Origin: Nocardioides sp.
GTDB lineage: Bacteria > Actinomycetota > Actinomycetes > Propionibacteriales > Nocardioidaceae
Reading direction: 5' to 3'
Length of the DNA stretch: 64,000 nt
NCBI GenBank assembly: GCA_049841015.1
Contig: JASGIN010000014.1
Span: forward strand, 517,148-581,147
Positions 1 through 64,000 of the stretch are shown here, piece by piece. Position numbers and translations under genes: made by a program. Positions within the stretch are counted from its first letter, which is position 1; each line of letters begins with the position of its first letter. The notes below the pieces were generated by a model. It saw nothing but the letters and a program-made list of their open reading frames with translations, was not told the DNA's origin and did not search any database.

Positions 1-1
1 C

Positions 2-790
2 TCGTTCGAGCTGTACGCCAACATCCGGCCCAGCCGGAACCGCCCCGGAGTTCCGAGCCTGGTCAGTGGCGTGGACATCGTGACGGTGCGCGAGAACACC
101 GAGGGCTTCTACGCGGACCGCAACATGGTGCGGGGCAGTGGCGAGTTCATGCCGAGCGAGGACGTCGCGCTGGTCGTCGGCGTCTTCACCAGACGCGCGA
201 TCGAGCGCATCGCCCGGACGGCGTTCGAGCTGGCGTCGACGCGGCGCAAGAAGGTCGTGGCCGTGCACAAGGGCAACGTCGTCCCGATGGCGTTCGGGCT
301 CATGCTCGACGTGTGCCGTGAGGTGGGCTCGGAGTTCCCCGGTGTCGAGTTCAGCGACTGCCTGTTCGACGCGATGACCGCGCACCTCGTCCGGCACCCG
401 CAGGACTACGACGTGATCGTGACCGAGAACATGTTCGGCGACGTCCTCTCGGACCTCACCGGTGAGCTGGTGGGCTCCCTGGGACTGTCGGCGTCCCTCA
501 ACTGCAGCGAGACCCACGCGATGTCGCAGGCCGCTCACGGCTCGGCCCCGGACATCGCCGGGCAGGGCAAGGCCAACCCGATCGGCCTGATCCTGTCCAA
601 CGCGATGCTCCTGGACTGGCTGGGTCAGCGGCACGAGAGCCCGCAGCTCGTCGACGCGGCGCGCCGCATCGACGCCGCCATCGACCGGGTACTGGCCGAC
701 GGGCCGCGGACGCCGGACATGGGCGGCTCTGCGACGACGGACGAGTTCACCGGCGCGGTCGTGGAGGCCGTCGGCTCGGAGGCCGGATGA
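2..790 (+). CDS. Isocitrate/isopropylmalate/tartrate dehydrogenase family protein (5' end truncated by the window edge)
   Basis: Frame is open from base 2 (SFELYANIRP...). Family motifs RENTEG, HKGNV, YDVIVTENMFGDVLSD and HGSAPDIAGQGKANP are present. Confidence 0.9.
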   Translation, partial: SFELYANIRPSRNRPGVPSLVSGVDIVTVRENTEGFYADRNMVRGSGEFMPSEDVALVVGVFTRRAIERIARTAFELASTRRKKVVAVHKGNVVPMAFGLMLDVCREVGSEFPGVEFSDCLFDAMTAHLVRHPQDYDVIVTENMFGDVLSDLTGELVGSLGLSASLNCSETHAMSQAAHGSAPDIAGQGKANPIGLILSNAMLLDWLGQRHESPQLVDAARRIDAAIDRVLADGPRTPDMGGSATTDEFTGAVVEAVGSEAG

Positions 791-1806
791 GCGACGGCTC
801 ACAGACGGCCCATGTCTACGTCCCTCAGGAGCTGCACCCGGACGCGATGGCCCTCCTGGACGACGCCGGCGTGGTCGTCCACCGGGGCTTCGGCGCGGAT
901 GCGGAGGCTGAGGCGGAGATCGCACCGCTGCTGGATGCGGTCGTGGTCCGTCATCACGGGGTCTCGGCCGCGACGATCGCCGGCGCGCCGCGTCTGAAGG
1001 TCGTGGCCAGGGCCGGTGTGGGCTTCGAGAACATCCCCATCGACGAGGCGCGCCAGCGCGGCATCCCGGTCTACATCACCCCGGGCGCGAACTCGCGCTC
1101 CGTCGCCGAGCACGCCCTCGCGCTCATCCTCGCCCTGCTCAAGGACATCGTGCGCTGGGACCGCCTGACACGCGAGCGACCGGACGACCTCTACCAGGTG
1201 CGGGAGCGGGGCCTGGCTCCGATGCTCACCGGGGCGCGGCTCGGGCTGATCGGCGTGGGTGGCATCGGCACGGAGCTCGCCCGCATCGGGACCCGAGGGT
1301 TCGCGATGGACGTCCTCGGCTACCACCCCACGCGTTCGGAGCACCCCATCCAGGCGCTGGGTGTTCAGCTGACGTCGTCTCTTCCCCAGCTGCTGGGATG
1401 GGCCGACATCGTCAGCATCCAGGTGCCGCTCACCGAAGCGACGACCGGACTCCTCGGCGCCGAGGAGTTCGCGCTGATGCAGCCCCACAGCCTGCTGATC
1501 AACGTCGCGCGCGGCGAGCTGATCGACGAGAAGGCTCTGGCGGTCGCCCTCGAGCGCGGTCGCCCGGGCGGCGCGGGCATCGACGTCTGGCACGACAGCG
1601 TCCCGGCGCGTGACCACCCGCTGCTCGCCTCCAGCAAGACCGTCTGCACCCCACACCGCGCCGGCCGCACCGAGGACGCCCAGCGCGCTCTGGGCGTCCT
1701 CGCCGTCACGGCGGCACTCGACGTGCTCGCCGGGCGGACGCCGACCCGCGTCCGCGACATCACGGCCGTGCCGGCCCCTGCCAACTCCCCCAGGAGGGAA
1801 CGATGA
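787..1806 (+). CDS. D-isomer-specific 2-hydroxyacid dehydrogenase (SerA/hydroxypyruvate reductase-like)
   Basis: RAGVGFENI, GLIGVGGIG Rossmann motif, LINVARGELIDE, GIDVW and catalytic TPHRAG. ATGA overlap with the upstream gene. Confidence 0.9.
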   Translation: MSDGSQTAHVYVPQELHPDAMALLDDAGVVVHRGFGADAEAEAEIAPLLDAVVVRHHGVSAATIAGAPRLKVVARAGVGFENIPIDEARQRGIPVYITPGANSRSVAEHALALILALLKDIVRWDRLTRERPDDLYQVRERGLAPMLTGARLGLIGVGGIGTELARIGTRGFAMDVLGYHPTRSEHPIQALGVQLTSSLPQLLGWADIVSIQVPLTEATTGLLGAEEFALMQPHSLLINVARGELIDEKALAVALERGRPGGAGIDVWHDSVPARDHPLLASSKTVCTPHRAGRTEDAQRALGVLAVTAALDVLAGRTPTRVRDITAVPAPANSPRRER

Positions 1807-2693
1807 ACACGATCCAGATCGAAGGCGTCTCGGGAATCCTCGTCACGCCGTTCGACGACCAGCTCCAGGTCGACCACGCGTCGCTGGCCACGCTCGCCCG
1901 CGGGATGGACGAGGCGGGGATCGACTCCGTCGTGTCCTGCGGTGGGCTGGCGGAGTACTACGCCCTCACCGGGGAGGAGCGGCTCGCGATCACGCGGACG
2001 ATGGTCGCCTCGGTCTCGCGCGCGGTCACCCTGGCGGCCGTAGGGCTCGGTCTGGAGAACGCCGTGAGTGAGGCCCGAGCGGCGGTCGACGCCGGGGCTG
2101 ACGGCATCCTGGTCCACCCGACCGTGCACCCGTACGTGCACGAGGAGGGGCTGGTCGACTACTACCGCGCGATCACCGACGCGGTCGACGTCCCGATCGT
2201 GGCCTACGTCCGCGACCCGGCCCTGGACGACTCCGCGGTGCTCGCGCTGGCCGACCTCCCGAGCGTCGTGGCGATCAAGTACGCCGTCAACGACCTCCGC
2301 CGGTTCGCCGACCTGGTCGAGGCGAGCCAGGGCGCCACGGCCTGGATGTGTGGAACCGCCGAGACCTGGGCGCCGTACTTCTGGCAGGCCGGGGCGGTGG
2401 GGTACACCTCGGGGATCGCCAACTTCGCGCCGACCGCGACCGTCCGACTGCGCGACGCCCTGCACGGCAACCTCGAGGTCGCCGGCCTGCGCGAGCTCTG
2501 GGCGCCGATGCGGCACTTCGAGGCCATCCGCTTCCGCCGGCACGACCGGGACAGCATCCCGGTGGTCAAGACCGCGGTCGCCGCCGTGGGCGTCGGGTCG
2601 GACGACGTGCGTCCCCCGATGCGCCGGCTGGACGACGCCACCCGGGCCGAGATCCACACGCTGCTGGAGGACTGGGACGTCCTCCCCGCCTGA
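1803..2693 (+). CDS. DapA/class I aldolase family protein (keto-deoxy sugar acid aldolase/dehydratase-like)
   Basis: ILVTPFDD at the N-terminus, CGGLAEYY in place of GxxGE, Schiff-base Lys in IKYAVND, GAVGYTSGIANFAP. GGAGGG RBS. Confidence 0.85.
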   Translation: MNTIQIEGVSGILVTPFDDQLQVDHASLATLARGMDEAGIDSVVSCGGLAEYYALTGEERLAITRTMVASVSRAVTLAAVGLGLENAVSEARAAVDAGADGILVHPTVHPYVHEEGLVDYYRAITDAVDVPIVAYVRDPALDDSAVLALADLPSVVAIKYAVNDLRRFADLVEASQGATAWMCGTAETWAPYFWQAGAVGYTSGIANFAPTATVRLRDALHGNLEVAGLRELWAPMRHFEAIRFRRHDRDSIPVVKTAVAAVGVGSDDVRPPMRRLDDATRAEIHTLLEDWDVLPA

Positions 2694-2744
2694 CCTGTCC
2701 ACGACCGACTCGCGCCACCCACTCGCACACCTCAGGAGAACACC

Positions 2745-3539
2745 GTGACCACCGCCACCACCCTCGACCGGGCAGGCATCGCCGCCCTCATCGTCCGCTC
2801 GCAGCAGGGCGAGACCCTCGACGACCAGGAGCTCGCGGAGCTGGACGGCTGGGGCACCGCCCACCCGGAGGAGGGCGAGCAGCTCTCGTGCAGCGTCATG
2901 GGTCGGTGGACCGACCTCGGCGAGCGCGTCGGGGCCTGGAAGATCGCCTGGACCTCCCGAGCGGCGCGAGACAGCGGTGGCCCCGGCTACCGACCGTTCG
3001 GGTACATCCTCGACAGCCGCATCCTCGACTCCGGGGCGTCGGTCCCGCTCGACTCGATCGTGAAGTGCGCGCTGGAGCCCGAGCTGTGCCTGACGATGGG
3101 CGACCGGCTGAGCGGTCCCGACGTGACCCCGGAGGAAGCGAGGGCCGCGGTCCGCTCGGCCCGCGCCTCGTTCGAGATCAACACCGGGCACCTGCCGACC
3201 ACGTTGCCCCGGGCGATCTCGATCGGGAACTCCATGACCAACTGGGGGCTGGTGCTCGGCCCCGAGCACGACCTGGACGTGCCCCTGGACTCGATCACCG
3301 TCACGCTGACCCGTGACGACGAGGAGATCGGGTCGGCTCCGACGTCCCTCGAGATCGTCGACGATCCCTTCGTCTCCCTGGCCCGGGTGGCCGCGGTCTT
3401 CCACCGCAACGGGCTGAGCCTCGAGCCCGGGCAGTCGATCATCACCGGCGCCATCCTCGCCAGGGAGCCGGTCGAGAAGCCCGGCAGGTACGCCGCCGAG
3501 TTCGGTCCTCTGGGCGGCGTCAGCCTGACCCTGACCTGA
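2745..3539 (+). CDS. 2-keto-4-pentenoate hydratase/4-oxalocrotonate decarboxylase-like protein (FAH superfamily)
   Basis: GAWKIAWTS, EPE metal motif (ALEPELC), FEI, and C-terminal LEPGQSIITGA...AEFGPLGGV. AGGAG RBS. Confidence 0.75.
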   Translation: MTTATTLDRAGIAALIVRSQQGETLDDQELAELDGWGTAHPEEGEQLSCSVMGRWTDLGERVGAWKIAWTSRAARDSGGPGYRPFGYILDSRILDSGASVPLDSIVKCALEPELCLTMGDRLSGPDVTPEEARAAVRSARASFEINTGHLPTTLPRAISIGNSMTNWGLVLGPEHDLDVPLDSITVTLTRDDEEIGSAPTSLEIVDDPFVSLARVAAVFHRNGLSLEPGQSIITGAILAREPVEKPGRYAAEFGPLGGVSLTLT

Positions 3540-3597
3540 CGACTCACGACAACGTCGGCCCGAGAGGAGCATCGTCATCTCCACGAACGGCCTGCTC

Positions 3598-4566
3598 GTG
3601 CTCGCGACCGCCGTTGCCCTGGTCGCGATCTTCGCCGCCGACCTCTGGCTCGTGGGCCGTCGCTCCGCGCCGGTCGGCATGGGTGAGGCGATGCGCTGGG
3701 TCGCCGTGTACGTGTCGCTCGCCCTGGTGTTCGCGGGCGGGTTGATGCTGGCCAAGGGAGCCGGCTACGGCAGTCCGTTCCTCTCGGGCTATGTCACGGA
3801 GTACAGCCTGAGCTTCGACAACCTGTTCGTCTTCAGCCTGATCATCCGGCGGTTCGAGGTACCGGCGATCGCCGTGGACCGCCTGCTGTCGGTGGGCATC
3901 TTGATGTCCCTCGCTCTGCGGGGCGCCTTGATCGCCGTCGGAGCGGTGGCCCTGGCCCGTGCCGACTGGATGTTCTACCCGCTCGGGGCGTTCCTGGTGA
4001 TCACCGCCGTCCGACTGGTCGGTGCCCGTGGCGACGATCCGGAGGATCCGGGCGAGAGCAGGGTCATCCGGCTCGCAGCCAGGGTGGTGCCGGTCCAGGC
4101 GGAGTACGACGGTCGGCGCATCGCGGTCCGGCACGGTCGTCGCGTGGTGCTGACTCCACTCGCCGTCGTGGTGGCGGCGATCGCCGTGGCGAATCTGGTC
4201 TTCGCCCTCGACTCCATCCCCGCGATCTTCGGCCTGACCCAGAACGGCTTCCTGGTCTTCACGGCGAACGCCTTCGCCATGCTGGGACTGCGGCAGCTCT
4301 ACTTCGTCCTCGACGGGCTCCTCGGCCGGCTGGGTCATCTGGACGTGGGTCTGGCGGCCATCCTCGCCTTCATCGGCGCGAAGCTGATCCTCGAGGCGCT
4401 CGCGGACTCGGGACTGCGGGTGTGGGCGATCGGCTCCCTGACCTCTCTGCTCGTGGTGATCGGCATCCTCGCCGTCACCGTCCTGTTCAGCCTGCTGCGA
4501 CCGTCACGACCACTCGACGACGAGTCACCCGTGGGCATCCACGCACAGAAGGAGACGTCGTCATGA
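3598..4566 (+). CDS. TerC/Alx family integral membrane protein
   Basis: TEYSLSFDNLFVF, LVFALDSIPAIF and TANAFAMLGLRQLYF motifs, several hydrophobic segments. The true start may lie slightly upstream. Confidence 0.9.
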   Translation: MLATAVALVAIFAADLWLVGRRSAPVGMGEAMRWVAVYVSLALVFAGGLMLAKGAGYGSPFLSGYVTEYSLSFDNLFVFSLIIRRFEVPAIAVDRLLSVGILMSLALRGALIAVGAVALARADWMFYPLGAFLVITAVRLVGARGDDPEDPGESRVIRLAARVVPVQAEYDGRRIAVRHGRRVVLTPLAVVVAAIAVANLVFALDSIPAIFGLTQNGFLVFTANAFAMLGLRQLYFVLDGLLGRLGHLDVGLAAILAFIGAKLILEALADSGLRVWAIGSLTSLLVVIGILAVTVLFSLLRPSRPLDDESPVGIHAQKETSS

Positions 4567-5450
4567 CGAATGTCGGATTCATCGGCCTGGGAATCATGGG
4601 CGGTCCGATGGCCCTCAACCTGGCCCGAGCGGGTCACGCGGTGCGCGCCCACAACCGCTCGCGGCCGCGCATGGCCGAAGTGCTGGTCTCCGCCGGAGTC
4701 GAGCTCGTCGACGGCGCGGCGGAGGCGGTGCAGGGGGCCGAGGTGGTGGTGACGATGCTGCCGGACTCGCCCGACGTCGTCGCCGTCCTGCGTGGCGCAG
4801 TGTTCGACGCGGCCGAGCCGGGGACGGTGGTCGTGGACTGCTCGACGATCCGGCCGGACGTGAGCAGGGAGCTGGCGGCCGAGGCGGACCGACGCGGCCT
4901 CGGGCTGGTCGACGCCCCTGTCTCGGGGGGCGAGCAGGGCGCCATCGACGCGACGCTGTCGATCATGGTCGGAGGAAGTGCCGGCCACGTGCAGCGGGTT
5001 CGAGAGGTGCTGGACGCGATGGGCTCCACGGTCGTGCACGTCGGTGAGAGCGGCTCCGGCCAGACCGTCAAGGCGGCCAACCAGCTCATCGTCGCCGGCA
5101 ACATCGCGCTGCTCGCCGAGGCGCTGGTGTTCCTCGACGCACAGCAGGTCGATCTCGATCGTGCCCTCACGGTGCTCCAAGGCGGCCTCGCCGGCAGCAC
5201 CGTGATGGCGCGCAAGTCACCGGGCATGGTGGCCCACACCTTCACGCCCGGGTTCCGCGCCGAGCTGCACCACAAGGATCTCGGCATCTTCACGGCGGCC
5301 GCGCGCGAGGTCGGCGTCGTGACCCCTGTCGGGAGCCTGGTGGCGAACCTGGTGGCGTCGCTGGTGGCCCAGGGCCGCGGCGGCCTCGACCACTCGGCCC
5401 TTCTCCTGGCCGTCGAGCAGCTCTCGGGTCGCACCCGAGAGGACACGTGA
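4563..5450 (+). CDS. 2-hydroxy-3-oxopropionate (tartronate semialdehyde) reductase, GarR/GlxR family
   Basis: GFIGLGIMGGPMA, DAPVSGGEQGA, GQTVKAANQ, FTPGFRAELHHKDL. Start set at ATG 4563 after the AAGGAG RBS. Confidence 0.9.
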   Translation: MTNVGFIGLGIMGGPMALNLARAGHAVRAHNRSRPRMAEVLVSAGVELVDGAAEAVQGAEVVVTMLPDSPDVVAVLRGAVFDAAEPGTVVVDCSTIRPDVSRELAAEADRRGLGLVDAPVSGGEQGAIDATLSIMVGGSAGHVQRVREVLDAMGSTVVHVGESGSGQTVKAANQLIVAGNIALLAEALVFLDAQQVDLDRALTVLQGGLAGSTVMARKSPGMVAHTFTPGFRAELHHKDLGIFTAAAREVGVVTPVGSLVANLVASLVAQGRGGLDHSALLLAVEQLSGRTREDT

Positions 5451-6658
5451 CCAGCAGGCCGCGGGTCGTGGTGGCGCCCGACAAGTTCCGCGGGAGCCTC
5501 TCCGCCGAGGATGTCGGCCGGCACGTGGCCGCCGGCCTCCTGGTCGCCCGGCCCGACCTGGCCGTCGAGATCGTTCCGATCGCCGACGGCGGCGAAGGCA
5601 CCCTCGCGGCGGCGCTCCGAGCGGGCTTCGAGCCTCGCCGGGTGCCCGCCCACGGCCCGACGGGAGAGGCGGTCGTCGGAACGTACGCCGTGCGCGACGG
5701 CGTCGCCGTCGTCGAGCTGGCGGCGGTGGCCGGGCTCGACCGACTGCCCGGCGCCGAGCGGTCCCCGCTCGTGGCCACGAGCCGCGGTGCGGGGGACCTG
5801 GTGGCCGCGGCCCTGAGCGAGGGATGTCGCCGCGTCGTCCTGGGTGTCGGGGGGAGCGCCAGCACCGACGGGGGAGCAGGACTGCTGCGCGGGCTCGGGG
5901 CCCGGCTGCTCGACGAGCACGGCCGCGAGGTTCCCGACGGCGGGGGATCGCTGTCGCTCGTCCGCCGGCTGGATCTCACCGGCCTGCACCCCGCGACGCT
6001 GCAGACCGAGATCGTCCTCGCCTCGGACGTCGACAACGTGCTGCTGGGCTCCTCCGGTGCGGCCCGGATCTACGGGCCGCAGAAGGGGGCGGACCCCGAG
6101 CAGGTGGCGACGCTCGAGGCCGGGCTGTCGCACTGGGTCGAGGTCGTGCGTGAGGCTGTCGGAGAGGCGGATCCGGACGCGCCCGGGGCCGGAGCGGCCG
6201 GGGGCGTCGGGTTCGCGGCGATCGCCGTGTGCGGTGCCGTGGTCGTCCCGGGGATCGACGTGGTGATGCGCCTCCTGGGTGTGCGTGACCGGTTGGCCGG
6301 CGCGGCGCTGGTGGTCACGGGGGAGGGCTCGCTGGACGGACAGAGCCTGCGCGGGAAGGCGACCGCCGGGATCGCCGCCGCTGCGCGAGCGTTCGGCGTT
6401 CGGGCCGTGGCGGTGGCCGGACAGTCGAGCCTGTCCGAGGAGGTGGCGTCCTCGTCGGGCTTCTGGGAGGTCTACCCGCTGACGGCGTGGGCGCGGTCGC
6501 TGGCCGAGTGCTTCGAGCGACCCGGCGAGCTGTTGGAGGAGATCGGGGAGCGCATCGCGCACGAGTGCCTGGTCGAGCCCCCAGCCTCGCTCACTCCGGA
6601 GTCGGGGACGCCGGCTCCTCACCGCCCGCGGCGGACGCCTGGGACTCCAGATGGGTGA
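5447..6658 (+). CDS. Glycerate kinase (GlxK/GarK family)
   Basis: VVAPDKFRGSL, PIADGGEGT, GGSASTDGGAG, GAGAAGG, TGEGSLDGQSLRGK. The C-terminal tail overlaps the convergent GntR gene by 68 bp. Confidence 0.92.
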   Translation: MTSRPRVVVAPDKFRGSLSAEDVGRHVAAGLLVARPDLAVEIVPIADGGEGTLAAALRAGFEPRRVPAHGPTGEAVVGTYAVRDGVAVVELAAVAGLDRLPGAERSPLVATSRGAGDLVAAALSEGCRRVVLGVGGSASTDGGAGLLRGLGARLLDEHGREVPDGGGSLSLVRRLDLTGLHPATLQTEIVLASDVDNVLLGSSGAARIYGPQKGADPEQVATLEAGLSHWVEVVREAVGEADPDAPGAGAAGGVGFAAIAVCGAVVVPGIDVVMRLLGVRDRLAGAALVVTGEGSLDGQSLRGKATAGIAAAARAFGVRAVAVAGQSSLSEEVASSSGFWEVYPLTAWARSLAECFERPGELLEEIGERIAHECLVEPPASLTPESGTPAPHRPRRTPGTPDG

Positions 6659-7283
6659 CCAGACGGTCACGTGCCTCGGTGAGGTGGCGGACGGACAGGT
6701 CGCCGGAGGTGTCGACGTCGCCGTCGAGGATCGCCTCCAGGATGGCGGCGTGCTCGTCGGCGATGACGTCCTGGTGCAGGAGGTGGTGGACCTGCACCTG
6801 GGCCATGCCGAGGTGTGCTTCGCCGATGACCGCGTCGTGCAGCCGGGTCATCCGCATGCTGTCGAGCCGCGAGACCAGGATCCGGTGGAACTCGATGTCC
6901 GAGTCGACCACCTCCATCACACCCTCCGCCTGACGCAGTCGGTCGATGGAGCGCGAGACCCCGGTCAGGTCGATCCGACGCTCGGCCAGGGCGATGGCGG
7001 CGGAGCGCTCGACGATGCTGCGCGTCCAGTAGAGGTCACGGATGTCGTCGGCGTCGAGGAGGGGCACCCGGGCGGTCTTGTTCAGCGTGCGTCGCAGGAG
7101 ACCCGCCCGCACGAGCTGCTCGATGGCGGCCTTGGCGGTCGGCCGCGCGATCTCGTACTGCTGCGCCACCGCCTCTTCGGTGAGCGAGTCCCCGGGGGCG
7201 AACTCACCGGTGAGGATCGCCCGCTGGAGGGCGTCACGCAGCGCGTCGACCAGGGACCTGGCCTTGAGGACGGTGCCCGCCAT
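6591..7283 (-). CDS. GntR family transcriptional regulator (FadR/FCD type)
   Basis: N-terminal wHTH (ILTGEFAPGDSLTEEAVAQQYEIARPTAKAA), FCD residues DIEFH and EHAAIL...HL. Confidence 0.9.
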   Translation of the reverse strand: MAGTVLKARSLVDALRDALQRAILTGEFAPGDSLTEEAVAQQYEIARPTAKAAIEQLVRAGLLRRTLNKTARVPLLDADDIRDLYWTRSIVERSAAIALAERRIDLTGVSRSIDRLRQAEGVMEVVDSDIEFHRILVSRLDSMRMTRLHDAVIGEAHLGMAQVQVHHLLHQDVIADEHAAILEAILDGDVDTSGDLSVRHLTEARDRLVTHLESQASAAGGEEPASPTPE

Positions 7284-7329
7284 GGCGCGCTCCTCGTTCT
7301 GGATGAGGGTCGCTTCGCGACCGAATGTC

Positions 7330-7346
7330 TAACAGTATAGTTGTTA
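7330..7346 (-). promoter_or_regulatory. gntR promoter -10 (TATACT, minus strand 7339-7334) inside an inverted repeat TAACA-N7-TGTTA; candidate autoregulatory operator
   Basis: AT-rich patch taacagtatagttgtta. The palindrome straddles a consensus -10. The operator role is inference. Confidence 0.5.
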
Positions 7347-7372
7347 TACCGGTGAACAGGAATGGCAATGAG

Positions 7373-7843
7373 CTAGCGGCGTGGTCCGGTCAGGTGCCGC
7401 CGCGTCTGCTGGTTCAGCTCCATGGCGAGTCGCTCGAGCGGGCTCAGTGCCTCGCCGATGGTCACCACGTCGTGCTCCTCCAGCGCATCGAGGCAGCGCG
7501 AGACGATCTGAGCACGCTCCAGCTTCACGCGACGATCGGCGCGGCGGCCCGACGCGGTGGCCTCCAGCAGCGAGCTGCGCTGGTCGTCGGGATCGGCCGA
7601 GCGCTCGACCAGGCCCATGGTCTCGAGCTTGCCCACGACGCGCGACAGCATCGTGGGGTTGATCCCCTCGACCTCGGCGAGGCCGGTGGGGTTCATGGGG
7701 CCGCGAGCGACGAGCAGGCCGAGCACCGACGCCTGGGCGGGGGAGAGCCCGACCGTGGTCGAGCTGGCATTGAGCTGACGTGCGAGGCGCGAGATGGCTC
7801 GTGCCAGGCGGGTGGCGGTGTCGGGGTCCATGAGTGGCGGCAC
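7373..7843 (-). CDS. MarR family transcriptional regulator
   Basis: LSPAQASVLGLL...LAEVEGINPTMLSRVVGKLETMGLVERSADPDDQRS. GTG 7843 follows an AGGAG RBS; ATG 7831 is an alternative start. Confidence 0.9.
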   Translation of the reverse strand: MPPLMDPDTATRLARAISRLARQLNASSTTVGLSPAQASVLGLLVARGPMNPTGLAEVEGINPTMLSRVVGKLETMGLVERSADPDDQRSSLLEATASGRRADRRVKLERAQIVSRCLDALEEHDVVTIGEALSPLERLAMELNQQTRRHLTGPRR

Positions 7844-7860
7844 GGTGACTCCTGGGTGGT

Positions 7861-7885
7861 TGCTTATCGGCAAGCAGTATACGGT
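7861..7885. promoter_or_regulatory. Candidate MarR operator TGCTT-N6-AAGCA (7861-7876) next to the MFS -10 box TACGGT (7880-7885)
   Basis: Palindrome lies in the short gap between the divergent marR and MFS genes. The -10 is 6 nt before GTG 7892, a leaderless arrangement. Confidence 0.5.
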
Positions 7886-7891
7886 GTTCGC

Positions 7892-9280
7892 GTGGTGTCG
7901 GCGGCGACGGGGGAGAATCGAGCGGAGGCTCCTGTCGACGGATCCCGACGGATCGTGATCTTCGGGGTCGTCGCCGTCGCCCTGCTCATGAGCTCGATCG
8001 ACCAGACCATCGTCGCGACCGCTCTTCCGGCCCTGCACCACGATCTCCACGCCCAGGTGAACTGGACGGCCTGGACGATCACGGTCTACGCCCTCGGGCA
8101 GATCGTGATGATGCCGATCGCCGGCGCCCTCGGAGAGCGCTACGGACGCAAGAGCGTGTTTCTGGTCGCCGTCGCGGTCTTCACCCTGGCGTCGCTGCTG
8201 TGCGGACTCTCCGAGAACATCGGGATGCTGGTCGTCCTTCGCGGGTTGCAGGCGATGGGCGGCGGCGCGTTCATGCCCACGGCCACCGGGATCGTGGCGG
8301 GGCTCTTCGGGTCCCAGCGCGACCGTGCGCTCGGACTGTTCGCGAGCATCTTCCCGATCGGGGGCATCCTGGGGCCGGTGCTCGGCGGGGTCTTCGTGAC
8401 CTACCTGTCCTGGCGTTGGATCTTCTTCTTCAACGTGCCGGTCGGGATGGTCCTGCTGGTGGTCGGCGCAGCCTTGATCCCGCACACCCCGGGAGAGACG
8501 ACCGACCCTCTCGACCTGGCCGGGATCGGGCTGCTCGTGCTCACGCTGCTCCCGTTGATGCTCGGTGTCACGGTGCTGGGTGACGGTCGCCCCCGGCTGT
8601 GGCTGGTCGCCGCCGCCCTGGGCCTCGGCAGCGCGGGAGGGGTGCTCTTCGCCCGGCACTGCCGGACGCCGAGCGCGTTCATCCCGTGGTCCTTGCTGGC
8701 CGGCCCGGGTTTCGGCGTGATGAACCTGATCAACCTCTTCTATGGCTCCGTGGCCCTCGGACTCAGCGCGCTCGTCCCGTTGTACGCGCAGCAGAGGTTC
8801 GGCATCCAGACCCTGCGAGCGGGCTCGCTGCTGACGGCTCGCGCGGTGGGCATGATGCTGGCCGCAGCCGTGGCGGTGCTGCTGCTGCGCCGGTTCGGCT
8901 ACCGACGCCCGATGCTGCTCGGGATGTCGCTCGTGGTCCTCGGTCTGGCCGGGATGGCGGTGGGGCCATGGTGGGTCGGGCCGTACCTCTGGCTGGGTGT
9001 CACCGCAGCCGTCACGGGAGTCGGCATGGGGATCGCCGTGCCCGCCTCCAACAACGCGACCCTGCAGCTGGCGCCCGAGCGCTCGGCGACGGTCGCGGGT
9101 CTGCGTGGCATGTTCCGCCAGTTCGGGTCGATCGTCAGCATCTCGATCGTCACCACGACCCTGGCGACCTCGTCGGACCCGGGTGTGACCCAGGCACACC
9201 TGATCCTGGGCTTCTGCGTGGTCCTGGTGCTCTCGCTTCCCCTGATCTCCCGTGTGCCGGACCACCGGGGGGCCTGGTGA
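7892..9280 (+). CDS. MFS drug/H+ antiporter, DHA2 (EmrB/QacA) family
   Basis: SSIDQTIVATALP, GERYGRKSVF (motif A), RGLQAMGGG, GPVLGG (motif C), WRWIFFFNVPVG. The ORF-track extension back to 7325 is not supported. Confidence 0.9.
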   Translation: MVSAATGENRAEAPVDGSRRIVIFGVVAVALLMSSIDQTIVATALPALHHDLHAQVNWTAWTITVYALGQIVMMPIAGALGERYGRKSVFLVAVAVFTLASLLCGLSENIGMLVVLRGLQAMGGGAFMPTATGIVAGLFGSQRDRALGLFASIFPIGGILGPVLGGVFVTYLSWRWIFFFNVPVGMVLLVVGAALIPHTPGETTDPLDLAGIGLLVLTLLPLMLGVTVLGDGRPRLWLVAAALGLGSAGGVLFARHCRTPSAFIPWSLLAGPGFGVMNLINLFYGSVALGLSALVPLYAQQRFGIQTLRAGSLLTARAVGMMLAAAVAVLLLRRFGYRRPMLLGMSLVVLGLAGMAVGPWWVGPYLWLGVTAAVTGVGMGIAVPASNNATLQLAPERSATVAGLRGMFRQFGSIVSISIVTTTLATSSDPGVTQAHLILGFCVVLVLSLPLISRVPDHRGAW

Positions 9281-9325
9281 TCGTGTGGCCACACGTCGTC
9301 GACGAGGAGAGGTAGGTGCGGGATC

Positions 9326-10081
9326 GTGGATCTCGAGGTAGCAGAGCGGGTGTACGTCGTCACCGGGGGTTCGCGCGGGCTCGGGCGGGCCACCGCCGAG
9401 GTCCTGGTCGCCGAGGGTGCGCGAGTGGTGGTGTCGAGTCGCTCGGAGGCGTCGCTGGAGGAGGTGCGGAGCGCCTGGGGTGACCAGGTGGCGACGGTGG
9501 TCGCCGACAACGCCGATCCCGAGACGCCCGGCCGCGTCATCGCGGCCGCCCACGACACCTGGGGGCGAGTCGACGGGGCGCTGATCAGCGTCGGAGGGCC
9601 ACCACGGGGAAGCGTGGCCAGTGCCACCGACGAGCAGTGGGCGGCGGCGTTCGACAGTGTCTTCCTGGGTGCGGTGCGGATGGCTCGCGAGCTGGTCGCC
9701 GTGCTGGGCGACGGTGGCTCGATCGCCTTCGTGCTCTCGACGAGCGTGCGGGCACCGCTGTCCACCATGGCCATCTCCAACGGCCTCCGGCCGGGGCTCG
9801 CGATGATCGCCAAGCAACTGGCCGACGAGGTCGGCCCCCGCGGGATCCGGGTCAACGGGCTCCTGCCGGCCAGGGTCGGCACGGAGCGGGTGGTGAGCCT
9901 CGACCAGGCTCACGAGGACCCGGCCGCCGCGCGCGCGGCGTCGGAGCGCAGCATCCCCCTGCGGCGCTACGGCGAGCCGGCCGAGTTCGGACGCGCCGCT
10001 GCGTTCCTGCTCTCACCCGCGGCGTCGTTCGTGACCGGCGTGATGCTGGCCGTCGACGGCGGGCTGTCCCGCGGCTACTGA
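9326..10081 (+). CDS. Short-chain dehydrogenase/reductase (SDR)
   Basis: VTGGSRGLG, RVNGLLP, PLRRYGEPAEFG, ASFVTG. Catalytic Tyr region is atypical (MAISNGLR). Confidence 0.88.
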   Translation: MDLEVAERVYVVTGGSRGLGRATAEVLVAEGARVVVSSRSEASLEEVRSAWGDQVATVVADNADPETPGRVIAAAHDTWGRVDGALISVGGPPRGSVASATDEQWAAAFDSVFLGAVRMARELVAVLGDGGSIAFVLSTSVRAPLSTMAISNGLRPGLAMIAKQLADEVGPRGIRVNGLLPARVGTERVVSLDQAHEDPAAARAASERSIPLRRYGEPAEFGRAAAFLLSPAASFVTGVMLAVDGGLSRGY

Positions 10082-10097
10082 GCCCGACGGGGGCTCG

Positions 10098-10226
10098 TCA
10101 GCGGCAGTCGACCGCGCGGGTCGGGATCGCGATCGCGACCGGGCGGTGGTCCCGCAGCCAGTCACCGATCCGCATGGCTCCGGTGATCACCACGAAGCCC
10201 AGCATCACCCACATGAATGCGTTCAT
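10098..10226 (-). CDS. Small 42-aa putative membrane protein, absent from the ORF track (MNAFMWVMLGFVVITGAMRIGDWLRDHRPVAIAIPTRAVDCR)
   Basis: ATG preceded by GGGGAG RBS, one hydrophobic N-terminal helix, GC-rich third positions, a hairpin at the junction with the convergent SDR gene. Confidence 0.6.
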   Translation of the reverse strand: MNAFMWVMLGFVVITGAMRIGDWLRDHRPVAIAIPTRAVDCR

Positions 10227-10401
10227 CTCAGTCTCCCCATTGACTGTCCTACCGGTGTTGGGGGCCCCGCTGGCTGCCCCCCAGTAGCCAGCGGAGCCGG
10301 TCCCCCGTTCGAGTTAAGGTTGGCTCAACCTGAACTATCTCCCCAAGGTTTTTCGGGAAATTGCCAGCGGACTGGCACATCTCTCGCCATACTTGTGTCA
10401 A

Positions 10402-10457
10402 CGGAGCCTCAAATCCCCCCTGAAGGCTCCGGGAGCCGCTACCCCCCCAACAGCGGC
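10402..10457 (+). ncRNA. 6C RNA (two hairpins with C-rich loops)
   Basis: cggagcct/aggctccg stem with a C6 loop, directly followed by a gccgct/agcggc stem with a C7 loop. CATACT -10 at 10388-10393 and a terminator downstream. Matches the actinobacterial 6C architecture (Rfam RF01066) by eye. Confidence 0.8.
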
Positions 10458-10462
10458 GCGAG

Positions 10463-10502
10463 GAACCCCCGGCGCACTCTGCGACCGGGGGTTCTCACTT
10501 TT
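10463..10502 (+). terminator. Intrinsic terminator of the 6C RNA
   Basis: gaacccccgg/ccgggggttc stem followed by tcactttt. Confidence 0.75.
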
Positions 10503-10579
10503 CCGTGTGCGACGTGGCTCAGCGGGGTACGGGGTCCAGCGTTGTCCGATTGCCCCGACCGCACCTGGGAGTTCTCACC

Positions 10580-10735
10580 ATGGGTTTCTTGCTCTGGATC
10601 CTCGCCGTCGTCCTCGTCATCGCAGGGATCGTGACCCTGTTCAAGGGGGGCGTGATCCTCGGGATCGTGCTGATCGTCGTCGGCTTCGCCGTCGGCCCCG
10701 GCGGATGGAGCGTGTTCAACCGCGGGAAGCGCTGA
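10580..10735 (+). CDS. GPGG-motif small membrane protein (51 aa)
   Basis: MGFLLWILAVVLVIAGIVTLFKGGVILGIVLIVVGFAVGPGGWSVF: two TM helices and a GPGG motif. GGGAG RBS. Confidence 0.8.
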   Translation: MGFLLWILAVVLVIAGIVTLFKGGVILGIVLIVVGFAVGPGGWSVFNRGKR

Positions 10736-10755
10736 GCCGTCTCGGCCGGGCTCGC

Positions 10756-12669
10756 TCAGCCCTTGCTGAGCGGGATCTGCCAGTCGAGCTGGACCGCCAC
10801 CGGGCCGTCGTACGTCGCGCCGGTGGCGGTGGCATGCCAGCCGCTGGGCAGCGCCCCGGTCGGTCGGTACCCGGACGGCCAGGTCACCCGCACGTGCAGC
10901 GTCTCGGGGACCACGAGGTCCTGCGGATCCACGCTCAGCTGGTAGACCAGCGAGCTGCTGGAGACGACCTGCGCCGCCTGCTCCCGGTAGTCGACGCCCA
11001 TGGTGCCGCTCTGGCCGCGCTGGAGTGTCAGCGTGCCTTCGAGGTACTTGCGGTTGCGCACACCCGCCACCTTCGGACGGTGGACGACCGCCTTGAGCGG
11101 CTTCCCGTCCAGCTCGGAGCCGGTGTACGTCGCGTGCCGGGGCAGGAAGACCCCGAGTCGCATCCCGAGGACCCGCGTGAAGTAGCCCGTGCCGGGATCC
11201 GGCTCGGTGCCGGTGTACGGCGGTGAGGCGTTCGTGACGGCGACCTGCAGGTGCACGCGCGCCGAGCCGTCGGCGTTCAGCTTCACCGTCGACGTGACGG
11301 CTCGGTGCTGCCAGTAGTCGACCTTGCTGCCGTTGAGGTTCTGGCTGAACACGCCGACGTAGTCGTACGGCGTGCCGCTCAGGTCGCCGGAGAGCCCCAC
11401 GCGCGCGAAGCGACGCTCGACGCTGTGGTTGCGGAAGTAGACGAAGAAGTGCCGGCCCTTGGCCGACGACACCAGGGCCTGGATCTTGGCCGACATGTGG
11501 CCGCCCTCGAGGAACTTCTTCCGGAACAGCGGCACCAGGGCGGCGTTCACCTGCCGGCGCGCCTCGATCGAGGGGAACCGGTCGTAGCTGCCCGCGAGCA
11601 CCTGGACGAGGTTCGCGGCGTCGACCTGCCCGGCCAGCGGCACCTGGACCGGCCCGGTGATGGAGAAGAGGCTGGCCAGGCCCTGGAGGTCGATCCCGAT
11701 CAGGCCGTCGAGACGGGGGCCGGGGAAGGCCTGGGCGTAGCCGCGCAGCAGCTCCTCCCCGGAGACCGACCACCACGGCGAGAAGGTGGCGCTGGTGACG
11801 CGCAGCGGCGCTCCAGCCTTGTGGAAGGTGTTCCCGGGGACCGGGGGCCAGCTCTGCGCCGCGCCCTGGGTGTTGAGGTCGTCGGCGTTCTCGGTCGTCC
11901 CGAAGTCCATCGCCCCGTGGTCCACGCGCAGGGTCGTGAAGGAGAGCGTGCCGCCGCCGGAGTAGCGCTGCTCGGACGGGTTGAGCATCGCGACGAGGTA
12001 GGTGCGCGGTCCGTCGGCCCCGACCAGCGACGGCAGCGCCTGCAGCAGCGGCACGTTGCGCTCGTAGCTGTCCTGCAGGGGCTGCAGGTAGTCCTGGGCC
12101 GTGGCGGTGGCGCGCGTGATCGAGCCTCCGACGAACGGCGTGGAGCCCTCGACCGCCGAGAGGTCCGAGAGCGCCTGGTCGAGGTGGGGGCCGAGTGCGG
12201 TCGTGCGGGCGGCGACGTCCTTGAGAACGGCCAGGTCGATCCGGTCGCCGTGCACGAGCGTCGCGGAGTCGCCCGAGACCATCGGGTAGATCTGGAGACC
12301 GATCTCGGCCACATCGGTGGTCTGGTCGAGGGCGTCGATCAGGCGGCGCTCGTCGTCGACAGCCGTCCCGGCGACCGGCACCGACGACCACACGCTCGCG
12401 CCGGTCCCGTGGGCGTCGCTGTGGGCCCGCGCGACGTGGGCCTGCGCCTGTCGGACGTAGGCCTGGGCGGTCGCGATGTCCTTGCGTGCCAGCGCCGCCT
12501 TGGCGCTCTTGAGGTCGTTCTGGGCTGCCTGGGCCTCGTGCTTGGCCGAGACGAGCGGGCGCGCCAGGAGGGCCAGCGCCACTCCGGCCACCACGACCAC
12601 GAGCAGCACGCCGAGCCCGATCAGGCGGCGTCGCCGACGGCGACGCACATTCACCCGGACGCGGACCAT
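10756..12669 (-). CDS. DUF4012 domain membrane-anchored extracytoplasmic protein
   Basis: Arg-rich N-terminus plus TM helix, helical region, MLNPSEQRYSGG (DUF4012-like NxAExRxxGG), NLNGSKVDYW. Start set at ATG 12669. Confidence 0.75.
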   Translation of the reverse strand: MVRVRVNVRRRRRRRLIGLGVLLVVVVAGVALALLARPLVSAKHEAQAAQNDLKSAKAALARKDIATAQAYVRQAQAHVARAHSDAHGTGASVWSSVPVAGTAVDDERRLIDALDQTTDVAEIGLQIYPMVSGDSATLVHGDRIDLAVLKDVAARTTALGPHLDQALSDLSAVEGSTPFVGGSITRATATAQDYLQPLQDSYERNVPLLQALPSLVGADGPRTYLVAMLNPSEQRYSGGGTLSFTTLRVDHGAMDFGTTENADDLNTQGAAQSWPPVPGNTFHKAGAPLRVTSATFSPWWSVSGEELLRGYAQAFPGPRLDGLIGIDLQGLASLFSITGPVQVPLAGQVDAANLVQVLAGSYDRFPSIEARRQVNAALVPLFRKKFLEGGHMSAKIQALVSSAKGRHFFVYFRNHSVERRFARVGLSGDLSGTPYDYVGVFSQNLNGSKVDYWQHRAVTSTVKLNADGSARVHLQVAVTNASPPYTGTEPDPGTGYFTRVLGMRLGVFLPRHATYTGSELDGKPLKAVVHRPKVAGVRNRKYLEGTLTLQRGQSGTMGVDYREQAAQVVSSSSLVYQLSVDPQDLVVPETLHVRVTWPSGYRPTGALPSGWHATATGATYDGPVAVQLDWQIPLSKG

Positions 12670-12817
12670 CCCGGGGTGACGGCTCGCGCTCTCGTCGTCG
12701 GACACGGGGACGAGTAAACAGGGTGCCTCCGGCTCACGGCGGGTAATGCGCGCGAAGTCGTGTCGGCGGCCTGGATACGATCGAGCGGTCCCTTCACCGC
12801 CAGACCCAGGAGCCGTC

Positions 12818-14806
12818 GTGTCCGACCCGTCCATCGTCCTCGTCCACGCCGGTGCGCGCGATGAGCGGACGGTCACGACGGGCACGAAGGCCTGGGAGCT
12901 GTACGCCGACCAGCCGGGCGTCATCGCCGCCCGGGTCGGGGGAGAGCTGCGCGACCTCGCCTACGAGCTCCGGGACGGCGACGAGGTCGAGCCGGTGGAG
13001 ATCGACAGCAAGGACGGCCGCGACATCCTCCGCCACTCCACCGCCCACGTGATGGCGCAGGCGGTCCAGCAGCTGTTCCCCGAGGCGAAGCTCGGGATCG
13101 GGCCCCCGGTCGAGAACGGCTTCTACTACGACTTCGACGTCGACACGCCCTTCGTGCCCGAGGACCTCGAGAAGATCGAGACCGCGATGCGCAAGATCAT
13201 CAAGGAGGGGCAGCGGTTCTCGCGGCGCCCGGTCGCGGACGCCGACGCCCTCCACGAGCTCGAGGACGAGCCGTACAAGATCGAGCTGATCGGGCTCAAG
13301 GGCGGCGGTCACGGCGAGGACGCCGCAGAGGGCGCGAGCGTCGAGGTCGGCGGTGGTGAGCTGACGATCTACGACAACCTCCGCCGCGACGGCGAGCTCG
13401 CCTGGAAGGACCTCTGCCGCGGGCCGCACCTGCCCACGACCAAGCGCATCCCGGCGTTCAAGCTGATGCGCACCGCCGCGGCGTACTGGCGGGGGAGCGA
13501 GAAGAACAAGCAGCTCCAGCGCATCTACGGCACCGCCTGGGAGAGCAAGGACGCACTCGCGGCGTACCTCCACCAGCTCGAGGAGGCCGAGAAGCGCGAC
13601 CACCGCAAGCTCGGCCGGGAGCTCGACCTCTACTCCTTCCCGGAGGAGCTCGGTCCCGGCCTGGTCGTGTTCCATCCCAAGGGCGGCGTGATCCGCCGGG
13701 TGATGGAGGACTACGTGCGGCAGCGGCACATCGAGGAGGGCTTCTCCTACGTCAGCACGCCGCACATCAGCAAGGACGGGCTGTTCCACACCTCGGGGCA
13801 CCTGCCCTACTACGCCGAGACCATGTATCCGCCGATGGAGCTCGAGGGCGCGAAGTACCAGCTCAAGGCGATGAGCTGTCCGCTGCACAACCTCATCTAC
13901 CAGTCGCGGGGCCGCTCCTACCGCGAGCTGCCACTGCGTCTGTTCGAGTTCGGCGGTGTCTACCGCTACGAGAAGAGCGGGGTCGTCGGCGGACTGACCC
14001 GTGTCCGTGGCATGACGCAGGACGACTCGCACTCCTACGTCACCCCCGAGCAGGCTCGCGACGAGATCAAGCACCTGCTCAACTTCTGCCTGGGTCTGAT
14101 GCGCGACTTCGGGCTCGAGGACTTCTACCTCGAGCTGTCGACGCGTGACGACCGGAACAAGGAGAAGTTCCAGGGCTCCGACGACGACTGGGTCACCGCC
14201 ACCGCGATCCTGCAGCAGGCGGCCGACGAGTCCGGGCTGGACCTCGTCGCCGACCCAGGCGGTGCGGCGTTCTACGGGCCGAAGATCTCGATCCAGGCCA
14301 AGGACGCGATCGGCCGCACCTGGCAGCTCTCGACGGTGCAATACGACTTCGGTCAGCCCGCGGGCTTCGGCCTGGAGTACGCCGCGGCCGACGGCTCCCA
14401 CCAGCAGCCGGTGATGATCCACTCGGCGAAGTTCGGCTCGATCGAGCGGTTCATCGGGGTCCTCGTGGAGCACTACGCCGGCGCGTTCCCGCCGTGGCTC
14501 TCGCCGGTGCAGGTGCAGGGCATCCCGATCGCCGAGCGCCATGCGGCGTACCTCGAGGACGTCGCGAAGCGGATGACCGCGCGCGGCCTGCGGGTCGAGA
14601 TCGACGACTCCGACGATCGGATGCAGAAGAAGATCCGCAACGCACAGCTGCAGAAGGTGCCGTTCATGGTGATCGCCGGCGACCAGGACATGGAGGCCGG
14701 CGCGGTGTCGTTCCGCTACCGCGACGGCCGCCAGGACAACGGCGTCCCGGTCGACGAGGCCATCGAGCGGGTCGCGGCAGCGGTCGCCTCGCGCGAGCAG
14801 GTGTGA
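12818..14806 (+). CDS. thrS: Threonine--tRNA ligase
   Basis: [35 protein letters not shown], motif 2 YRYEKSG, GSIERF. GTG 12818 after CAGGAG. Confidence 0.98.
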
Positions 14807-14815
14807 GGCGGGGCG

Positions 14816-15307
14816 TCAGTCGAGTCGCTTGGTGAACTTGCGGCACGGGGAGACGAAGTCCTCCCCGAGCGCGGTCACCGGGTAGTCGACGTCGCCCTGG
14901 TCGACCCAGCCCTGCTTGGCGTAGAACGCCTGGGCGCGGTCGTTGCCGCGCACGACCACCAGCCACGCCTCGGCGTACCCGGCGGCGGCGATGCGTCGCT
15001 CGGCTTCGGTGAGCAGGAGGGCGGCGACGCCCGTGCCGCGGAAGGCCCGCCCGGCGTACACCTGCTCGGCCTCGTCGCCGGACACCATGACGAACCCCGC
15101 GATCGTCCCGTCCACCTCGGCGACGGTCGTGTCGTCGGTCTCGGCCACCCGGTGCGTGACCCGCTCCAGGAAGGCATCCGGCGTACGCCGCGCGGTCAGG
15201 CCGTCCGGCACCCGCCCCGGGTGCGCGTCGTGCCACCCCTCGTGGAACAGCGCCGCGATGTCCTCGACGTCCGCCTCCGTCGCCGCCCGCAGCACTGCCT
15301 CCCTCAC
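14816..15307 (-). CDS. GNAT family N-acetyltransferase
   Basis: LRAATEAD at the N-terminus, acetyl-CoA loop RGTGVAALLL, NDRAQAFYAKQGW. TAGAGT -10 is 7 nt before GTG 15307. Confidence 0.85.
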   Translation of the reverse strand: MREAVLRAATEADVEDIAALFHEGWHDAHPGRVPDGLTARRTPDAFLERVTHRVAETDDTTVAEVDGTIAGFVMVSGDEAEQVYAGRAFRGTGVAALLLTEAERRIAAAGYAEAWLVVVRGNDRAQAFYAKQGWVDQGDVDYPVTALGEDFVSPCRKFTKRLD

Positions 15308-15314
15308 CCGGCTG

Positions 15315-15404
15315 ACTCTAGGGGTCGGTACTTCGCAGCGTTTCGCACCCCTTTCGGCCACAAAAGGGTGCCGAATGCTGCGAAGTATCGACCCTCCCTA
15401 GAGT
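15315..15404. repeat. Palindromic REP-like element, copy 1, with a TAGAGT -10 box at each end facing outward
   Basis: Left arm actctaggggtcggtacttcgcagc is almost the exact reverse complement of right arm gctgcgaagtatcgaccctccctagagt. Core shared with the copies at 31410 and 32586. Confidence 0.85.
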
Positions 15405-15411
15405 GGCGGGC

Positions 15412-15957
15412 ATGGAGCCCGTGAAGCAGGACGGCGTCGGCGAGCCGGACGGGCTGGAGCGGCTGTGGACCCCGTATCGCATGGCCTACCTGCGCGGGGA
15501 GAACAAGCCGGCCGACCACAGCTCGGGGGAGTGCCCGTTCTGCCGCATCCCGCGGGCAGGCGACGACGAGGGCCTGCTGGTCGTACGTCGCGGGGAGACG
15601 GCGTACGCCGTGCTCAACCTCTACCCGTACGCCGCCGGCCACCTCATGGTCTGCCCCTACCGGCACGTGGCCGACTACACCGACACCACCGTCGCGGAGG
15701 CGGCCGAGATCGCGGCGCTGACCAAGGCGGCCGTGCGCACCCTTCGGGCGGTCTCGAACGCCGAGGGGTTCAACATCGGCATGAACCAGGGTGTGGCCGG
15801 GGGAGCGGGCATCGCCGCCCACCTGCACCAGCACGTCGTACCCCGGTGGGTCGGGGACCAGAACTTCATGCCGATCATCGGCCACACCAAGACCCTGCCC
15901 GAGCTGCTCCAGGACACCCGGCAGCTTCTCGCCGATGCCTGGTCGACCGACGCCTGA
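15412..15957 (+). CDS. HIT family protein (Ap4A phosphorylase-like)
   Basis: RLWTPYRMAY, CPFC, LNLYPYAAGHLMV, AHLHQHVVPRW. Conserved position after thrS. Confidence 0.92.
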   Translation: MEPVKQDGVGEPDGLERLWTPYRMAYLRGENKPADHSSGECPFCRIPRAGDDEGLLVVRRGETAYAVLNLYPYAAGHLMVCPYRHVADYTDTTVAEAAEIAALTKAAVRTLRAVSNAEGFNIGMNQGVAGGAGIAAHLHQHVVPRWVGDQNFMPIIGHTKTLPELLQDTRQLLADAWSTDA

Positions 15958-15976
15958 CCGCTACCCTGCTCCCGCC

Positions 15977-16618
15977 ATGCTCGAACGCTTCCGCCAGTTC
16001 TGGACCAACGTCTGGGCACCCCTGGGCAACCTCCTCCTCCGGATGGGGGTCAGCCCGAACGCCGTCACCCTGGTCGGCACGCTCGGCGTCTGCGCCGGTG
16101 CGCTGATCTGCTTCCCGCAGGGCTGGCTGCTCGCCGGCGTCCTCGTGATCACGGCCTTCGTGTTCAGCGACATGATCGACGGCTACATGGCCCGGACCAG
16201 CGGCCAGACCTCGCCGTTCGGCGCCTTCCTCGACTCGACCCTCGACCGCGTCGGCGATGCCGCCATCTTCGGCGGGATCGCGCTGTACTACGTCGGGCCG
16301 GGCGACAGCGAGTGGAAGGCCGCGCTGGCGCTCTACTGCCTCGGGATGGGCTCGGTGACGTCGTACGCCCGGGCGCGTGCGGAGTCCCTCGGGATGCAGG
16401 CGAAGGTCGGCATCGCCGAGCGCTCCGACCGGCTCGTGTCGATCCTCGTGATGACCGGCCTGGCCGACCTGCTGCGGCACCTCGGGGTGGACGACGGCGT
16501 GATGTGGCTGATCCCGGTGACCCTGGCCGTGCTCGCGGTCGCGAGCACGGTGACGGTCGTCCAGCGGATCCTCGTCGTCCGCCAGCAGGCACTCGGTCTC
16601 ACGCCACCCACCGAATAG
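15977..16618 (+). CDS. pgsA: Phosphatidylinositol phosphate synthase (CDP-alcohol phosphatidyltransferase)
   Basis: SPNAVT, DMIDGYMAR...GAFLDSTLDRVGD, SYARARAE. Usual actinobacterial position. Confidence 0.9.
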   Translation: MLERFRQFWTNVWAPLGNLLLRMGVSPNAVTLVGTLGVCAGALICFPQGWLLAGVLVITAFVFSDMIDGYMARTSGQTSPFGAFLDSTLDRVGDAAIFGGIALYYVGPGDSEWKAALALYCLGMGSVTSYARARAESLGMQAKVGIAERSDRLVSILVMTGLADLLRHLGVDDGVMWLIPVTLAVLAVASTVTVVQRILVVRQQALGLTPPTE

Positions 16619-16651
16619 GGGTGAACGGCGAGTCAGCCGTACGATCGGGGT

Positions 16652-17572
16652 ATGGCTGAGAGCACCACCGAGACCACCTCCACGGCGACCCAGGGCACCG
16701 GCACCACCCGTGTGAAGCGGGGCATGGCCGAGATGCTCAAGGGCGGTGTGATCATGGACGTCGTCACCGCCGAGCAGGCGAAGATCGCCGAGGACGCCGG
16801 CGCCGTCGCGGTGATGGCGCTCGAGCGGGTGCCCGCCGACATCCGCGCCCAGGGCGGGGTCTCCCGCATGAGCGACCCGGACATGATCGACGGCATCATC
16901 GAGGCGGTCTCGATCCCGGTGATGGCCAAGGCCCGGATCGGCCACTTCGCCGAGGCGCAGGTGCTGCAGAGCCTCGGTGTCGACTACATCGACGAGTCCG
17001 AGGTGCTGACTCCCGCGGACTACGCCAACCACATCGACAAATGGCACTTCACCGTGCCGTTCGTCTGCGGGGCGACCAACCTCGGAGAGGCACTGCGCCG
17101 GATCACCGAGGGCGCGGCCATGATCCGCTCCAAGGGCGAGGCCGGCACCGGCGACGTCTCCAACGCCGTGACCCACATGCGGACCATCGGCGGCGAGCTG
17201 CGTCGGCTGACCTCGCTGAGCGAGGACGAGCTGTACGTCGCCGCCAAGGAGCTGCAGGCGCCGTACGACCTGGTCCGCGAGGTCGCCTCCGCCGGCAAGC
17301 TGCCGGTCGTGCTCTTCACCGCGGGCGGCATCGCGACGCCTGCCGACGCGGCGATGATGATGCAGCTGGGTGCCGAGGGCGTGTTCGTCGGCTCGGGGAT
17401 CTTCAAGTCCGGGAACCCCGCGCAGCGCGCGGAGGCGATCGTCAAGGCCACGACGTTCTACGACGACCCGGACGTCGTCGCGAAGGTGAGCCGCGGCCTG
17501 GGCGAGGCGATGGTCGGCATCAACGTCGACGAGATCCCGCAGCCGCACCGGCTGGCCGAGCGCGGCTGGTAG
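16652..17572 (+). CDS. pdxS: Pyridoxal 5'-phosphate synthase lyase subunit
   Basis: [46 protein letters not shown]. Confidence 0.98.
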
Positions 17573-17591
17573 AGCCCCTGGCCCGGGGGCT
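17573..17591 (+). terminator. GC-rich hairpin directly after the pdxS stop
   Basis: agcccc/ggggct stem with no U-tract. Confidence 0.4.
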
Positions 17592-17706
17592 GTCCGGGCA
17601 CGATGACAGCGATTGACTCGGATCTGTCACTCAAATGACTTAACATTCCCTTGAGGGAACACGCACCTGGCCGCCGGCCAGTTTCTCAAGCGAAGGAATG
17701 TTTGCG

Positions 17707-18352
17707 ATGCCACGCACCATCTCGGGTCGCTCGGCAGACCGCAAGACCATCTGGTGGTGGGCGGGCGGTCTGGTGGCCGCCGTCGTCCTCGTGCTCGGGG
17801 TCAGCGGCACGCTGTCGAGCTGGACCAGCGCGATCATCACCAACGACAACAACACCACGTCCTTGACCGAGGCGATGCGTCTGGTCGAGACCGACGGCAC
17901 CGTGACGTGTGACACCGGCACGTCGGACACCAACACCGTCACGTGCTCCGACATCAACAAGTACGGCGGCACCAGCACGCCGCTGGCGCCCGGCGACGCC
18001 CACCACGTGACGGTCACGCTGACCAACCGCGGCACGGGCACGGGCGACCTGACCCTGTCGTCGGAGAGCTGCCAGAGCAGCCTGGTCGACCCCGCCGACG
18101 GGTGACGCCAGCGCGGATGCGTGCGAGATCGTCACCGTGCACGTCGCGTGCACCACCAGCGACGACCACACGTTCGACAGCGGCACCAGCTCGCTGGCGA
18201 CGTCCACCGGTGGCGACGTCGGCAGCCTGGCGCCCGACGCCTCGGCCTCGTGCACGTTCGACGTCGGCCTTCCCGCCAACGCTCCGACGGAGTACGCCGG
18301 CCACCAGGCCTCGCAGGTGCTCCGCTGGACCCTCACCGACGAGCCCGCGTGA
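17707..18352 (+). CDS. SipW-class exported, TasA-like subunit A; +1 frameshift as sequenced (GGG at 18100-18102), about 214 aa if corrected
   Basis: Signal peptide ending GVSGTLS-SWT. Both halves (17707-18105 and 18101-18352) align to the paralogue downstream (AIITN.NNT, C-x10-C, INKYGGT..PL.PG, CxF.VGL, WTLT). Confidence 0.7.
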
Positions 18353-19020
18353 TGGCGGCCGAGATGCGGAGCCGGAAGGCCGTCGCCCTGCTCTGGGTCG
18401 GCGGCGTGGTGGCCGCGACGCTGGTGGTCCTGGGCGTCAACGGCACCCTGTCGTCGTGGACGCAGGCGATCATCACCAACCCGAACAACACCGCCGCCAC
18501 GAACGGTGCGCCGATCCTGCAGGAGACGCAGGGCGCCAACACCTGCCTGTCGAGCTCGAGCGCGACCAATGTCTCCACATGCACGACCATCAACAAGTAC
18601 GGCGGCACGGCCAGCCCGCTCAGCCCGGGGACCAGCCAGACGGCCGACGTCACGTTCACCAACGTCGGTGCGGTGAAGGGGTCGACGTTCACCCTCACGT
18701 CGGGGGCCTGCACGCAGAACCCGACCGCGGGCACCGGCACCCCGCCGGCGAACAACCTGTGCACCAACGGTGACCTGACCATCGCAGTGTCCTGCTCGCC
18801 CGGTACGACGTACTCGGCCGGCAGCGCGTGGACCGACCTGGTGGCGACCGCCACCAGCCCGGCCACCTTCGCCGCCGGTGCGGGGCTGACCCACACCACC
18901 GGTCTGGCGGCCGGGGCCTCGGCGACCTGCCGGTTCACCGTCGCCCTCGGCTCGGGCGCCGGCGTGCTGGACCAGGGGATCGTCGTCACGCAACCGCTGA
19001 CCTGGACCCTCACCGCCTGA
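18352..19020 (+). CDS. SipW-class exported, TasA-like subunit B (222 aa)
   Basis: Signal peptide ending GVNGTLS-SWT, Thr/Gly/Ser-rich beta-type sequence with six Cys, ends QPLTWTLTA. Start overlaps the upstream stop. Confidence 0.75.
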   Translation: MAAEMRSRKAVALLWVGGVVAATLVVLGVNGTLSSWTQAIITNPNNTAATNGAPILQETQGANTCLSSSSATNVSTCTTINKYGGTASPLSPGTSQTADVTFTNVGAVKGSTFTLTSGACTQNPTAGTGTPPANNLCTNGDLTIAVSCSPGTTYSAGSAWTDLVATATSPATFAAGAGLTHTTGLAAGASATCRFTVALGSGAGVLDQGIVVTQPLTWTLTA

Positions 19021-20420
19021 TGCAGCAGGAGCCTCGACGCTCCCGGCGAGGCCTTCTCGCCGGGAGCATCGCCGCCGTCGTCGCCCTGCTGGGCGTCGTC
19101 CTGGTCTCGCCCACCGAGGCCAGCTGGACCCAGGCGCAGGTCGGCAACAGCACGGACTCCGCGGCCTCAGGTGGGCTGGCCTTCACCCACGTGGGCACGG
19201 CCACCTGCTCGGCGGGCCCGGCCGTGGCCTCCAGCACCACGTGCCCCGGCACGGTCACGCCGACCTCCGCCACGTCGGCGACGGCCGCGGTCACCGGGAC
19301 CGACGCGATCACCGACAACGGCACCCTCCCGGCGTCGCGACTGAGCCAGAAGGTGCAGGCGAGCTCGTGCGCCCCGGTGAGGTACGACAACTCCAAGACC
19401 GCGACCGACCCGCTCCTGCCGAGGTTCGCCACGGCGTTCCAGCAGTCCGACGGCTGGGGGACGACGACCGCGACGAGCCTGTCCTCGGGCGCGTACGCCA
19501 CCGACCCGATCGGCGTCACCGGGGTGTCCGTGCTGGGCTCGAACTGGACGATCGGGATCCGGTTCAAGGTGGCCAACGGCTACACCGGTGGGGGCGGGCT
19601 CATCTCGCTGGCGCCCAGTCCCAGCAACGCCACGACCGGCTCCGGGCCGCTCGAGCTCTGGATGGACAACACCGGCAAGCTCCGGTACCAGGTCGTCGGG
19701 ACGCTCGGGCTCGGCACCACCTCGGGGGTGAGCTCGGCGGCGTACAACGACGGCCGGTGGCACACCGCGGTCCTGACCATGGGCTCGGTGCTGATCTCCG
19801 GTGTCTTCCTCTACGTCGACGGCGTCCAGGCCACCTCGAGCCTCGGCCTGTCGGCGCTGACGGGGGTCGCGGCGTACTGGCACCTCGGCTGGGCCGATGC
19901 GGGCAGCCTGACCGGGGCTCCGTCGTCTGCCGCGATCACCGGCTCGCTCTCCGGCGCGTTCGTGACTGCGGCCGCCAGCAGCCTGACGAACCTCACGGCC
20001 GTCAACAACGCCGCGAGCGCGTCGGCGTACAGCACGGCCGTGCTGGCGCTGTCGAACGTCGGCAACCTCTGGATGCTCGGTGACCCCGGCACCACGACGT
20101 ACGCCGGGACGCTGCCGGCCACCATGGCCACCCCGTGCGCGCAGGTGGACGTCGCCTTCGGCTTCACGAGCCCGACCGCGAGCATCGCCCAGCAGAGCCT
20201 GGCGGCGTTCGTGGCGGGAGGCGGCGGCACCGTCGCGGCCCCGGGCCCGGGGGTCACTCAGACGATGACGGTGTCGCTGACCCGCGACGCCACGTGGAAC
20301 GGCGACGTCGCGGGCCTGCACCTGTACGCGCCCCTCACGGTGACCGAGACCACCGCCCCGGCCAGCACGTGGTCGCTCGCGTTCACCTGGCCCTCGGCTG
20401 CGGGGGCGTTCCTGGCATGA
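19020..20420 (+). CDS. SipW-class exported protein with an internal LamG/concanavalin A-like domain (466 aa); putative adhesin
   Basis: Signal peptide ending PTEA-SWT. LamG-type motifs WTIGIRFK, LWMDNTGKL, YNDGRWHTAVLT, LYVDG, WHLG. Start overlaps the upstream stop (TGATG). Confidence 0.75.
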   Translation: MQQEPRRSRRGLLAGSIAAVVALLGVVLVSPTEASWTQAQVGNSTDSAASGGLAFTHVGTATCSAGPAVASSTTCPGTVTPTSATSATAAVTGTDAITDNGTLPASRLSQKVQASSCAPVRYDNSKTATDPLLPRFATAFQQSDGWGTTTATSLSSGAYATDPIGVTGVSVLGSNWTIGIRFKVANGYTGGGGLISLAPSPSNATTGSGPLELWMDNTGKLRYQVVGTLGLGTTSGVSSAAYNDGRWHTAVLTMGSVLISGVFLYVDGVQATSSLGLSALTGVAAYWHLGWADAGSLTGAPSSAAITGSLSGAFVTAAASSLTNLTAVNNAASASAYSTAVLALSNVGNLWMLGDPGTTTYAGTLPATMATPCAQVDVAFGFTSPTASIAQQSLAAFVAGGGGTVAAPGPGVTQTMTVSLTRDATWNGDVAGLHLYAPLTVTETTAPASTWSLAFTWPSAAGAFLA

Positions 20421-21241
20421 GACGGGTCGCGCAGATCACCGGCGGAGCGCTGCTGGCCGCCCTGGTCTGCCTCGTCGGCTTCGCCGGCCTCTGGCGCCTG
20501 CACGGGGGCCGCGTGGAGCGGGTCGAGACGCCGTCGATGGGGACCGTGGCCCCGGTCGGCTCGTTGCTCTGGGTGGCGCCCGTGGACGCGACGACGCTCC
20601 GGCCCGGCGACTTCATCAGCTTCCACCCACCCGGGGACGACAGTCGCACCTACAGCCACCGGGTCCTGCGCACGTATCCGGACGGCAGCCTCCAGACCCA
20701 GGGCGCGATCACGGCTCCCGATCCCTGGCGTCTTCAGCCGTCGGACGTCGTGGGCGAGGTCGTCATGACCTGGCCAGGCATCGGACTGCTGGTCCACTCG
20801 GCGCCGTTGCTGGTCGCCGGCGGTTGCGCGGTGGCGCTGACCGCCGGACGCCTGCGTCGGGAATGGCGGGCCCTGGCGCTGCTGGTCGGGGCGAGCGTGG
20901 TGCTGGCCGCGGCGATCACGGTCTACCGACCGTTCACGAACGCCGAGCAGCTGGCGTTCACGCCGGTCCACGACGGGGCGCGCGCGACGTACGTGTCGAC
21001 GGGCCTGCTCCCGGTGCGTCTGACGGCCGACGGAGGCGGGTCGGTGGTCCTCGCCGACGGCGAGCGCGGATCTGTGACCGTGCCCGGCGCGACGGGGCAG
21101 CAGCGCTTCGCGGTGCACCTCGGTCCCGCGGTGCCGTGGGAGTTCTGGGCCGTCCTGGTCGGGCCGTGCTTCGTGCCGGCCGCCGGCGCGACCGCGGCGC
21201 GGGCGACGCAAGCGCGTCGGTCGCCCGGCGCAGCTGGGTGA
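20417..21241 (+). CDS. Signal peptidase I, SipW/archaeal type (S26B), with a C-terminal membrane extension
   Basis: TM helix, then VETPSM (catalytic Ser), LRPGDFISF, YSHRV (His in place of Lys), TQG...PDPW, VVGEV. ATGA overlap. Confidence 0.8.
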   Translation: MRRVAQITGGALLAALVCLVGFAGLWRLHGGRVERVETPSMGTVAPVGSLLWVAPVDATTLRPGDFISFHPPGDDSRTYSHRVLRTYPDGSLQTQGAITAPDPWRLQPSDVVGEVVMTWPGIGLLVHSAPLLVAGGCAVALTAGRLRREWRALALLVGASVVLAAAITVYRPFTNAEQLAFTPVHDGARATYVSTGLLPVRLTADGGGSVVLADGERGSVTVPGATGQQRFAVHLGPAVPWEFWAVLVGPCFVPAAGATAARATQARRSPGAAG

Positions 21242-21271
21242 GCGTCTCGACCGTCGCCCTAGCATGGAGGC

Positions 21272-21925
21272 GTGCTCCATTCAGGCTCCTCGACGGCCGC
21301 GACCGCGGCCGGTGCCCCGACCGTCGGGGTCTTCGCGCTGCAGGGCGACGTGCGCGAGCACCTGCGCATGCTCGGTGGCCTGGGCGTCCGCGCGATCGGC
21401 GTACGTCGCGTCAGTGAGCTGGAGGAATGCGACGCCCTCGTCGTGCCCGGAGGCGAGTCGACGACCATGGCGAAGCTGGCCCGCACCTTCGACCTGTTCG
21501 AGCCGATGCGCCAGCGGATCAAGGAGGGGCTGCCGGTCCTGGGCACCTGCGCCGGGATGATCATGCTCGCCGACCGGGTCGAGGACGGGACCGCCGACCA
21601 GGAGACGCTCGGCGGCCTCGACATCACCGTCCGGCGCAACGCGTTCGGGCGTCAGGTCGACTCCTTCGAGGGCGAGGTCGCGTTCGCCGGCCTGGACGCC
21701 CCGGTCCACGCGGTCTTCATCCGGGCGCCGTGGGTCGAGAGCGTGGGCTCCGACGTCACCGTGCTCGCCCAGGTCGAGGAGGGGGCGGCCGCGGGTAGGA
21801 TCGTGGCGGTCCGCCAGGGGTCGTTGATGGCGACGTCCTTCCACCCCGAGGTCGGCGGTGACGACCGCGTCCACCGCCTGTTCCTGGACCTGATCGACGC
21901 ATCCGTGCCCGAGCGAACGAAGTAG
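21272..21925 (+). CDS. pdxT: Pyridoxal 5'-phosphate synthase glutaminase subunit
   Basis: [45 protein letters not shown]. Start codon uncertain. Confidence 0.96.
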
Positions 21926-21931
21926 GGAGCC

Positions 21932-22696
21932 ATGTCCGGCCACTCCAAATGGGCGACCACCAAGCACAAGAAGGCGGTGATCGACGCCCGTCGCGGCAAG
22001 ATGTTCGCCAAGCTCATCAAGAACATCGAGGTCGCCGCGAGGATGGGCGGGGGAGACCCCGCCGGCAACCCGACCCTCTACGACGCGATCCAGAAGGCCA
22101 AGAAGTCGTCGGTTCCCAACGACAACATCGACCGCGCGGTCAAGCGCGGCTCCGGTGCGGAGGCCGGGGGCGCCGAGTACGCCACGATCATGTACGAGGT
22201 CTACGGGCCGCAGGGCGTGGCCTTCCTCGTGGAGTGCCTCACCGACAACCGCAACCGCGCCGCCATGGAGGTCCGCACCGCGGTCACCCGCAACGGCGGC
22301 ACGATGGCCGACCCGGGCTCGGTCTCGCGGCTGTTCAACCGCAAGGGCGTCGTGATCGTGCCGAAGGCCCAGGAGGCGCGCGAGGTCGACGAGGACGCCG
22401 TGCTCGAGGCCGCGCTCGACGCCGGGGTCGAGGACGTCAACGACCTCGACGACTCCTTCGAGGTGGTCTCGGAGGCGACCGACGTCGTCGCGGTCCGCAG
22501 CGCCCTGCAGGACGCCACCATCGACTACGACTCCGCCGAGGTGCAGTTCGTGGCGAGCATGGACATCCCGGTCGACGCCGACGCCGCGGGGAAGGTGTTC
22601 CGCCTCGTCGACGCCCTGGAGGACCTCGACGACGTGCAGAACGTCTTCACCAACGTCGACGTCCCCGACGAGGTCATGGCGGCTCTGGACGCCTGA
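21932..22696 (+). CDS. yebC: YebC/PmpR family DNA-binding/translation factor
   Basis: [40 protein letters not shown]. Confidence 0.96.
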
Positions 22697-22766
22697 GCGA
22701 GGACGACTCGGCGGAGCGGGCGTGTCCTGACCAGGGGTGGGGGCGAGCGCGGGATAGCGTGACGTG

Positions 22767-22780
22767 CGAACAGGTGTTCG
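22767..22780. promoter_or_regulatory. LexA (SOS) box upstream of ruvCAB
   Basis: CGAACAGGTGTTCG fits the Gram-positive consensus CGAACRNRYGTTCG. It lies just downstream of a TAGCGT -10 (22755-22760). Confidence 0.85.
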
Positions 22781-22795
22781 GACGAGAGGCGAGCG

Positions 22796-23321
22796 ATGCG
22801 CGTGCTGGGGATCGACCCGGGCCTGACGCGGTGCGGCATGGGCGTCGTCGAGGGGGACGTCGGCAAGCCGCTGCGTCTGATCGACGTCAACGTCCTGCGC
22901 ACGTCGTCCGACGAGCACGTCTCGAAGCGGCTGATGCACATCGAGCGAGGCATCGAGGCCTGGCTCGACGAGCACCGGCCGGACGCCGTCGCCATCGAGC
23001 GGGTGTTCGCGCGCTCCGACTCCAGCACGGTCATGGGCACCGCCCAGGCGAGCGGGATCGCGATGGTCGCCGCCGCCCGCCGCGACCTGCCCCTGGCCCT
23101 GCACACGCCGTCCGAGGTCAAGGCCGCGGTCTCCGGTAGCGGCCGTGCGAGCAAGGCCCAGGTCGGCGCCATGGTCACCCGGATCCTGCGGCTTGGACGC
23201 CGCACCGAAGCCCGCCGACGCCGCCGACGCCCTCGCCCTGGCGATCACCCACATCTGGCGCGGCGGTGCCCAGGCCCGGATCGACGCCGCGCTGGCCGCG
23301 GCCGGCCGGAGCGCCCGGTGA
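22796..23321 (+). pseudogene. ruvC: Holliday junction resolvase RuvC; +1 frameshift at about 23193-23196 as sequenced (probably a sequencing error)
   Basis: LGIDPG, AIERVF, TPSEVKAAVSG in the first frame. PKPADAADALALAITH continues in the next frame to TGA 23321. Confidence 0.9.
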
Positions 23322-23914
23322 TCGCGTTCGTCCGCGGCGAGGTCGCGGCCGTCACGCTGACCAGCGCCGTCGTCGAGGTCGGCGGCGTGGGCCTGGAGCT
23401 GATGTGTACGCCGAACACCCTGGCCACCTTGCGGGTGGGCCAGGGCGCGACGCTGCCGACGTCCATGGTGGTCCGCGAGGACTCCTTGACCCTGTTCGGC
23501 TTCGTCGACGAGGACGAGAAGCAGGTCTTCGAGCTGGTCCAGACCGCCAGCGGCGTCGGACCGAAGCTCGCGCAGGCGATGCTCGCCGTCCTCACGCCCG
23601 ACGCCGTACGCCGGGCGGTGGCGGGCGACGACGTCCGCACCCTGACCATGGTCCCCGGCATCGGGCAGAAGGGTGCCCAGCGGATCATCCTCGAGCTCAA
23701 GGACCGGATCGGGGTGCCGGTCGCGGCCTCGGGCGGCGGCGTACCCGTGCTCAGCGAGCCGTGGCGCGACCAGGTCCAGCAAGGACTCGTGGGCCTGGGC
23801 TGGTCGGCCAAGGACGCCGACAAGGCGATCGAGGCGGTCGCCGACCAGGCCGGCGACCCGCCCGACGTCGGCTCGCTCCTGCGAGCCGCCCTGCGCACCC
23901 TGAGCAGGACCTGA
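23318..23914 (+). CDS. ruvA: Holliday junction branch migration protein RuvA
   Basis: [45 protein letters not shown]. Confidence 0.96.
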
Positions 23915-23915
23915 C

Positions 23916-25019
23916 ATGGCCGACGAGCCGACCTCCGATCTCCCGCCCGATGTTCTCGCCGCGCGTGAGGCCGAGCACCTCGCCTCGCTGACCACGGCCG
24001 AGGCCGAGGGCGACGAGCGCGCGGTCGAGGCCGCACTGCGTCCCCGCACCCTCGACGAGGTCGTGGGTCAGCAGCGCGTCCGCGACCAGCTCGGCCTGGT
24101 GCTGGAGGCCGCGCGGCGACGCGGTCGGGCACCCGACCACGTCCTCCTCTCGGGGCCGCCCGGGCTGGGCAAGACCACGCTGGCGATGATCATCGCCACC
24201 GAGATGTCCGCGCCACTGCGGCTGACCAGCGGCCCGGCGATCACCCACGCCGGCGACCTCGCGGCGATCCTGTCGGGACTCAACGACGGGGACGTGCTCT
24301 TCGTCGACGAGCTCCACCGGATGTCGCGGCCGGCCGAGGAGATGCTCTACCTCGCGATGGAGGACTTCCGGGTCGACGTGGTGATCGGCAAGGGTCCGGG
24401 GGCCACGGCGATCCCGCTGGAGATCCCGCCGTTCACCCTGGTCGGGGCGACCACCCGGGCGGGGCTGCTGCCGGGGCCGTTGCGCGACCGGTTCGGCTTC
24501 ACCGCGCAGCTGGAGTTCTACGAGCCCGACGAGCTCGACACCATCATCCGCCGCTCGGCGGGGCTGCTCGGCGTGGAGGCCGACGCCGACGGCACCGCCG
24601 AGATCGCCTCCCGCTCCCGTGGCACCCCCCGTATCGCCAACCGGCTGCTGCGGCGGGTCCGTGACTACGCCCAGGTCCGCGCCGACGGCCTGGTGACCCG
24701 CGACGTCGCCCACCGTGCGCTCGACCTCTACGAGGTCGACTCGCTCGGTCTGGACCGGCTCGACCGGGCGGTCCTCGACTCGCTGTGCCGCCGGTTCGGC
24801 GGGGGACCGGTCGGCATCTCGACGCTGGCCGTGGCCGTCGGCGAGGAGCGCGAGACGGTCGAGGAGGTCGCCGAACCGTTCCTGGTCCGCAACGGCTTCC
24901 TGGCCCGTACGCCGCGCGGCCGGGTCGCGACCCGTTCCGCGTGGGAGCACCTCGGGCTCACCCCGCCGCCGAGTCCGCCGGCCGAGGCCGCTGACGGTCC
25001 GACGCTCTTCGAGCCCTGA
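23916..25019 (+). CDS. ruvB: Holliday junction DNA helicase RuvB
   Basis: [50 protein letters not shown]. Confidence 0.98.
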
Positions 25020-25148
25020 GCCGACGACGGGTGGTGCCACGGTGATTCGTGAGCCCACCCATCCGGCTGGTTACACTTCACCGTCGGTCTGTCGACCGCT
25101 GCGCGCACGAGTCGCGCCCGCCTGCCGAACCCCTGACCGAGGAAACCT

Positions 25149-25487
25149 GTGGACAACGTGGCGCCCTTCTTGATCCTGCTGGGGATCGCGGTGCTGTTCT
25201 GGTTGGTCATGATCCGGCCGGCGCAGGCACGCCAGCGGGCGATGGTGCGCATGCAGGGCGGGATCGCGACCGACGACGAGGTGATGCTGACCTCGGGGAT
25301 CTTCGGAGTGGTCCGTGCGTTGGACGAGGAGAACGTCCACGTCGAGGTGGCTGACGGCGTGAGGATCAAGGTCGTCAAGGCTGCCGTGGCCAAGGTCGTG
25401 GCTCCAGCGTCTCGGGAAGTCGGAACAGAGCTCGCGGCATCGGGTGCCGACGAGCCGGAGGAGAAGCAATCTGATGGCACGCAGTAG
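25149..25487 (+). CDS. yajC: Preprotein translocase subunit YajC
   Basis: N-terminal TM, IRPAQARQ, EVMLTSGIFG. Lies between ruvB and secD. Confidence 0.9.
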   Translation: MDNVAPFLILLGIAVLFWLVMIRPAQARQRAMVRMQGGIATDDEVMLTSGIFGVVRALDEENVHVEVADGVRIKVVKAAVAKVVAPASREVGTELAASGADEPEEKQSDGTQ

Positions 25488-27210
25488 CGCTCGCCCGGGT
25501 CGCACCGTCACGGTGTTCTTCATCGGGCTGGCGATCGCCTACGGCCTGGTCGCCCTGATCGGCACCTGGAAGCCCGCCCTGGGTCTCGACCTCGAGGGCG
25601 GCACCCAGATCACGCTGACCGCCAACGGCAACGTGAAGAAGGACGAGCTCAACCAGGCGGCGAGCATCATCAACGACCGCGTGAACGCCTCCGGTGTCTC
25701 CGAGGCGACGGTCACCACGCAGGGCAGCGACGAGATCGTCGTCCAGGTGCCGGGCTCGAACAAGAACGGCCTGGTGCAGACCGTCGTCCGCCAGGCGCGA
25801 CTCCGGTTCCGCCTGGTAGCCCAGGTCGGTGCGACCGGGACGACGACCAGCCCCTCGACCACTCCCACGCCGTCGCCCGGGGTCGGCGTCACGCTTCCCC
25901 CGAAGACCAAGGGCACCAAGGCCGGCAACCCCAAGACGCCGAGCAGCTCGTCCACGGGCAAGAACCGCGCTCCGGCGTACCTCGGGCAGGACAAGAACAA
26001 GCCCAAGAAGAACAAGTCGAGCTCGAGCAGCCCGTCGTCGTCGCCGTCCACCGGTACGACGCCCGACGCGCCCGACTCGACGTCCCAGGTCACCTACACC
26101 GCGGCGAACAAGAAGGCCTTCGGCGACCCCCTGACGTGGATGTCCAGCCCGGACCCGCAGTCCGTGGCGGTCTACAACGCCTACAGCTGCGCCTCCAAGG
26201 CACCGGTCGTCGACGACCCGACGATCCCGATCGTGACCTGTGACGACCAGGGACAGAAGTACCTCCTGTCGCCGGCGGTCATCGAGGGGACCGAGATCAA
26301 GACGGCCGCCGCGACCGCCCCGGGCAGTCAGCAGGGGCAGGTCGACTGGGAGGTCAGCCTCAGCCTGAAGAGCCACGGTGCGGACATCCAGCGCCAGCTG
26401 TCCCAGGAGATGCAGGGCAACCAGAACGAGCTGGTGGCCATCGTGCTCGACGGGAAGGTCGTGACCGCGACCTACTTCAAGCAGGTCATCCCCGACGGCA
26501 CCTCCACGATCCAGGGCAACTTCACCGAGTCGTCGGCCAAGAGCCTGGCCACCAGCCTGAAGTACGGCGCCCTGCCGATCAGCTTCGACAAGAACAAGAC
26601 CACGACCGAGGTCATCGGCCCCTCTCTCGCGGGCGACCAGCTCCGGGCCGGCATCACCGCCGGCATCGCCGGTCTGCTGCTGGTGATGCTCTACTGCCTG
26701 CTCTACTACCGCGGGCTCGGCCTCGTGGTCATCTCGTCGCTGGTCGTGGCCGGCGCCACGACGTACGCCATGGTGCTGCTGCTGGCCAAGAGCGCCGGCT
26801 TCACGCTGACCCTGCCCGGCATCGCCGGTCTGATCGTCGCGGTCGGCATCACGGCGGACTCGTTCGTCGTGTTCTTCGAGCGCATCCGAGACGAGATGAG
26901 ATCCGGCAAGTCGATGCGGGTCGCCGTCGAGGCCGGATGGCTGCGGGCCCGGGCGACGTGTGTCGCGGCCGACGCGGTGTCGATCCTCGCGGCCGTGGTG
27001 CTCTACATCTTCGCGGCCGGCGTCGTGAAGGGCTTCGCGTTCGCGCTCGGCCTCTCCACGCTGATCGACCTCGCGGTGTTCTTCTGGTTCACCAAGCCGA
27101 TGGTGTCGTGGCTCGCCCGCTTCGAGTTCTTCAACAAGGGCCACAAGCTCTCCGGGCTGGACGCGGAGAACCTCGGCCTCGATCGTCTTCCGGCGGGAGG
27201 GAGGGCCTGA
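25474..27210 (+). CDS. secD: Protein translocase subunit SecD
   Basis: LGLDLEGGT, RVNASGVSE, AIVLDG, LKYGALP, IGPSLAG, DSFVVFFERIRDE, VKGFAFAL. Carries a Ser/Thr/Lys-rich low-complexity insert. Confidence 0.97.
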   Translation: MARSSARPGRTVTVFFIGLAIAYGLVALIGTWKPALGLDLEGGTQITLTANGNVKKDELNQAASIINDRVNASGVSEATVTTQGSDEIVVQVPGSNKNGLVQTVVRQARLRFRLVAQVGATGTTTSPSTTPTPSPGVGVTLPPKTKGTKAGNPKTPSSSSTGKNRAPAYLGQDKNKPKKNKSSSSSPSSSPSTGTTPDAPDSTSQVTYTAANKKAFGDPLTWMSSPDPQSVAVYNAYSCASKAPVVDDPTIPIVTCDDQGQKYLLSPAVIEGTEIKTAAATAPGSQQGQVDWEVSLSLKSHGADIQRQLSQEMQGNQNELVAIVLDGKVVTATYFKQVIPDGTSTIQGNFTESSAKSLATSLKYGALPISFDKNKTTTEVIGPSLAGDQLRAGITAGIAGLLLVMLYCLLYYRGLGLVVISSLVVAGATTYAMVLLLAKSAGFTLTLPGIAGLIVAVGITADSFVVFFERIRDEMRSGKSMRVAVEAGWLRARATCVAADAVSILAAVVLYIFAAGVVKGFAFALGLSTLIDLAVFFWFTKPMVSWLARFEFFNKGHKLSGLDAENLGLDRLPAGGRA

Positions 27211-28460
27211 TGAGCAGGTTCACCAGGCTCGGCAACGACCTCTACAGCGGTCGACGCTCGATCGACTTCGTCGGCAAGACCCGGATCTGGTACGCCGTCT
27301 CCGGCGTGATCATCATCGCCGCCGTGCTCGGCCTCTACACCCGTGGCCTCAACTTCGGTCTGGAGTTCCGTGGCGGCGCGCAGTTCACGGTGTCGATGCC
27401 GAGCAGCCAGGTCACCCAGGCCAACGCCGACAAGCTGCGCGACGACGTGTCGAACACCGGCATCAAGTCCGCCGAGCAGGTCGTGGTCACCACTGCCGGC
27501 CAGAACAGCATCATCGTGGAGACCGAGCCGGTCACCCCCGACGAGAGTGACCAGATCGAGGCCGCGATCGAGCAGTCCGTGGGTGTCTCGCACAACGACA
27601 TCTCCACCGACGAGATCGGACCGAGCTGGGGCAAGGAGGTCGCCAAACGCTCGGCGATCGGACTCGTCGTGTTCCTGGTGCTCGTCGTCTTCATGATCTG
27701 GGGCTACTTCCGACAATGGAAGATGTCAGTGGCCGCGATGGTGGCGCTGGTGCACGACCTCGTGATCACCGTCGGCATCTATGCGCTGTCGGGCTTCCAG
27801 GTGACTCCGGCCACCGTGACCGGCGTCCTGACGATCCTCGGCTTCTCGCTGTACGACACCGTCGTGGTGTTCGACAAGGTCCGTGAGAACACCAAGAACC
27901 TCCGGGCCTCGCGGATGACCTATCGCGAGGCGGCCAACCTGGCCATCAACCAGACGCTGGTCCGTTCGATCAACACCTCGATCGTGGCGCTGATCCCGGT
28001 CGCGGCCATCCTCTACGTCGGCGCGGTGCAGCTGGGTTCGGGTGACCTGAAGGACCTGTCGCTCGCGCTCTTCGTCGGCATGGCCGCCGGCGCCTACTCG
28101 TCGATCTTCATCGCGACGCCGCTGCTGGCGCACATGAAGTCGCGTGAGGCAGGCGCGGCGGAGCTGGAGCGTCGGATCAGGACGCGTCGTGCGCATGATG
28201 TCGACCGCTACGCCTCGGTGCCGGCGTACACCGACGACATGGAGATCGCGACCGACCCCAACGTCGCTCCGCCGTCTGCCGCCGACCGCCCGGAGCAGCC
28301 GGCCCCGACCTCGACCGGTGGCAGCAGTCCACGCCCGAGCACCGAGGCCAGCGGGCGCGGCCGCGTGGTGCCCCAGTCGCGCGGGCCGGTACGACCGAGC
28401 TCGTCCAGCGGCCGGTCCCAGCCCTCGCGGCAGTCGAAGTCCAAGCGCGGCAAGAAGTGA
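27210..28460 (+). CDS. secF: Protein translocase subunit SecF
   Basis: GLEFRGG, IGPSWG, LTILGFSLYDTVVVFDKVRE, QTLVRSINT, YSSIFIATP. Confidence 0.97.
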   Translation: MSRFTRLGNDLYSGRRSIDFVGKTRIWYAVSGVIIIAAVLGLYTRGLNFGLEFRGGAQFTVSMPSSQVTQANADKLRDDVSNTGIKSAEQVVVTTAGQNSIIVETEPVTPDESDQIEAAIEQSVGVSHNDISTDEIGPSWGKEVAKRSAIGLVVFLVLVVFMIWGYFRQWKMSVAAMVALVHDLVITVGIYALSGFQVTPATVTGVLTILGFSLYDTVVVFDKVRENTKNLRASRMTYREAANLAINQTLVRSINTSIVALIPVAAILYVGAVQLGSGDLKDLSLALFVGMAAGAYSSIFIATPLLAHMKSREAGAAELERRIRTRRAHDVDRYASVPAYTDDMEIATDPNVAPPSAADRPEQPAPTSTGGSSPRPSTEASGRGRVVPQSRGPVRPSSSSGRSQPSRQSKSKRGKK

Positions 28461-29017
28461 CCGACCCGGCCACGGGCGCCGACGCCGCCGCCGAGGCGCT
28501 GCGGCGCCTCGTGGTCGACGTCCCGGACTTCCCCCAGCCCGGGGTCGTGTTCAAGGACATCACCCGGGTGCTGGCCGATCACACGGCGTTCTCGCTGGTC
28601 GTGGCGGCGCTGGCCGACGCCGGCCGCGACGACGACGGCCAGGTGGTGGTCGACCACGTGGTGGGCATGGAGGCTCGCGGATTCATCCTCGCGGCGCCGG
28701 TGGCGCTGGCGCTCGGCGCCGGACTGGTGCCGGTGCGGAAGGCCGGCAAGCTGCCGCGAGCGACGTACGCCGAGTCCTACTCGCTGGAGTACGGCGAGGC
28801 CACCCTGGAGATGCACCGCGACGCTCTGTCCGCTGGCGACCGGGTCCTGCTCGTCGACGACGTGCTGGCCACCGGAGGCACGATGGCGGCGACCCGGCGA
28901 CTGGTCGAGCACAGCGGGGCCGTGCCGCACGCGGTCGCGGTGCTGATGGACCTGAGCTTCCTGCCGGGGCGCGACGCCGTCGGCGATCTTCCGCTGACCA
29001 GCCTGATGACGGTCTGA
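28457..29017 (+). CDS. apt: Adenine phosphoribosyltransferase
   Basis: PDFPQPGVVFKDIT, EARGF, VRKAGKLP, YSLEYG, VDDVLATGGT. Confidence 0.97.
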   Translation: MTDPATGADAAAEALRRLVVDVPDFPQPGVVFKDITRVLADHTAFSLVVAALADAGRDDDGQVVVDHVVGMEARGFILAAPVALALGAGLVPVRKAGKLPRATYAESYSLEYGEATLEMHRDALSAGDRVLLVDDVLATGGTMAATRRLVEHSGAVPHAVAVLMDLSFLPGRDAVGDLPLTSLMTV

Positions 29018-29057
29018 CCGGAGCCGCGGCCGTCGCGGGCGACCGTAGACTCGGGTC

Positions 29058-31403
29058 ATGACGACCGACGGCAGCATCCCGGTGGCGCAGGAGCGCGCCG
29101 CCGAGCCTGCCCCGGTCCTGCGCCAGACCGACAAGGTCTCCTCCCGGGTGCCGTCGCCGCGGGCGGTGCGTAACCGCCTGGCCCGGATGGGTGGCGGGCG
29201 CAACCAGAACGAGCGCCCCGAGCTCGAGCCGCTGTTCCGGTCGATCCGGGCCAACCACCCGAAGGCCGACCTCGCGCTGATCGAGCGGGCCTATCGCACC
29301 GCCGAGCACCTGCACGGCACCCAGATGCGCAAGAGCGGTGACCGCTACATCACCCACCCGCTGGCGGTCACGACGATCCTGGCCGACATCGGCATGACGG
29401 AGCCGACGCTGGTCGCGGCCCTGCTGCACGACACGGTCGAGGACACGCCGTACACCCTCGACGAGCTGCGCTCCGACTTCGGCGACGAGGTCGCCCAGCT
29501 CGTCGACGGCGTCACCAAGCTCGACAAGGTGCAGTACGGCGAGACGGCGCAGGCCGAGACGATCCGGAAGATGATCGTGGCGATGGCCCGCGACATCCGG
29601 GTGCTGGTCATCAAGCTCGCCGACCGCCTGCACAACATGCGGACGGTCCGCTACGTCAAGCAGTCGACCCAGGAGCGGCAGGCCACCGAGTCGCTCGACG
29701 TCTATGCGCCGTTGGCCCATCGACTCGGCATGAACACGATCAAGTGGGAGCTGGAGGACCTCGCGTTCGCGACGTTGCACCCGAAGATCTACGACGAGAT
29801 CGTGCGCATGGTCGCCGAGCGCGCGCCGTCGCGCGACCAGTTCCTCGCCCAGGTCAAGGAGCAGGTCCAGCAGGATCTCAAGGACGCCAAGGTCAAGGCG
29901 GTGGTCACCGGGCGGCCCAAGCACTACTACTCGATCTACCAGAAGATGATCGTCGGCGGCCGCGAGTTCAGCGACATCTACGACCTGGTGGCGCTGCGGA
30001 TCCTGGTCGAGGAGGACCGCGACTGCTACTCCGCGCTCGGCGTGCTGCATGCGCGCTGGACGCCGGTGCTCGGGCGGTTCAAGGACTACGTCGCGACGCC
30101 GAAGTTCAACATGTACCAGTCGCTGCACACGACCGTGATCGGACCGCAGGGCAAGCCGGTCGAGATGCAGATCCGCACCCAGGCGATGCACCGTCGCGCC
30201 GAGTACGGCGTCGCGGCGCACTGGAAGTACAAGGAGAACCGCCGCAACGGCGTCGACACCGAGCGGCTCGGGGACCTGGAGGACATGAACTGGGTCCGCC
30301 AGCTCCTCGACTGGCAGAGCGAGGTCGAGGACCCGGGGGAGTTCCTCGAGTCACTGCGCTTCGAGATCAACCGCGCCGAGGTCTACGTCTTCACCCCGCG
30401 CGGCGACGTGATCGCGCTGCCGGTCGGGGCGACGCCGGTCGACTTCGCCTACGCGGTGCACACCGAGGTGGGCCACCACACGATCGGCGCCCGGGTGAAC
30501 GGGCGGCTGGTGCCGCTGGAGTCGACGCTCGACAACTCCGACGTGGTCGAGATCTTCACCTCGAAGGCGCCGACCGCCGGTCCGTCGCGGGACTGGCTCG
30601 GCTTCGTGAAGTCGCAGCGCGCGCGCTCGAAGATCAAGCAGTGGTTCACCAAGGAGCGGCGCGAGGAGGCGATCGAGCGCGGCAAGGACCAGATCGCCAA
30701 GCTCATGCGCAAGGAGGGCCAGTCCCTCAAGCGGGTCCTCTCGCACGAGTCGCTGACCCTCGCGGCCAACCACTTCCGCCTCGCGGACGTGTCGGCGCTG
30801 TACGCCGCCGTCGGCGAGGGCAACCTGAGCGCCCAGGCCGTCGTACGCCGGGTGATCGAGCTGCACGGCGGCGAGGCCGGTGCCCAGGAGGACCTCGCGG
30901 AGGCCGTCAGCATCACAGCCCCGCGCGCCCGGTCGAAGGTCTCGTCGTCGGCGGGTGACTCCGGGGTCATCGTCAAGGGCGCCCAGGACGTGTGGGTCAA
31001 GCTCGCCCGCTGCTGCACTCCGGTCCCCCCGGACGCGATCCTCGGCTTCGTGACGAAGGGCGGAGGTGTGTCGGTGCACCGGCGCGACTGCACCAACGCC
31101 GCCGAGCTCGAGCGGCAGCCCGAGCGGCTGCTGGAGGTCGAGTGGGCGCCCAACGTGCACTCGACGTTCCTGGTCAACATCCAGGTCGAGGCGATCGACC
31201 GCGCCCGGCTGCTGTCCGACATCACGATGGCGCTGTCCGACGCGCACGTGAACATCCTCAGCGCCACCCTCTCCACCACCCGCGACCGCGTGGCCAAGAG
31301 CCGCTTCACCTTCGAGATGGCCGAGGCCAAGCACCTCGACACCGTCCTCCGCGCCGTCCGCGGTGTCCCCGGCGTCTTCGACGCCTACCGCGTCACCCAG
31401 TAG
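29058..31403 (+). CDS. rel: Bifunctional (p)ppGpp synthetase/hydrolase Rel
   Basis: HD domain (LLHDTVED), [39 protein letters not shown] (CC...HRRDC) and ACT domains. Confidence 0.97.
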
Positions 31404-31409
31404 CGCATT

Positions 31410-31478
31410 CCGGATACTTCGCAGCGTTTCGCACGTTCCACCCGTGCATTTGGGTGCCTTTTGCTGCGAACTATCCGG
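31410..31478. repeat. Palindromic REP-like element, copy 2
   Basis: ccggatacttcgcagc ... gctgcgaactatccgg (one mismatch), with inner gcac/gtgc arms. Confidence 0.85.
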
Positions 31479-31583
31479 TAGGAAGAGCCGTGAACTCTCC
31501 ACAGGGAACGGGGTCGGGGAGGCTGTCCACAGGGCTGAGCGGAGCGTCGACGCGTCGAGTCTGGTGATGGCGATGCTCGGTGG

Positions 31584-32580
31584 GTGGAGGGGGAGTGGTC
31601 GCCGGTCTGCCAGATGCCCGGGGGTCTGGTCGCCCCGGTCCGCGTCGATCCGTCGGGAGTCACCGGACCGACCCGACGGCAGGCCTCAGGGCCCCGCTGG
31701 CGACGCACCTCCTCGGCGCGCTACGTCCCCAGTGATGTCGACGGCTCGTTGGTGGAGCAGCACATCCTCGAACAAGCCTCCCGTCTGCCCGGGTACGGCG
31801 CGATCACGGCTTGGGCGTCGCTGCGCTGGCAAGGGGCGGCCTACTTCGATGGGCGCGCGCAGCCCGGTGGCGAGCTCCTCCCCGTACCTCTGCGCATCGG
31901 TGAGCACATGCTGCGCGCGGACCCGCGCATCGTGATCAGCCGAGGCGGGCTCGCCAAGGATGACCGCCGCGTCGTCCATGGCGTCTCGTGCACCACCTGG
32001 CAGCGGGCGCTGTTCGACGAGATCGTCCGGCTCGGGTCGTTACGTCCCGGTGTGGTGGCGCGCGGACATGGTCTGGGCCGCCGGGATGGGCAGCTCCGCC
32101 GGCTTCTGGGACTACCTCGAACGCGTGCGTCCTCGCAACGGCGTCGTGCTCTGCAGGGAGGTCGTCAGATTGGCTCGCGAGACCAGCCGCTCTCCGCAAG
32201 AGGCGTGGATGCGGCTGTGCTGGATGTTGGATGCCGGGCTGCCGGAGCCACTCGGCAATGTGCCGGTGTTCGATCGACACGGTGAGCTGCTCGGCGTCCC
32301 AGATCTCCTCGACCCTGTCGCAGGCGTGGTCGGGGAGTACCAAGGGGCCATCCACCGGAACGTCGCTCGCCATCGCAGCGACATCGACCGTGAGGAGCGC
32401 TTCCGCTCCCATGGCCTGGAGTACTTCGAGGTCGTCGCCGGCCAGCTCTCCGACTTCCGGACAGCGACCCGCATGCGCGAGGTCCGGAGACGCGCGCGCT
32501 TCCTGGACCCGGACGAGCGCTGCTGGACCCTGGAGCAACCCGCCTGGTGGGTCGCTCGAGAAGCCCGGCGAGCCTCCTGA
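31584..32580 (+). pseudogene. AbiEi-like/DUF559-like PD-(D/E)xK nuclease family protein; +1 frameshift at about 32061, about 331 aa if corrected
   Basis: N-terminal GPTRRQASGPRWRRTS and GAITAWASLRWQG. C-terminal SPQEAWMRL, GLPEP, PDLLD...GEYQGAIH, REERF...GL, the Vsr/DUF559-like layout. The two ORFs join at VVA-ADM. Confidence 0.65.
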
Positions 32581-32585
32581 CGGGT

Positions 32586-32650
32586 GGATACTTCGCAGCG
32601 TTAGGCACCTGATCGCGGCCAAATGAGGTGCCAAATGCTGCGAAGTATCC
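32586..32650. repeat. Palindromic REP-like element, copy 3
   Basis: ggatacttcgcagc ... gctgcgaagtatcc perfect 14-bp arms, with inner ggcacc/ggtgcc. Confidence 0.88.
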
Positions 32651-32659
32651 GTCCCGGGC

Positions 32660-33886
32660 TCAGCTGTAGTCGGCGGAGGCGCGCTGGGCCATCTCGAGGA
32701 AGGCGCGGCGGGAGGCGAGGTTCTCCTCGAGGTCGGCGACCTTCTTCTGGTCACCGGCCGCGCGGGCCTTCTCCAGGTCTGCCTCGACCTTGCCGATGGC
32801 GTCGTGGAGCTTGGCCACCATGTCGTCGGCGCGCGCGGACTTCTCCGGGTCGGTGCGCCGCCACTTGTCCTCCTCGATGCTGCGGATCGCCTGCTCCACC
32901 GCGCGCATCCGGTCCTCGAGGGGGCGGATCTTCTCCCGGGGCACCTTGCCGATGGCGTCCCAGCGCTCGGCGATGTCGCGGATGGCTGCCTTGGCCGAGC
33001 CGACGTCGGTGACCGGGACCAGCGCCTCGGCCTCGACCAGCAGCTTCTCCTTGGCCTCGGCGTTCGCGGCGAACTCGCTGTCCTGCGCCGCCATCGCCTC
33101 GTCCCGCGCGCCGAAGAACGTGTCCTGGGCGGCGCGGAACCTGGTCCACAGCTCGTCCTCGACCTCGCGCGGCGCCGGACCCGCGGCCTTCCACTGCCGC
33201 ATCAGCTCGCGGTAGGAGCCGGACGTCGGCCCCCACTCGCGCGAGTTCGCCAGCGACTCGGCGTCCTTGACCAGTCGCTGCTTGACCACGCGGGCGCTCT
33301 CGCGCTTCTCGTTCTGCTCGGCGAAGTGCGTCTTGCGCCGCCGGGTGTACGACGTGCGCGCGGTCGAGAACCTGCGCCACAGCTGGTCGTCGGCGGACCG
33401 GTCGATGCGCGGGAGCGCCTTCCACTCGTCGAGGAGCTGGCGCAGCCGGTTGGCGCCGTTGCGCCAGTCGTTGCTCTCGGCGAGCTTCTCGGCCTCGGTG
33501 ACCAGTCGCTCCTTCTCCGACTTGGCCGCCGCGGACTTCTCCGCCCGCTCGGCGCGTCGGGCCTGGCGCTGCTGGGAGATGACCGGGAGCAGGGAGTCGA
33601 GTCTCCCGACCAGCCCGGTGAGGTCGCCGACGGCGTTCGCCTCGACGACCTGGGTGCGCAGACCGCGCACGGACTCGGTCGCCTCGTCGGGGGACAGCAC
33701 GGCCGCGGTCACCCGCTGCTCGAGCAGGTGCACGGTGCCGGCCAGCTCGTCGTACCTCTTGGCGAAGAAGGCCAGGGCGTCCTCGGGCGTGCCCTCGGGG
33801 TACTGCCCGACGGCCCGCTCGCCGTCGGGGACGCGCACGTAGACGGTCCCGTCCTCGGCGACGCGTCCCCACTCGCTCGTCGTCAC
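32660..33886 (-). CDS. DUF349 domain-containing protein
   Basis: SEWGRVAEDGTVYVR, three helical repeats of type KxxLxxEAExL...WKxxG...DxLWxRF. Usual position between rel and hisS. Confidence 0.9.
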   Translation of the reverse strand: MTTSEWGRVAEDGTVYVRVPDGERAVGQYPEGTPEDALAFFAKRYDELAGTVHLLEQRVTAAVLSPDEATESVRGLRTQVVEANAVGDLTGLVGRLDSLLPVISQQRQARRAERAEKSAAAKSEKERLVTEAEKLAESNDWRNGANRLRQLLDEWKALPRIDRSADDQLWRRFSTARTSYTRRRKTHFAEQNEKRESARVVKQRLVKDAESLANSREWGPTSGSYRELMRQWKAAGPAPREVEDELWTRFRAAQDTFFGARDEAMAAQDSEFAANAEAKEKLLVEAEALVPVTDVGSAKAAIRDIAERWDAIGKVPREKIRPLEDRMRAVEQAIRSIEEDKWRRTDPEKSARADDMVAKLHDAIGKVEADLEKARAAGDQKKVADLEENLASRRAFLEMAQRASADYS

Positions 33887-33997
33887 TGTGTCCTCTTCGG
33901 TCCGTCCTCGTCGCTGCGCCGACCCGGGCAACGCCCCATGCTAGGGCGCCGGAGCACCGATTCCATCACGGTGGTGCGCGGTCGATAGTCTGCCGTG

Positions 33998-34708
33998 GTG
34001 CTGATCGCCGGGTTCCCAGCAGGGTCGTGGGCCGCGAACTGCTACGTCGTCGCGACCGGCCCCGGCGCCGAGTGCGTCGTCGTCGATCCGGGCCAGGACG
34101 CCGCGGGGGGTGTGGACGAGATCGTCCGCGAACGCCGTCTCAAGCCGGTCGCCGTCCTGCTGACGCACGGCCACGTCGACCACATGTGGTCGGTGACGCC
34201 GGTGGCCGGCGCCTACGACGCGACCGCGTGGATCCACCCGGACGACCGGCACCTCCTGGCCGACCCGATGGCGGGGATCTCCCGCGAGAGCGCGGCGATG
34301 CTGCTCGGCGGACGCTACGAGTTCGTCGAGCCGGACGACGTCGCGGAGCTCGCCGACGGCCAGAGACTCGAGCTGGCCGGCCTCGAGGTGGTCGTCGACC
34401 ACACGCCCGGTCACACGGCCGGCTCGGTGACCTTCCGGACGCCGTACGCCCAAGACGAGGTCTCGGAGGTGATGTTCTCGGGCGACCTGCTCTTCGCCGG
34501 GTCCATCGGGCGCACCGACCTCCCGGGCGGCGACCATCCGACGATGCTGCGCACCCTGCGCGACAAGGTGCTGACCCTTCCCGACGACGTCGTCGTGCTC
34601 CCGGGCCATGGCGGTCAGACCTCGATCGGCCAGGAGCGACGTGCCAATCCCTTCCTGCTCGAGCTGGCCGGTGGCGATTCCGCCGGCCGCGTGACCCGAG
34701 GACTCTGA
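33998..34708 (+). CDS. MBL-fold metallo-hydrolase (glyoxalase II-like)
   Basis: LLTHGHVDH, HTPGHTAGS, GDLLFAGSIGRTD, PGHG. GTG 33998 is 6 nt after a TAGTCT -10; 33995 is an alternative start. Confidence 0.92.
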   Translation: MLIAGFPAGSWAANCYVVATGPGAECVVVDPGQDAAGGVDEIVRERRLKPVAVLLTHGHVDHMWSVTPVAGAYDATAWIHPDDRHLLADPMAGISRESAAMLLGGRYEFVEPDDVAELADGQRLELAGLEVVVDHTPGHTAGSVTFRTPYAQDEVSEVMFSGDLLFAGSIGRTDLPGGDHPTMLRTLRDKVLTLPDDVVVLPGHGGQTSIGQERRANPFLLELAGGDSAGRVTRGL

Positions 34709-34711
34709 CCC

Positions 34712-36121
34712 ATGGCCAGACCCACGCCGCTGAGCGGCTATCCCGAGCTCCTGCCCGCAGCCAGGGCCGTGGAGCGCGAGACGATCGCCTCCCTCTCGCG
34801 CACGTTCGAGCTGTACGGGTTCGCCAACATCGAGACCCGCGTGGTCGAGCCGCTGGACCGCCTGGCCAAGGGTGGTGAGGTCGACAAGGAGATCTACCTC
34901 CTGCGCCGTCTCCAGGCCTCCGACGACTCGGGGAGCGCCGATGACGGCTCGGACCGCCAGCTCGGGCTGCACTTCGACCTCACGGTCCCCTTCGCCCGCT
35001 ATGTCCTGGAGAACGCTGGCCACCTCGAGTTCCCGTTCCGTCGCTACCAGATCCAGCCGTGCTGGCGGGGGGAGCGCCCTCAGGAGGGCCGCTACCGCCA
35101 GTTCACGCAGGCCGACATCGACGTCGTCGGGAAGGACGAGCTCCCGTTCCACCACGACGTCGAGGTCATGCGCGTGATGGTGCAGGCCCTCGGTGAGCTC
35201 CCGCTGCCGCCGCTGTCCTTCCAGGTCAACAACCGCAAGCTGATCCAGGGCTTCTACCAGGGGCTCGGGATCCCCGACGTCACCGAGGCGATCCGGCAGA
35301 TCGACAAGCTCGACAAGCTGCCCGAGGACGCCGTCGTGGAGCTCCTCGTCGAGAAGGCCGACGCGTCGCCCGACCAGGCGCGCCGCTGCCTGGAGCTGGC
35401 CACCATCCGGGTCTCCGACCGCTCGCTGCTGGAGCGCGTCCGTGCCCTGGGCGTCAGCGACGACCTGCTCGACCGAGGTCTCGGGGAGCTCGTGTCGGTG
35501 CTCGACGGCTGCGCGGACGTCGTCAGCGAGCACGTGACGGTCGAGGCGAACCTGCGGATCGCGCGCGGGCTCGACTACTACACCGGCACCGTCGTCGAGA
35601 TCTACATGGAGGGCTACGAGCGACTGAAGGCCGTGGGCGGTGGCGGCCGCTACGACGCGCTCGCAGACGACGGCCGGTCGACGTACCCAGGCGTGGGGAT
35701 CTCGTTCGGACTCTCGCGCGCGCTGGTCCCGCTGATCGCCGAGGGGGTGCTCAGCGGGAGCCGAGCCGTGCCCAGCGCCGTGCTCGTCGCGCTCGCGGAC
35801 GACGAGAGCCGCCCGGCCAGCGAGCGCATCGCCAGCGCCCTGCGAGCCCGGGGCATCCCGTGCGAGGTGGCCGCGACGCCCCAGAAGTACGGCCGCCAGA
35901 TCCGGTACGCCGAGCGCCGCGGCATCCCCTACGTCTGGTTCCCGGGCTCGGGCGACGCCGGCGGGACCCGCGACCCAGGCGACCCGGGCGACGAGGTGAA
36001 GGACATCCGGTCCGGCGAGCAGGTGGCCGCCGACGCAGCGACCTGGATGCCGCCGGAGCAGGACCTGCGACCCCACACGGTGGTCGCCACAGGCCAGGAC
36101 GACGAGAGGCAGACGCAGTGA
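34712..36121 (+). CDS. hisS: Histidine--tRNA ligase
   Basis: [45 protein letters not shown]. Confidence 0.97.
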
Positions 36122-37902
36122 TCCGCACCCATGACGCCGGCACCCTGACCGCCGCCGACGAGGGCACGCAGGTGACGCTCGCCGGCTGGGTCGCACGGCG
36201 CCGCGACCACGGCGGGGTGGCGTTCATCGACCTGCGTGAGGCCAGCGGCGTCGCCCAGGTCGTGATCCGTGACGAGGAGGTCGCCCACAGCCTGCGCAGC
36301 GAGTTCTGCCTCGAGGTCACCGGCACCGTCCGGCTGCGTCCCGAGGGCAATGCCAACCCGGGCATCCCCTCGGGAGAGATCGAGGTGATCGCCGACCGCG
36401 TGACCGTGCTGAGCCCCAGCGCGCCGTTGCCGTTCCCGGTCGACGACGCCAGCACGCACAAGGGCGGGGACGTCGGCGAGGAGGCGCGGCTGCGCCACCG
36501 CTACCTCGACCTGCGGCGCGCGGGACCCGCCTCGGCGATCCGCCTGCGTAGCAAGGTCAACAAGGCCGCACGCGACGTGCTCGACTCACACGGGTTCGTC
36601 GAGATCGAGACCCCGACCCTGACCCGGTCGACACCCGAGGGTGCCCGTGACTTCCTCGTGCCCGCTCGGCTGCAGCCCGGGAGCTGGTACGCGCTGCCAC
36701 AGAGCCCGCAGCTGTTCAAGCAGCTGCTCATGGTGGCCGGCATGGAGCGCTACTACCAGATCGCGCGCTGCTACCGCGACGAGGACTTCCGGGCCGACCG
36801 CCAGCCGGAGTTCACCCAGCTCGACATCGAGATGAGCTTCGTCGACCAGGACGACGTGCTGTCGGTCGCCGAGGACGTCCTCGTCGCGCTGTGGAGCCTG
36901 ATCGGGCACGACGTCCCGGTCCCGCTGCCGCGGATGACGTACGCCGAGGCGATGGCCCGCTTCGGCACCGACAAGCCCGACCTCCGGATGGGCCTGGAGC
37001 TGGTCGACTGCACGGCGTACTTCTCCGAGACGGAGTTCCGGGTCTTCCAGGCTCCCTACGTCGGCGCCGTCGTGATGCCCGGGGGAGCCGACCAGCCGCG
37101 CCGGCAGTTCGACGCCTGGCAGGAGTGGGCCAAGCAGCGCGGTGCGCGCGGGCTGGCCTACGTCACCATCGGCGCCGACGGCGAGCTCGGCGGCCCGGTG
37201 GCGAAGAACCTGAGCGACTCCGAGCGCGCGGGGCTTGCCGCCCACACCGGTGCGAGCCCCGGCGACTGCGTGTTCTTCGCGGCCGGCCCGGTCAAGTCGA
37301 GCCGGGCGCTCCTGGGCGCGGCCCGCTTGGAGATCGGACGTCGTGGCGGCCTCATCGACGAGGACGCCTGGCAGTTCCTATGGGTCGTCGACGCCCCGCT
37401 GTTCGAGCCCGCCGGCGACGCCACCGCGGCGGGAGACGTCGCCGTGGGGAGCGGGGCCTGGACGGCGGTCCACCACGCGTTCACCTCGCCGCAGGACCTC
37501 ACGACGTTCGACCAGGACCCGGCCCACGCGCTGGCCTGGGCCTACGACATCGTGTGCAACGGCAACGAGATCGGCGGGGGCTCGATCCGTATCCACCGCA
37601 GCGACATCCAGAAGCGTGTGTTCGCCGTGATGGGCCTCGCCGAGGAAGAGGCGCAGGAGAAGTTCGGTTTCCTGCTCGAGGCCTTCCAGTACGGCGCGCC
37701 GCCGCACGGTGGCATCGCCTTCGGGTGGGACCGGATCGTCGCCCTGCTCTCGCACTCGGACTCGATCCGCGACGTCATCGCCTTCCCGAAGTCCGGCGGA
37801 GGTTACGATCCGCTCACCTCGGCGCCGGCTCCGATCACCGCTGCGCAGCGTCGCGAGGCAGGCGTGGACGCTCCGTTGGATCGGTCCAAATCCCGAGACT
37901 GA
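36118..37902 (+). CDS. aspS: Aspartate--tRNA ligase
   Basis: [65 protein letters not shown] 36118. Confidence 0.98.
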
Positions 37903-38042
37903 ATCGTTACCTCGGGGGGCGTAGAAATCACTTGACGGTCATCTAGAGTCCATCCCGGTCCAGATGCCGTGACCTGCCTCACCCGGCCGCGAACGCGCTG
38001 GGCTGCGGCCACGGACGAACTTCTTGGCACGAGAGGACGAGC

Positions 38043-39062
38043 ATGAGCGTCACCGAGCTTGCCGAAGCCACACCAGTAGGCTCCGCCGAGGCCCCCGAGG
38101 GTCAGAAGCTCGCCGGTCGGTCCCCGACCCAGATCGCTCTTGCGAGACTCCGCAAGGACAAGGTCGCCGTCATCTGCTCGGCCATCGTCGCGCTGATGGT
38201 GCTGGCCGCCGTCCTGGCGCCGATCATCACGCACCTGATGAAGATCTACCCCACGGCGCAGACGATCCCGTACCAGCCCTACGACATGCTGTCGTTCAAC
38301 GGCGACCAGCTGCCGATCCACGGCCCGCCGGACCACGGCTTCTGGGGAGCGCACCCGCTGGGCCTGGCGCCCAGGACGGCCGTCGACAACCTGGCGAACC
38401 TGCTCTACGGGCTCCGCACCGACCTGCTGATCGCCACCACGGCCACCGTCATCAGCACCGTGATCGGCGTCGTGCTCGGTCTCATGGCCGGCTTCTCCCG
38501 CGGCTGGCTCGACCGGATCATCATGTTCCTGACCGACCTCTTCCTGTCGTTCCCCTTCCTGCTGGGCGCGCTGGCCATGGCGCCGATCATCACCCAGCGC
38601 TTCGGTCACAGCGACAACCTCGACCGATTGGCGAAGGCACAGCTGATCGCGCTGATGCTGATCCTGTCGTTCTTCTACTGGATGCCGCTGACCCGTCTGA
38701 TCCGTGGCCAGGTCCTCTCCTTGCGCGAGCGCGAGTTCGTCCAGGCCGCGCAGGTGATGGGCGTCCCGACCAGACGCATCCTGTTCAAGGAGCTGCTGCC
38801 CAACCTGGTCGCTCCGATCGTGGTGGCGACGTCGCTGACGTTGCCGGGCCTGATCACGGCGGAGGCAGGTCTGTCCTTCCTCGGCATCGGCGTGACCGAG
38901 ATGCCGTCGCTCGGCCAGACGATCTACCTCGCGCAGAGCTACTGGCAGACCTACCCGCTGTACCTGTGGGCCCCCGTTCTCACGATCACCATCCTGGTGG
39001 TCACCCTCAACCTCGTCGGCGACTCCATCCGTGACGCCTTCGACCCCCGAACTCGCCGGTGA
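38043..39062 (+). CDS. Peptide ABC transporter permease (OppC/BldKA-like)
   Basis: HPLGLAP, SLREREFVQAAQVMG (EAA loop), LLPNL, EAGLSFLGIG, NLVGDSIRDAFDPR. Confidence 0.93.
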   Translation: MSVTELAEATPVGSAEAPEGQKLAGRSPTQIALARLRKDKVAVICSAIVALMVLAAVLAPIITHLMKIYPTAQTIPYQPYDMLSFNGDQLPIHGPPDHGFWGAHPLGLAPRTAVDNLANLLYGLRTDLLIATTATVISTVIGVVLGLMAGFSRGWLDRIIMFLTDLFLSFPFLLGALAMAPIITQRFGHSDNLDRLAKAQLIALMLILSFFYWMPLTRLIRGQVLSLREREFVQAAQVMGVPTRRILFKELLPNLVAPIVVATSLTLPGLITAEAGLSFLGIGVTEMPSLGQTIYLAQSYWQTYPLYLWAPVLTITILVVTLNLVGDSIRDAFDPRTRR

Positions 39063-39105
39063 TCGGTTCACCGGGAGAAATGAAGAACCACGGAAAGGGT
39101 GGGCT

Positions 39106-40884
39106 ATGCGGTTCAAATCACCGTTGATTGCCATCTCCGCGGTCGGTGTGCTGGCTTTGAGCGCCTGTGGCGGCTCCGGGTCATCCAGCACCGAGTCGCA
39201 AGATCAGGCCTCACAGAACGCCAACATCGGCAACACCGGAAACGGCCAGTGCCCCAAGTGCACGGGTCCGATCACGATCTCCGGCGCCCAGAAGGGCGGC
39301 ACCGTCACGGTGCTGACTCTGACGGGTCTGACCACGACGCTGGATCCCAGCGAGATCTACTACACCGACACGTCCTCGATCTTCTCGGGTCTGATCGGGC
39401 GGTCGTTGACGCAGTACAAGTACGACCCGACTACCAAGAACATGATCCTGGTCCCCGACCTGGCGACTGACCTCGGTACCCACAACGACAACTACACCCA
39501 GTGGAAGTTCACGATCCGCTCGGGCGTCAAGTGGGGCGAGAACGGCCAGCCGGTCACGGCCAAGGACGTCGCCTTCGGGATGACGCGGTGCATGGACGCC
39601 GCGACGTTCCCGACCGGTGCCTGCCAGTACTACTCGAACGTCTACTACAAGGGCGGCTCGAGCTACAAGGGCATGTACACCGACCCCGGCTCGAAGTTCA
39701 AGGGCATCAAGGTCAACGGCAACACCATCACCATCAACATGGCGAAGCCGTTCCCGGACATGCCGTACTGGGGCACCTTCCCGGCCAACGGTCCCGTGCC
39801 GTCGGGCAAGCAGAGCGACCCGAAGACCTACAAGAACGACCCGTGGTCGACCGGTCCCTACATGATCGACAAGTTCAGTCCGCAGAAGGAGCTGATCTTG
39901 AAGAAGAACCCGTACTGGGATGCAGCGAGCGACCCGGCTCGTACGCAGTACCCCGACGGCTACGACTTCAAGCTCCAGCAGCAGTCGGAGAAGATCGACC
40001 AGATCATGCTCGCCAACAGCGGCTCCGGTCAGACGTCCCTGACGTACGACGACCTGCTCGCGCCTGACTACAACCAGCTCAAGTCCAAGGACCCGAGCCG
40101 GTTGACCCTGGGCGGCTCGCCGTGCACGTACTACTGGGCTCCGGACAACCGGAAGATCACGAACAAGAAGGTGCGTGAGGCTCTCTCGTGGGCCTACCCC
40201 TACAAGAACGTGATCCTGGCCTCGGGTCTGATCCCGAACGTCAACGCGATCCCGGCCACGAACCTGATGCCTCCGGGTCTGCCCGGTCGCACGGAGTACA
40301 ACGTGACCAACCGTCAGGGCTTCGACTCCGACCCGGCCAAGGCCAAGGCACTGCTGAAGTCGGCCAACGCCCTCGGCTACGAGATCAAGTTCCTGTTCCG
40401 CACCGACGACCAGGTCAACGTCCAGGTGAAGAACGCGATCGTGAAGGGTCTGACGGAGGCCGGCTTCAAGGCCACCCCGGTCCCGACCACGACGGCGAAC
40501 TACGTGGCTGCGCGTGACAACACCAGTGAGGACATCAACGTCCGCTCCGCGGGCTGGTGCTCTGACTGGCCGTCGGGCTCGACGTGGCTGCCCACGCTGT
40601 ACGGGTCGACCGACCCGGACCACAGCCACTCCTTCGGCACCAACTACGCCGCCTTCAGCAACAAGAAGGTGGACCAGCAGATGGACGCCATCCAGAAGGA
40701 GCCGCTCGCTGACCAGCCCGGTGCTTGGAACGACCTCGACAAGTCGGTCATGACCAAGTACTTCCCGCTGTTCACGACCTACTACACCGGAATCGCTCAG
40801 GCCCACGGGTCGAAGATCATGGGCGACAACGATGACAACACGCTCGGAATGCCGACCTGGAAGGACATGTGGGTTAGCCAGTAA
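39106..40884 (+). CDS. Peptide ABC transporter substrate-binding lipoprotein (family 5, OppA/BldKB-like)
   Basis: Lipobox LSAC, LVPDLA, WKFTIRSGVKW, STGPYMI, GWCSDWP. ATG 39106 after GGAAAGGG. Confidence 0.93.
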   Translation: MRFKSPLIAISAVGVLALSACGGSGSSSTESQDQASQNANIGNTGNGQCPKCTGPITISGAQKGGTVTVLTLTGLTTTLDPSEIYYTDTSSIFSGLIGRSLTQYKYDPTTKNMILVPDLATDLGTHNDNYTQWKFTIRSGVKWGENGQPVTAKDVAFGMTRCMDAATFPTGACQYYSNVYYKGGSSYKGMYTDPGSKFKGIKVNGNTITINMAKPFPDMPYWGTFPANGPVPSGKQSDPKTYKNDPWSTGPYMIDKFSPQKELILKKNPYWDAASDPARTQYPDGYDFKLQQQSEKIDQIMLANSGSGQTSLTYDDLLAPDYNQLKSKDPSRLTLGGSPCTYYWAPDNRKITNKKVREALSWAYPYKNVILASGLIPNVNAIPATNLMPPGLPGRTEYNVTNRQGFDSDPAKAKALLKSANALGYEIKFLFRTDDQVNVQVKNAIVKGLTEAGFKATPVPTTTANYVAARDNTSEDINVRSAGWCSDWPSGSTWLPTLYGSTDPDHSHSFGTNYAAFSNKKVDQQMDAIQKEPLADQPGAWNDLDKSVMTKYFPLFTTYYTGIAQAHGSKIMGDNDDNTLGMPTWKDMWVSQ

Positions 40885-40933
40885 CCCTTCCGGTCGACTG
40901 GTCGGTCAGCTCTTAGGGCCGATGTAGTCATCA

Positions 40934-40971
40934 GGGTGGTGGGGTACGGCGCACGCCGTACTCCACCACCC
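40934..40971 (+). terminator. 17-bp-stem hairpin between the SBP and permease genes (attenuator or mRNA-stabilising element)
   Basis: gggtggtggggtacggc / gccgtactccaccaccc, loop gcac, one G-U pair. Confidence 0.65.
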
Positions 40972-40999
40972 ACGACAACCAACCGCTAGGAAGCCAGGG

Positions 41000-42010
41000 A
41001 TGACGGGATTCATCGTTCGTCGACTGCTCAGCTCAGTCCTCGTGATCATCTTGACCTCGATGTTCGTGTTCGTGCTCTTCTACAAGGGCATGGGCGACAG
41101 TCCGGCCAGGAACTATTGCGAGAAGCTCGGCCAGGGCAAGTGCACGACGGCGAAGCTGGATTCCATCAAGCACCAGATGGGGTACGACAAGCCCCTGGTG
41201 ACCAACTACGGCATCTGGGCCAAGGGCCTGTTCGTGGGCCGCGACAAGGTCTACGCGGATGGCAAGTACTACAAGTGCCCGGCGCCGTGCCTCGGCATCT
41301 CGATCACGACGGACGACCCGGTCTGGAGTGACCTCAAGGAGAAGTACCCCGCAACCGCGACTCTCGCGGTCGGCGGCTCGATCATCTACCTCTGCCTCGG
41401 CGTCGTGCTGGGCGCGTTGGCCGCGCGATGGCGCGGCACCGCCGCCGACCGCCTCCTCGTCGGCGGGACCCTCGTCGTGTCGTCGATCCCCTTCTACGTG
41501 ATCGCGCTGCTGGCGTGGATCTATCTGTCCCTCCAGCTCCGGATCTTCCCGAACACCGGCTACTACCCGATCACCCAGAACCCTGCGAAAACCGTGGCCT
41601 GGATGGCCTTACCGTGGTTGGTGATCGGCCTCACGAACTGCACGTCGTACGCCCGGTTCACGCGCGGCCAGATGGTGGAGACCCTCAGTGAGGACTACAT
41701 CAGAACCGCCGCCGCGAAGGGCGTGAAGACCAACCGAGTGCTCTTCAAGCACGCGTTGCGCGCCGCCATCGTCCCGGTGATCACGATCTTCGGACTCGAC
41801 TTCGCGACGTTGCTCGCCGGCACCGTGTTCACGGAGGCGATCTTCAGCATCGACGGCATCGGTCGCTGGGGCCTGCAGGCGCTCTCGACGCCGGTCGACG
41901 TAAACGTCATCAGCGCCACGGTGCTGATCGCCGCGGTGGCGATCGTGCTCGCCAACCTGCTGGTCGACATCCTGTACAGCTTCATCGATCCCAGGGTGAG
42001 CGTCGCATGA
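41000..42010 (+). CDS. Peptide ABC transporter permease (OppB/BldKC-like)
   Basis: FIVRRLL, ARFTRGQMVETLSEDYIRTAAAKG, HALRAA, VFTEAIFSIDGIG, VDILYSFIDPRV. Confidence 0.93.
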   Translation: MTGFIVRRLLSSVLVIILTSMFVFVLFYKGMGDSPARNYCEKLGQGKCTTAKLDSIKHQMGYDKPLVTNYGIWAKGLFVGRDKVYADGKYYKCPAPCLGISITTDDPVWSDLKEKYPATATLAVGGSIIYLCLGVVLGALAARWRGTAADRLLVGGTLVVSSIPFYVIALLAWIYLSLQLRIFPNTGYYPITQNPAKTVAWMALPWLVIGLTNCTSYARFTRGQMVETLSEDYIRTAAAKGVKTNRVLFKHALRAAIVPVITIFGLDFATLLAGTVFTEAIFSIDGIGRWGLQALSTPVDVNVISATVLIAAVAIVLANLLVDILYSFIDPRVSVA

Positions 42011-43155
42011 GCACAGACATGAGCACCCGGCCCGACGACATGGCGGCGCCGGCCAACCCGAACGACCCGTTCCTGGTCGTCGAGAACCTCTCGGTGAAGT
42101 TCCCGACGCACGACGGTCTCGTCTCGGCGGTCACCGACCTCTCCTACACCGTCGAGCGCGGCAAGACCCTCGGCATCGTGGGTGAGTCCGGGTCCGGCAA
42201 GAGCGTGTCGTCGATGGCGGTTCTGGGGTTGCACGACCCCAAGCACACGCGCCTGTCGGGGTCGATCCGCGTGGACGGCCAGGAGGTGATCGGCGCCTCC
42301 GAGGACCGGATGCGCAAGATCCGCGGCAACAGCGTCGCGATGATCTTCCAGGACGCGCTGACCGCGCTCCACCCCTTCTACACGATCGGGGACCAGATCT
42401 CCGAGGGCTACCGGATCCATCACCGCGTCTCCACGGGCGAGGCGAAGAAGCGCGCGATCGAGATGCTCGATCGCGTGGGGATCCCGCAGCCGGGACGTCG
42501 CGTGGACGACTACCCCCACCAGTTCTCCGGGGGCATGCGACAGCGCGCCATGATCGCGATGGCGCTGGTCAACGACCCGCAGCTGCTGATCGCCGACGAG
42601 CCGACGACGGCCCTCGACGTGACGGTCCAGGCGCAGATCCTGGACCTACTGCAGGACCTCCAGCGCGAGTTCAACTCCGCGGTCATCATGATCACCCACG
42701 ACCTGGGCGTGATCGCCGAGATCGCCGACACCACGATGGTGATGTACGGCGGCCGCGCGGTGGAGTACGGCGCGACGCGGGAGATCCTGACGCACCCCGA
42801 GATGCCCTACTCGTGGGGTCTCCTCGGCAGCGTGCCGGACGTCTCGGGAGACGCCGACGCACGCTTGATCCCCATCCCGGGGAACCCGCCCAGCCTGCTC
42901 AACCCTCCGTCCGGATGTGCCTTCCACCCGAGGTGCCCCCACGTCGACAAGGTGCCCGGCGACCTGTGCCGGACCACCCTTCCCGACCTGGTGCCCGGAG
43001 ACCGTGGTGACAACCACCTCAAGCGGTGTCACCTGGCCAATCCGAGCGAGATCTACGCCGAAGAGGTGCTGCCCGAGATCGCTCCCGACCTGGTCGATCC
43101 GACGACCGGTGAGATGATCCCGGAACTGGCAGCAGTCGACCCCGACGACGTTTGA
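42007..43155 (+). CDS. Peptide ABC transporter ATP-binding protein (OppD/BldKD-like)
   Basis: GESGSGKS, QFSGGMRQR, IADEPTTALD, ITHDL, C-terminal GCAFHPRC. Confidence 0.95.
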   Translation: MSTDMSTRPDDMAAPANPNDPFLVVENLSVKFPTHDGLVSAVTDLSYTVERGKTLGIVGESGSGKSVSSMAVLGLHDPKHTRLSGSIRVDGQEVIGASEDRMRKIRGNSVAMIFQDALTALHPFYTIGDQISEGYRIHHRVSTGEAKKRAIEMLDRVGIPQPGRRVDDYPHQFSGGMRQRAMIAMALVNDPQLLIADEPTTALDVTVQAQILDLLQDLQREFNSAVIMITHDLGVIAEIADTTMVMYGGRAVEYGATREILTHPEMPYSWGLLGSVPDVSGDADARLIPIPGNPPSLLNPPSGCAFHPRCPHVDKVPGDLCRTTLPDLVPGDRGDNHLKRCHLANPSEIYAEEVLPEIAPDLVDPTTGEMIPELAAVDPDDV

Positions 43156-43162
43156 GGGCAGG

Positions 43163-44362
43163 ATGAGCATCGTGACCAACTCCGACATCGAGCCTGCGCC
43201 CGTCAGCTCAGGGCCCGCGGTCGGCAAGGACCTCCTCCTGGAGGTCCGCGACCTGAAGAAGTACTTCCCGGTCAAGTCCGGCGGTGTGATCCGCCGGACG
43301 GTGGCTCATGTGCAGGCGGTCGACGGGGTCTCGTTCGAGCTCCGCAAGGGCGCCTCGCTGGGCCTGGTGGGGGAGTCGGGCTGTGGCAAGACGACCACCG
43401 GGCGACTCATCACCCGGCTTTATGACCCCACCTCGGGCGAGATCAACTTCGAGGGCACCGACATCGGGCCTCTCACGCGCCGGCAGATGATGCCGATCCG
43501 CAGTGAGATCCAGATGATCTTCCAGGACCCCTACTCGTCGCTGAACCCCCGGCACACGGTGGGCACGATCGTGGGGACGCCGCTGCGGGTGCACAACATG
43601 GTGCCCGAGAACAAGGTGCTGCCCCGGGTCCAGGAGCTGCTCGAGGTCGTCGGGCTGAACCCCGAGCACTACAACCGCTACCCCAGCGAGTTCTCCGGCG
43701 GTCAGCGCCAGCGCATCGGGATCGCCCGCGCGCTCGCCCTGCAGCCCAAGCTCCTCGTGGCCGACGAGCCCGTCTCGGCGCTCGACGTGTCGATCCAGGC
43801 GCAGGTCGTCAACCTGCTGCGCGACGTCCAGGACGAGTTCGGCATCGCGTTCCTGTTCATCGCCCACGACCTCGCGATCGTGCGTCACTTCTGCCCCGAG
43901 GTGGCGGTGATGTACCTCGGCAAGATCGTGGAGATCGGCGACCGGGAGACCATCTACGAGCACCCGCACCACCCCTACACGCAGGCCCTGCTCTCGTCGG
44001 CGCCCGACGTCAAGCAGGCCGCGATCGGTGGACGTCGTGAGCGGATCCGGCTCGAGGGCGACGTGCCGTCGCCGATCAACCCGCCGAGCGGCTGCCGGTT
44101 CCGGACGCGCTGCTGGATGGCTCAGGAGATCTGCGCCAAGCAGGAGCCGCCGTTGCTGCAGATCGGCAAGCGGCACAAGGTGGCCTGCCACTTCGCGGGC
44201 GAGATGAACCAGGCGCCGTCGCGACCGATCACCGCGCCGCTGCTGGGCGTCGACGACCAGGGCAACCCCAGCGGTGGGGCCCCCTCCGAGACGCTCCAGG
44301 ACCAGCCCGGGTACGCCGACACCTGGTACGACCTGAAGAAGCAGGGCGTCACCTCCGCCTGA
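43163..44362 (+). CDS. Peptide ABC transporter ATP-binding protein (OppF/BldKE-like)
   Basis: GESGCGKTT, EFSGGQRQR, VADEPVSALD, IAHDL, SGCRFRTRC. Confidence 0.95.
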   Translation: MSIVTNSDIEPAPVSSGPAVGKDLLLEVRDLKKYFPVKSGGVIRRTVAHVQAVDGVSFELRKGASLGLVGESGCGKTTTGRLITRLYDPTSGEINFEGTDIGPLTRRQMMPIRSEIQMIFQDPYSSLNPRHTVGTIVGTPLRVHNMVPENKVLPRVQELLEVVGLNPEHYNRYPSEFSGGQRQRIGIARALALQPKLLVADEPVSALDVSIQAQVVNLLRDVQDEFGIAFLFIAHDLAIVRHFCPEVAVMYLGKIVEIGDRETIYEHPHHPYTQALLSSAPDVKQAAIGGRRERIRLEGDVPSPINPPSGCRFRTRCWMAQEICAKQEPPLLQIGKRHKVACHFAGEMNQAPSRPITAPLLGVDDQGNPSGGAPSETLQDQPGYADTWYDLKKQGVTSA

Positions 44363-44394
44363 GCACCGCGTGGTCGCTCTGCCCGGAGGTCGGA

Positions 44395-44441
44395 CAGTGC
44401 GGTACGGGAGTGTCACCAGTTGGCACCGGCGTACCGCACTG
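44395..44441. repeat. Intergenic inverted repeat after the ABC operon
   Basis: cagtgcggtacg / cgtaccgcactg perfect 12-bp arms, with inner gtgtca/tggcac pairing. Confidence 0.7.
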
Positions 44442-44535
44442 ACGGTTTGCGGGCTGGGTGGTTTCCAACAGGCGCCAGGGCGCCTTCCTCAACCACCGAG
44501 CGCGGGCCGTCAGCGCTCGGCCCTAGGCTCGGGGC

Positions 44536-45897
44536 ATGGACGGGCTGTTCGAGGCGGACGACGTGCGCACGCCGGCCCCGGCACCCGGGGCCGGCTCGCT
44601 GTCGGCCAACACGACCGCCTCCGCCCCCCTGGCGGTGCGGATGCGGCCGCGCACCCTCGACGAGCTGGTCGGGCAGCCGCAGCTGCGCGCCGAGGGCTCG
44701 CCGCTGCGGCAGCTGATCGACGGACGCCAGCCGATGGCGGTGCTCCTGTGGGGGCCGCCGGGGACGGGCAAGACCACGATCGCGGCGATCGTCAGCGGGC
44801 AGACGGACCGGGCGTTCGTGGAGGTCTCGGCGGTGTCCGCGGGGGTGAAGGAGGTGCGCGCCGCCATCGACCAGGCGCGCAGCGACCTGACCCGCCGGGG
44901 CCGTGAGACGGTGCTCTTCGTCGACGAGGTCCACCGGTTCAGCAAGGCCCAACAGGACGCGCTCCTGCCCGGCGTGGAGAACCGCTGGGTCACGCTGGTC
45001 GCCGCGACCACGGAGAACCCCTTCTTCTCGGTGATCTCGCCGCTGCTCTCCCGCAGCCTCCTGCTCCAGCTCGACTCCCTGACCGACGACGACGTCGCGG
45101 AGGTGATCGACCGGGCGCTGGCCGACGAGCGAGGCCTGGCCGGCGACTTCACGCTCGAGGAGGAGGCCCGCGACCACCTCGTGCGACTGGCCGGGGGCGA
45201 TGCGCGTCGCGGCCTGACCTACCTGGAGGCGGCCGCCGGCGCGGCCCGCGCCACGGGGGTCTCGGCGATCGACCTGGCCACCGCCGAGACCGCGGTCGAC
45301 CGGGCGGCGGTGCGCTACGACCGTCAGGGCGACCAGCACTACGACGTGATCTCGGCGTTCATCAAGTCGGTGCGCGGCTCGGACGCCGACGCCGCGCTGC
45401 ACTACCTCGCCCGGATGATCGAGGCGGGGGAGGATCCGCGGTTCATCGCCCGCAGGCTCGTCATCCTCGCGAGCGAGGACGTCGGACTGGCCGACCCGAC
45501 GGCGCTCCCGACGGCGGTGGCGGCCGCCCAGGCCGTCCAGCTGATCGGGATGCCCGAGGCGCGCCTCAACCTCGCCCAGGCCACGATCGCGATCGCCGTC
45601 GCCCCCAAGTCGAACGCCGTGACCCTGGCCATCGACGCCGCGAGCGCCGACGTACGCGCCGGCAAGATCGGTCAGGTGCCGCCCCACCTGCGCGATGCCC
45701 ACTACCCGGGGTCGAAGCGGCTGGGCCACGGGACGTCGTACACCTACAGCCACGACGAGCCGTTCGGCATCGCCGAGCAGCAGTACGCCCCGGACGTCGT
45801 CCTCGACGCGGAGTACTACCGCCCGACCTCGCTGGGGGCCGAGGCGGCCGTGAAGGAGCGCTGGGAGCGGATCCGGCGCATGGTGCGCGGACGATAG
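44536..45897 (+). CDS. rarA: Replication-associated recombination protein A (RarA/MgsA, AAA+ ATPase)
   Basis: [60 protein letters not shown]. Confidence 0.96.
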
Positions 45898-45908
45898 GGT
45901 CGACTGCT

Positions 45909-46427
45909 GTGACCCGTGACCAGGCCGTGCTGCTCGCCGTCGGCGTGCTGGCGCTGGCGTGCCTGGCTCTGCTGGTCGGTCTCGTGCGCACCCGGTCGGC
46001 GGCGACCCGGGCCGCGGCGGACCTCGCTGTCCTCCGGCACCGCCTCGACGAGCTGGAGCGGGCGGGGCACGAGTCGGCCGGCGTCTCCGGCTCCGCCACG
46101 CCTTCGGAGTCGGGGGCGACGGCGCCGGTGGAGTTCCTGATCACCGACCTCGGCCGGCCGCAGCCCGACCCGGAGCCGCTCCACCTCTCCGGCCCGGCCT
46201 TCGCCGACATCGTGCTCAAGGAGTCGGTGGTGAAGGCGGCCTCCCTGGTCCACGGCGTACGCCGCGGGCTCGCGCCCGCCACGCGCAACCGGATCCGCTT
46301 CGAGATGAGGCTGGAGGTACGCCGGGCGCGCAAGCAGCGCCGGGCCGACCTGAAGGCCGCGCAGCGCGACCTGCGCGCCCGACAGCGCGCCGAGGTCGCG
46401 GACCAGGCTGCGAGGCAGGCCTCGTGA
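45909..46427 (+). CDS. Hypothetical membrane-anchored protein
   Basis: N-terminal TM, coiled segment, basic C-terminus. TAGGGT -10 upstream; overlaps the next start. Confidence 0.7.
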   Translation: MTRDQAVLLAVGVLALACLALLVGLVRTRSAATRAAADLAVLRHRLDELERAGHESAGVSGSATPSESGATAPVEFLITDLGRPQPDPEPLHLSGPAFADIVLKESVVKAASLVHGVRRGLAPATRNRIRFEMRLEVRRARKQRRADLKAAQRDLRARQRAEVADQAARQAS

Positions 46428-46747
46428 GGCGTGGGCTGTGGTTCCTGGCCGGAGCCGGGGCGGGCGTCTACGCGATGGCTCGCGCCCGGCGGGTCAAGGA
46501 GGCGTTCACGCCGGAAGGCCTCGGCGATCGCTGGCAGGCGCTGACGCTGGGCGCCAGGCTGCTGCGCGACGAGGTCGCGCAGGGGCAGGCCGAGGCCGAA
46601 ACGCAGTTGCGTGAGCGCTTCGGGCTGGTGCCTCATGGGGTCCCCGAGCTGGTCGGGTCGCCGGCCCCGTCGCTGGCGCAGTCACCAGCCACGACCCGAG
46701 CCACGCCAGCTCGGCACCGAAGGTCCGACGAAGAAGGGCGGCAGTGA
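46424..46747 (+). CDS. Small membrane protein (DUF6167-like), typical of the position upstream of alaS
   Basis: RRGLWFLAGAGAGVYA...EVAQGQAEAETQLRERFG. GTGA overlaps on both sides. Confidence 0.65.
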   Translation: MRRGLWFLAGAGAGVYAMARARRVKEAFTPEGLGDRWQALTLGARLLRDEVAQGQAEAETQLRERFGLVPHGVPELVGSPAPSLAQSPATTRATPARHRRSDEEGRQ

Positions 46748-49452
46748 TGGACACCGCGGAGATCCGGCGCAGGTTCGTGGCGCACTTCGAGGCCGCCGCG
46801 CACACCGCCGTACCCTCGGCGTCGCTGATCCTGGACGACCCGACCCTGCTGTTCGTCAACGCCGGCATGGTGCCGTTCAAGCCCTACTTCCTGGGTCAGG
46901 AGTCCTCGCCCTACGAACGCGCGGTGAGCGTGCAGAAGTGCATCCGGACGCCTGACATCGAGGACGTCGGCAAGACGACCCGGCACGGCACGTTCTTCGA
47001 GATGTGCGGCAACTTCTCCTTCGGCGACTACTTCAAGGAACGCGCCATCGAGCTCGCCTGGGACCTCGTCACCAAGCCCCAGGTCGACGGCGGCTGGGGG
47101 CTGGAGGAGAACCGTCTCTGGCCCTCGATCCTGCAGGGTGACGACGAGGCGCTGCACCTGTGGATGAAGGTGACCGGGCTGCCGACCGAGCGGATCGTCA
47201 AGCTCGGTCCCAAGGAGAACTACTGGTCGATGGGCGTGCCCGGACCGGGCGGCCCCTGCTCGGAGATCCTCTACGACCGCGGCCCCGATCACGGCCCCGA
47301 CGGCGACTTCGAGACCACCGAGCGCACCTCCATGCCGGCCAAGCTCGAGGACCGCTACCTCGAGATCTGGAACCTCGTCTTCATGCAGGACGAGCTGAGC
47401 GCGGTGCGGTCCAAGGAGGACTTCGACATCGTCGGGCCGCTGCCGCGCAAGAACATCGACACCGGCATGGGCCTCGAGCGCGTCGCCTACCTGCTGCAGG
47501 GCGTCGACAACATGTACGAGATCGACGTGATGTACCCCGTCATCGAGCGCGCCGAGGAGCTCACCGGTCGCCGGTACGGCGTCAACCACGACGACGACGT
47601 CCGGATGCGGGTCGTCTCCGACCACGTCCGCAGCTGCCTGATGCTGATCGGCGACGGCGTCACCCCCGGCAACGAGGGGCGCGGCTACGTCCTGCGCCGG
47701 CTGCTGCGGCGAGCGGTTCGCTCGATGCGTCTGCTCGGCTGCGAGGACCGCGTGCTGCCCGAGCTGCTGCCCGTCAGTCGCGACAAGATGGGTGAGACCT
47801 ACCACGAGCTGTTCCGTGACTGGGAGAGGATCTCCCAGGTCGCCTACGCCGAGGAGGACGCGTTCCGGCAGACGCTGCGGGCCGGCACGACGATCTTCGA
47901 CCAGGCGACCGCGGAGGTGAAGCAGTCGGGAGGCCATGTCCTCAGCGGCGAGCGTGCCTTCGCCCTCCACGACACCTACGGGTTCCCGATCGACCTCACC
48001 TTGGAGATGGCGTCCGAGCAGGGCCTCGAGGTCGACGAGGTCGGGTTCCGCGAGCTCATGGGCGAGCAGCGGCAGCGGGCGAAGGAGGACGCGCGTGCCA
48101 AGAAGGGCGCGCACGCCAACACCGCCGCCTACCGCACCGTCGCCGACCTGCTCGGCGGCGCGGTCGACTTCACCGGCTACCGCGAGGTGGTCGGCGACGG
48201 CAGCTTGCGCGGCATCGTCCGCGACGGCGAGGTCGTGGACTCGGCGCGCGAGGGCGACGACGTCGAGCTCGTGCTCGACCGCACGCCGTTCTACGCCGAA
48301 GGCGGCGGCCAGCTGGCCGATCAGGGCGTGATCGAGCTCGGCAACGGCGCCCGGGTCGAGGTCCGCGACGTCCAGTCGCCGATCTCCGGGCTGATCGTGC
48401 ACACGGCTCGGGTGCTCAGCGGAGAGGTGACGCCCGGTCTCGAGGCGCACTCCGAGGTCGACGTCGAGCGCCGCAAGGCGATCTCGCGTGCCCATACCGC
48501 GACGCACATGGTGCACAAGGCCTTCCGCGAGGCCCTCGGCGAGACGGCGACCCAGGCCGGCTCGGAGAACGCACCCGGCCGCTTCCGCTTCGACTTCTCG
48601 GCCACGGGCGCGGTGCCGCTCTCGGTGATGCAGGACGTCGAGGCGCGGGTCAACGACCTCGTGCTCTCCGACCTGGCGGTCCAGGCGGAGATCATGACCC
48701 AGGAGGAGGCGGTGCGCTCGGGCGCGATGGCGCTCTTCGGCGAGAAGTACGGCGACCGCGTCCGCGTGGTCTCCGTCGGCGACTGGGCGCGCGAGCTCTG
48801 CGGCGGCACCCACGCCGACCGCTCGGGTCACCTGGGCGTGGTGAAGCTGCTGGGTGAGTCGTCCATCGGGTCCGGCGTACGCCGGGTCGAGGCGCTCGTC
48901 GGCGCCGACGCGTACCAGTTCCTCGCGCGCGAGCACGTCCTGGTGGCCCAGCTGTCCGAGGCGCTCAAGGCGCGACCCGAGGAGCTGCCCGAGCGGGTCA
49001 ACGACATGGTCGAGCGCCTCCGCGCCGCGGAGAAGGCGCTCGAGCAGACCCGGATCGCCCAGCTGCTGTCGCAGGGTGCCGAGCTCGCGGCCGATGCGTC
49101 GGACGTGAACGGCGTGCGGCTGATCAGCCTGCGCATCGACGGCGCGGACGCCGGCGACATCCGGACGATGGCCCTGAACCTGCGCAGCAGGCTGAGCCAG
49201 GAGCAGCCGGGCGCGGCCGTGCTGGTCGGCGTCAAGGACGGCAAGGTGGCCGTCGTCGCGGCGACCAACGAGCGCGCCCGCGACCGCGGGGTGCGCGCGA
49301 ACGACGTCCTGGCTGCGGTGATGCCGCTGGTCGAGGGTCGCGGCGGCGGCAAGGACGACGTCGCGCAGGGCGGTGGCACCGACGCGTCGCGGGTCGACCA
49401 GGCGCTGGAGGCGGCGAGGGTCGTCGTCGCGCAGGCGGCCGGGGCCGCCTGA
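46747..49452 (+). CDS. alaS: Alanine--tRNA ligase
   Basis: [55 protein letters not shown]. Confidence 0.98.
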
Positions 49453-49465
49453 GCGGTCGTCGACG

Positions 49466-49954
49466 ATGCGCAACGGCGTACGACTCGGGATCGACCCGGG
49501 ACAGGCCCGGATCGGGGTCGCCCGGAGCGATCCGTCGGGCTTCTTGGCGACGCCCGTGGAGACCGTGCGCCGCGGCAAGGGCGACCTCGCGCGCCTCGCC
49601 CGGTTGGTGCGCGAGGCCGAGGCGATGGAGGTCGTGGTCGGGCTCCCACGATCCCTCTCGGGAGGGGAGGGTCCGGCGGCCCTGAGCGCTCGGGAGTTCG
49701 GTGCCCGGCTCGCGGCACGCGTGGCTCCGGTCCCGGTGCGGCTGCAGGACGAGCGTCTGAGCACGGTGAGTGCGGAGGCTATGCTGCGCGACCGGGGGAA
49801 GAAGGGTGCCGCGCGTCGGGCCGTGGTGGACCAGGCGGCGGCGGTGCTGATCTTGCAGCACGCCCTGGACACCGAGCGCGCCACGGGCCGACCGCCCGGG
49901 GAGCTGGTGCCCGGGAACGTCGGACCTACCGACATCGCGACAGGAGATTCATGA
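49466..49954 (+). CDS. ruvX: Pre-16S rRNA nuclease / Holliday junction resolvase-like RuvX (YqgF)
   Basis: [35 protein letters not shown]. Confidence 0.94.
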
Positions 49955-51168
49955 GCGACGGCAGCGGCTACGACGACCCCCGGTCGAGCGACCCCGCCTC
50001 GCCTCCTGGGCTGGACGAGGAGCTCGACGCGCAGGAGGACGGCGAGGGCGGCTACGACCCGGCGTACCTCGGCGGCGCCCGCAAGCGGGAGCGTCGTCGC
50101 AGTGTGCCGGGGTGCCTGGCCGTCGTCGTGGCCCTGGTCGTCGTCGTGGGTGGTGCCCTCGTCGTCGGCACGAAGGGCTTCCACTACCTCAAGGACCACC
50201 TCTCCCACTCCGCCGACTACTCCGGCCACGGGCACGGCAAGGTGCTGTTCGAGGTCAAGGAGGGCGACTCGACCGCGACCATCGGGCGCAACCTGAAGAC
50301 CGCGGGCGTCGTGGCGTCGGTCGACGCGTTCATCAGCGCCAGCAACAACAAGAACACCATCCAGGTCGGCTACTACGACCTGAAGAAGAAGATGTCGGCA
50401 GCCGACGCCTTCAAGATCCTGAACAACCCGAAGAACATCGTGAAGGACACCGTCACCATCCCCGAGGGCCTGCGGGCCGTCGACATCGTGGCGATCCTGG
50501 CGGCCAAGACGAAGTACTCCGCCGCCGACTTCGACGACGCGCTGAAGCAGACTGCGGCGATCGGGCTCCCGTCGTACGCCAACGGCAATCCGGAGGGCTA
50601 CCTGTTCCCCTCGACGTACGGCTTCGGGCCCACCGAGAAGCCGGTCGACATGATCAAGGACATGGTCGACCGCTGGAAGCAGGCGGCGACCGACGACGGC
50701 CTGGTGAGCGGTGCGCAGAAGGTCGGCAAGACCCCCGCCGAGGTGATGACGATCGCGAGCCTGATCCAGGCGGAGGGCCGCGGCAGCGACATGCCGAAGA
50801 TCTCGCGGGTGATCTACAACCGCCTCGACGGTCCCGGCGACAAGGGCGGCACCAACGGGCTGCTCCAGATCGACGCGACGGTGAACTACGCCCTGCATCG
50901 CAAGGGCGTGGTGGCGGTGACCACCGAGGACACCCACGTCGACTCGCCGTACAACACCTACGCCAACCCGGGGCTGCCGCCAGGGCCGATCGACTCGCCC
51001 GGTGACGACGCCATCAAGGCGGCCCTGAACCCCGTGGCCGGACCCTGGTACTACTACCTGACGGTGAACCTGCGCACGGGCGAGACCAAGTTCGTCGAGA
51101 CGTACTCCGAGTTCCTGGGGCTCAAGGCCGAGCTGCGGCAGTACTGCACCACGTCGACCGCGTGCTGA
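49951..51168 (+). CDS. mltG: Endolytic transglycosylase MltG
   Basis: TM helix, [21 protein letters not shown] (catalytic Glu), LQIDAT, SPYNTY...GLPPGPI. Confidence 0.95.
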
Positions 51169-51180
51169 GGAGGTCCGGAG

Positions 51181-52002
51181 GTGCGCTGCGCGGTCCTCGG
51201 TGACCCGGTCGGGCACTCGCTGTCGCCGGTGCTGCACCGCGCGGCCTACGACCAGCTCGGGCTGGACTGGACGTACGACGCGGTGCGCGTGCCCGCCGGA
51301 GCGCTGGCGGAGTACGTCGAGGGGCTGGGCGGCGAGTGGCGCGGGATGTCGCTCACCATGCCGCTCAAGCGCGAGGTGCTTCCCTTGCTCAGCACCGGCG
51401 ACGCCTGGACCCGGCTCGCCGGCGCTGCCAACACCCTGGTGCTGGACGAGGACGGCGCCCGGCGCGGGCTCAACACCGACGTGCCGGGCGCGCTGGCCGC
51501 GATCGGTGCAGCCACCTCCGGGCCGCTCTCGCGGGCTGTCGTCCTGGGCGGGGGAGCGACCGCCGCCTCGGTCGTCCTGGCTCTGGCCGAGCTCGGCGTC
51601 CGTGAGGTGACCTTCGTGGTCCGCGACCCCGCGCGCGCCGAGGAGACGGTCGCGGCCGTCGCCCGGCACCCACAGGCTCCGCGGGTGCAGGTGCGCGCCC
51701 TCGGAGACCTCGGCCAGGAGTCCGCCGACATCGTCGTCTCGACCGTTCCTGCGCAGTCTCAGTCGGCGTCCCTGCTCACCGCCCTGGCGGAGGTCCCGGT
51801 CGTCTTCGACGTCGTCTACGACCCGTGGCCGACACCGCTCGCGGCGGCCGCCCTGGTGGACGGCCGGACCGTGATCAGCGGCCTGGACCTGCTCGTCCAG
51901 CAGGCCGTGGGTCAGGTGCGCGCGATGACCGGGCGCGAGGACGACGTGCTCGACACGATGCGACGCGCGGGGGAGTCCGCCCTGGCCGATCGCCGTCGCT
52001 GA
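51181..52002 (+). CDS. aroE: Shikimate dehydrogenase
   Basis: GDPVGHSLSP, SLTMPLK, AANT, NTDVPG, LGGGATA, DVVY, GLDLLVQQA. Confidence 0.95.
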   Translation: MRCAVLGDPVGHSLSPVLHRAAYDQLGLDWTYDAVRVPAGALAEYVEGLGGEWRGMSLTMPLKREVLPLLSTGDAWTRLAGAANTLVLDEDGARRGLNTDVPGALAAIGAATSGPLSRAVVLGGGATAASVVLALAELGVREVTFVVRDPARAEETVAAVARHPQAPRVQVRALGDLGQESADIVVSTVPAQSQSASLLTALAEVPVVFDVVYDPWPTPLAAAALVDGRTVISGLDLLVQQAVGQVRAMTGREDDVLDTMRRAGESALADRRR

Positions 52003-52029
52003 GTCCCTGCCGTGCCCTAGGGTCCCCGC

Positions 52030-52812
52030 ATGGACTCGACCGCCCTGGCCGTCCTCGTCGGCGCCGTCGTGGCCGGGGCCGGCTCGGCGCTCGTGCCTCG
52101 GATCATCGCGGCGATCCCCGAGCCGGAGCCGCACCCGGAGCCGGAGCCGGACCCGGAGGCGGAGACCGCCGCGGCGACGGAGTCGGCGAGCGCCGCCCCG
52201 GTGCCGGCCCCGGTCGGCGACGAGCCGGTCGTGCCGCTGGCCGAGATCGCCGAGGCCCGCGGGCTCGCCTGGCGCTCCGCCGTCGCCGGTGCCGTCGCAG
52301 GTGGTCTGGCCGGCTACGGCACAGGCTGGCACTGGGCGTGGGCGATGTGGGTGCCGCTCGTCCCGGCGTACGTCGCGCTGGCGGTCGTCGACTGGCGCCG
52401 GCACCTGCTCCCGACGTACGTCATCGCGCGCCTGTACGTCGTCGTCATCCTGCTGGCGCTCGTCGGGTGGGCCGTCACCGGCGACACGAGGTCCGTGGTC
52501 CACGCCGGGCTGGGCTGGCTGGTCGCGGGCTTCCTGTACGGACTCCTGTGGTTCATCTATCCCCGCGGCCTCGGCTTCGGCGACGTCCGCCTCTCGGGCG
52601 TGCTCGGGATCGCCCTGGGCTGGCTGGGGTGGGGACCGCTGCTGATCGGCGTGTACGCCGGGTTCCTGATCGGCGGGGTCGGCGGCGGCCTGCTGTCGGC
52701 CCTGCGCGTCGTCAACCGCAAGGGGTTCCCCTTCGGCCCGTTCATGCTCATCGGCGCGCTGGTGGGCGTGCTGTGGGGCGAGGACCTGTGGTCGCGTCTC
52801 GTCGGGGGCTGA
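52030..52812 (+). CDS. Prepilin peptidase (A24 family)
   Basis: Catalytic Asp motifs VVDWRRHLLP and GFGDVRL, C-terminal PFGPFM. An acidic Pro-rich linker replaces the Zn-binding domain. Confidence 0.9.
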   Translation: MDSTALAVLVGAVVAGAGSALVPRIIAAIPEPEPHPEPEPDPEAETAAATESASAAPVPAPVGDEPVVPLAEIAEARGLAWRSAVAGAVAGGLAGYGTGWHWAWAMWVPLVPAYVALAVVDWRRHLLPTYVIARLYVVVILLALVGWAVTGDTRSVVHAGLGWLVAGFLYGLLWFIYPRGLGFGDVRLSGVLGIALGWLGWGPLLIGVYAGFLIGGVGGGLLSALRVVNRKGFPFGPFMLIGALVGVLWGEDLWSRLVGG

Positions 52813-52851
52813 CCGCGCGGGCCGCCGCGGCCCGCATGGAACACTGAGCGC

Positions 52852-54031
52852 ATGCTGCGCTGGCTGACTGCGGGGGAGTCCCACGGCCCGGCGCTGGTCG
52901 CCGTGCTGGAGGGGCTGCCGGCGCACGTCGAGATCACCTCCGACGACATCGCCGAGGCCCTGGCCCGCCGGCGCCTGGGTCGTGGCCGCGGTGCTCGGAT
53001 GAGGTTCGAGCAGGACGAGGTCAGCATCCTGGGCGGCGTCCGGCACGGGCGCGACGCCAGGGCGGCCCGGTGGCGATCCAGATCGCCAACACCGAGTGGC
53101 CCAAGTGGGAGAAGGTGATGGCCCCCGACCCGGTCGACCCGGTCGAGCTCGAGGGACTGGCGCGCAACGAGGCGCTGACCCGCCCGCGCCCGGGTCATGC
53201 CGACCTGGTCGGCATGCAGAAGTACGCCTTCGACGAGGCCCGGCCCGTGCTCGAGCGGGCCTCGGCCCGCGAGACCGCCGCCCGGGTCGCGCTGGGGCGG
53301 GTCGCGAGCGCGTTCCTGGAGCAGGCGACGGGGGCTCGGCTGGTCGCGCACGTGATCGAGCTCGGGGGAGTCCGCGCCCCGGCCGGCGTACTGCCCGTCG
53401 CGGACGACGTCGCTCGGCTGGACGCCGACGAGGTGCGCTGCCTCGACCCCGACACCAGCGCGGCCATGGTCGCGCGCATCGACGAGGCCCATCGCGACGG
53501 CGACACCCTCGGCGGCGTCGTCGAGGTGGTCGCGTACGGGCTGCCTCCGGGCCTCGGCTCCCACGTCCACTGGGACCGTCGCTCGACTCCCGGCTGGCCG
53601 GTGCCCTCATGGGGATCCAGGCCATCAAGGGCGTCGAGGTGGGTGACGGGTTCGAGCTGGCGGCCACCCCGGGCAGCCTCGCCCACGACGAGATCGTGCC
53701 CACGGACGAGGGGATCCGGCGCACGAGCGGGCGCTCGGGCGGCACCGAGGGCGGCATGTCGACGGGTGAGCCTCTGCGCGTCCGCGCGGCGATGAAGCCG
53801 ATCGCGACGGTGCCTCGTGCGCTGCGCACCGTCGACGTCGCCACCGGCGAGGCGGCGGTGGCCCACCATCAGCGCTCCGACGTGTGCGCCGTGCCGGCGG
53901 CGGGAGTCGTGGCGGAGGCCATGGTGGCGCTGGTGCTGGCCGACGCGGTGCTGGAGAAGTTCGGCGGTGACGCCGTGTCCGAGACTCGGCGCAACGTCCA
54001 GGGCTACCTCGACACGCTGAGATACCGGTGA
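52852..54031 (+). pseudogene. aroC: Chorismate synthase; at least two frameshifts as sequenced (about 53047-53060 and about 53581)
   Basis: [37 protein letters not shown], then [31 protein letters not shown], spread over three frames. Confidence 0.93.
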
Positions 54032-54038
54032 CCGGCGC

Positions 54039-55639
<1,601 letters not shown>

Positions 55640-55643
<4 letters not shown>

Positions 55644-56092
55644 GGGTGCTCGTGCTCAACGGACCCAACCTCGGCCGGCTCGGACGTCGCCAGCCCGAGA
55701 TCTACGGCTCCACGACCCACGCCGAGCTGGCCGCCCTGTGCGAGCAGTGGGGGCGCGAGGCGGGGCTCGAGGTGGAGGTCCGGCAGACCAACCACGAGGG
55801 TGAGCTCCTGGACTGGCTCAACCAGGCGGCCGACGACGCCACCCCGGTGGTCCTCAACGCGGGCGCGTGGACCCACTACTCCCTCGCGCTGTACGACGCC
55901 TGCGCCCAGCTCACCGCGACCCTGGTGGAGGTCCACCTCAGCGACCCGATGCAGCGCCCCGAGGAGTTCCGTCACCACTCGGTGGTCACCCCCCACGCCG
56001 CCGCGGTCATCAGCGGCCGCGGCGTCGACGGCTACCGCGACGCCCTCGCCTTGGTTGCTGATTCGGGTCGTCCGCCTGACGTGGTGCCATAG
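55640..56092 (+). CDS. aroQ: Type II 3-dehydroquinate dehydratase
   Basis: [46 protein letters not shown]. Confidence 0.96.
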
Positions 56093-56191
56093 CCCCACCT
56101 CCAGCGGACGACCCGATTTCTTGGAACCGGGGGGCCCGAGCGGCCGTCAGATCGGCACGTCACCGGTCTCGGCCCACGAGGGGAGCTCGTC

Positions 56192-57100
56192 GTGCATCGT
56201 TCAGTCACCGCCGCCCGAGGTGGGCCGGTCGCCCTCCTGCTCCTGCTCCTGGTCCTGCTCGCGACGGCCTGCTCCGCGCCGTCGAGCCAGAGCGCCACGC
56301 AGGACTCCGCAGGCAGCACGGCAGCCGGTGCCACCGGCGACTCGGCGCGGGCGCCGCTCGCCAACGCTGCGGTCGACAAGCTCGCGGTGCAGCAGACCGT
56401 CACCGAGCAGCGCGACGTCATCTCGACCGGACGCATCGAGCTGAGCAGCGGCGACGTGTCGGCGACCCGGACCCGTCTGGACGCCGCCCTCGCGCTCCTC
56501 GACGGTCGCGTCGCCGACGAGAACACGTCGACGAACGACCACGGCACCGTGACCAGCTCGCACCTGGTCATCCGGGTCCCGAGCTCCCGCTTCGACCGGG
56601 CGATGACCCAGCTGGCGGCCGCCGGCTCCCTGCGCAGCTCCTCGCGCAAGGCCGAGGACGTCACGACCCAGGTGATCGACCTCGGAGCCCGGATCGCAGC
56701 CGAGCGGGCCGGCGTACGCCGACTCCGGGTGCTGGTCACGCACACGGCCAACCTGCGGGCGCTCCTGGCCGTGGAGCGGGCCCTGACCCAGCGCCAGGGG
56801 GAGCTGGAGTCGCTGCGCCAGCAGCAGGCCTACCTCTCGGACCGCACCAGCCTGGCGACGATCACCGTCGACGTGACCCGCACGGTGGGCGTGGCGCCGG
56901 TACAGAGGACGACCGGCGGCTTCGTCGGAGGCCTGCGACACGGGTGGCACGCCTTCGTCACGGTGGTCGTCGGGCTCCTGGTGGGCGTGGGCGCGGCGCT
57001 TCCGTTCGTCGTCGCGATCGCTCTCCTGGGGCTGCCGTCGTGGCTCGTGGCTCGTCGGGTGCTGCGGACCAAGCGGCTGCGGGCGCCCGCGGAATCGTAG
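56192..57100 (+). CDS. DUF4349 domain lipoprotein
   Basis: Lipobox [23 protein letters not shown], coiled coil, ATITV, C-terminal TM. Confidence 0.85.
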
Positions 57101-57194
57101 GGTCCCCGCGCGCCGTACTACGAATCCGAGGTCGCCCGCCCGGACGTCCCCGGAGAGTGGGCTCGTCGATCCCCACCAGAAGAGGCACTCCCGC

Positions 57195-57758
57195 ATGGCC
57201 ACCACCAACGACCTCAAGAACGGCATGGTCCTCAACCTCGACGGCCAGCTCTGGCAGGTCATCTGGTTCCAGCACCACAAGCCCGGCAAGGGCGGCGCGG
57301 TCGTGCGGTCGAAGCTGAAGAACGTCGAGTCCGGCAAGACCGTCGACCGCACGTTCAACGCCGACGTGAAGGTCGACGTCGCCAGCGTCGACAAGCGCAC
57401 GATGCAGTACCTCTACAACGACGGCACGTCGTACGTCTTCATGGACACCGGGACCTACGACCAGCTCGAGATCGGGCCCGACATCGTCGGCGACGCCAAG
57501 AACTTCATGCTGGAGAACCAGGAGGCCATCGTCGCGAGCAACGACGGACGCGTCCTCTACATCGAGCTCCCGGCCTCGGTCGAGCTCGAGATCACCTACA
57601 CCGAGCCCGGCGTCGTCGGCGACAGCGCCACCGGCCGCACCAAGCCGGCCACGCTCGAGACCGGCCACGAGATCCAGGTGCCGCTGTTCATCACCCAGGG
57701 CGAGAAGGTCAAGGTCGACACCCGCGACTCGTCGTACCTCGGCCGCGTCAAGGCCTGA
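57195..57758 (+). CDS. efp: Elongation factor P
   Basis: [42 protein letters not shown]. Confidence 0.98.
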
Positions 57759-57768
57759 CCGGCTCGTC

Positions 57769-58179
57769 ATGCCCGCTCGGTCGAAGTCCCGCAAGCGCGC
57801 GCTCGACATCCTGTACGCCGCGGAGATGCGGGACCTGGACCCGGTCGAGGAGCTGAACGCCGCGATCGCCGCGGGCGACGGTCCGACCAACCCCTACACC
57901 GCCACGTTGGTGCGTGGAGTGAGCGAGCATCGGGCCCGCATCGACGAGGTCCTGTCGTCGTACTCCGAGGGCTGGACCCTGGAGCGGATGCCCGCTGTCG
58001 ACCGCACCGCCCTGCGGATCGGCGCGTACGAACTGCTCTTCGCCTCCGACGTGCCGCCTCCCGTCGCTGTCGCGGAGGCCATCGCGCTGGTTCGCGACCT
58101 CTCCACCGACGACTCGCCGACCTTCGTCAACGGGGTCCTCGGCAGCATGCTCCGCGACCGGGACTCCCTGGTCGGCTGA
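57769..58179 (+). CDS. nusB: Transcription antitermination factor NusB
   Basis: RSKSRKRAL, WTLERMPAVDRTALR, EAIALV, FVNGVL. Confidence 0.96.
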   Translation: MPARSKSRKRALDILYAAEMRDLDPVEELNAAIAAGDGPTNPYTATLVRGVSEHRARIDEVLSSYSEGWTLERMPAVDRTALRIGAYELLFASDVPPPVAVAEAIALVRDLSTDDSPTFVNGVLGSMLRDRDSLVG

Positions 58180-58238
58180 CCTGCCCGTCACCCCGAGGGG
58201 TGGTGGCCGCTGCGCCCGGCCTCTCTAGGGTCGGCGCC

Positions 58239-59057
58239 ATGGCGGGTGTGTCCGATCGGGCCGAGAACCTCGGACGACGTGCTGATCGCAGCTCGTGGAG
58301 CGACCACGCCGTGCGGCTGGGCATGGTTGCCTACGGGATCGTGCACCTGACCATCGCCTGGCTGGGGATCCAGCTCGCTCTGGGCGACCACAGCGGCGCG
58401 GCGTCACGCAACGGCGCCTTGCACCAGCTGGCCCAGCAGCCCTTCGGACGGGTGGTCGTCTGGGTCGTCGCGGTGGGGATGTTCGCCCTGGTCGCCTGGA
58501 AGCTCCTCGAGGCGTTCGTCGACTTCGGCGAGGCGGACGGCGCGAAGAAGGCGCTGGCGCCCCTGACGGACGTCGGCAAGGCCGTCGTCTACGGCACGCT
58601 CGGCGTCAGTGCCGTCCACGTCGCCCTCGGGTCCGGCTCGAAGAGCAAGACCTCGGACTACACCGCGACCCTCATGGAGCAGCCGTTCGGTCGCTGGCTG
58701 GTCGGGCTCCTCGGCCTGGCGATCATCGGGTACGGCGGCTACCTCTGCTACCGCGGCTGGACCGAGAAGTTCCTCGAGCACCTCGACCCCGAAGCGCACA
58801 GCGGCAATGCCGGCACGGCCTACCGGCTCTTCGGCAAGGCGGGGTACGTCGCCAAGGGCGTCGCGATCGGCGTGGTCGGCGTGCTGTTCTGCTGGGCCGC
58901 GATCGACCACAGCGCGAAGAAGTCGGGCGGCCTCGACCAGGCGCTGCACCGGGTGCTGCAGCAGCCCTTCGGTCCGGTCCTGCTGTTCGTGATCTCGCTC
59001 GGGATCGGCTGCTACGGCCTGTTCTGCTTCGCCCGAGCCCGCCACGTGTCCACCTGA
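58239..59057 (+). CDS. DUF1206 domain membrane protein
   Basis: RLGMVAYGIVH, GALHQLAQQPFG, GLDQALH...QPFG, YGLFCFARAR repeats. Confidence 0.88.
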   Translation: MAGVSDRAENLGRRADRSSWSDHAVRLGMVAYGIVHLTIAWLGIQLALGDHSGAASRNGALHQLAQQPFGRVVVWVVAVGMFALVAWKLLEAFVDFGEADGAKKALAPLTDVGKAVVYGTLGVSAVHVALGSGSKSKTSDYTATLMEQPFGRWLVGLLGLAIIGYGGYLCYRGWTEKFLEHLDPEAHSGNAGTAYRLFGKAGYVAKGVAIGVVGVLFCWAAIDHSAKKSGGLDQALHRVLQQPFGPVLLFVISLGIGCYGLFCFARARHVST

Positions 59058-59091
59058 CGGCGCGGCGTCCCGACGTCCCGGCATCCTCCGA

Positions 59092-59150
59092 GAAAACGCG
59101 GACGAAACCGGCGACACGCGCGGCCGGGGAGGCAATTCGTCCGCGTTTTC
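59092..59150. repeat. Palindromic intergenic element of a second sequence family
   Basis: gaaaacgcggacgaa / ttcgtccgcgttttc perfect 15-bp arms around a 29-nt spacer. Confidence 0.8.
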
Positions 59151-59198
59151 CGGGCCGAGGGGCCCGGCGCCCATGGCGGTACGTGCGAGGGTGGGCCC

Positions 59199-60569
59199 AT
59201 GGCGGAGCAGAGCACGGAGTACGACGTCGTCGTGGTGGGCCTCGGCCCCGGCGGGGAGCACGTCGCCATCAAGCTGTCCGAGGCGGGGCTGCGGGTGCTC
59301 GGGGTGGAGGAGCGGCTCGTCGGCGGTGAGTGCCCCTACTTCGGGTGCGTGCCGTCGAAGATGATGATCGCCGCCGCGCACACCCTGCGTGAGGCCCATC
59401 GCGTCAACGAGCTGGCGGGCAGCTCGACCGTCTCCCCGGACTGGACGCCCGTGCACGTGCGCATCCGCGACGAGGCCACCGACAACTGGGACGACACGGT
59501 CGCGGTGAAGCGGCTGGAGGACGCCGGCGCGACGTTCGTGCGGGGCCGTGGCGTGCTGACCGGCGACGGGGGAGTCGAGGTGGGCGGCACGACGTACACC
59601 GCGACCCGGGGGATCGTGATCAACACCGGCACGGCACCCTCCGCGCCACCGATCCCGGGACTGGCGGACACGCCGTTCTGGACCAACCGCGAGGCCGTCA
59701 AGCTGGAGGAGCTCCCGGCGTCGCTGATCGTGATCGGGGGTGGCGCGATCGGGTGCGAGCTGGCCCAGGTGATGGCGCTGTTCGGGGTGCGGGTCACGCT
59801 GGTCGAGGTGGCCGACCGGCTCATCGCCCTCGAGGAGCCGGAGGCCAGCACCGCGCTGGAGAAGGCGTTCGCGGAGACCGGGATCCAGGTGCTCACCGGG
59901 GCGACGATCGACTCTGTGTCGTACGCCGAGGGGCAGTTCACGGTCGCGCTCGCGGAACAGCAGCTGACCGCCGACAAGCTGCTCGTGGCCGCCGGACGCC
60001 GGAACAACCTGCAGGGCCTCGGGCTGGAGAACGTCGGCCTCGACCCCGACTCGCGGGTGCTCGACCCTGACGAGCGGATGCGGGTGGCCGACGGCGTGTG
60101 GGCCATCGGCGACATCGTCGGGAAGGGGGCCTTCACCCATGTCTCGATGTACCAGGGCGCGGTCGTGGTCAACGACCTCCTCGGACGAGACGGCCCGTGG
60201 GCCGACTACCGCGCGGTCTCCCGGGTGACTTTCACCGCGCCCGAGGTGGCCTCGGTCGGACTGTCCGAGAAGGCCGCGCGCGACGCCGGTCTGGACGTCA
60301 TCGTCGCGACCGGCGACCTGGGCGGCCGGGGCTGGATGGCCCGCGAGGAGGGCGTGATCAAGCTCGTGCTCGACCGCTCTCGGGAGGTCCTCGTCGGCGG
60401 CGTCGTGGTGGGCGTCAACGGTGGCGAGATCATGTCGATGCTCGAGCTCGCGGTGCACGCCGAGGTCCCGCTCCCGACGCTGCTGCACCAGCACTTCGCC
60501 TACCCGACGTACCACCGCGCCTACGAGACGGTCCTCAAGGACCTGGCCGAGCAGCTCGGAGGGCACTGA
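59199..60569 (+). CDS. Pyridine nucleotide-disulfide oxidoreductase (dihydrolipoamide dehydrogenase-like)
   Basis: GLGPGG, redox motif GGECPYFGCVPSK, GGGAIG, AIGD, FTAPEVASVG. YPT in place of HPT. Confidence 0.9.
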   Translation: MAEQSTEYDVVVVGLGPGGEHVAIKLSEAGLRVLGVEERLVGGECPYFGCVPSKMMIAAAHTLREAHRVNELAGSSTVSPDWTPVHVRIRDEATDNWDDTVAVKRLEDAGATFVRGRGVLTGDGGVEVGGTTYTATRGIVINTGTAPSAPPIPGLADTPFWTNREAVKLEELPASLIVIGGGAIGCELAQVMALFGVRVTLVEVADRLIALEEPEASTALEKAFAETGIQVLTGATIDSVSYAEGQFTVALAEQQLTADKLLVAAGRRNNLQGLGLENVGLDPDSRVLDPDERMRVADGVWAIGDIVGKGAFTHVSMYQGAVVVNDLLGRDGPWADYRAVSRVTFTAPEVASVGLSEKAARDAGLDVIVATGDLGGRGWMAREEGVIKLVLDRSREVLVGGVVVGVNGGEIMSMLELAVHAEVPLPTLLHQHFAYPTYHRAYETVLKDLAEQLGGH

Positions 60570-60571
60570 TC

Positions 60572-61680
60572 GTGGGCGGGGCCGGCCGCGCGGCGGCGGC
60601 GCTGGTCTCACTGACGGTCTGTGCGGTGGTCCTCGGACCGGCACCGGCCACGGGACGCTCGGCCCCCGAGCGAGCCCGTGGAGTGGCGCTGAAGATCGTG
60701 GCCCACGGCCTGCACGGTCCGCGCGACATCGCCTTCGGCCCGCACGGCGTGATGTACGTCGCCGAGGCCGGGCAGGGCGGCACGGGCACCTGCGTCGCCG
60801 GTGGTGACGGACCCTCGTGCTTCGGGTGGACCGGGTCCGTGATGCGGGTGCGCAAGGGGAAGCAGCACCGGGTGCTCAGCGGCCTCGCGTCGCTCAGCGA
60901 CCAGGGCACGCACGCCTCGCCGATCGGACCGTCGGGCCTCGCGGTCGTGGGTGGGCACACGCTGGTGCTGACGTCGGGCCTCGGCGCCGCGCCGAAGGCG
61001 CGCGGGAAGCTCAAGCCACGCGCGCAGCGGCAGCTGGGTCACCTGCTGTCGGTGGACCTCAGGACGAGGAAGGTCATGTCCGTGGCCGACCTCGCGGCGT
61101 ACGAGCGGAAGAAGAACCCGGTCGACGGTCCCGACAGCGACCCGGCCGGACTGGTCAAGCGCGCCCACGGCTCCTGGCTGGTCGCCGACGCGGGGGGCAA
61201 CGACCTGGTCTCCACGCAGGGACGCAAGGTCCGCACGGTCGCCAGGCTCCACGACCGCAAGGCGGCCGGGAGGCGCTACGAGTCGGTGCCGACCGACGTC
61301 GTGCGTGGGCCGGACGGCGCGTTCTACGTCAGCGAGCTGACCGGGTACCCCTACCCGCGCCATGCCGCGCGCATCTGGCGGGTGGTCCCCGGCCACAAGC
61401 CGAAGGTCTGGGCGACGGGGCTCACCAACGTGACCGGTCTGGCCTGGGCCGGCAAGCGGCTGTACGCCGTGCAGATCGCCGACCGCGGCCTCGCGAACGC
61501 CGGCAGCCCGCTCGGCTCGCTGCGACGGGTGTTCCCGAAGTCGTCCGGCAAGGCCTCGGTCGCGGTCGCCACGAACCTGTTCGCGCCGTACGGCGTTGCC
61601 ATCCACGCCGGTGCGGCTACGTGTCGACGGGTGCGGTGGCCTCCACCGACGGCACGGTGGTGAAGATCCCGCTCCGCTGA
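60572..61680 (+). CDS. ScyD/ScyE family beta-propeller protein, probably secreted; -1 frameshift near 61617 as sequenced
   Basis: GLHGPRDIAFG, YVAEAG, VADAGGNDL, VPTDVVRGPDGAFYVSELTG, GLTNVTGLA. The C-terminus YVST...GTVVKI is in another frame. Confidence 0.75.
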
Positions 61681-61729
61681 CGCCTGCCGGGCCGTGTCCG
61701 GCACCCGCACCCGGTCCGGCAACTGCTAG

Positions 61730-63350
<1,621 letters not shown>

Positions 63351-63354
<4 letters not shown>

Positions 63355-64000
63355 GCAGCTACCTGGTCAAGAACGCCTCGATCCTCGGTGGCGAGCCCAC
63401 GGACCTGCTGGTCCGCGACGGCGTCATCGCCATCGGGGAGACCGACGCGGCCGCCGAGGTCGTCGACGCCACCGGGCTCGTCGCCCTGCCGGGTCTGGTC
63501 GACCTGCACACCCATCTGAGAGAGCCGGGTCGCGAGGACGCCGAGACGGTGCTGACCGGGACCCAGGCGGCCGCGGTGGGCGGCTTCACGGCCGTGCACG
63601 CGATGGCCAACACCGACCCCGTCGCCGACACGGCGGGAGTCGTCGAGCAGGTGTGGCGGCTGGGCCGCGAGGCCGGCTACTGCGACGTGTACCCCGTCGG
63701 GGCGGTCACCGTGGGCCTGGCGGGTCAGCAGCTCGCCGAGCTGGGTGCGATGGCCGACTCGGCGGCGCGGGTGCGCGTCTTCTCCGACGACGGCCACTGC
63801 GTGAGCGACGCCGTGCTGATGCGCCGGGCGCTGGAGTACGTCAAGGCCTTCGACGGGGTCGTCGCCCAGCACGCGCAGGAGCCGCGGCTGACCGAGGGCG
63901 CCCAGATGAACGAGGGCGAGCTCTCCGGACGGCTCGGTCTGGCCGGATGGCCCGCCGTGGCTGAAGAGGCCGTGATCGCCCGTGACTGCCTGCTCGCCGC
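63351..64000 (+). CDS. pyrC: Dihydroorotase (3' end truncated by the window edge)
   Basis: [36 protein letters not shown]. Follows pyrB. Confidence 0.95.

Follow-up and report, generated by a model that had tools for sequence, protein, structure and literature searches.

A candidate TasA-type fiber cassette with conserved cysteines and its own SipW-type peptidase in a Nocardioides genome

Much is known about the TasA-type fibers of Bacillus, clostridia and archaea, but in the literature we searched we found no experimental work on such fibers in Actinomycetota. The cassette described here is an island of four plus-strand genes (17707-21241) flanked by pdxS and pdxT in a 64,000-nt stretch of DNA from the soil actinobacterium Nocardioides sp., hereafter called the window. 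It probably builds a thin surface fiber related to that of Bacillus TasA. The general kind is already known, its cysteine-rich version is unstudied, and the finding is an incremental extension. The likeness to the Bacillus subtilis tapA-sipW-tasA operon (PDB 8aur; PMC9674648, PMC10151520) lies in a secreted beta-sandwich subunit assigned to the same superfamily by profile comparison, in a G-T-[WFL]-[AS] junction followed by a conserved N-terminal peptide, and in a dedicated SipW-type Ser/His peptidase encoded in the operon with no sortase. The Nocardioides sequences, however, are too distant for PF12389 or TIGR04088, their host is a high-GC actinobacterium, and the cassette has no TapA-like gene and a third subunit that bears a LamG domain. 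Its peptidase is encoded last in the operon and has an extra two-segment membrane half. The Nocardioides subunits carry four to six conserved cysteine residues, whereas TasA is not known to have any.

The sipW-bsaA-bsaB-bsaC locus of Clostridium perfringens (PMC11580942) also has four genes. Alongside a SipW peptidase it encodes three secreted proteins with signal peptides: two are remote TasA paralogues, and the third, which is larger, has an adhesion-type domain. There, however, the gene order is reversed, the larger product is of the von Willebrand A type and not a TasA-like scaffold with a LamG insert, and BsaA locks by isopeptide bonds, whereas conserved Cys pairs are the distinctive feature in Nocardioides. 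BsaC secretion also needs type IV pilus genes, none of which were seen adjoining the Nocardioides cassette. In archaea and certain bacteria, the AbpX, ABP and Tafi loci encode other superfamily branches (bioRxiv 10.64898/2026.01.04.697558; PMC9245690; PMC12337348; PMC11821415). The AbpX loci have a similar plan of a major subunit, an AbpX-like minor subunit, a protein predicted to form the tip and an SPase I of their own; AbpX has a predicted disulfide, and the known fibers assemble by donor-strand complementation. In contrast, the AbpX peptidase contains ten TM helices and is partnered by a DUF5305 protein, whereas the Nocardioides peptidase has four hydrophobic segments and its cassette lacks a partner gene, and Tafi subunits go via the Tat pathway. 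Canonical actinobacterial SipW cassettes (TIGR04089/TIGR04088 proteins with a TIGR02228 peptidase), such as the one that occupies the same pdxS-pdxT site in congener L011, likewise pair exported TasA-like proteins with a SipW-type peptidase. They differ in passing the curated models (TIGR02228 88.6 bits, TIGR04089 162.9 bits) and in their AYWSD-type junctions; they encode an LPGTG protein together with two peptidases, and have neither the Cys pattern nor a LamG subunit.

A first-pass annotation had read four coupled genes between pdxS and pdxT, and this arrangement was borne out by the HMM scores of the flanks (Table 1) and by overlapping stop and start codons: TGATG at 18350-18354 between genes 1 and 2, TGATG at 19018-19022 between genes 2 and 3, and ATGA at 20417-20420 between genes 3 and 4. 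Genes 2-4 are intact and translationally coupled. By inspection a GAAGGA Shine-Dalgarno sequence lies at 17692-17697, 9 nt upstream of the ATG at 17707. The leader gave a fold z-score of -2.4, and in a simple scan it contained no sigma-70-like promoter, terminator or Rfam match. No obvious anchor, chaperone or TapA-like nucleator gene was present in the cassette. The neighboring pdxS is 92-96% identical to the pdxS genes of other family genomes.

Table 1 Features of the cassette and its flanks (window coordinates).
Feature	Position	Strand	Remarks
pdxS (PLP synthase subunit)	16652..17572	+	upstream flank; PF01680 SOR_SNZ 358 bits
Leader, 134 nt	17573..17706	+	GC hairpin immediately 3' of pdxS stop, then second long hairpin
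Gene 1, N-terminal part	17707..18105	+	signal peptide and first half of TasA-like accessory subunit
Gene 1, C-terminal part	18104..18352	+	+1 frame; three of six Cys and WTLT end
Gene 2, 222 aa	18352..19020	+	universal, presumably major TasA-superfamily subunit
Gene 3, 466 aa	19020..20420	+	TasA-like scaffold split by LamG-fold domain; candidate tip/adhesin subunit
LamG/pentraxin/concanavalin-A-like insert of gene 3, residues ~125-365	19392..20114 (approximate)	+	Foldseek
Gene 4, 274 aa	20417..21241	+	SipW/Sec11-type signal peptidase with family-specific C-terminal half
Gene 4 catalytic codon S40	20534-20536	+	invariant
Gene 4 catalytic codon H81	20657-20659	+	invariant
Gene 4 catalytic codon D102	20720-20722	+	invariant
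pdxT (glutaminase subunit)	21272..21925	+	downstream flank, 30 nt past gene 4; PF01174 SNO 200.6 bits

A search of 274 other Nocardioidaceae genomes located the cassette in 11 of them; with few exceptions it sat at the pdxS-pdxT junction, and in many cases a canonical SipW cassette lay next to it. The cassette is an accessory island of the Nocardioides genome, set into the interval from pdxS to pdxT. The order subunit(s), LamG subunit, peptidase recurs in ten other loci, all of which have genes 2-4 and six of which have gene 1; loci with a single subunit gene keep the gene 2 type. As this order recurs and the gene 2 family comprises 264 cluster representatives (E<=0.001), the cassette is more than a chance arrangement.

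Genes 1 and 2 had been called clear paralogues, and indeed their products are 40% identical, have six cysteine residues each and share the INKYGGT..PL.PG and C-terminal WTLT motifs. The signal-peptide junctions noted earlier could likewise be read in the translations (a slash marks the predicted cut): GTLS/SWT in gene 1 (...GVSGTLS/SWTSAII, between S37 and S38) and gene 2 (...GVNGTLS/SWTQAII, between S34 and S35), and PTEA/SWT in gene 3 (...SPTEA/SWTQAQV, between A34 and S35). The HMMs proposed in the first-pass annotation did not recognize these proteins: genes 1-3 gave no match at E<=1 to TIGR04088 or TIGR04089 (cut-offs of 19 and 60 bits), and a genome-wide search with both models returned nothing in the cassette. 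In a congener serving as positive control TIGR04088 scored 29-30 bits and TIGR04089 162.9 bits. PF12389 (gathering cut-off 22.5 bits) also gave no match at E<=1 to genes 1, 2 or 3, and none in the whole genome. Among 111 representatives of the gene 1/2 family, two matched PF12389 weakly (best E 8.6e-4) and one matched TIGR04088 weakly (E 0.0055). The TasA-like assignment was supported instead by profile-profile comparison. When the 111 representatives were aligned by hhalign with 21 actinobacterial proteins passing PF12389 (Peptidase_M73), the match probability was 98.9% (E 1e-16) globally and 97.8% locally, and the mature part alone gave 95.3% (E 2.3e-8, 137 columns), as compared with 0.1% for a reversed control. 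The signal junctions of the two groups aligned, and both groups have the motifs L.PG...V.F.N.G and N..QG...F.F. On the strength of these profiles, genes 1 and 2 encode remote TasA/camelysin relatives. The four proteins of the cassette contain no HExxH motif.

The AF2 model of the gene 2 protein (pLDDT 79.9) is a beta-sandwich with a first third of low confidence. Foldseek against the PDB gave no match at E<=0.001, and the TasA fiber subunit 8aur_A was a borderline match (TM 0.42, E 0.04), albeit that with the highest probability (0.96), the best TM and the widest coverage among the compact alignments (204 columns).

Gene 3 had been read as a LamG adhesin. The LamG fold was upheld: the AF2 model (pLDDT 89.5, pTM 0.85) matched PAPP-A LamG modules, pentraxins and neurexin LNS domains with E values of 5e-9 to 3e-7 and probability 1.00. 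The sequence itself gave only a below-threshold match to PF02210 (E 0.072), and many gene 3 homologues carry PF13385. What had been overlooked is that the protein is also a TasA-like subunit itself. In hhalign with the gene 1/2 family, residues 9-144 reached 97.3% (E 1.8e-11), and a second match of 74% (E 2.8e-5) covered residues 366-445. Cys117 and Cys373, on either side of the insert, correspond in the alignment to Cys120 and Cys137 of gene 2. By alignment and model, then, gene 3 is a TasA-like scaffold split by a LamG/pentraxin-fold domain.

For gene 4, annotated in its homologues as 'S26 family signal peptidase', the proposed TIGR02228 check fell short of the 51.85-bit cut-off (22.1 bits, E 1.1e-4, residues 26-126; 23.2 bits in the genome search). 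The earlier call of a Ser-His signal peptidase was nevertheless sustained by hhalign of the gene 4 family with 21 canonical SipW-type peptidases (98.9%, E 1.4e-17), in which PSM aligned with SGSM, SHRV with THRV and PDPW with PDP, placing the Ser and His residues in register. S40, M41, H81 and D102 were invariant across 41 gene 4 homologues. TIGR02227 (LepB-type) gave no match to gene 4; the LepB of this genome, which scores 130 bits, lies on another contig, and gene 4 is the only SipW-type peptidase gene in the genome. The catalytic part spans roughly residues 28-128 and hydrophobic segments fall at about 5-27, 120-142, 151-171 and 243-261. As judged from these alignments, gene 4 encodes a Ser/His peptidase of the SipW type that has an additional, membrane-bound half at its C-terminus. 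A SipW-type peptidase adjoins a Peptidase_M73 gene in 20 of 27 actinobacterial loci, indicating that the pairing of the two is general.

The reading we favor, and hold with reasonable though not high confidence, is that the cassette represents a divergent TasA-superfamily branch rich in cysteine which, with its own SipW-type peptidase, builds a strand-donation fiber. The products of genes 1-3 would be exported with their common G-T-L-S/S-W-T type junction, and the gene 4 peptidase (Ser40/His81/Asp102) would cleave there to expose the conserved N-terminal peptide SWT.A.I.N..NT. Two or three intramolecular disulfides would staple the beta-sandwich cores, and subunits would assemble into a head-to-tail chain in which every subunit donates its N-terminal strand to the following one, the mode of the TasA, ABP and AbpX fibers. 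The major subunit would come from gene 2, with gene 1 supplying a second, optional one, and gene 3, having the same scaffold with the LamG lectin-fold domain in the loop corresponding to Cys120-Cys137, may form a tip or adhesin able to bind a ligand.

Unlikely, but deserving serious weight, is the alternative that the proteins are exported and processed but do not polymerize, so that two small beta-sandwich proteins and a lectin, monomeric or loosely associated, would serve as surface or matrix proteins that could bind polysaccharide or neighboring cells. The borderline structural match to 8aur and the lack of an anchor, chaperone or nucleator gene fit this picture, and names in the superfamily have been wrong before: camelysin was originally named a protease. 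However, every characterized TasA-superfamily member forms filaments (PMC9674648, PMC9245690, PMC11580942, PMC12337348) and operons with several paralogues are typical of heteropolymeric fibers. Moreover, the three paralogues have one conserved post-cleavage peptide that is unpacked in the monomer models: pLDDT is below 50 in the first residues after the predicted cut (31-46 in gene 2, 30-43 in gene 3), and this segment is kept in all three paralogues as well as in the wider family. The low confidence of this conserved segment in both models is also the one indirect sign of strand donation.

A stronger form of the fiber reading, which we regard as rather improbable, would make this a distinct, self-contained fiber class in which the peptidase C-terminal domain is a nucleation platform or anchor and the pdxS-pdxT site is a cassette swap site. 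The conserved extracytoplasmic C-terminal domain of the four-segment peptidase would then replace TapA or an LPXTG anchor, and Nocardioidaceae would exchange whole fiber cassettes by recombination in the conserved flanks. Such exchange, if true, would make the cell surface vary from strain to strain.

Gene 1 is not a single reading frame in this assembly; the first-pass annotation had silently fused two. The first frame stops at a TGA (18103-18105) after ...LVDPADG, the frame break being located at GAC GGG TGA C (18097-18106). The conserved C-terminal half, DASADACEIV...RWTLTDEPA, is read in the +1 frame, at 18104-18352. Orthologues in other genomes are unbroken (211 and 209 aa), and the joined protein aligns over its full length with the intact orthologues L016:141-776 and L018:5346-5975. 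Since ruvC, a housekeeping gene 5 kb from the cassette, has a similar one-base break, the gene 1 break is most likely an assembly error; were it real, the strain would build its fiber without the optional subunit. It is doubtful that the break marks a true pseudogene in a decaying or silent cassette, the rest of which may no longer be expressed. The cassette is dispensable, as no copy turned up in 42 of the 45 other genomes of the genus searched. Against decay, the two halves of gene 1 retain all conserved residues and the six cysteines, genes 2-4 are unbroken and coupled, the ruvC break is of the same kind, and in relatives gene 2 by itself seems to be enough, to judge by the four loci without the gene 1 type.

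The first-pass annotation had also described the fiber as disulfide-stabilized, and the parity of the cysteines supports this, with the pairing itself a prediction. The gene 1 and gene 2 proteins have six cysteines each (in gene 2 at 65, 77, 120, 137, 148 and 193) and the gene 3 protein has four. The count is even in all 111 family representatives (two in one, four in 59, six in 51), comprising four nearly invariant residues and one optional pair, Cys148/Cys193, gained or lost jointly (both in 35, neither in 69). Near-invariant cysteines, together with the precedent of BsaA that the superfamily can add covalent locks (PMC11580942), might suggest a polymer locked by intermolecular disulfides or isopeptide-like bonds and not by strand donation alone. 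We consider this quite improbable, as a strictly even count with pairwise gain and loss fits intramolecular pairs best and gene 3 retains exactly the two pairs bracketing its insert.

A sortase-assembled Gram-positive pilus, suggested by three sortase genes in the genome and by the LPGTG protein of the canonical SipW cassette neighboring this one in relatives, is effectively refuted: an L[PA]x[TAS]G search of genes 1-4 found no motif, genes 1-3 have no C-terminal hydrophobic anchor and no homology to pilin families, and the sortase genes lie on contigs C4, C9 and C16 rather than in or near the cassette, consistent with the sortase independence claimed earlier.

The strand-donation fiber reading concerns a compact, self-sufficient set that lacks a sortase and could easily be moved to a laboratory host: one or two subunits, another that bears the lectin domain, and a peptidase. 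It bears on whether strand-donation fibers exist in high-GC Gram-positive bacteria, on how a disulfide-closed subunit loop can carry a lectin domain and on the role of the extra half of the peptidase. A fixed site with interchangeable cassettes would also be a neat example, among soil bacteria, of islands that encode surface structures. The accessory-island nature of the cassette had escaped the first-pass annotation. The canonical and cysteine-rich cassettes stand side by side in five of the eight family loci examined, and the source genome carries only the cysteine-rich one.

The first-pass annotation had described genes 1 and 2 as TasA-like paralogues in a SipW-processed fibre system, and curated profiles gave little trace of this relationship. 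Scanned against NCBIfam and Pfam, the four cassette proteins gave almost no matches, and neither gene 1 nor gene 2 matched PF12389, TIGR04088 or TIGR04089. When 111 diverse representatives of the gene 1/2 family (264 representatives at 50% clustering) were scanned, PF12389 was found in two and TIGR04088 in one, all weakly, and a profile search of the PDB sequences returned nothing relevant. By use of profile-profile comparison, the family was found to match a set of 21 actinobacterial proteins passing PF12389 over 186 columns (probability 98.9%, E = 1e-16). The probability was still 95.3% (E = 2.3e-8) when the signal peptide and junction were cut from both profiles, and the reversed control gave 0.1%. 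The motifs aligned between the profiles were L.PG...V.F.N.G and a C-terminal N..QG...F.F, which correspond to strands of TasA near its PGD and NKYQG motifs. Genes 1 and 2 are thus members of the TasA superfamily that make up a separate family of their own, and the original assignment held. AF2 models gene 2 as a beta-sandwich (pLDDT 79.9). Foldseek found no significant match for it in the PDB; the TasA fibre 8aur_A had the top probability (0.96, best TM 0.42), these scores being lowered by inclusion of the signal-peptide helix in the query. The family name "camelysin" might suggest a metalloprotease, a reading we rejected as HExxH is absent from the cassette proteins.

The LamG domain proposed for the third protein was borne out both by the annotation of its homologues and by its fold. 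The confident AF2 model (pLDDT 89.5, pTM 0.85) matched the LamG modules of PAPP-A, pentraxins and the LNS domains of neurexins with E values of 5e-9 to 3e-7. In profile comparisons the gene 1/2 subunit was matched over its first two thirds by residues 9-144 (97.3%) and over its last third by residues 366-445 (74%). Gene 3 is thus the gene 1/2 scaffold carrying an inserted lectin-fold domain of roughly 240 residues. The four cysteines of gene 3 align with Cys65, Cys77, Cys120 and Cys137 of gene 2, which places the insert in the loop between the second cysteine pair (Cys120 and Cys137). The n-region of gene 3 (residues 6-11, window 19035-19052; PRRSRRGLLAGS) resembles a twin-arginine motif, the RR of which is not kept in the family consensus.

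Gene 4 gave only a weak match to TIGR02228 (22 bits). The profile of its family matched that of 21 canonical SipW-type peptidases over residues 2-128 (98.9%, E = 1.4e-17), with Ser40 and His81 aligned on the catalytic serine and histidine and Asp102 on a conserved PD, in agreement with the Ser-His type signal peptidase originally read there. It is the sole SipW-type enzyme of the genome, the housekeeping LepB being encoded on another contig. The C-terminal half (residues 129-274) contains two or three more hydrophobic segments plus a conserved domain some 70 residues long, and showed no similarity to the subunit families.

The number of cysteines in the mature part is even in all 111 representatives (two in one protein, four in 59 and six in 51). 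Cys65, Cys77, Cys120 and Cys137 are 95-99% conserved, and Cys148 and Cys193 are gained or lost together. These even counts and the paired gain and loss fit intramolecular disulfides, the pairing of which we infer, and lend support to the earlier description of the filament as disulfide-stabilised. The predicted pairs are 65-77, 120-137 and 148-193 in gene 2, with 117-373 in gene 3.

The overlapping stop and start codons said to couple the four genes could be read directly in the sequence, the successive junctions being TGATG, TGATG and ATGA. The better start of gene 1 is ATG 17707, as GAAGGA is located 9 nt upstream. In the leader a GC-rich hairpin directly follows the pdxS stop codon and a second long hairpin ends 17 nt 5' of the gene 1 start; the leader (fold z-score -2.4) might attenuate read-through from pdxS. 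Rfam matched no riboswitch or other RNA family in the leader, a simple scan of it found neither promoter nor terminator, and no direct or inverted repeats marking a mobile element flank the cassette. A GC3-based gene finder was dropped because the Thr/Ala/Gly-rich composition led it to call the wrong strand over genes 2 and 3.

Features of the cassette locus (window positions) and of the canonical SipW cassette of a congener (positions on its own contig)
Feature	Position	Strand	Remark
pdxS	16652-17572	+	upstream neighbour of the cassette
Leader, 134 nt	17573-17706	+	between pdxS and gene 1
Gene 2, 222 aa	18352-19020	+	matches gene call in protein collection (set P0002/P0392/P0272)
Gene 3, 466 aa	19020-20420	+	matches gene call, same set
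Gene 4, 274 aa	20417-21241	+	matches gene call, same set
pdxT	21272-21925	+	30 nt past gene 4; followed by yebC and ruvCAB
ruvC, frame-broken	22796-23285		orthologue residues 17-149 in one frame (22796-23194), 166-179 in the next (23244-23285)
Canonical cassette, locus L011	5881-9421	minus	TIGR04089 protein, SipW peptidase, LPGTG protein, AYWSD-type TasA-like protein, 459-aa second peptidase

Gene 1 had been taken as one open frame, a reading refuted by an in-frame TGA at 18103-18105. The conserved second half of the gene lies in the +1 frame at 18104-18352 and encodes the terminal WTLT as well as three of the protein's six cysteines. Intact genes of this type (211 and 209 aa) are present on two related contigs and align over their full length with the joined reading; no near-identical DNA turned up when metagenome and genome collections were scanned for exact patterns of the break site. 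A second single-base break is found 5 kb away in ruvC, where DNA alignment places an extra base at about 23196 (CTTGGAC versus CTC-GAC in a relative), such that the ruvC ORF continues into ruvA. The ruvC break is probably an assembly indel. Given that break, and a genome completeness of only 91.9% despite just 16 contigs, we favour an assembly indel in gene 1 over a real mutation by about two to one. Programmed +1 frameshifting at GGG-UGA-C is unlikely because the orthologues are read in a single frame and ruvC is similarly broken, and no Shine-Dalgarno-like stimulator was seen upstream of the site. Elsewhere in the window (53000-54400) three short abutting coding segments lie on the same strand in different frames and could be a further frame break or small overlapping genes.

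By analogy with TasA (PMC9674648), ABP (PMC9245690), BsaA (PMC11580942), Tafi (PMC12337348) and AbpX (bioRxiv 10.64898/2026.01.04.697558), we propose that the three subunit proteins would be exported, cut before SWT by gene 4, folded oxidatively and then assembled head to tail, each donating its conserved N-terminal peptide. In this scheme the fibre would consist mainly of gene 2, with gene 1 as an optional subunit and gene 3 as a lectin-bearing tip or adhesin. The segment following the cleavage site is conserved across the three paralogues, yet is unpacked in both monomer models (genes 2 and 3), which gives indirect support to this proposal. The same parts list is found in known loci, above all the C. 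perfringens sipW-bsaA-bsaB-bsaC locus and AbpX loci having minor and tip subunits. The cassette differs from both in its own sequence family, missed by curated models, in its distinct cysteine pattern, in having a LamG domain within the scaffold, in its enlarged peptidase and in its fixed site between pdxS and pdxT. No experimental study of such systems in Actinomycetota turned up in the literature searched. The cassette is real and probably functions as a fibre cassette.

Among the other genomes of the same genus, 3 of 45 were found to have a member of the gene 2 family, as were 8 of 21 in a second genus. The 208 genomes that represented 58 further Nocardioidaceae genera yielded none, and distant versions were found in two genomes from a different family of the same order. 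The order of subunit(s), LamG subunit and peptidase was constant in 11 loci (the window included); all 11 have genes 3 and 4 and a gene 2 type, seven have a gene 1 type and nine lie directly upstream of pdxT. The pdxS-pdxT junction is empty in two congeners, and in a third (L011) it is occupied by a canonical SipW cassette of five genes (TIGR02228, 88.6 bits; TIGR04089, 162.9 bits). In five loci from these two genera (L072, L073, L075, L076 and L077) the canonical and cysteine-rich cassettes adjoin in a pdxS-pdxT island. From this variable content, the junction behaves as a replaceable surface-structure island. Gene 2 is 55-59% identical to its congeners' proteins versus 59-65% to those of the other genus, and the window's proteins are no nearer to the congeners'. 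The variation may stem from old allelic lineages or from cassettes exchanged between genera. In L011 the 459-aa second peptidase has a substrate-like GTLATFSD motif after the peptidase domain, and NMO-like and CLC-channel-like genes follow the cassette. In another locus of the same genus (L012, 8419-11630) the junction holds unrelated PIN-domain-like, membrane-protein, small regulator-like and nitronate-monooxygenase-like genes, the match to pdxS there being limited to its last 111 residues. TetR-like and ferredoxin-reductase-like (MPYVVTQSCC...) genes lie alongside in two of the five loci with adjoining cassettes, and the ferredoxin-reductase-like gene is present in two further loci.

What the first reader, a model, noticed from the sequence alone, without database searches (positions are those of the whole stretch)
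31410..32650. Nuclease-like gene bracketed by palindromic repeats that also occur alone: candidate non-RAYT REP-mobilising unit
Seen: two same-orientation copies of a GGATACTTCGCAGC...GCTGCGAAGTATCC palindrome flank a single accessory gene between rel and DUF349. A third, solo copy sits 16 kb away. The gene has an AbiEi-like N-terminus and a Vsr/DUF559-like PD...ExxG..H C-terminus, with no HUH or DDE motif that I can see. Established: REP elements in proteobacteria flank and are spread by HUH RAYT transposases. Inference: an analogous REP-plus-enzyme unit built on a PD-(D/E)xK nuclease that may recognise or disperse these hairpins. The copy here is frameshifted as sequenced.
Basis: partly seen in the sequence, partly recalled or inferred. 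Interest (0 to 1): 0.7.

Follow-up and report, generated by a model that had tools for sequence, protein, structure and literature searches.

The report
Nuclease gene framed by its palindromes
A broken gene for a DNA-binding nuclease sits between two copies of a 65-base palindrome that is also scattered about 20 times through this Nocardioides-like genome; its sister genes, here and in related species, each sit between palindromes of their own, which points to an undescribed repeat-plus-enzyme partnership like REP/RAYT but built on an unrelated enzyme.

Summary
Two 65-nt palindromes (31412-31476, 32586-32650) bracket a gene with one frameshift, lying between rel and a DUF349 gene. A third copy is at 15326-15390, and the genome holds about 19-20 copies.

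The gene is an AbiEi-like DNA-binding module fused to a Vsr/DUF559-type nuclease. The genome holds no HUH (Y1) transposase.

The layout is general:
- At least 6 of 9 paralogues in this genome are bracketed by their own palindrome family. Seven such families each have about 8-33 dispersed loci, mostly within 18 nt after a stop codon.
- 24 of 29 homologues from other genera and 59 of 64 from the same genus have matching flank palindromes.
- Close relatives have empty sites for the sister cassette and for one solo. For the window's own site, many relatives have a short, empty rel-DUF349 spacer.
- Three different family members, each with its own palindromes, occupy the same rel-DUF349 spacer in three species.
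- Repeat similarity rises with protein identity (Mantel p about 3e-4).
- In a test stated beforehand, one arm variant was abundant in 7 of 7 genomes whose gene carries it.

That the protein binds or cuts the palindromes is inferred, not shown. I found no description of the system in the literature I searched. This scan has noted the same system before on other DNA.

The parts
29058..31403 (+). rel (RelA/SpoT) gene; its stop codon lies 8 nt before the left palindrome. Context, not part of the unit.
   Evidence: Pfam HD_4, RelA_SpoT, TGS, ACT
31412..31476 (.). Left copy of the 65-nt family A palindrome: 14-nt outer arms, an inner GCACC/GGTGC pair and a variable centre.
31584..32060 (+). N-terminal piece of the broken gene (AbiEi-like DNA-binding module). 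The true start codon was not fixed; profile positions 5-161 are covered.
32055..32065 (+). Place of the single frame shift that splits the gene as sequenced.
   Evidence: The profile alignment is contiguous across the two frames. Not verified with reads.
32062..32580 (+). C-terminal piece of the broken gene (Vsr/DUF559-type nuclease domain with the motifs SPQE, PDLLD and GEYQG..H), ending at stop 32578-32580.
32586..32650 (.). Right copy of the family A palindrome, 5 nt after the gene's stop and 9 nt from the stop of the convergent DUF349 gene.
32660..33931 (-). DUF349 gene, convergent with rel. Context.
   Evidence: Pfam DUF349
15326..15390 (.). Solo family A palindrome between divergent GNAT-like and HIT-like genes. 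The relative G010 lacks it at the same site.

Best explanation
Window 31412-32650 is one inactivated copy of a cassette: palindrome, gene, palindrome. It is inserted into the short spacer between the convergent stop codons of rel and the DUF349 gene. The gene encodes an AbiEi-type DNA-binding module fused to a Vsr/DUF559-type nuclease.

It belongs to a large actinobacterial family. Each gene lineage is framed by its own roughly 60-66-nt palindrome, and the same palindrome variant is scattered about 8-33 times through the host genome, mostly just after stop codons.

Shown:
- the layout and its generality;
- that cassette and solos are insertions relative to relatives;
- that gene variant and repeat variant go together.

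Inferred:
- the protein binds as a dimer, through its AbiEi-like modules, to the two conserved arms;
- its nuclease domain nicks or cuts in or near the variable centre;
- break repair or copying then multiplies, homogenises or maintains the solo copies and moves the cassette.

The logic is that of REPIN/RAYT systems, but the chemistry must differ because there is no HUH transposase.
For: Within this genome:
- About 19-20 family A copies.
- Nine paralogues found with the family profile. At least six have the same palindrome on both flanks, each paralogue a different family.
- Only 21 of 5162 ORFs share 16 nt or more between their flanks. Four of these are paralogues and one is a shadow ORF overlapping a paralogue (Fisher p about 6e-9).
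- Seven flank families each have about 8-33 dispersed loci, while reversed-arm controls give about 0 at zero mismatches.
- The copies examined (five families) lie mostly -5 to +18 nt from a stop codon.

Other genomes:
- 24 of 29 loci from other genera and 59 of 64 from the genus have left-right flank similarity above the 99th percentile of mismatched locus pairs.
- Arms of the GGTAGTCC type occur in 102 of 151 genus genomes, with a reversed control of about 0.
- Three or more such palindromes occur in 63 of 124 genomes that have the gene subfamily and in 1 of 26 without it.

Co-divergence:
- Protein identity against repeat similarity gives Spearman 0.43; 0 of 3000 Mantel permutations reached this.
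- Test stated beforehand: the GTGAC arm variant was present 9-27 times in 7 of 7 genomes whose sampled gene carries it. Of six further genomes with 7 or more copies, four turned out to have a GTGAC-flanked gene.

Mobility:
- G012 has a 21-nt spacer where this genome has the sister cassette.
- G010 lacks the solo at 15326.
- The rel-DUF349 spacer is 2-31 nt in several relatives. In G009 and G011 it holds other family members with other palindromes (hhalign 98.1% and 95.8%).

Protein:
- E205, N224 and D239 are invariant, and E250, H256 and D265 nearly so, across 72 sequences that are 31-59% identical to the reference.
- Fold matches to Vsr-type nuclease domains.
Against: - No binding, cleavage or movement has been observed.
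- Co-divergence of a gene and its immediate flanks is expected from linkage alone. Only the match of the solos to the resident gene's variant goes beyond that, and related genomes are not independent samples.
- Family A persists (about 20 copies) although its gene is broken as sequenced.
- G173 has family A and GTGAC palindromes but no cognate gene was found (83% complete MAG). G220 has 11 palindromes of the superfamily and no gene at E 1e-40.
- Sub-family B2 has no gene of its own here.
- The centres of family A copies are unrelated and do not fold better than shuffles. Simple copy-and-paste does not explain this.
- In the window gene and its sister the acidic residue after the conserved Glu (D in 56 of 72 sequences) is Q or N.
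- A check reported by this scan on other DNA went against the repeat going with the gene.
Confidence: 0.6

Rival explanations
1. Only the cassette moves. The palindromes are its ends, and the solos are scars left when recombination between the two flanking copies deleted the gene, as with solo LTRs.
For: The whole palindrome-gene-palindrome unit is the inserted segment at two sites. Two flanking 65-nt copies can recombine. In G173 the two flanking copies are nearly identical, centre included, as after a recent event.
Against: There are about 8-33 solo loci per single gene. In all 8 genomes where two genes were sampled, the two carry different arm variants, so no genome shows two cassettes of one variant, which frequent cassette transposition would produce. 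Solos sit in very short spacers.
Confidence: 0.15
2. The gene is a homing-type selfish gene that uses pre-existing palindromes as landing sites. The palindromes are spread or kept by something else: an unknown enzyme, or host selection for them as 3' hairpins.
For: The nearest structural relative of the nuclease domain is a homing endonuclease. The same spacers are colonised repeatedly by different palindromes with or without a gene. Palindromes occur in genomes where no cognate gene was found (G173, G220).
Against: Homing into a cut palindrome should leave half-sites on each side, not two complete palindromes. No other candidate mobilising enzyme was seen: no Y1 transposase. Arm variants are genome-specific and match the resident gene down to about 22 nt.
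Confidence: 0.13
3. The protein is a transcription factor or DNA-structuring protein with a decayed nuclease domain. The palindromes are its operators, or host terminators and mRNA-stabilising hairpins. Nothing is mobile today.
For: AbiEi proteins autoregulate by binding inverted repeats (own knowledge, not tested here). The upstream palindrome lies 50-110 nt before the start codon. Copies sit just after stop codons and fold strongly, -26 to -45 kcal/mol. Both copies in this genome have Q or N at a usually acidic position.
Against: The catalytic residues are invariant or nearly so over wide divergence. Cassette and solos differ in presence between species at orthologous sites. Arm variants turn over quickly between species. 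Positions after stop codons are odd places for operators.
Confidence: 0.08
4. Chance: the palindromes are simply common in intergenic DNA and happen to lie on both sides of this accessory gene.
For: A few ordinary genes (a methyltransferase, GidB, TauE) also have a shared repeat on both flanks.
Against: The background rate is 21 of 5162 ORFs, against at least 6 of 9 paralogues, 24 of 29 loci and 59 of 64 loci elsewhere, each with its own family.
Confidence: 0.02

Closest known systems
REP/REPIN-RAYT systems (REPtrons) of Proteobacteria (own knowledge: Nunvar 2010; Bertels and Rainey 2011; Ton-Hoang 2012)
   Same: A usually single-copy gene sits between copies of its own palindromic repeat. Tens of solo copies of the same variant lie in extragenic DNA, mostly 3' of genes. 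Several gene-repeat pairs coexist in one genome. Gene and repeat diverge together.
   Different: The enzyme is not an HUH/Y1 transposase: none is in the genome. It is an AbiEi-like module plus a Vsr-type PD-(D/E)XK nuclease. The repeats are 60-66-nt units with conserved arms and, in this genome, a variable centre. The gene is not syntenic between species. The host is an actinobacterium.
Vsr/DUF559/MTES_1575 nuclease domains, and the EDxHD homing endonuclease I-Bth0305I (PDB 3r3p)
   Same: The fold and the motif order (E ... D ... E-x-D ... H ... D) agree. Foldseek probability is 0.92, with TM 0.66 over the 98-residue target. From memory, I-Bth0305I is a dimer that footprints about 60 bp, close to the length of these palindromes.
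   Different: The gene is free-standing in intergenic DNA, not inside an intron or intein. It is fused to an AbiEi-like module. It is associated with a dispersed repeat family. The window gene itself does not reach any Pfam threshold.
AbiEi antitoxins of type IV abiE toxin-antitoxin systems
   Same: The N-terminal roughly 190 residues match AbiEi models. AbiEi binds inverted repeats (own knowledge).
   Different: No AbiEii toxin gene is adjacent; the neighbours are rel and a DUF349 gene. The module is fused to a nuclease domain instead.
Integron gene cassettes with attC sites
   Same: One gene is delimited by imperfect palindromes that have conserved outer and inner boxes and a variable centre.
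   Different: There are no arrays. The cassette always carries the same gene family. The attC core motif is not present, and the copies are dispersed singly after stop codons. No integrase search was run.
MITEs and their parent IS elements
   Same: Short, non-coding elements with inverted-repeat ends, scattered in intergenic DNA, with a linked protein-coding relative.
   Different: There is no DDE or other known transposase. The gene is flanked by two whole palindromes rather than by one inverted-repeat pair. No target-site duplication was seen at the two junctions compared.

Membership tests
REP/REPIN-RAYT (REPtron) | The associated gene encodes an HUH Y1 transposase (Pfam Y1_Tnp, PF01797) | tested here: not met
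   No PF01797 match in the whole genome, while the control genomes ring. The gene is AbiEi-like plus Vsr-like.
REP/REPIN-RAYT (REPtron) | The gene is flanked by its cognate palindromic repeats | tested here: met
REP/REPIN-RAYT (REPtron) | The same repeat is dispersed in tens of extragenic copies | tested here: met
   About 19-20 family A copies, and about 8-33 loci for each of seven families.
Vsr/DUF559-type PD-(D/E)XK nuclease | Match to the Pfam DUF559 or MTES_1575 profile above the curated cut-off | tested here: inconclusive
   The window gene and its sister give no Pfam hit. Paralogue C16:308772, linked by the family profile at E 1.7e-24, passes both cut-offs.
Vsr/DUF559-type PD-(D/E)XK nuclease | Vsr-like fold with conserved acidic and histidine residues | tested here: met
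   AF2 model pLDDT 94.8. Matches to 3r3p (probability 0.92) and PvuRts1I. Invariant E205, N224, D239; E250, H256 and D265 at 69-71 of 72.
Vsr/DUF559-type PD-(D/E)XK nuclease | Nuclease activity | not testable with these tools
   Needs an enzyme assay.
Type IV toxin-antitoxin AbiE (AbiEi antitoxin) | AbiEi-type DNA-binding module | tested here: met
   PADLOC AbiEi models: E 2e-5 (sister), 0.005 (window piece), 1e-13 and 4e-12 (paralogues). Pfam AbiEi_4 at 33.5 bits in one paralogue.
Type IV toxin-antitoxin AbiE (AbiEi antitoxin) | Adjacent AbiEii nucleotidyltransferase toxin gene | tested here: not met
   The only neighbours are rel and a DUF349 gene. The sister cassette lies between a phosphofructokinase-like and an oxidoreductase-like gene.
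Homing endonuclease (EDxHD family) | Encoded within an intron or intein and targeting the empty allele | tested here: not met
   The gene is free-standing between convergent genes, with a complete palindrome on each side.
Integron cassette | Cassette arrays next to intI/attI; attC core sites | not tested
   Cassettes are single and dispersed. No integrase search was run.

The most novel reading that the evidence does not exclude
A widespread actinobacterial class of repeat-plus-enzyme elements in which a PD-(D/E)XK (Vsr-type) nuclease with an AbiEi-like DNA-binding module recognises its own roughly 65-bp palindrome. Through a cut-and-repair route unrelated to HUH single-strand transposition, it multiplies and homogenises the scattered copies. 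Arm specificity shifts quickly, so that several non-cross-reacting gene-repeat pairs coexist in one genome.
Probability: 0.4. Interest if true: 0.85.

Novelty: new variant of a known kind. Interest (0 to 1): 0.75.

Why it matters
REP-type repeats are among the most abundant non-coding elements of bacterial genomes, and only one kind of partner enzyme (RAYT) is known. If a second, unrelated enzyme family plays the same part, that would show the repeat-plus-caretaker arrangement evolved more than once.

It would also:
- explain much of the palindromic intergenic DNA of high-GC Actinobacteria; seven families here give on the order of 100-170 loci;
- give a function to a large set of 'hypothetical' and DUF559 proteins, 1282 clusters at 50% identity for this branch alone;
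- offer sequence-specific DNA-binding nucleases whose roughly 22-nt specificities diverge naturally;
- account for why DUF559 proteins appear among predicted inversion targets (PMC9881135).

Tried and rejected
- Rfam: no known RNA family in the window.
- Structured RNA or hairpin with covariation: the centre of family A pairs no better than shuffled columns and folds no better than shuffled centres. The conserved parts are therefore the arms, read more easily as protein sites than as a selected fold.
- Direct Pfam and NCBIfam hits for the window gene: none. The domain assignment had to go through the family profile, the paralogues, PADLOC and the structure model.
- The PDB sequence search gave only a weak PvuRts1I hit.
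- Co-divergence across genera: no correlation (Spearman -0.04), because repeats are unrecognisable below about 55% protein identity. It appears only within the genus.
- Close homologues of the window gene in 150 genus genomes at E 1e-35: none. The family A gene lineage therefore could not be followed, and the threshold was probably too strict.
- Target-site duplication: none seen at the window junctions or the sister cassette junctions.
- Plasmids and phages: no homologue.

Full report
**Observation**

The arm GGATACTTCGCAGC and its complement occur six times in the window, against 0.28 expected. They form three 65-nt palindromes at 15326-15390, 31412-31476 and 32586-32650.

The last two enclose about 1.1 kb between the stop of rel (29058-31403) and the stop of a convergent DUF349 gene (32660-33931, minus strand). 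The enclosed gene is read in two frames. A family profile aligns positions 5-161 to the first frame and 162-329 to the second without a gap, so there is a single frame shift near 32055-32065.

'Same orientation' is not decidable. The conserved parts are symmetric: 13-14-nt outer arms, a 5-nt linker drawn from the same small set on both sides, and an inner GCACC/GGTGC pair. The centres of the copies are unrelated.

**The genome and the repeat**

The window lies in a 4.42-Mb, 70-71% GC assembly. The closest protein hits are from Nocardioides.

A profile of the repeat finds about 19-20 copies. Fifteen of twenty lie within 12 nt after a stop codon, often between convergent genes. The centre neither pairs above shuffled columns nor folds better than shuffled centres. 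The arms alone give a strong hairpin. Rfam has no match.

**The protein**

The two pieces and an intact 350-aa sister (about 42% identical; contig C14 about 291.3-292.3 kb = L001:1779-2831, minus strand) give no Pfam or NCBIfam hit. The family is nevertheless large: 1640 proteins among the 8000 candidates scored in one search, and 1282 clusters at 50% identity in the other. All are 'hypothetical'.

An alignment of 72 members has invariant E205, N224 and D239, and nearly invariant E250, H256, D265 and R268, in the order typical of Vsr/DUF559 domains. The AlphaFold model is confident (pLDDT 94.8, pTM 0.92). Its C-terminal domain matches the Vsr-type catalytic domain of the homing endonuclease I-Bth0305I (probability 0.92) and PvuRts1I.

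The family profile finds nine paralogues in this genome. Among the more typical ones, one passes the Pfam cut-offs for MTES_1575 and DUF559, and another passes AbiEi_4. PADLOC AbiEi models cover residues 30-194 of the sister (E 2e-5) and hit the paralogues down to 1e-13.

There is no AbiEii neighbour, and no Y1/HUH transposase anywhere in the genome.

**Is the layout general?**

In this genome:
- The sister gene is framed by a different 63-64-nt palindrome with GGTAGTCCCTGAC arms, which has 17 or more copies.
- At least six of nine paralogues have the same palindrome on both flanks, each its own family.
- Among 5162 ORFs only 21 share 16 nt or more between their flanks. Four of these are paralogues and one is a shadow ORF overlapping a paralogue. 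The rest include ordinary genes.
- Seven flank families each have about 8-33 dispersed loci, with reversed-arm controls near zero.

Elsewhere:
- The family is in 76 of 81 genomes sampled from the taxonomic family, with 1-11 matches per genome that has it.
- It is patchy in the rest of the phylum: 19 of 121 genomes.
- No homologue of the sister protein was found on plasmids or phages.
- Left and right flanks resemble each other above the 99th percentile of mismatched locus pairs in 24 of 29 loci from other genera and in 59 of 64 loci from the genus.

**Mobility**

The rel-DUF349 spacer is only 2-31 nt in several relatives. It holds unrelated palindromes in others, and other inserts in yet others.

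In G009 and G011 the same spacer holds a different member of the same protein superfamily (hhalign 98.1% and 95.8%), each with its own flanking palindromes. Three family members have therefore entered the same spacer independently.

For the sister cassette, G012 (87% identical in the neighbouring gene) has a 21-nt spacer between the two convergent stop codons where this genome has palindrome-gene-palindrome. G012's own homologue lies elsewhere. G010 lacks the solo at 15326, and G012 has another palindrome there. No target-site duplication was seen.

**Does the repeat go with the gene?**

- Family A is confined to this genome (15 exact-pattern copies) and G173 (2 copies) among 151 genus genomes.
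- The wider GGTAGTCC superfamily is in 102 of 151 genomes.
- Three or more copies occur in 63 of 124 genomes with the gene subfamily and in 1 of 26 without it.
- Within the genus, repeat similarity rises steadily with protein identity: mean score 11 below 50% identity and 34 above 70%. Spearman is 0.43, and 0 of 3000 permutations reached it. Across genera the signal is gone.
- I then stated a test before running it. The seven genomes whose sampled gene is flanked by the GTGAC arm variant should hold that variant in numbers, and most others should not. All seven have 9-27 copies. Only six of the other 143 genus genomes have seven or more.
- Of those six, four proved to have a second gene with a GTGAC-type palindrome: on both sides in G012, G129 (one arm slightly altered) and G198, on one side in G015. 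In G173 none was found (83% complete), and G243 was not looked at.
- In the listed genomes the solos match the resident gene's flanks over about 22 nt, and these sub-variants differ between genomes.
- In all eight genomes with two sampled genes, the two carry different variants.

Kin are not independent, so the p-values overstate the case.

**Mechanism**

Shown: the anatomy, the association, and insertion polymorphism.

Inferred: AbiEi-type modules bind inverted repeats (own knowledge). A Vsr-type homing enzyme is known, from memory, to footprint about 60 bp as a dimer. The conserved arms are therefore the likely binding sites and the variable centre the likely place of cutting. Repeated cutting and repair there would also account for the unrelated centres.

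How copies multiply is unknown.

Against the reading:
- Family A survives with a broken gene.
- Some genomes have palindromes but no cognate gene was found.
- Sub-family B2 has no gene of its own here.
- Both local proteins have Q or N at a usually acidic position.

**Comparison and novelty**

The logic is that of REPIN/RAYT systems, but the defining HUH enzyme is absent, so this is not a member of that class.

I found no paper that links DUF559 or AbiEi proteins with flanking palindromes. One survey lists DUF559 proteins as enriched among predicted inversion targets without comment (PMC9881135).

This scan has reported the same layout many times on other DNA: 110 notes in 102 or more genomes. 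One of those notes mentions a check that went against the repeat going with the gene. In this genus my test went the other way.

Noticed in passing
L024, L025, L032-L034, L036, L038, L039, L041 (rel-DUF349 spacers of relatives): The spacer after rel is a hot spot. Different species hold different solo palindromes, arrays of half-sites (G009), other genes (a SulP-like transporter, an oxidoreductase) or nothing.
   Followed up: partly
window 15326-15390; L096, L097: The solo between the GNAT-like and HIT-like genes is absent in G010, and G012 has an unrelated palindrome there. It sits in a divergent promoter region, unlike most copies, which follow stop codons.
   Followed up: partly
G000 contigs C4, C10, C11 (for example C4:67881, C10:138517, C11:138961): Sub-family B2 shares the outer 16 nt of the sister gene's palindrome but has a different inner arm. 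No gene of its own was found in this genome.
   Followed up: no
G000 C8:383797-384438 (L080) and C16:153968-155308 (L081): Another repeat, with up to 38 nt shared, flanks a methyltransferase gene and an RTX-repeat gene. No partner gene was identified.
   Followed up: no
window 32330-32345; L001 (sister gene): In the motif E-x-D-G..H the Asp (D in 56 of 72 family members) is Gln in the window gene and Asn in the sister gene. These may be binding-proficient but catalytically altered variants.
   Followed up: partly
G126 palindromes listed: In G126 the centre of the palindrome is also conserved among about 22 copies, unlike the unrelated centres of family A here. Families may differ in age or in how copies arise.
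   Followed up: no
G000 C13:639302 and 640486, and 20 or more other loci: One paralogue is framed by a perfect 24-nt palindrome (GAAACCCCGCGT plus its complement). Its arms occur about 60 times, often in clusters of 2-5. This is much shorter than the 60-66-nt type.
   Followed up: partly
arms of the sister family and of most genus variants: The outer arm begins G-GTAG. From memory, classical REPs also start with GTAG. It is only four bases and family A lacks it, so this may be coincidence.
   Followed up: no
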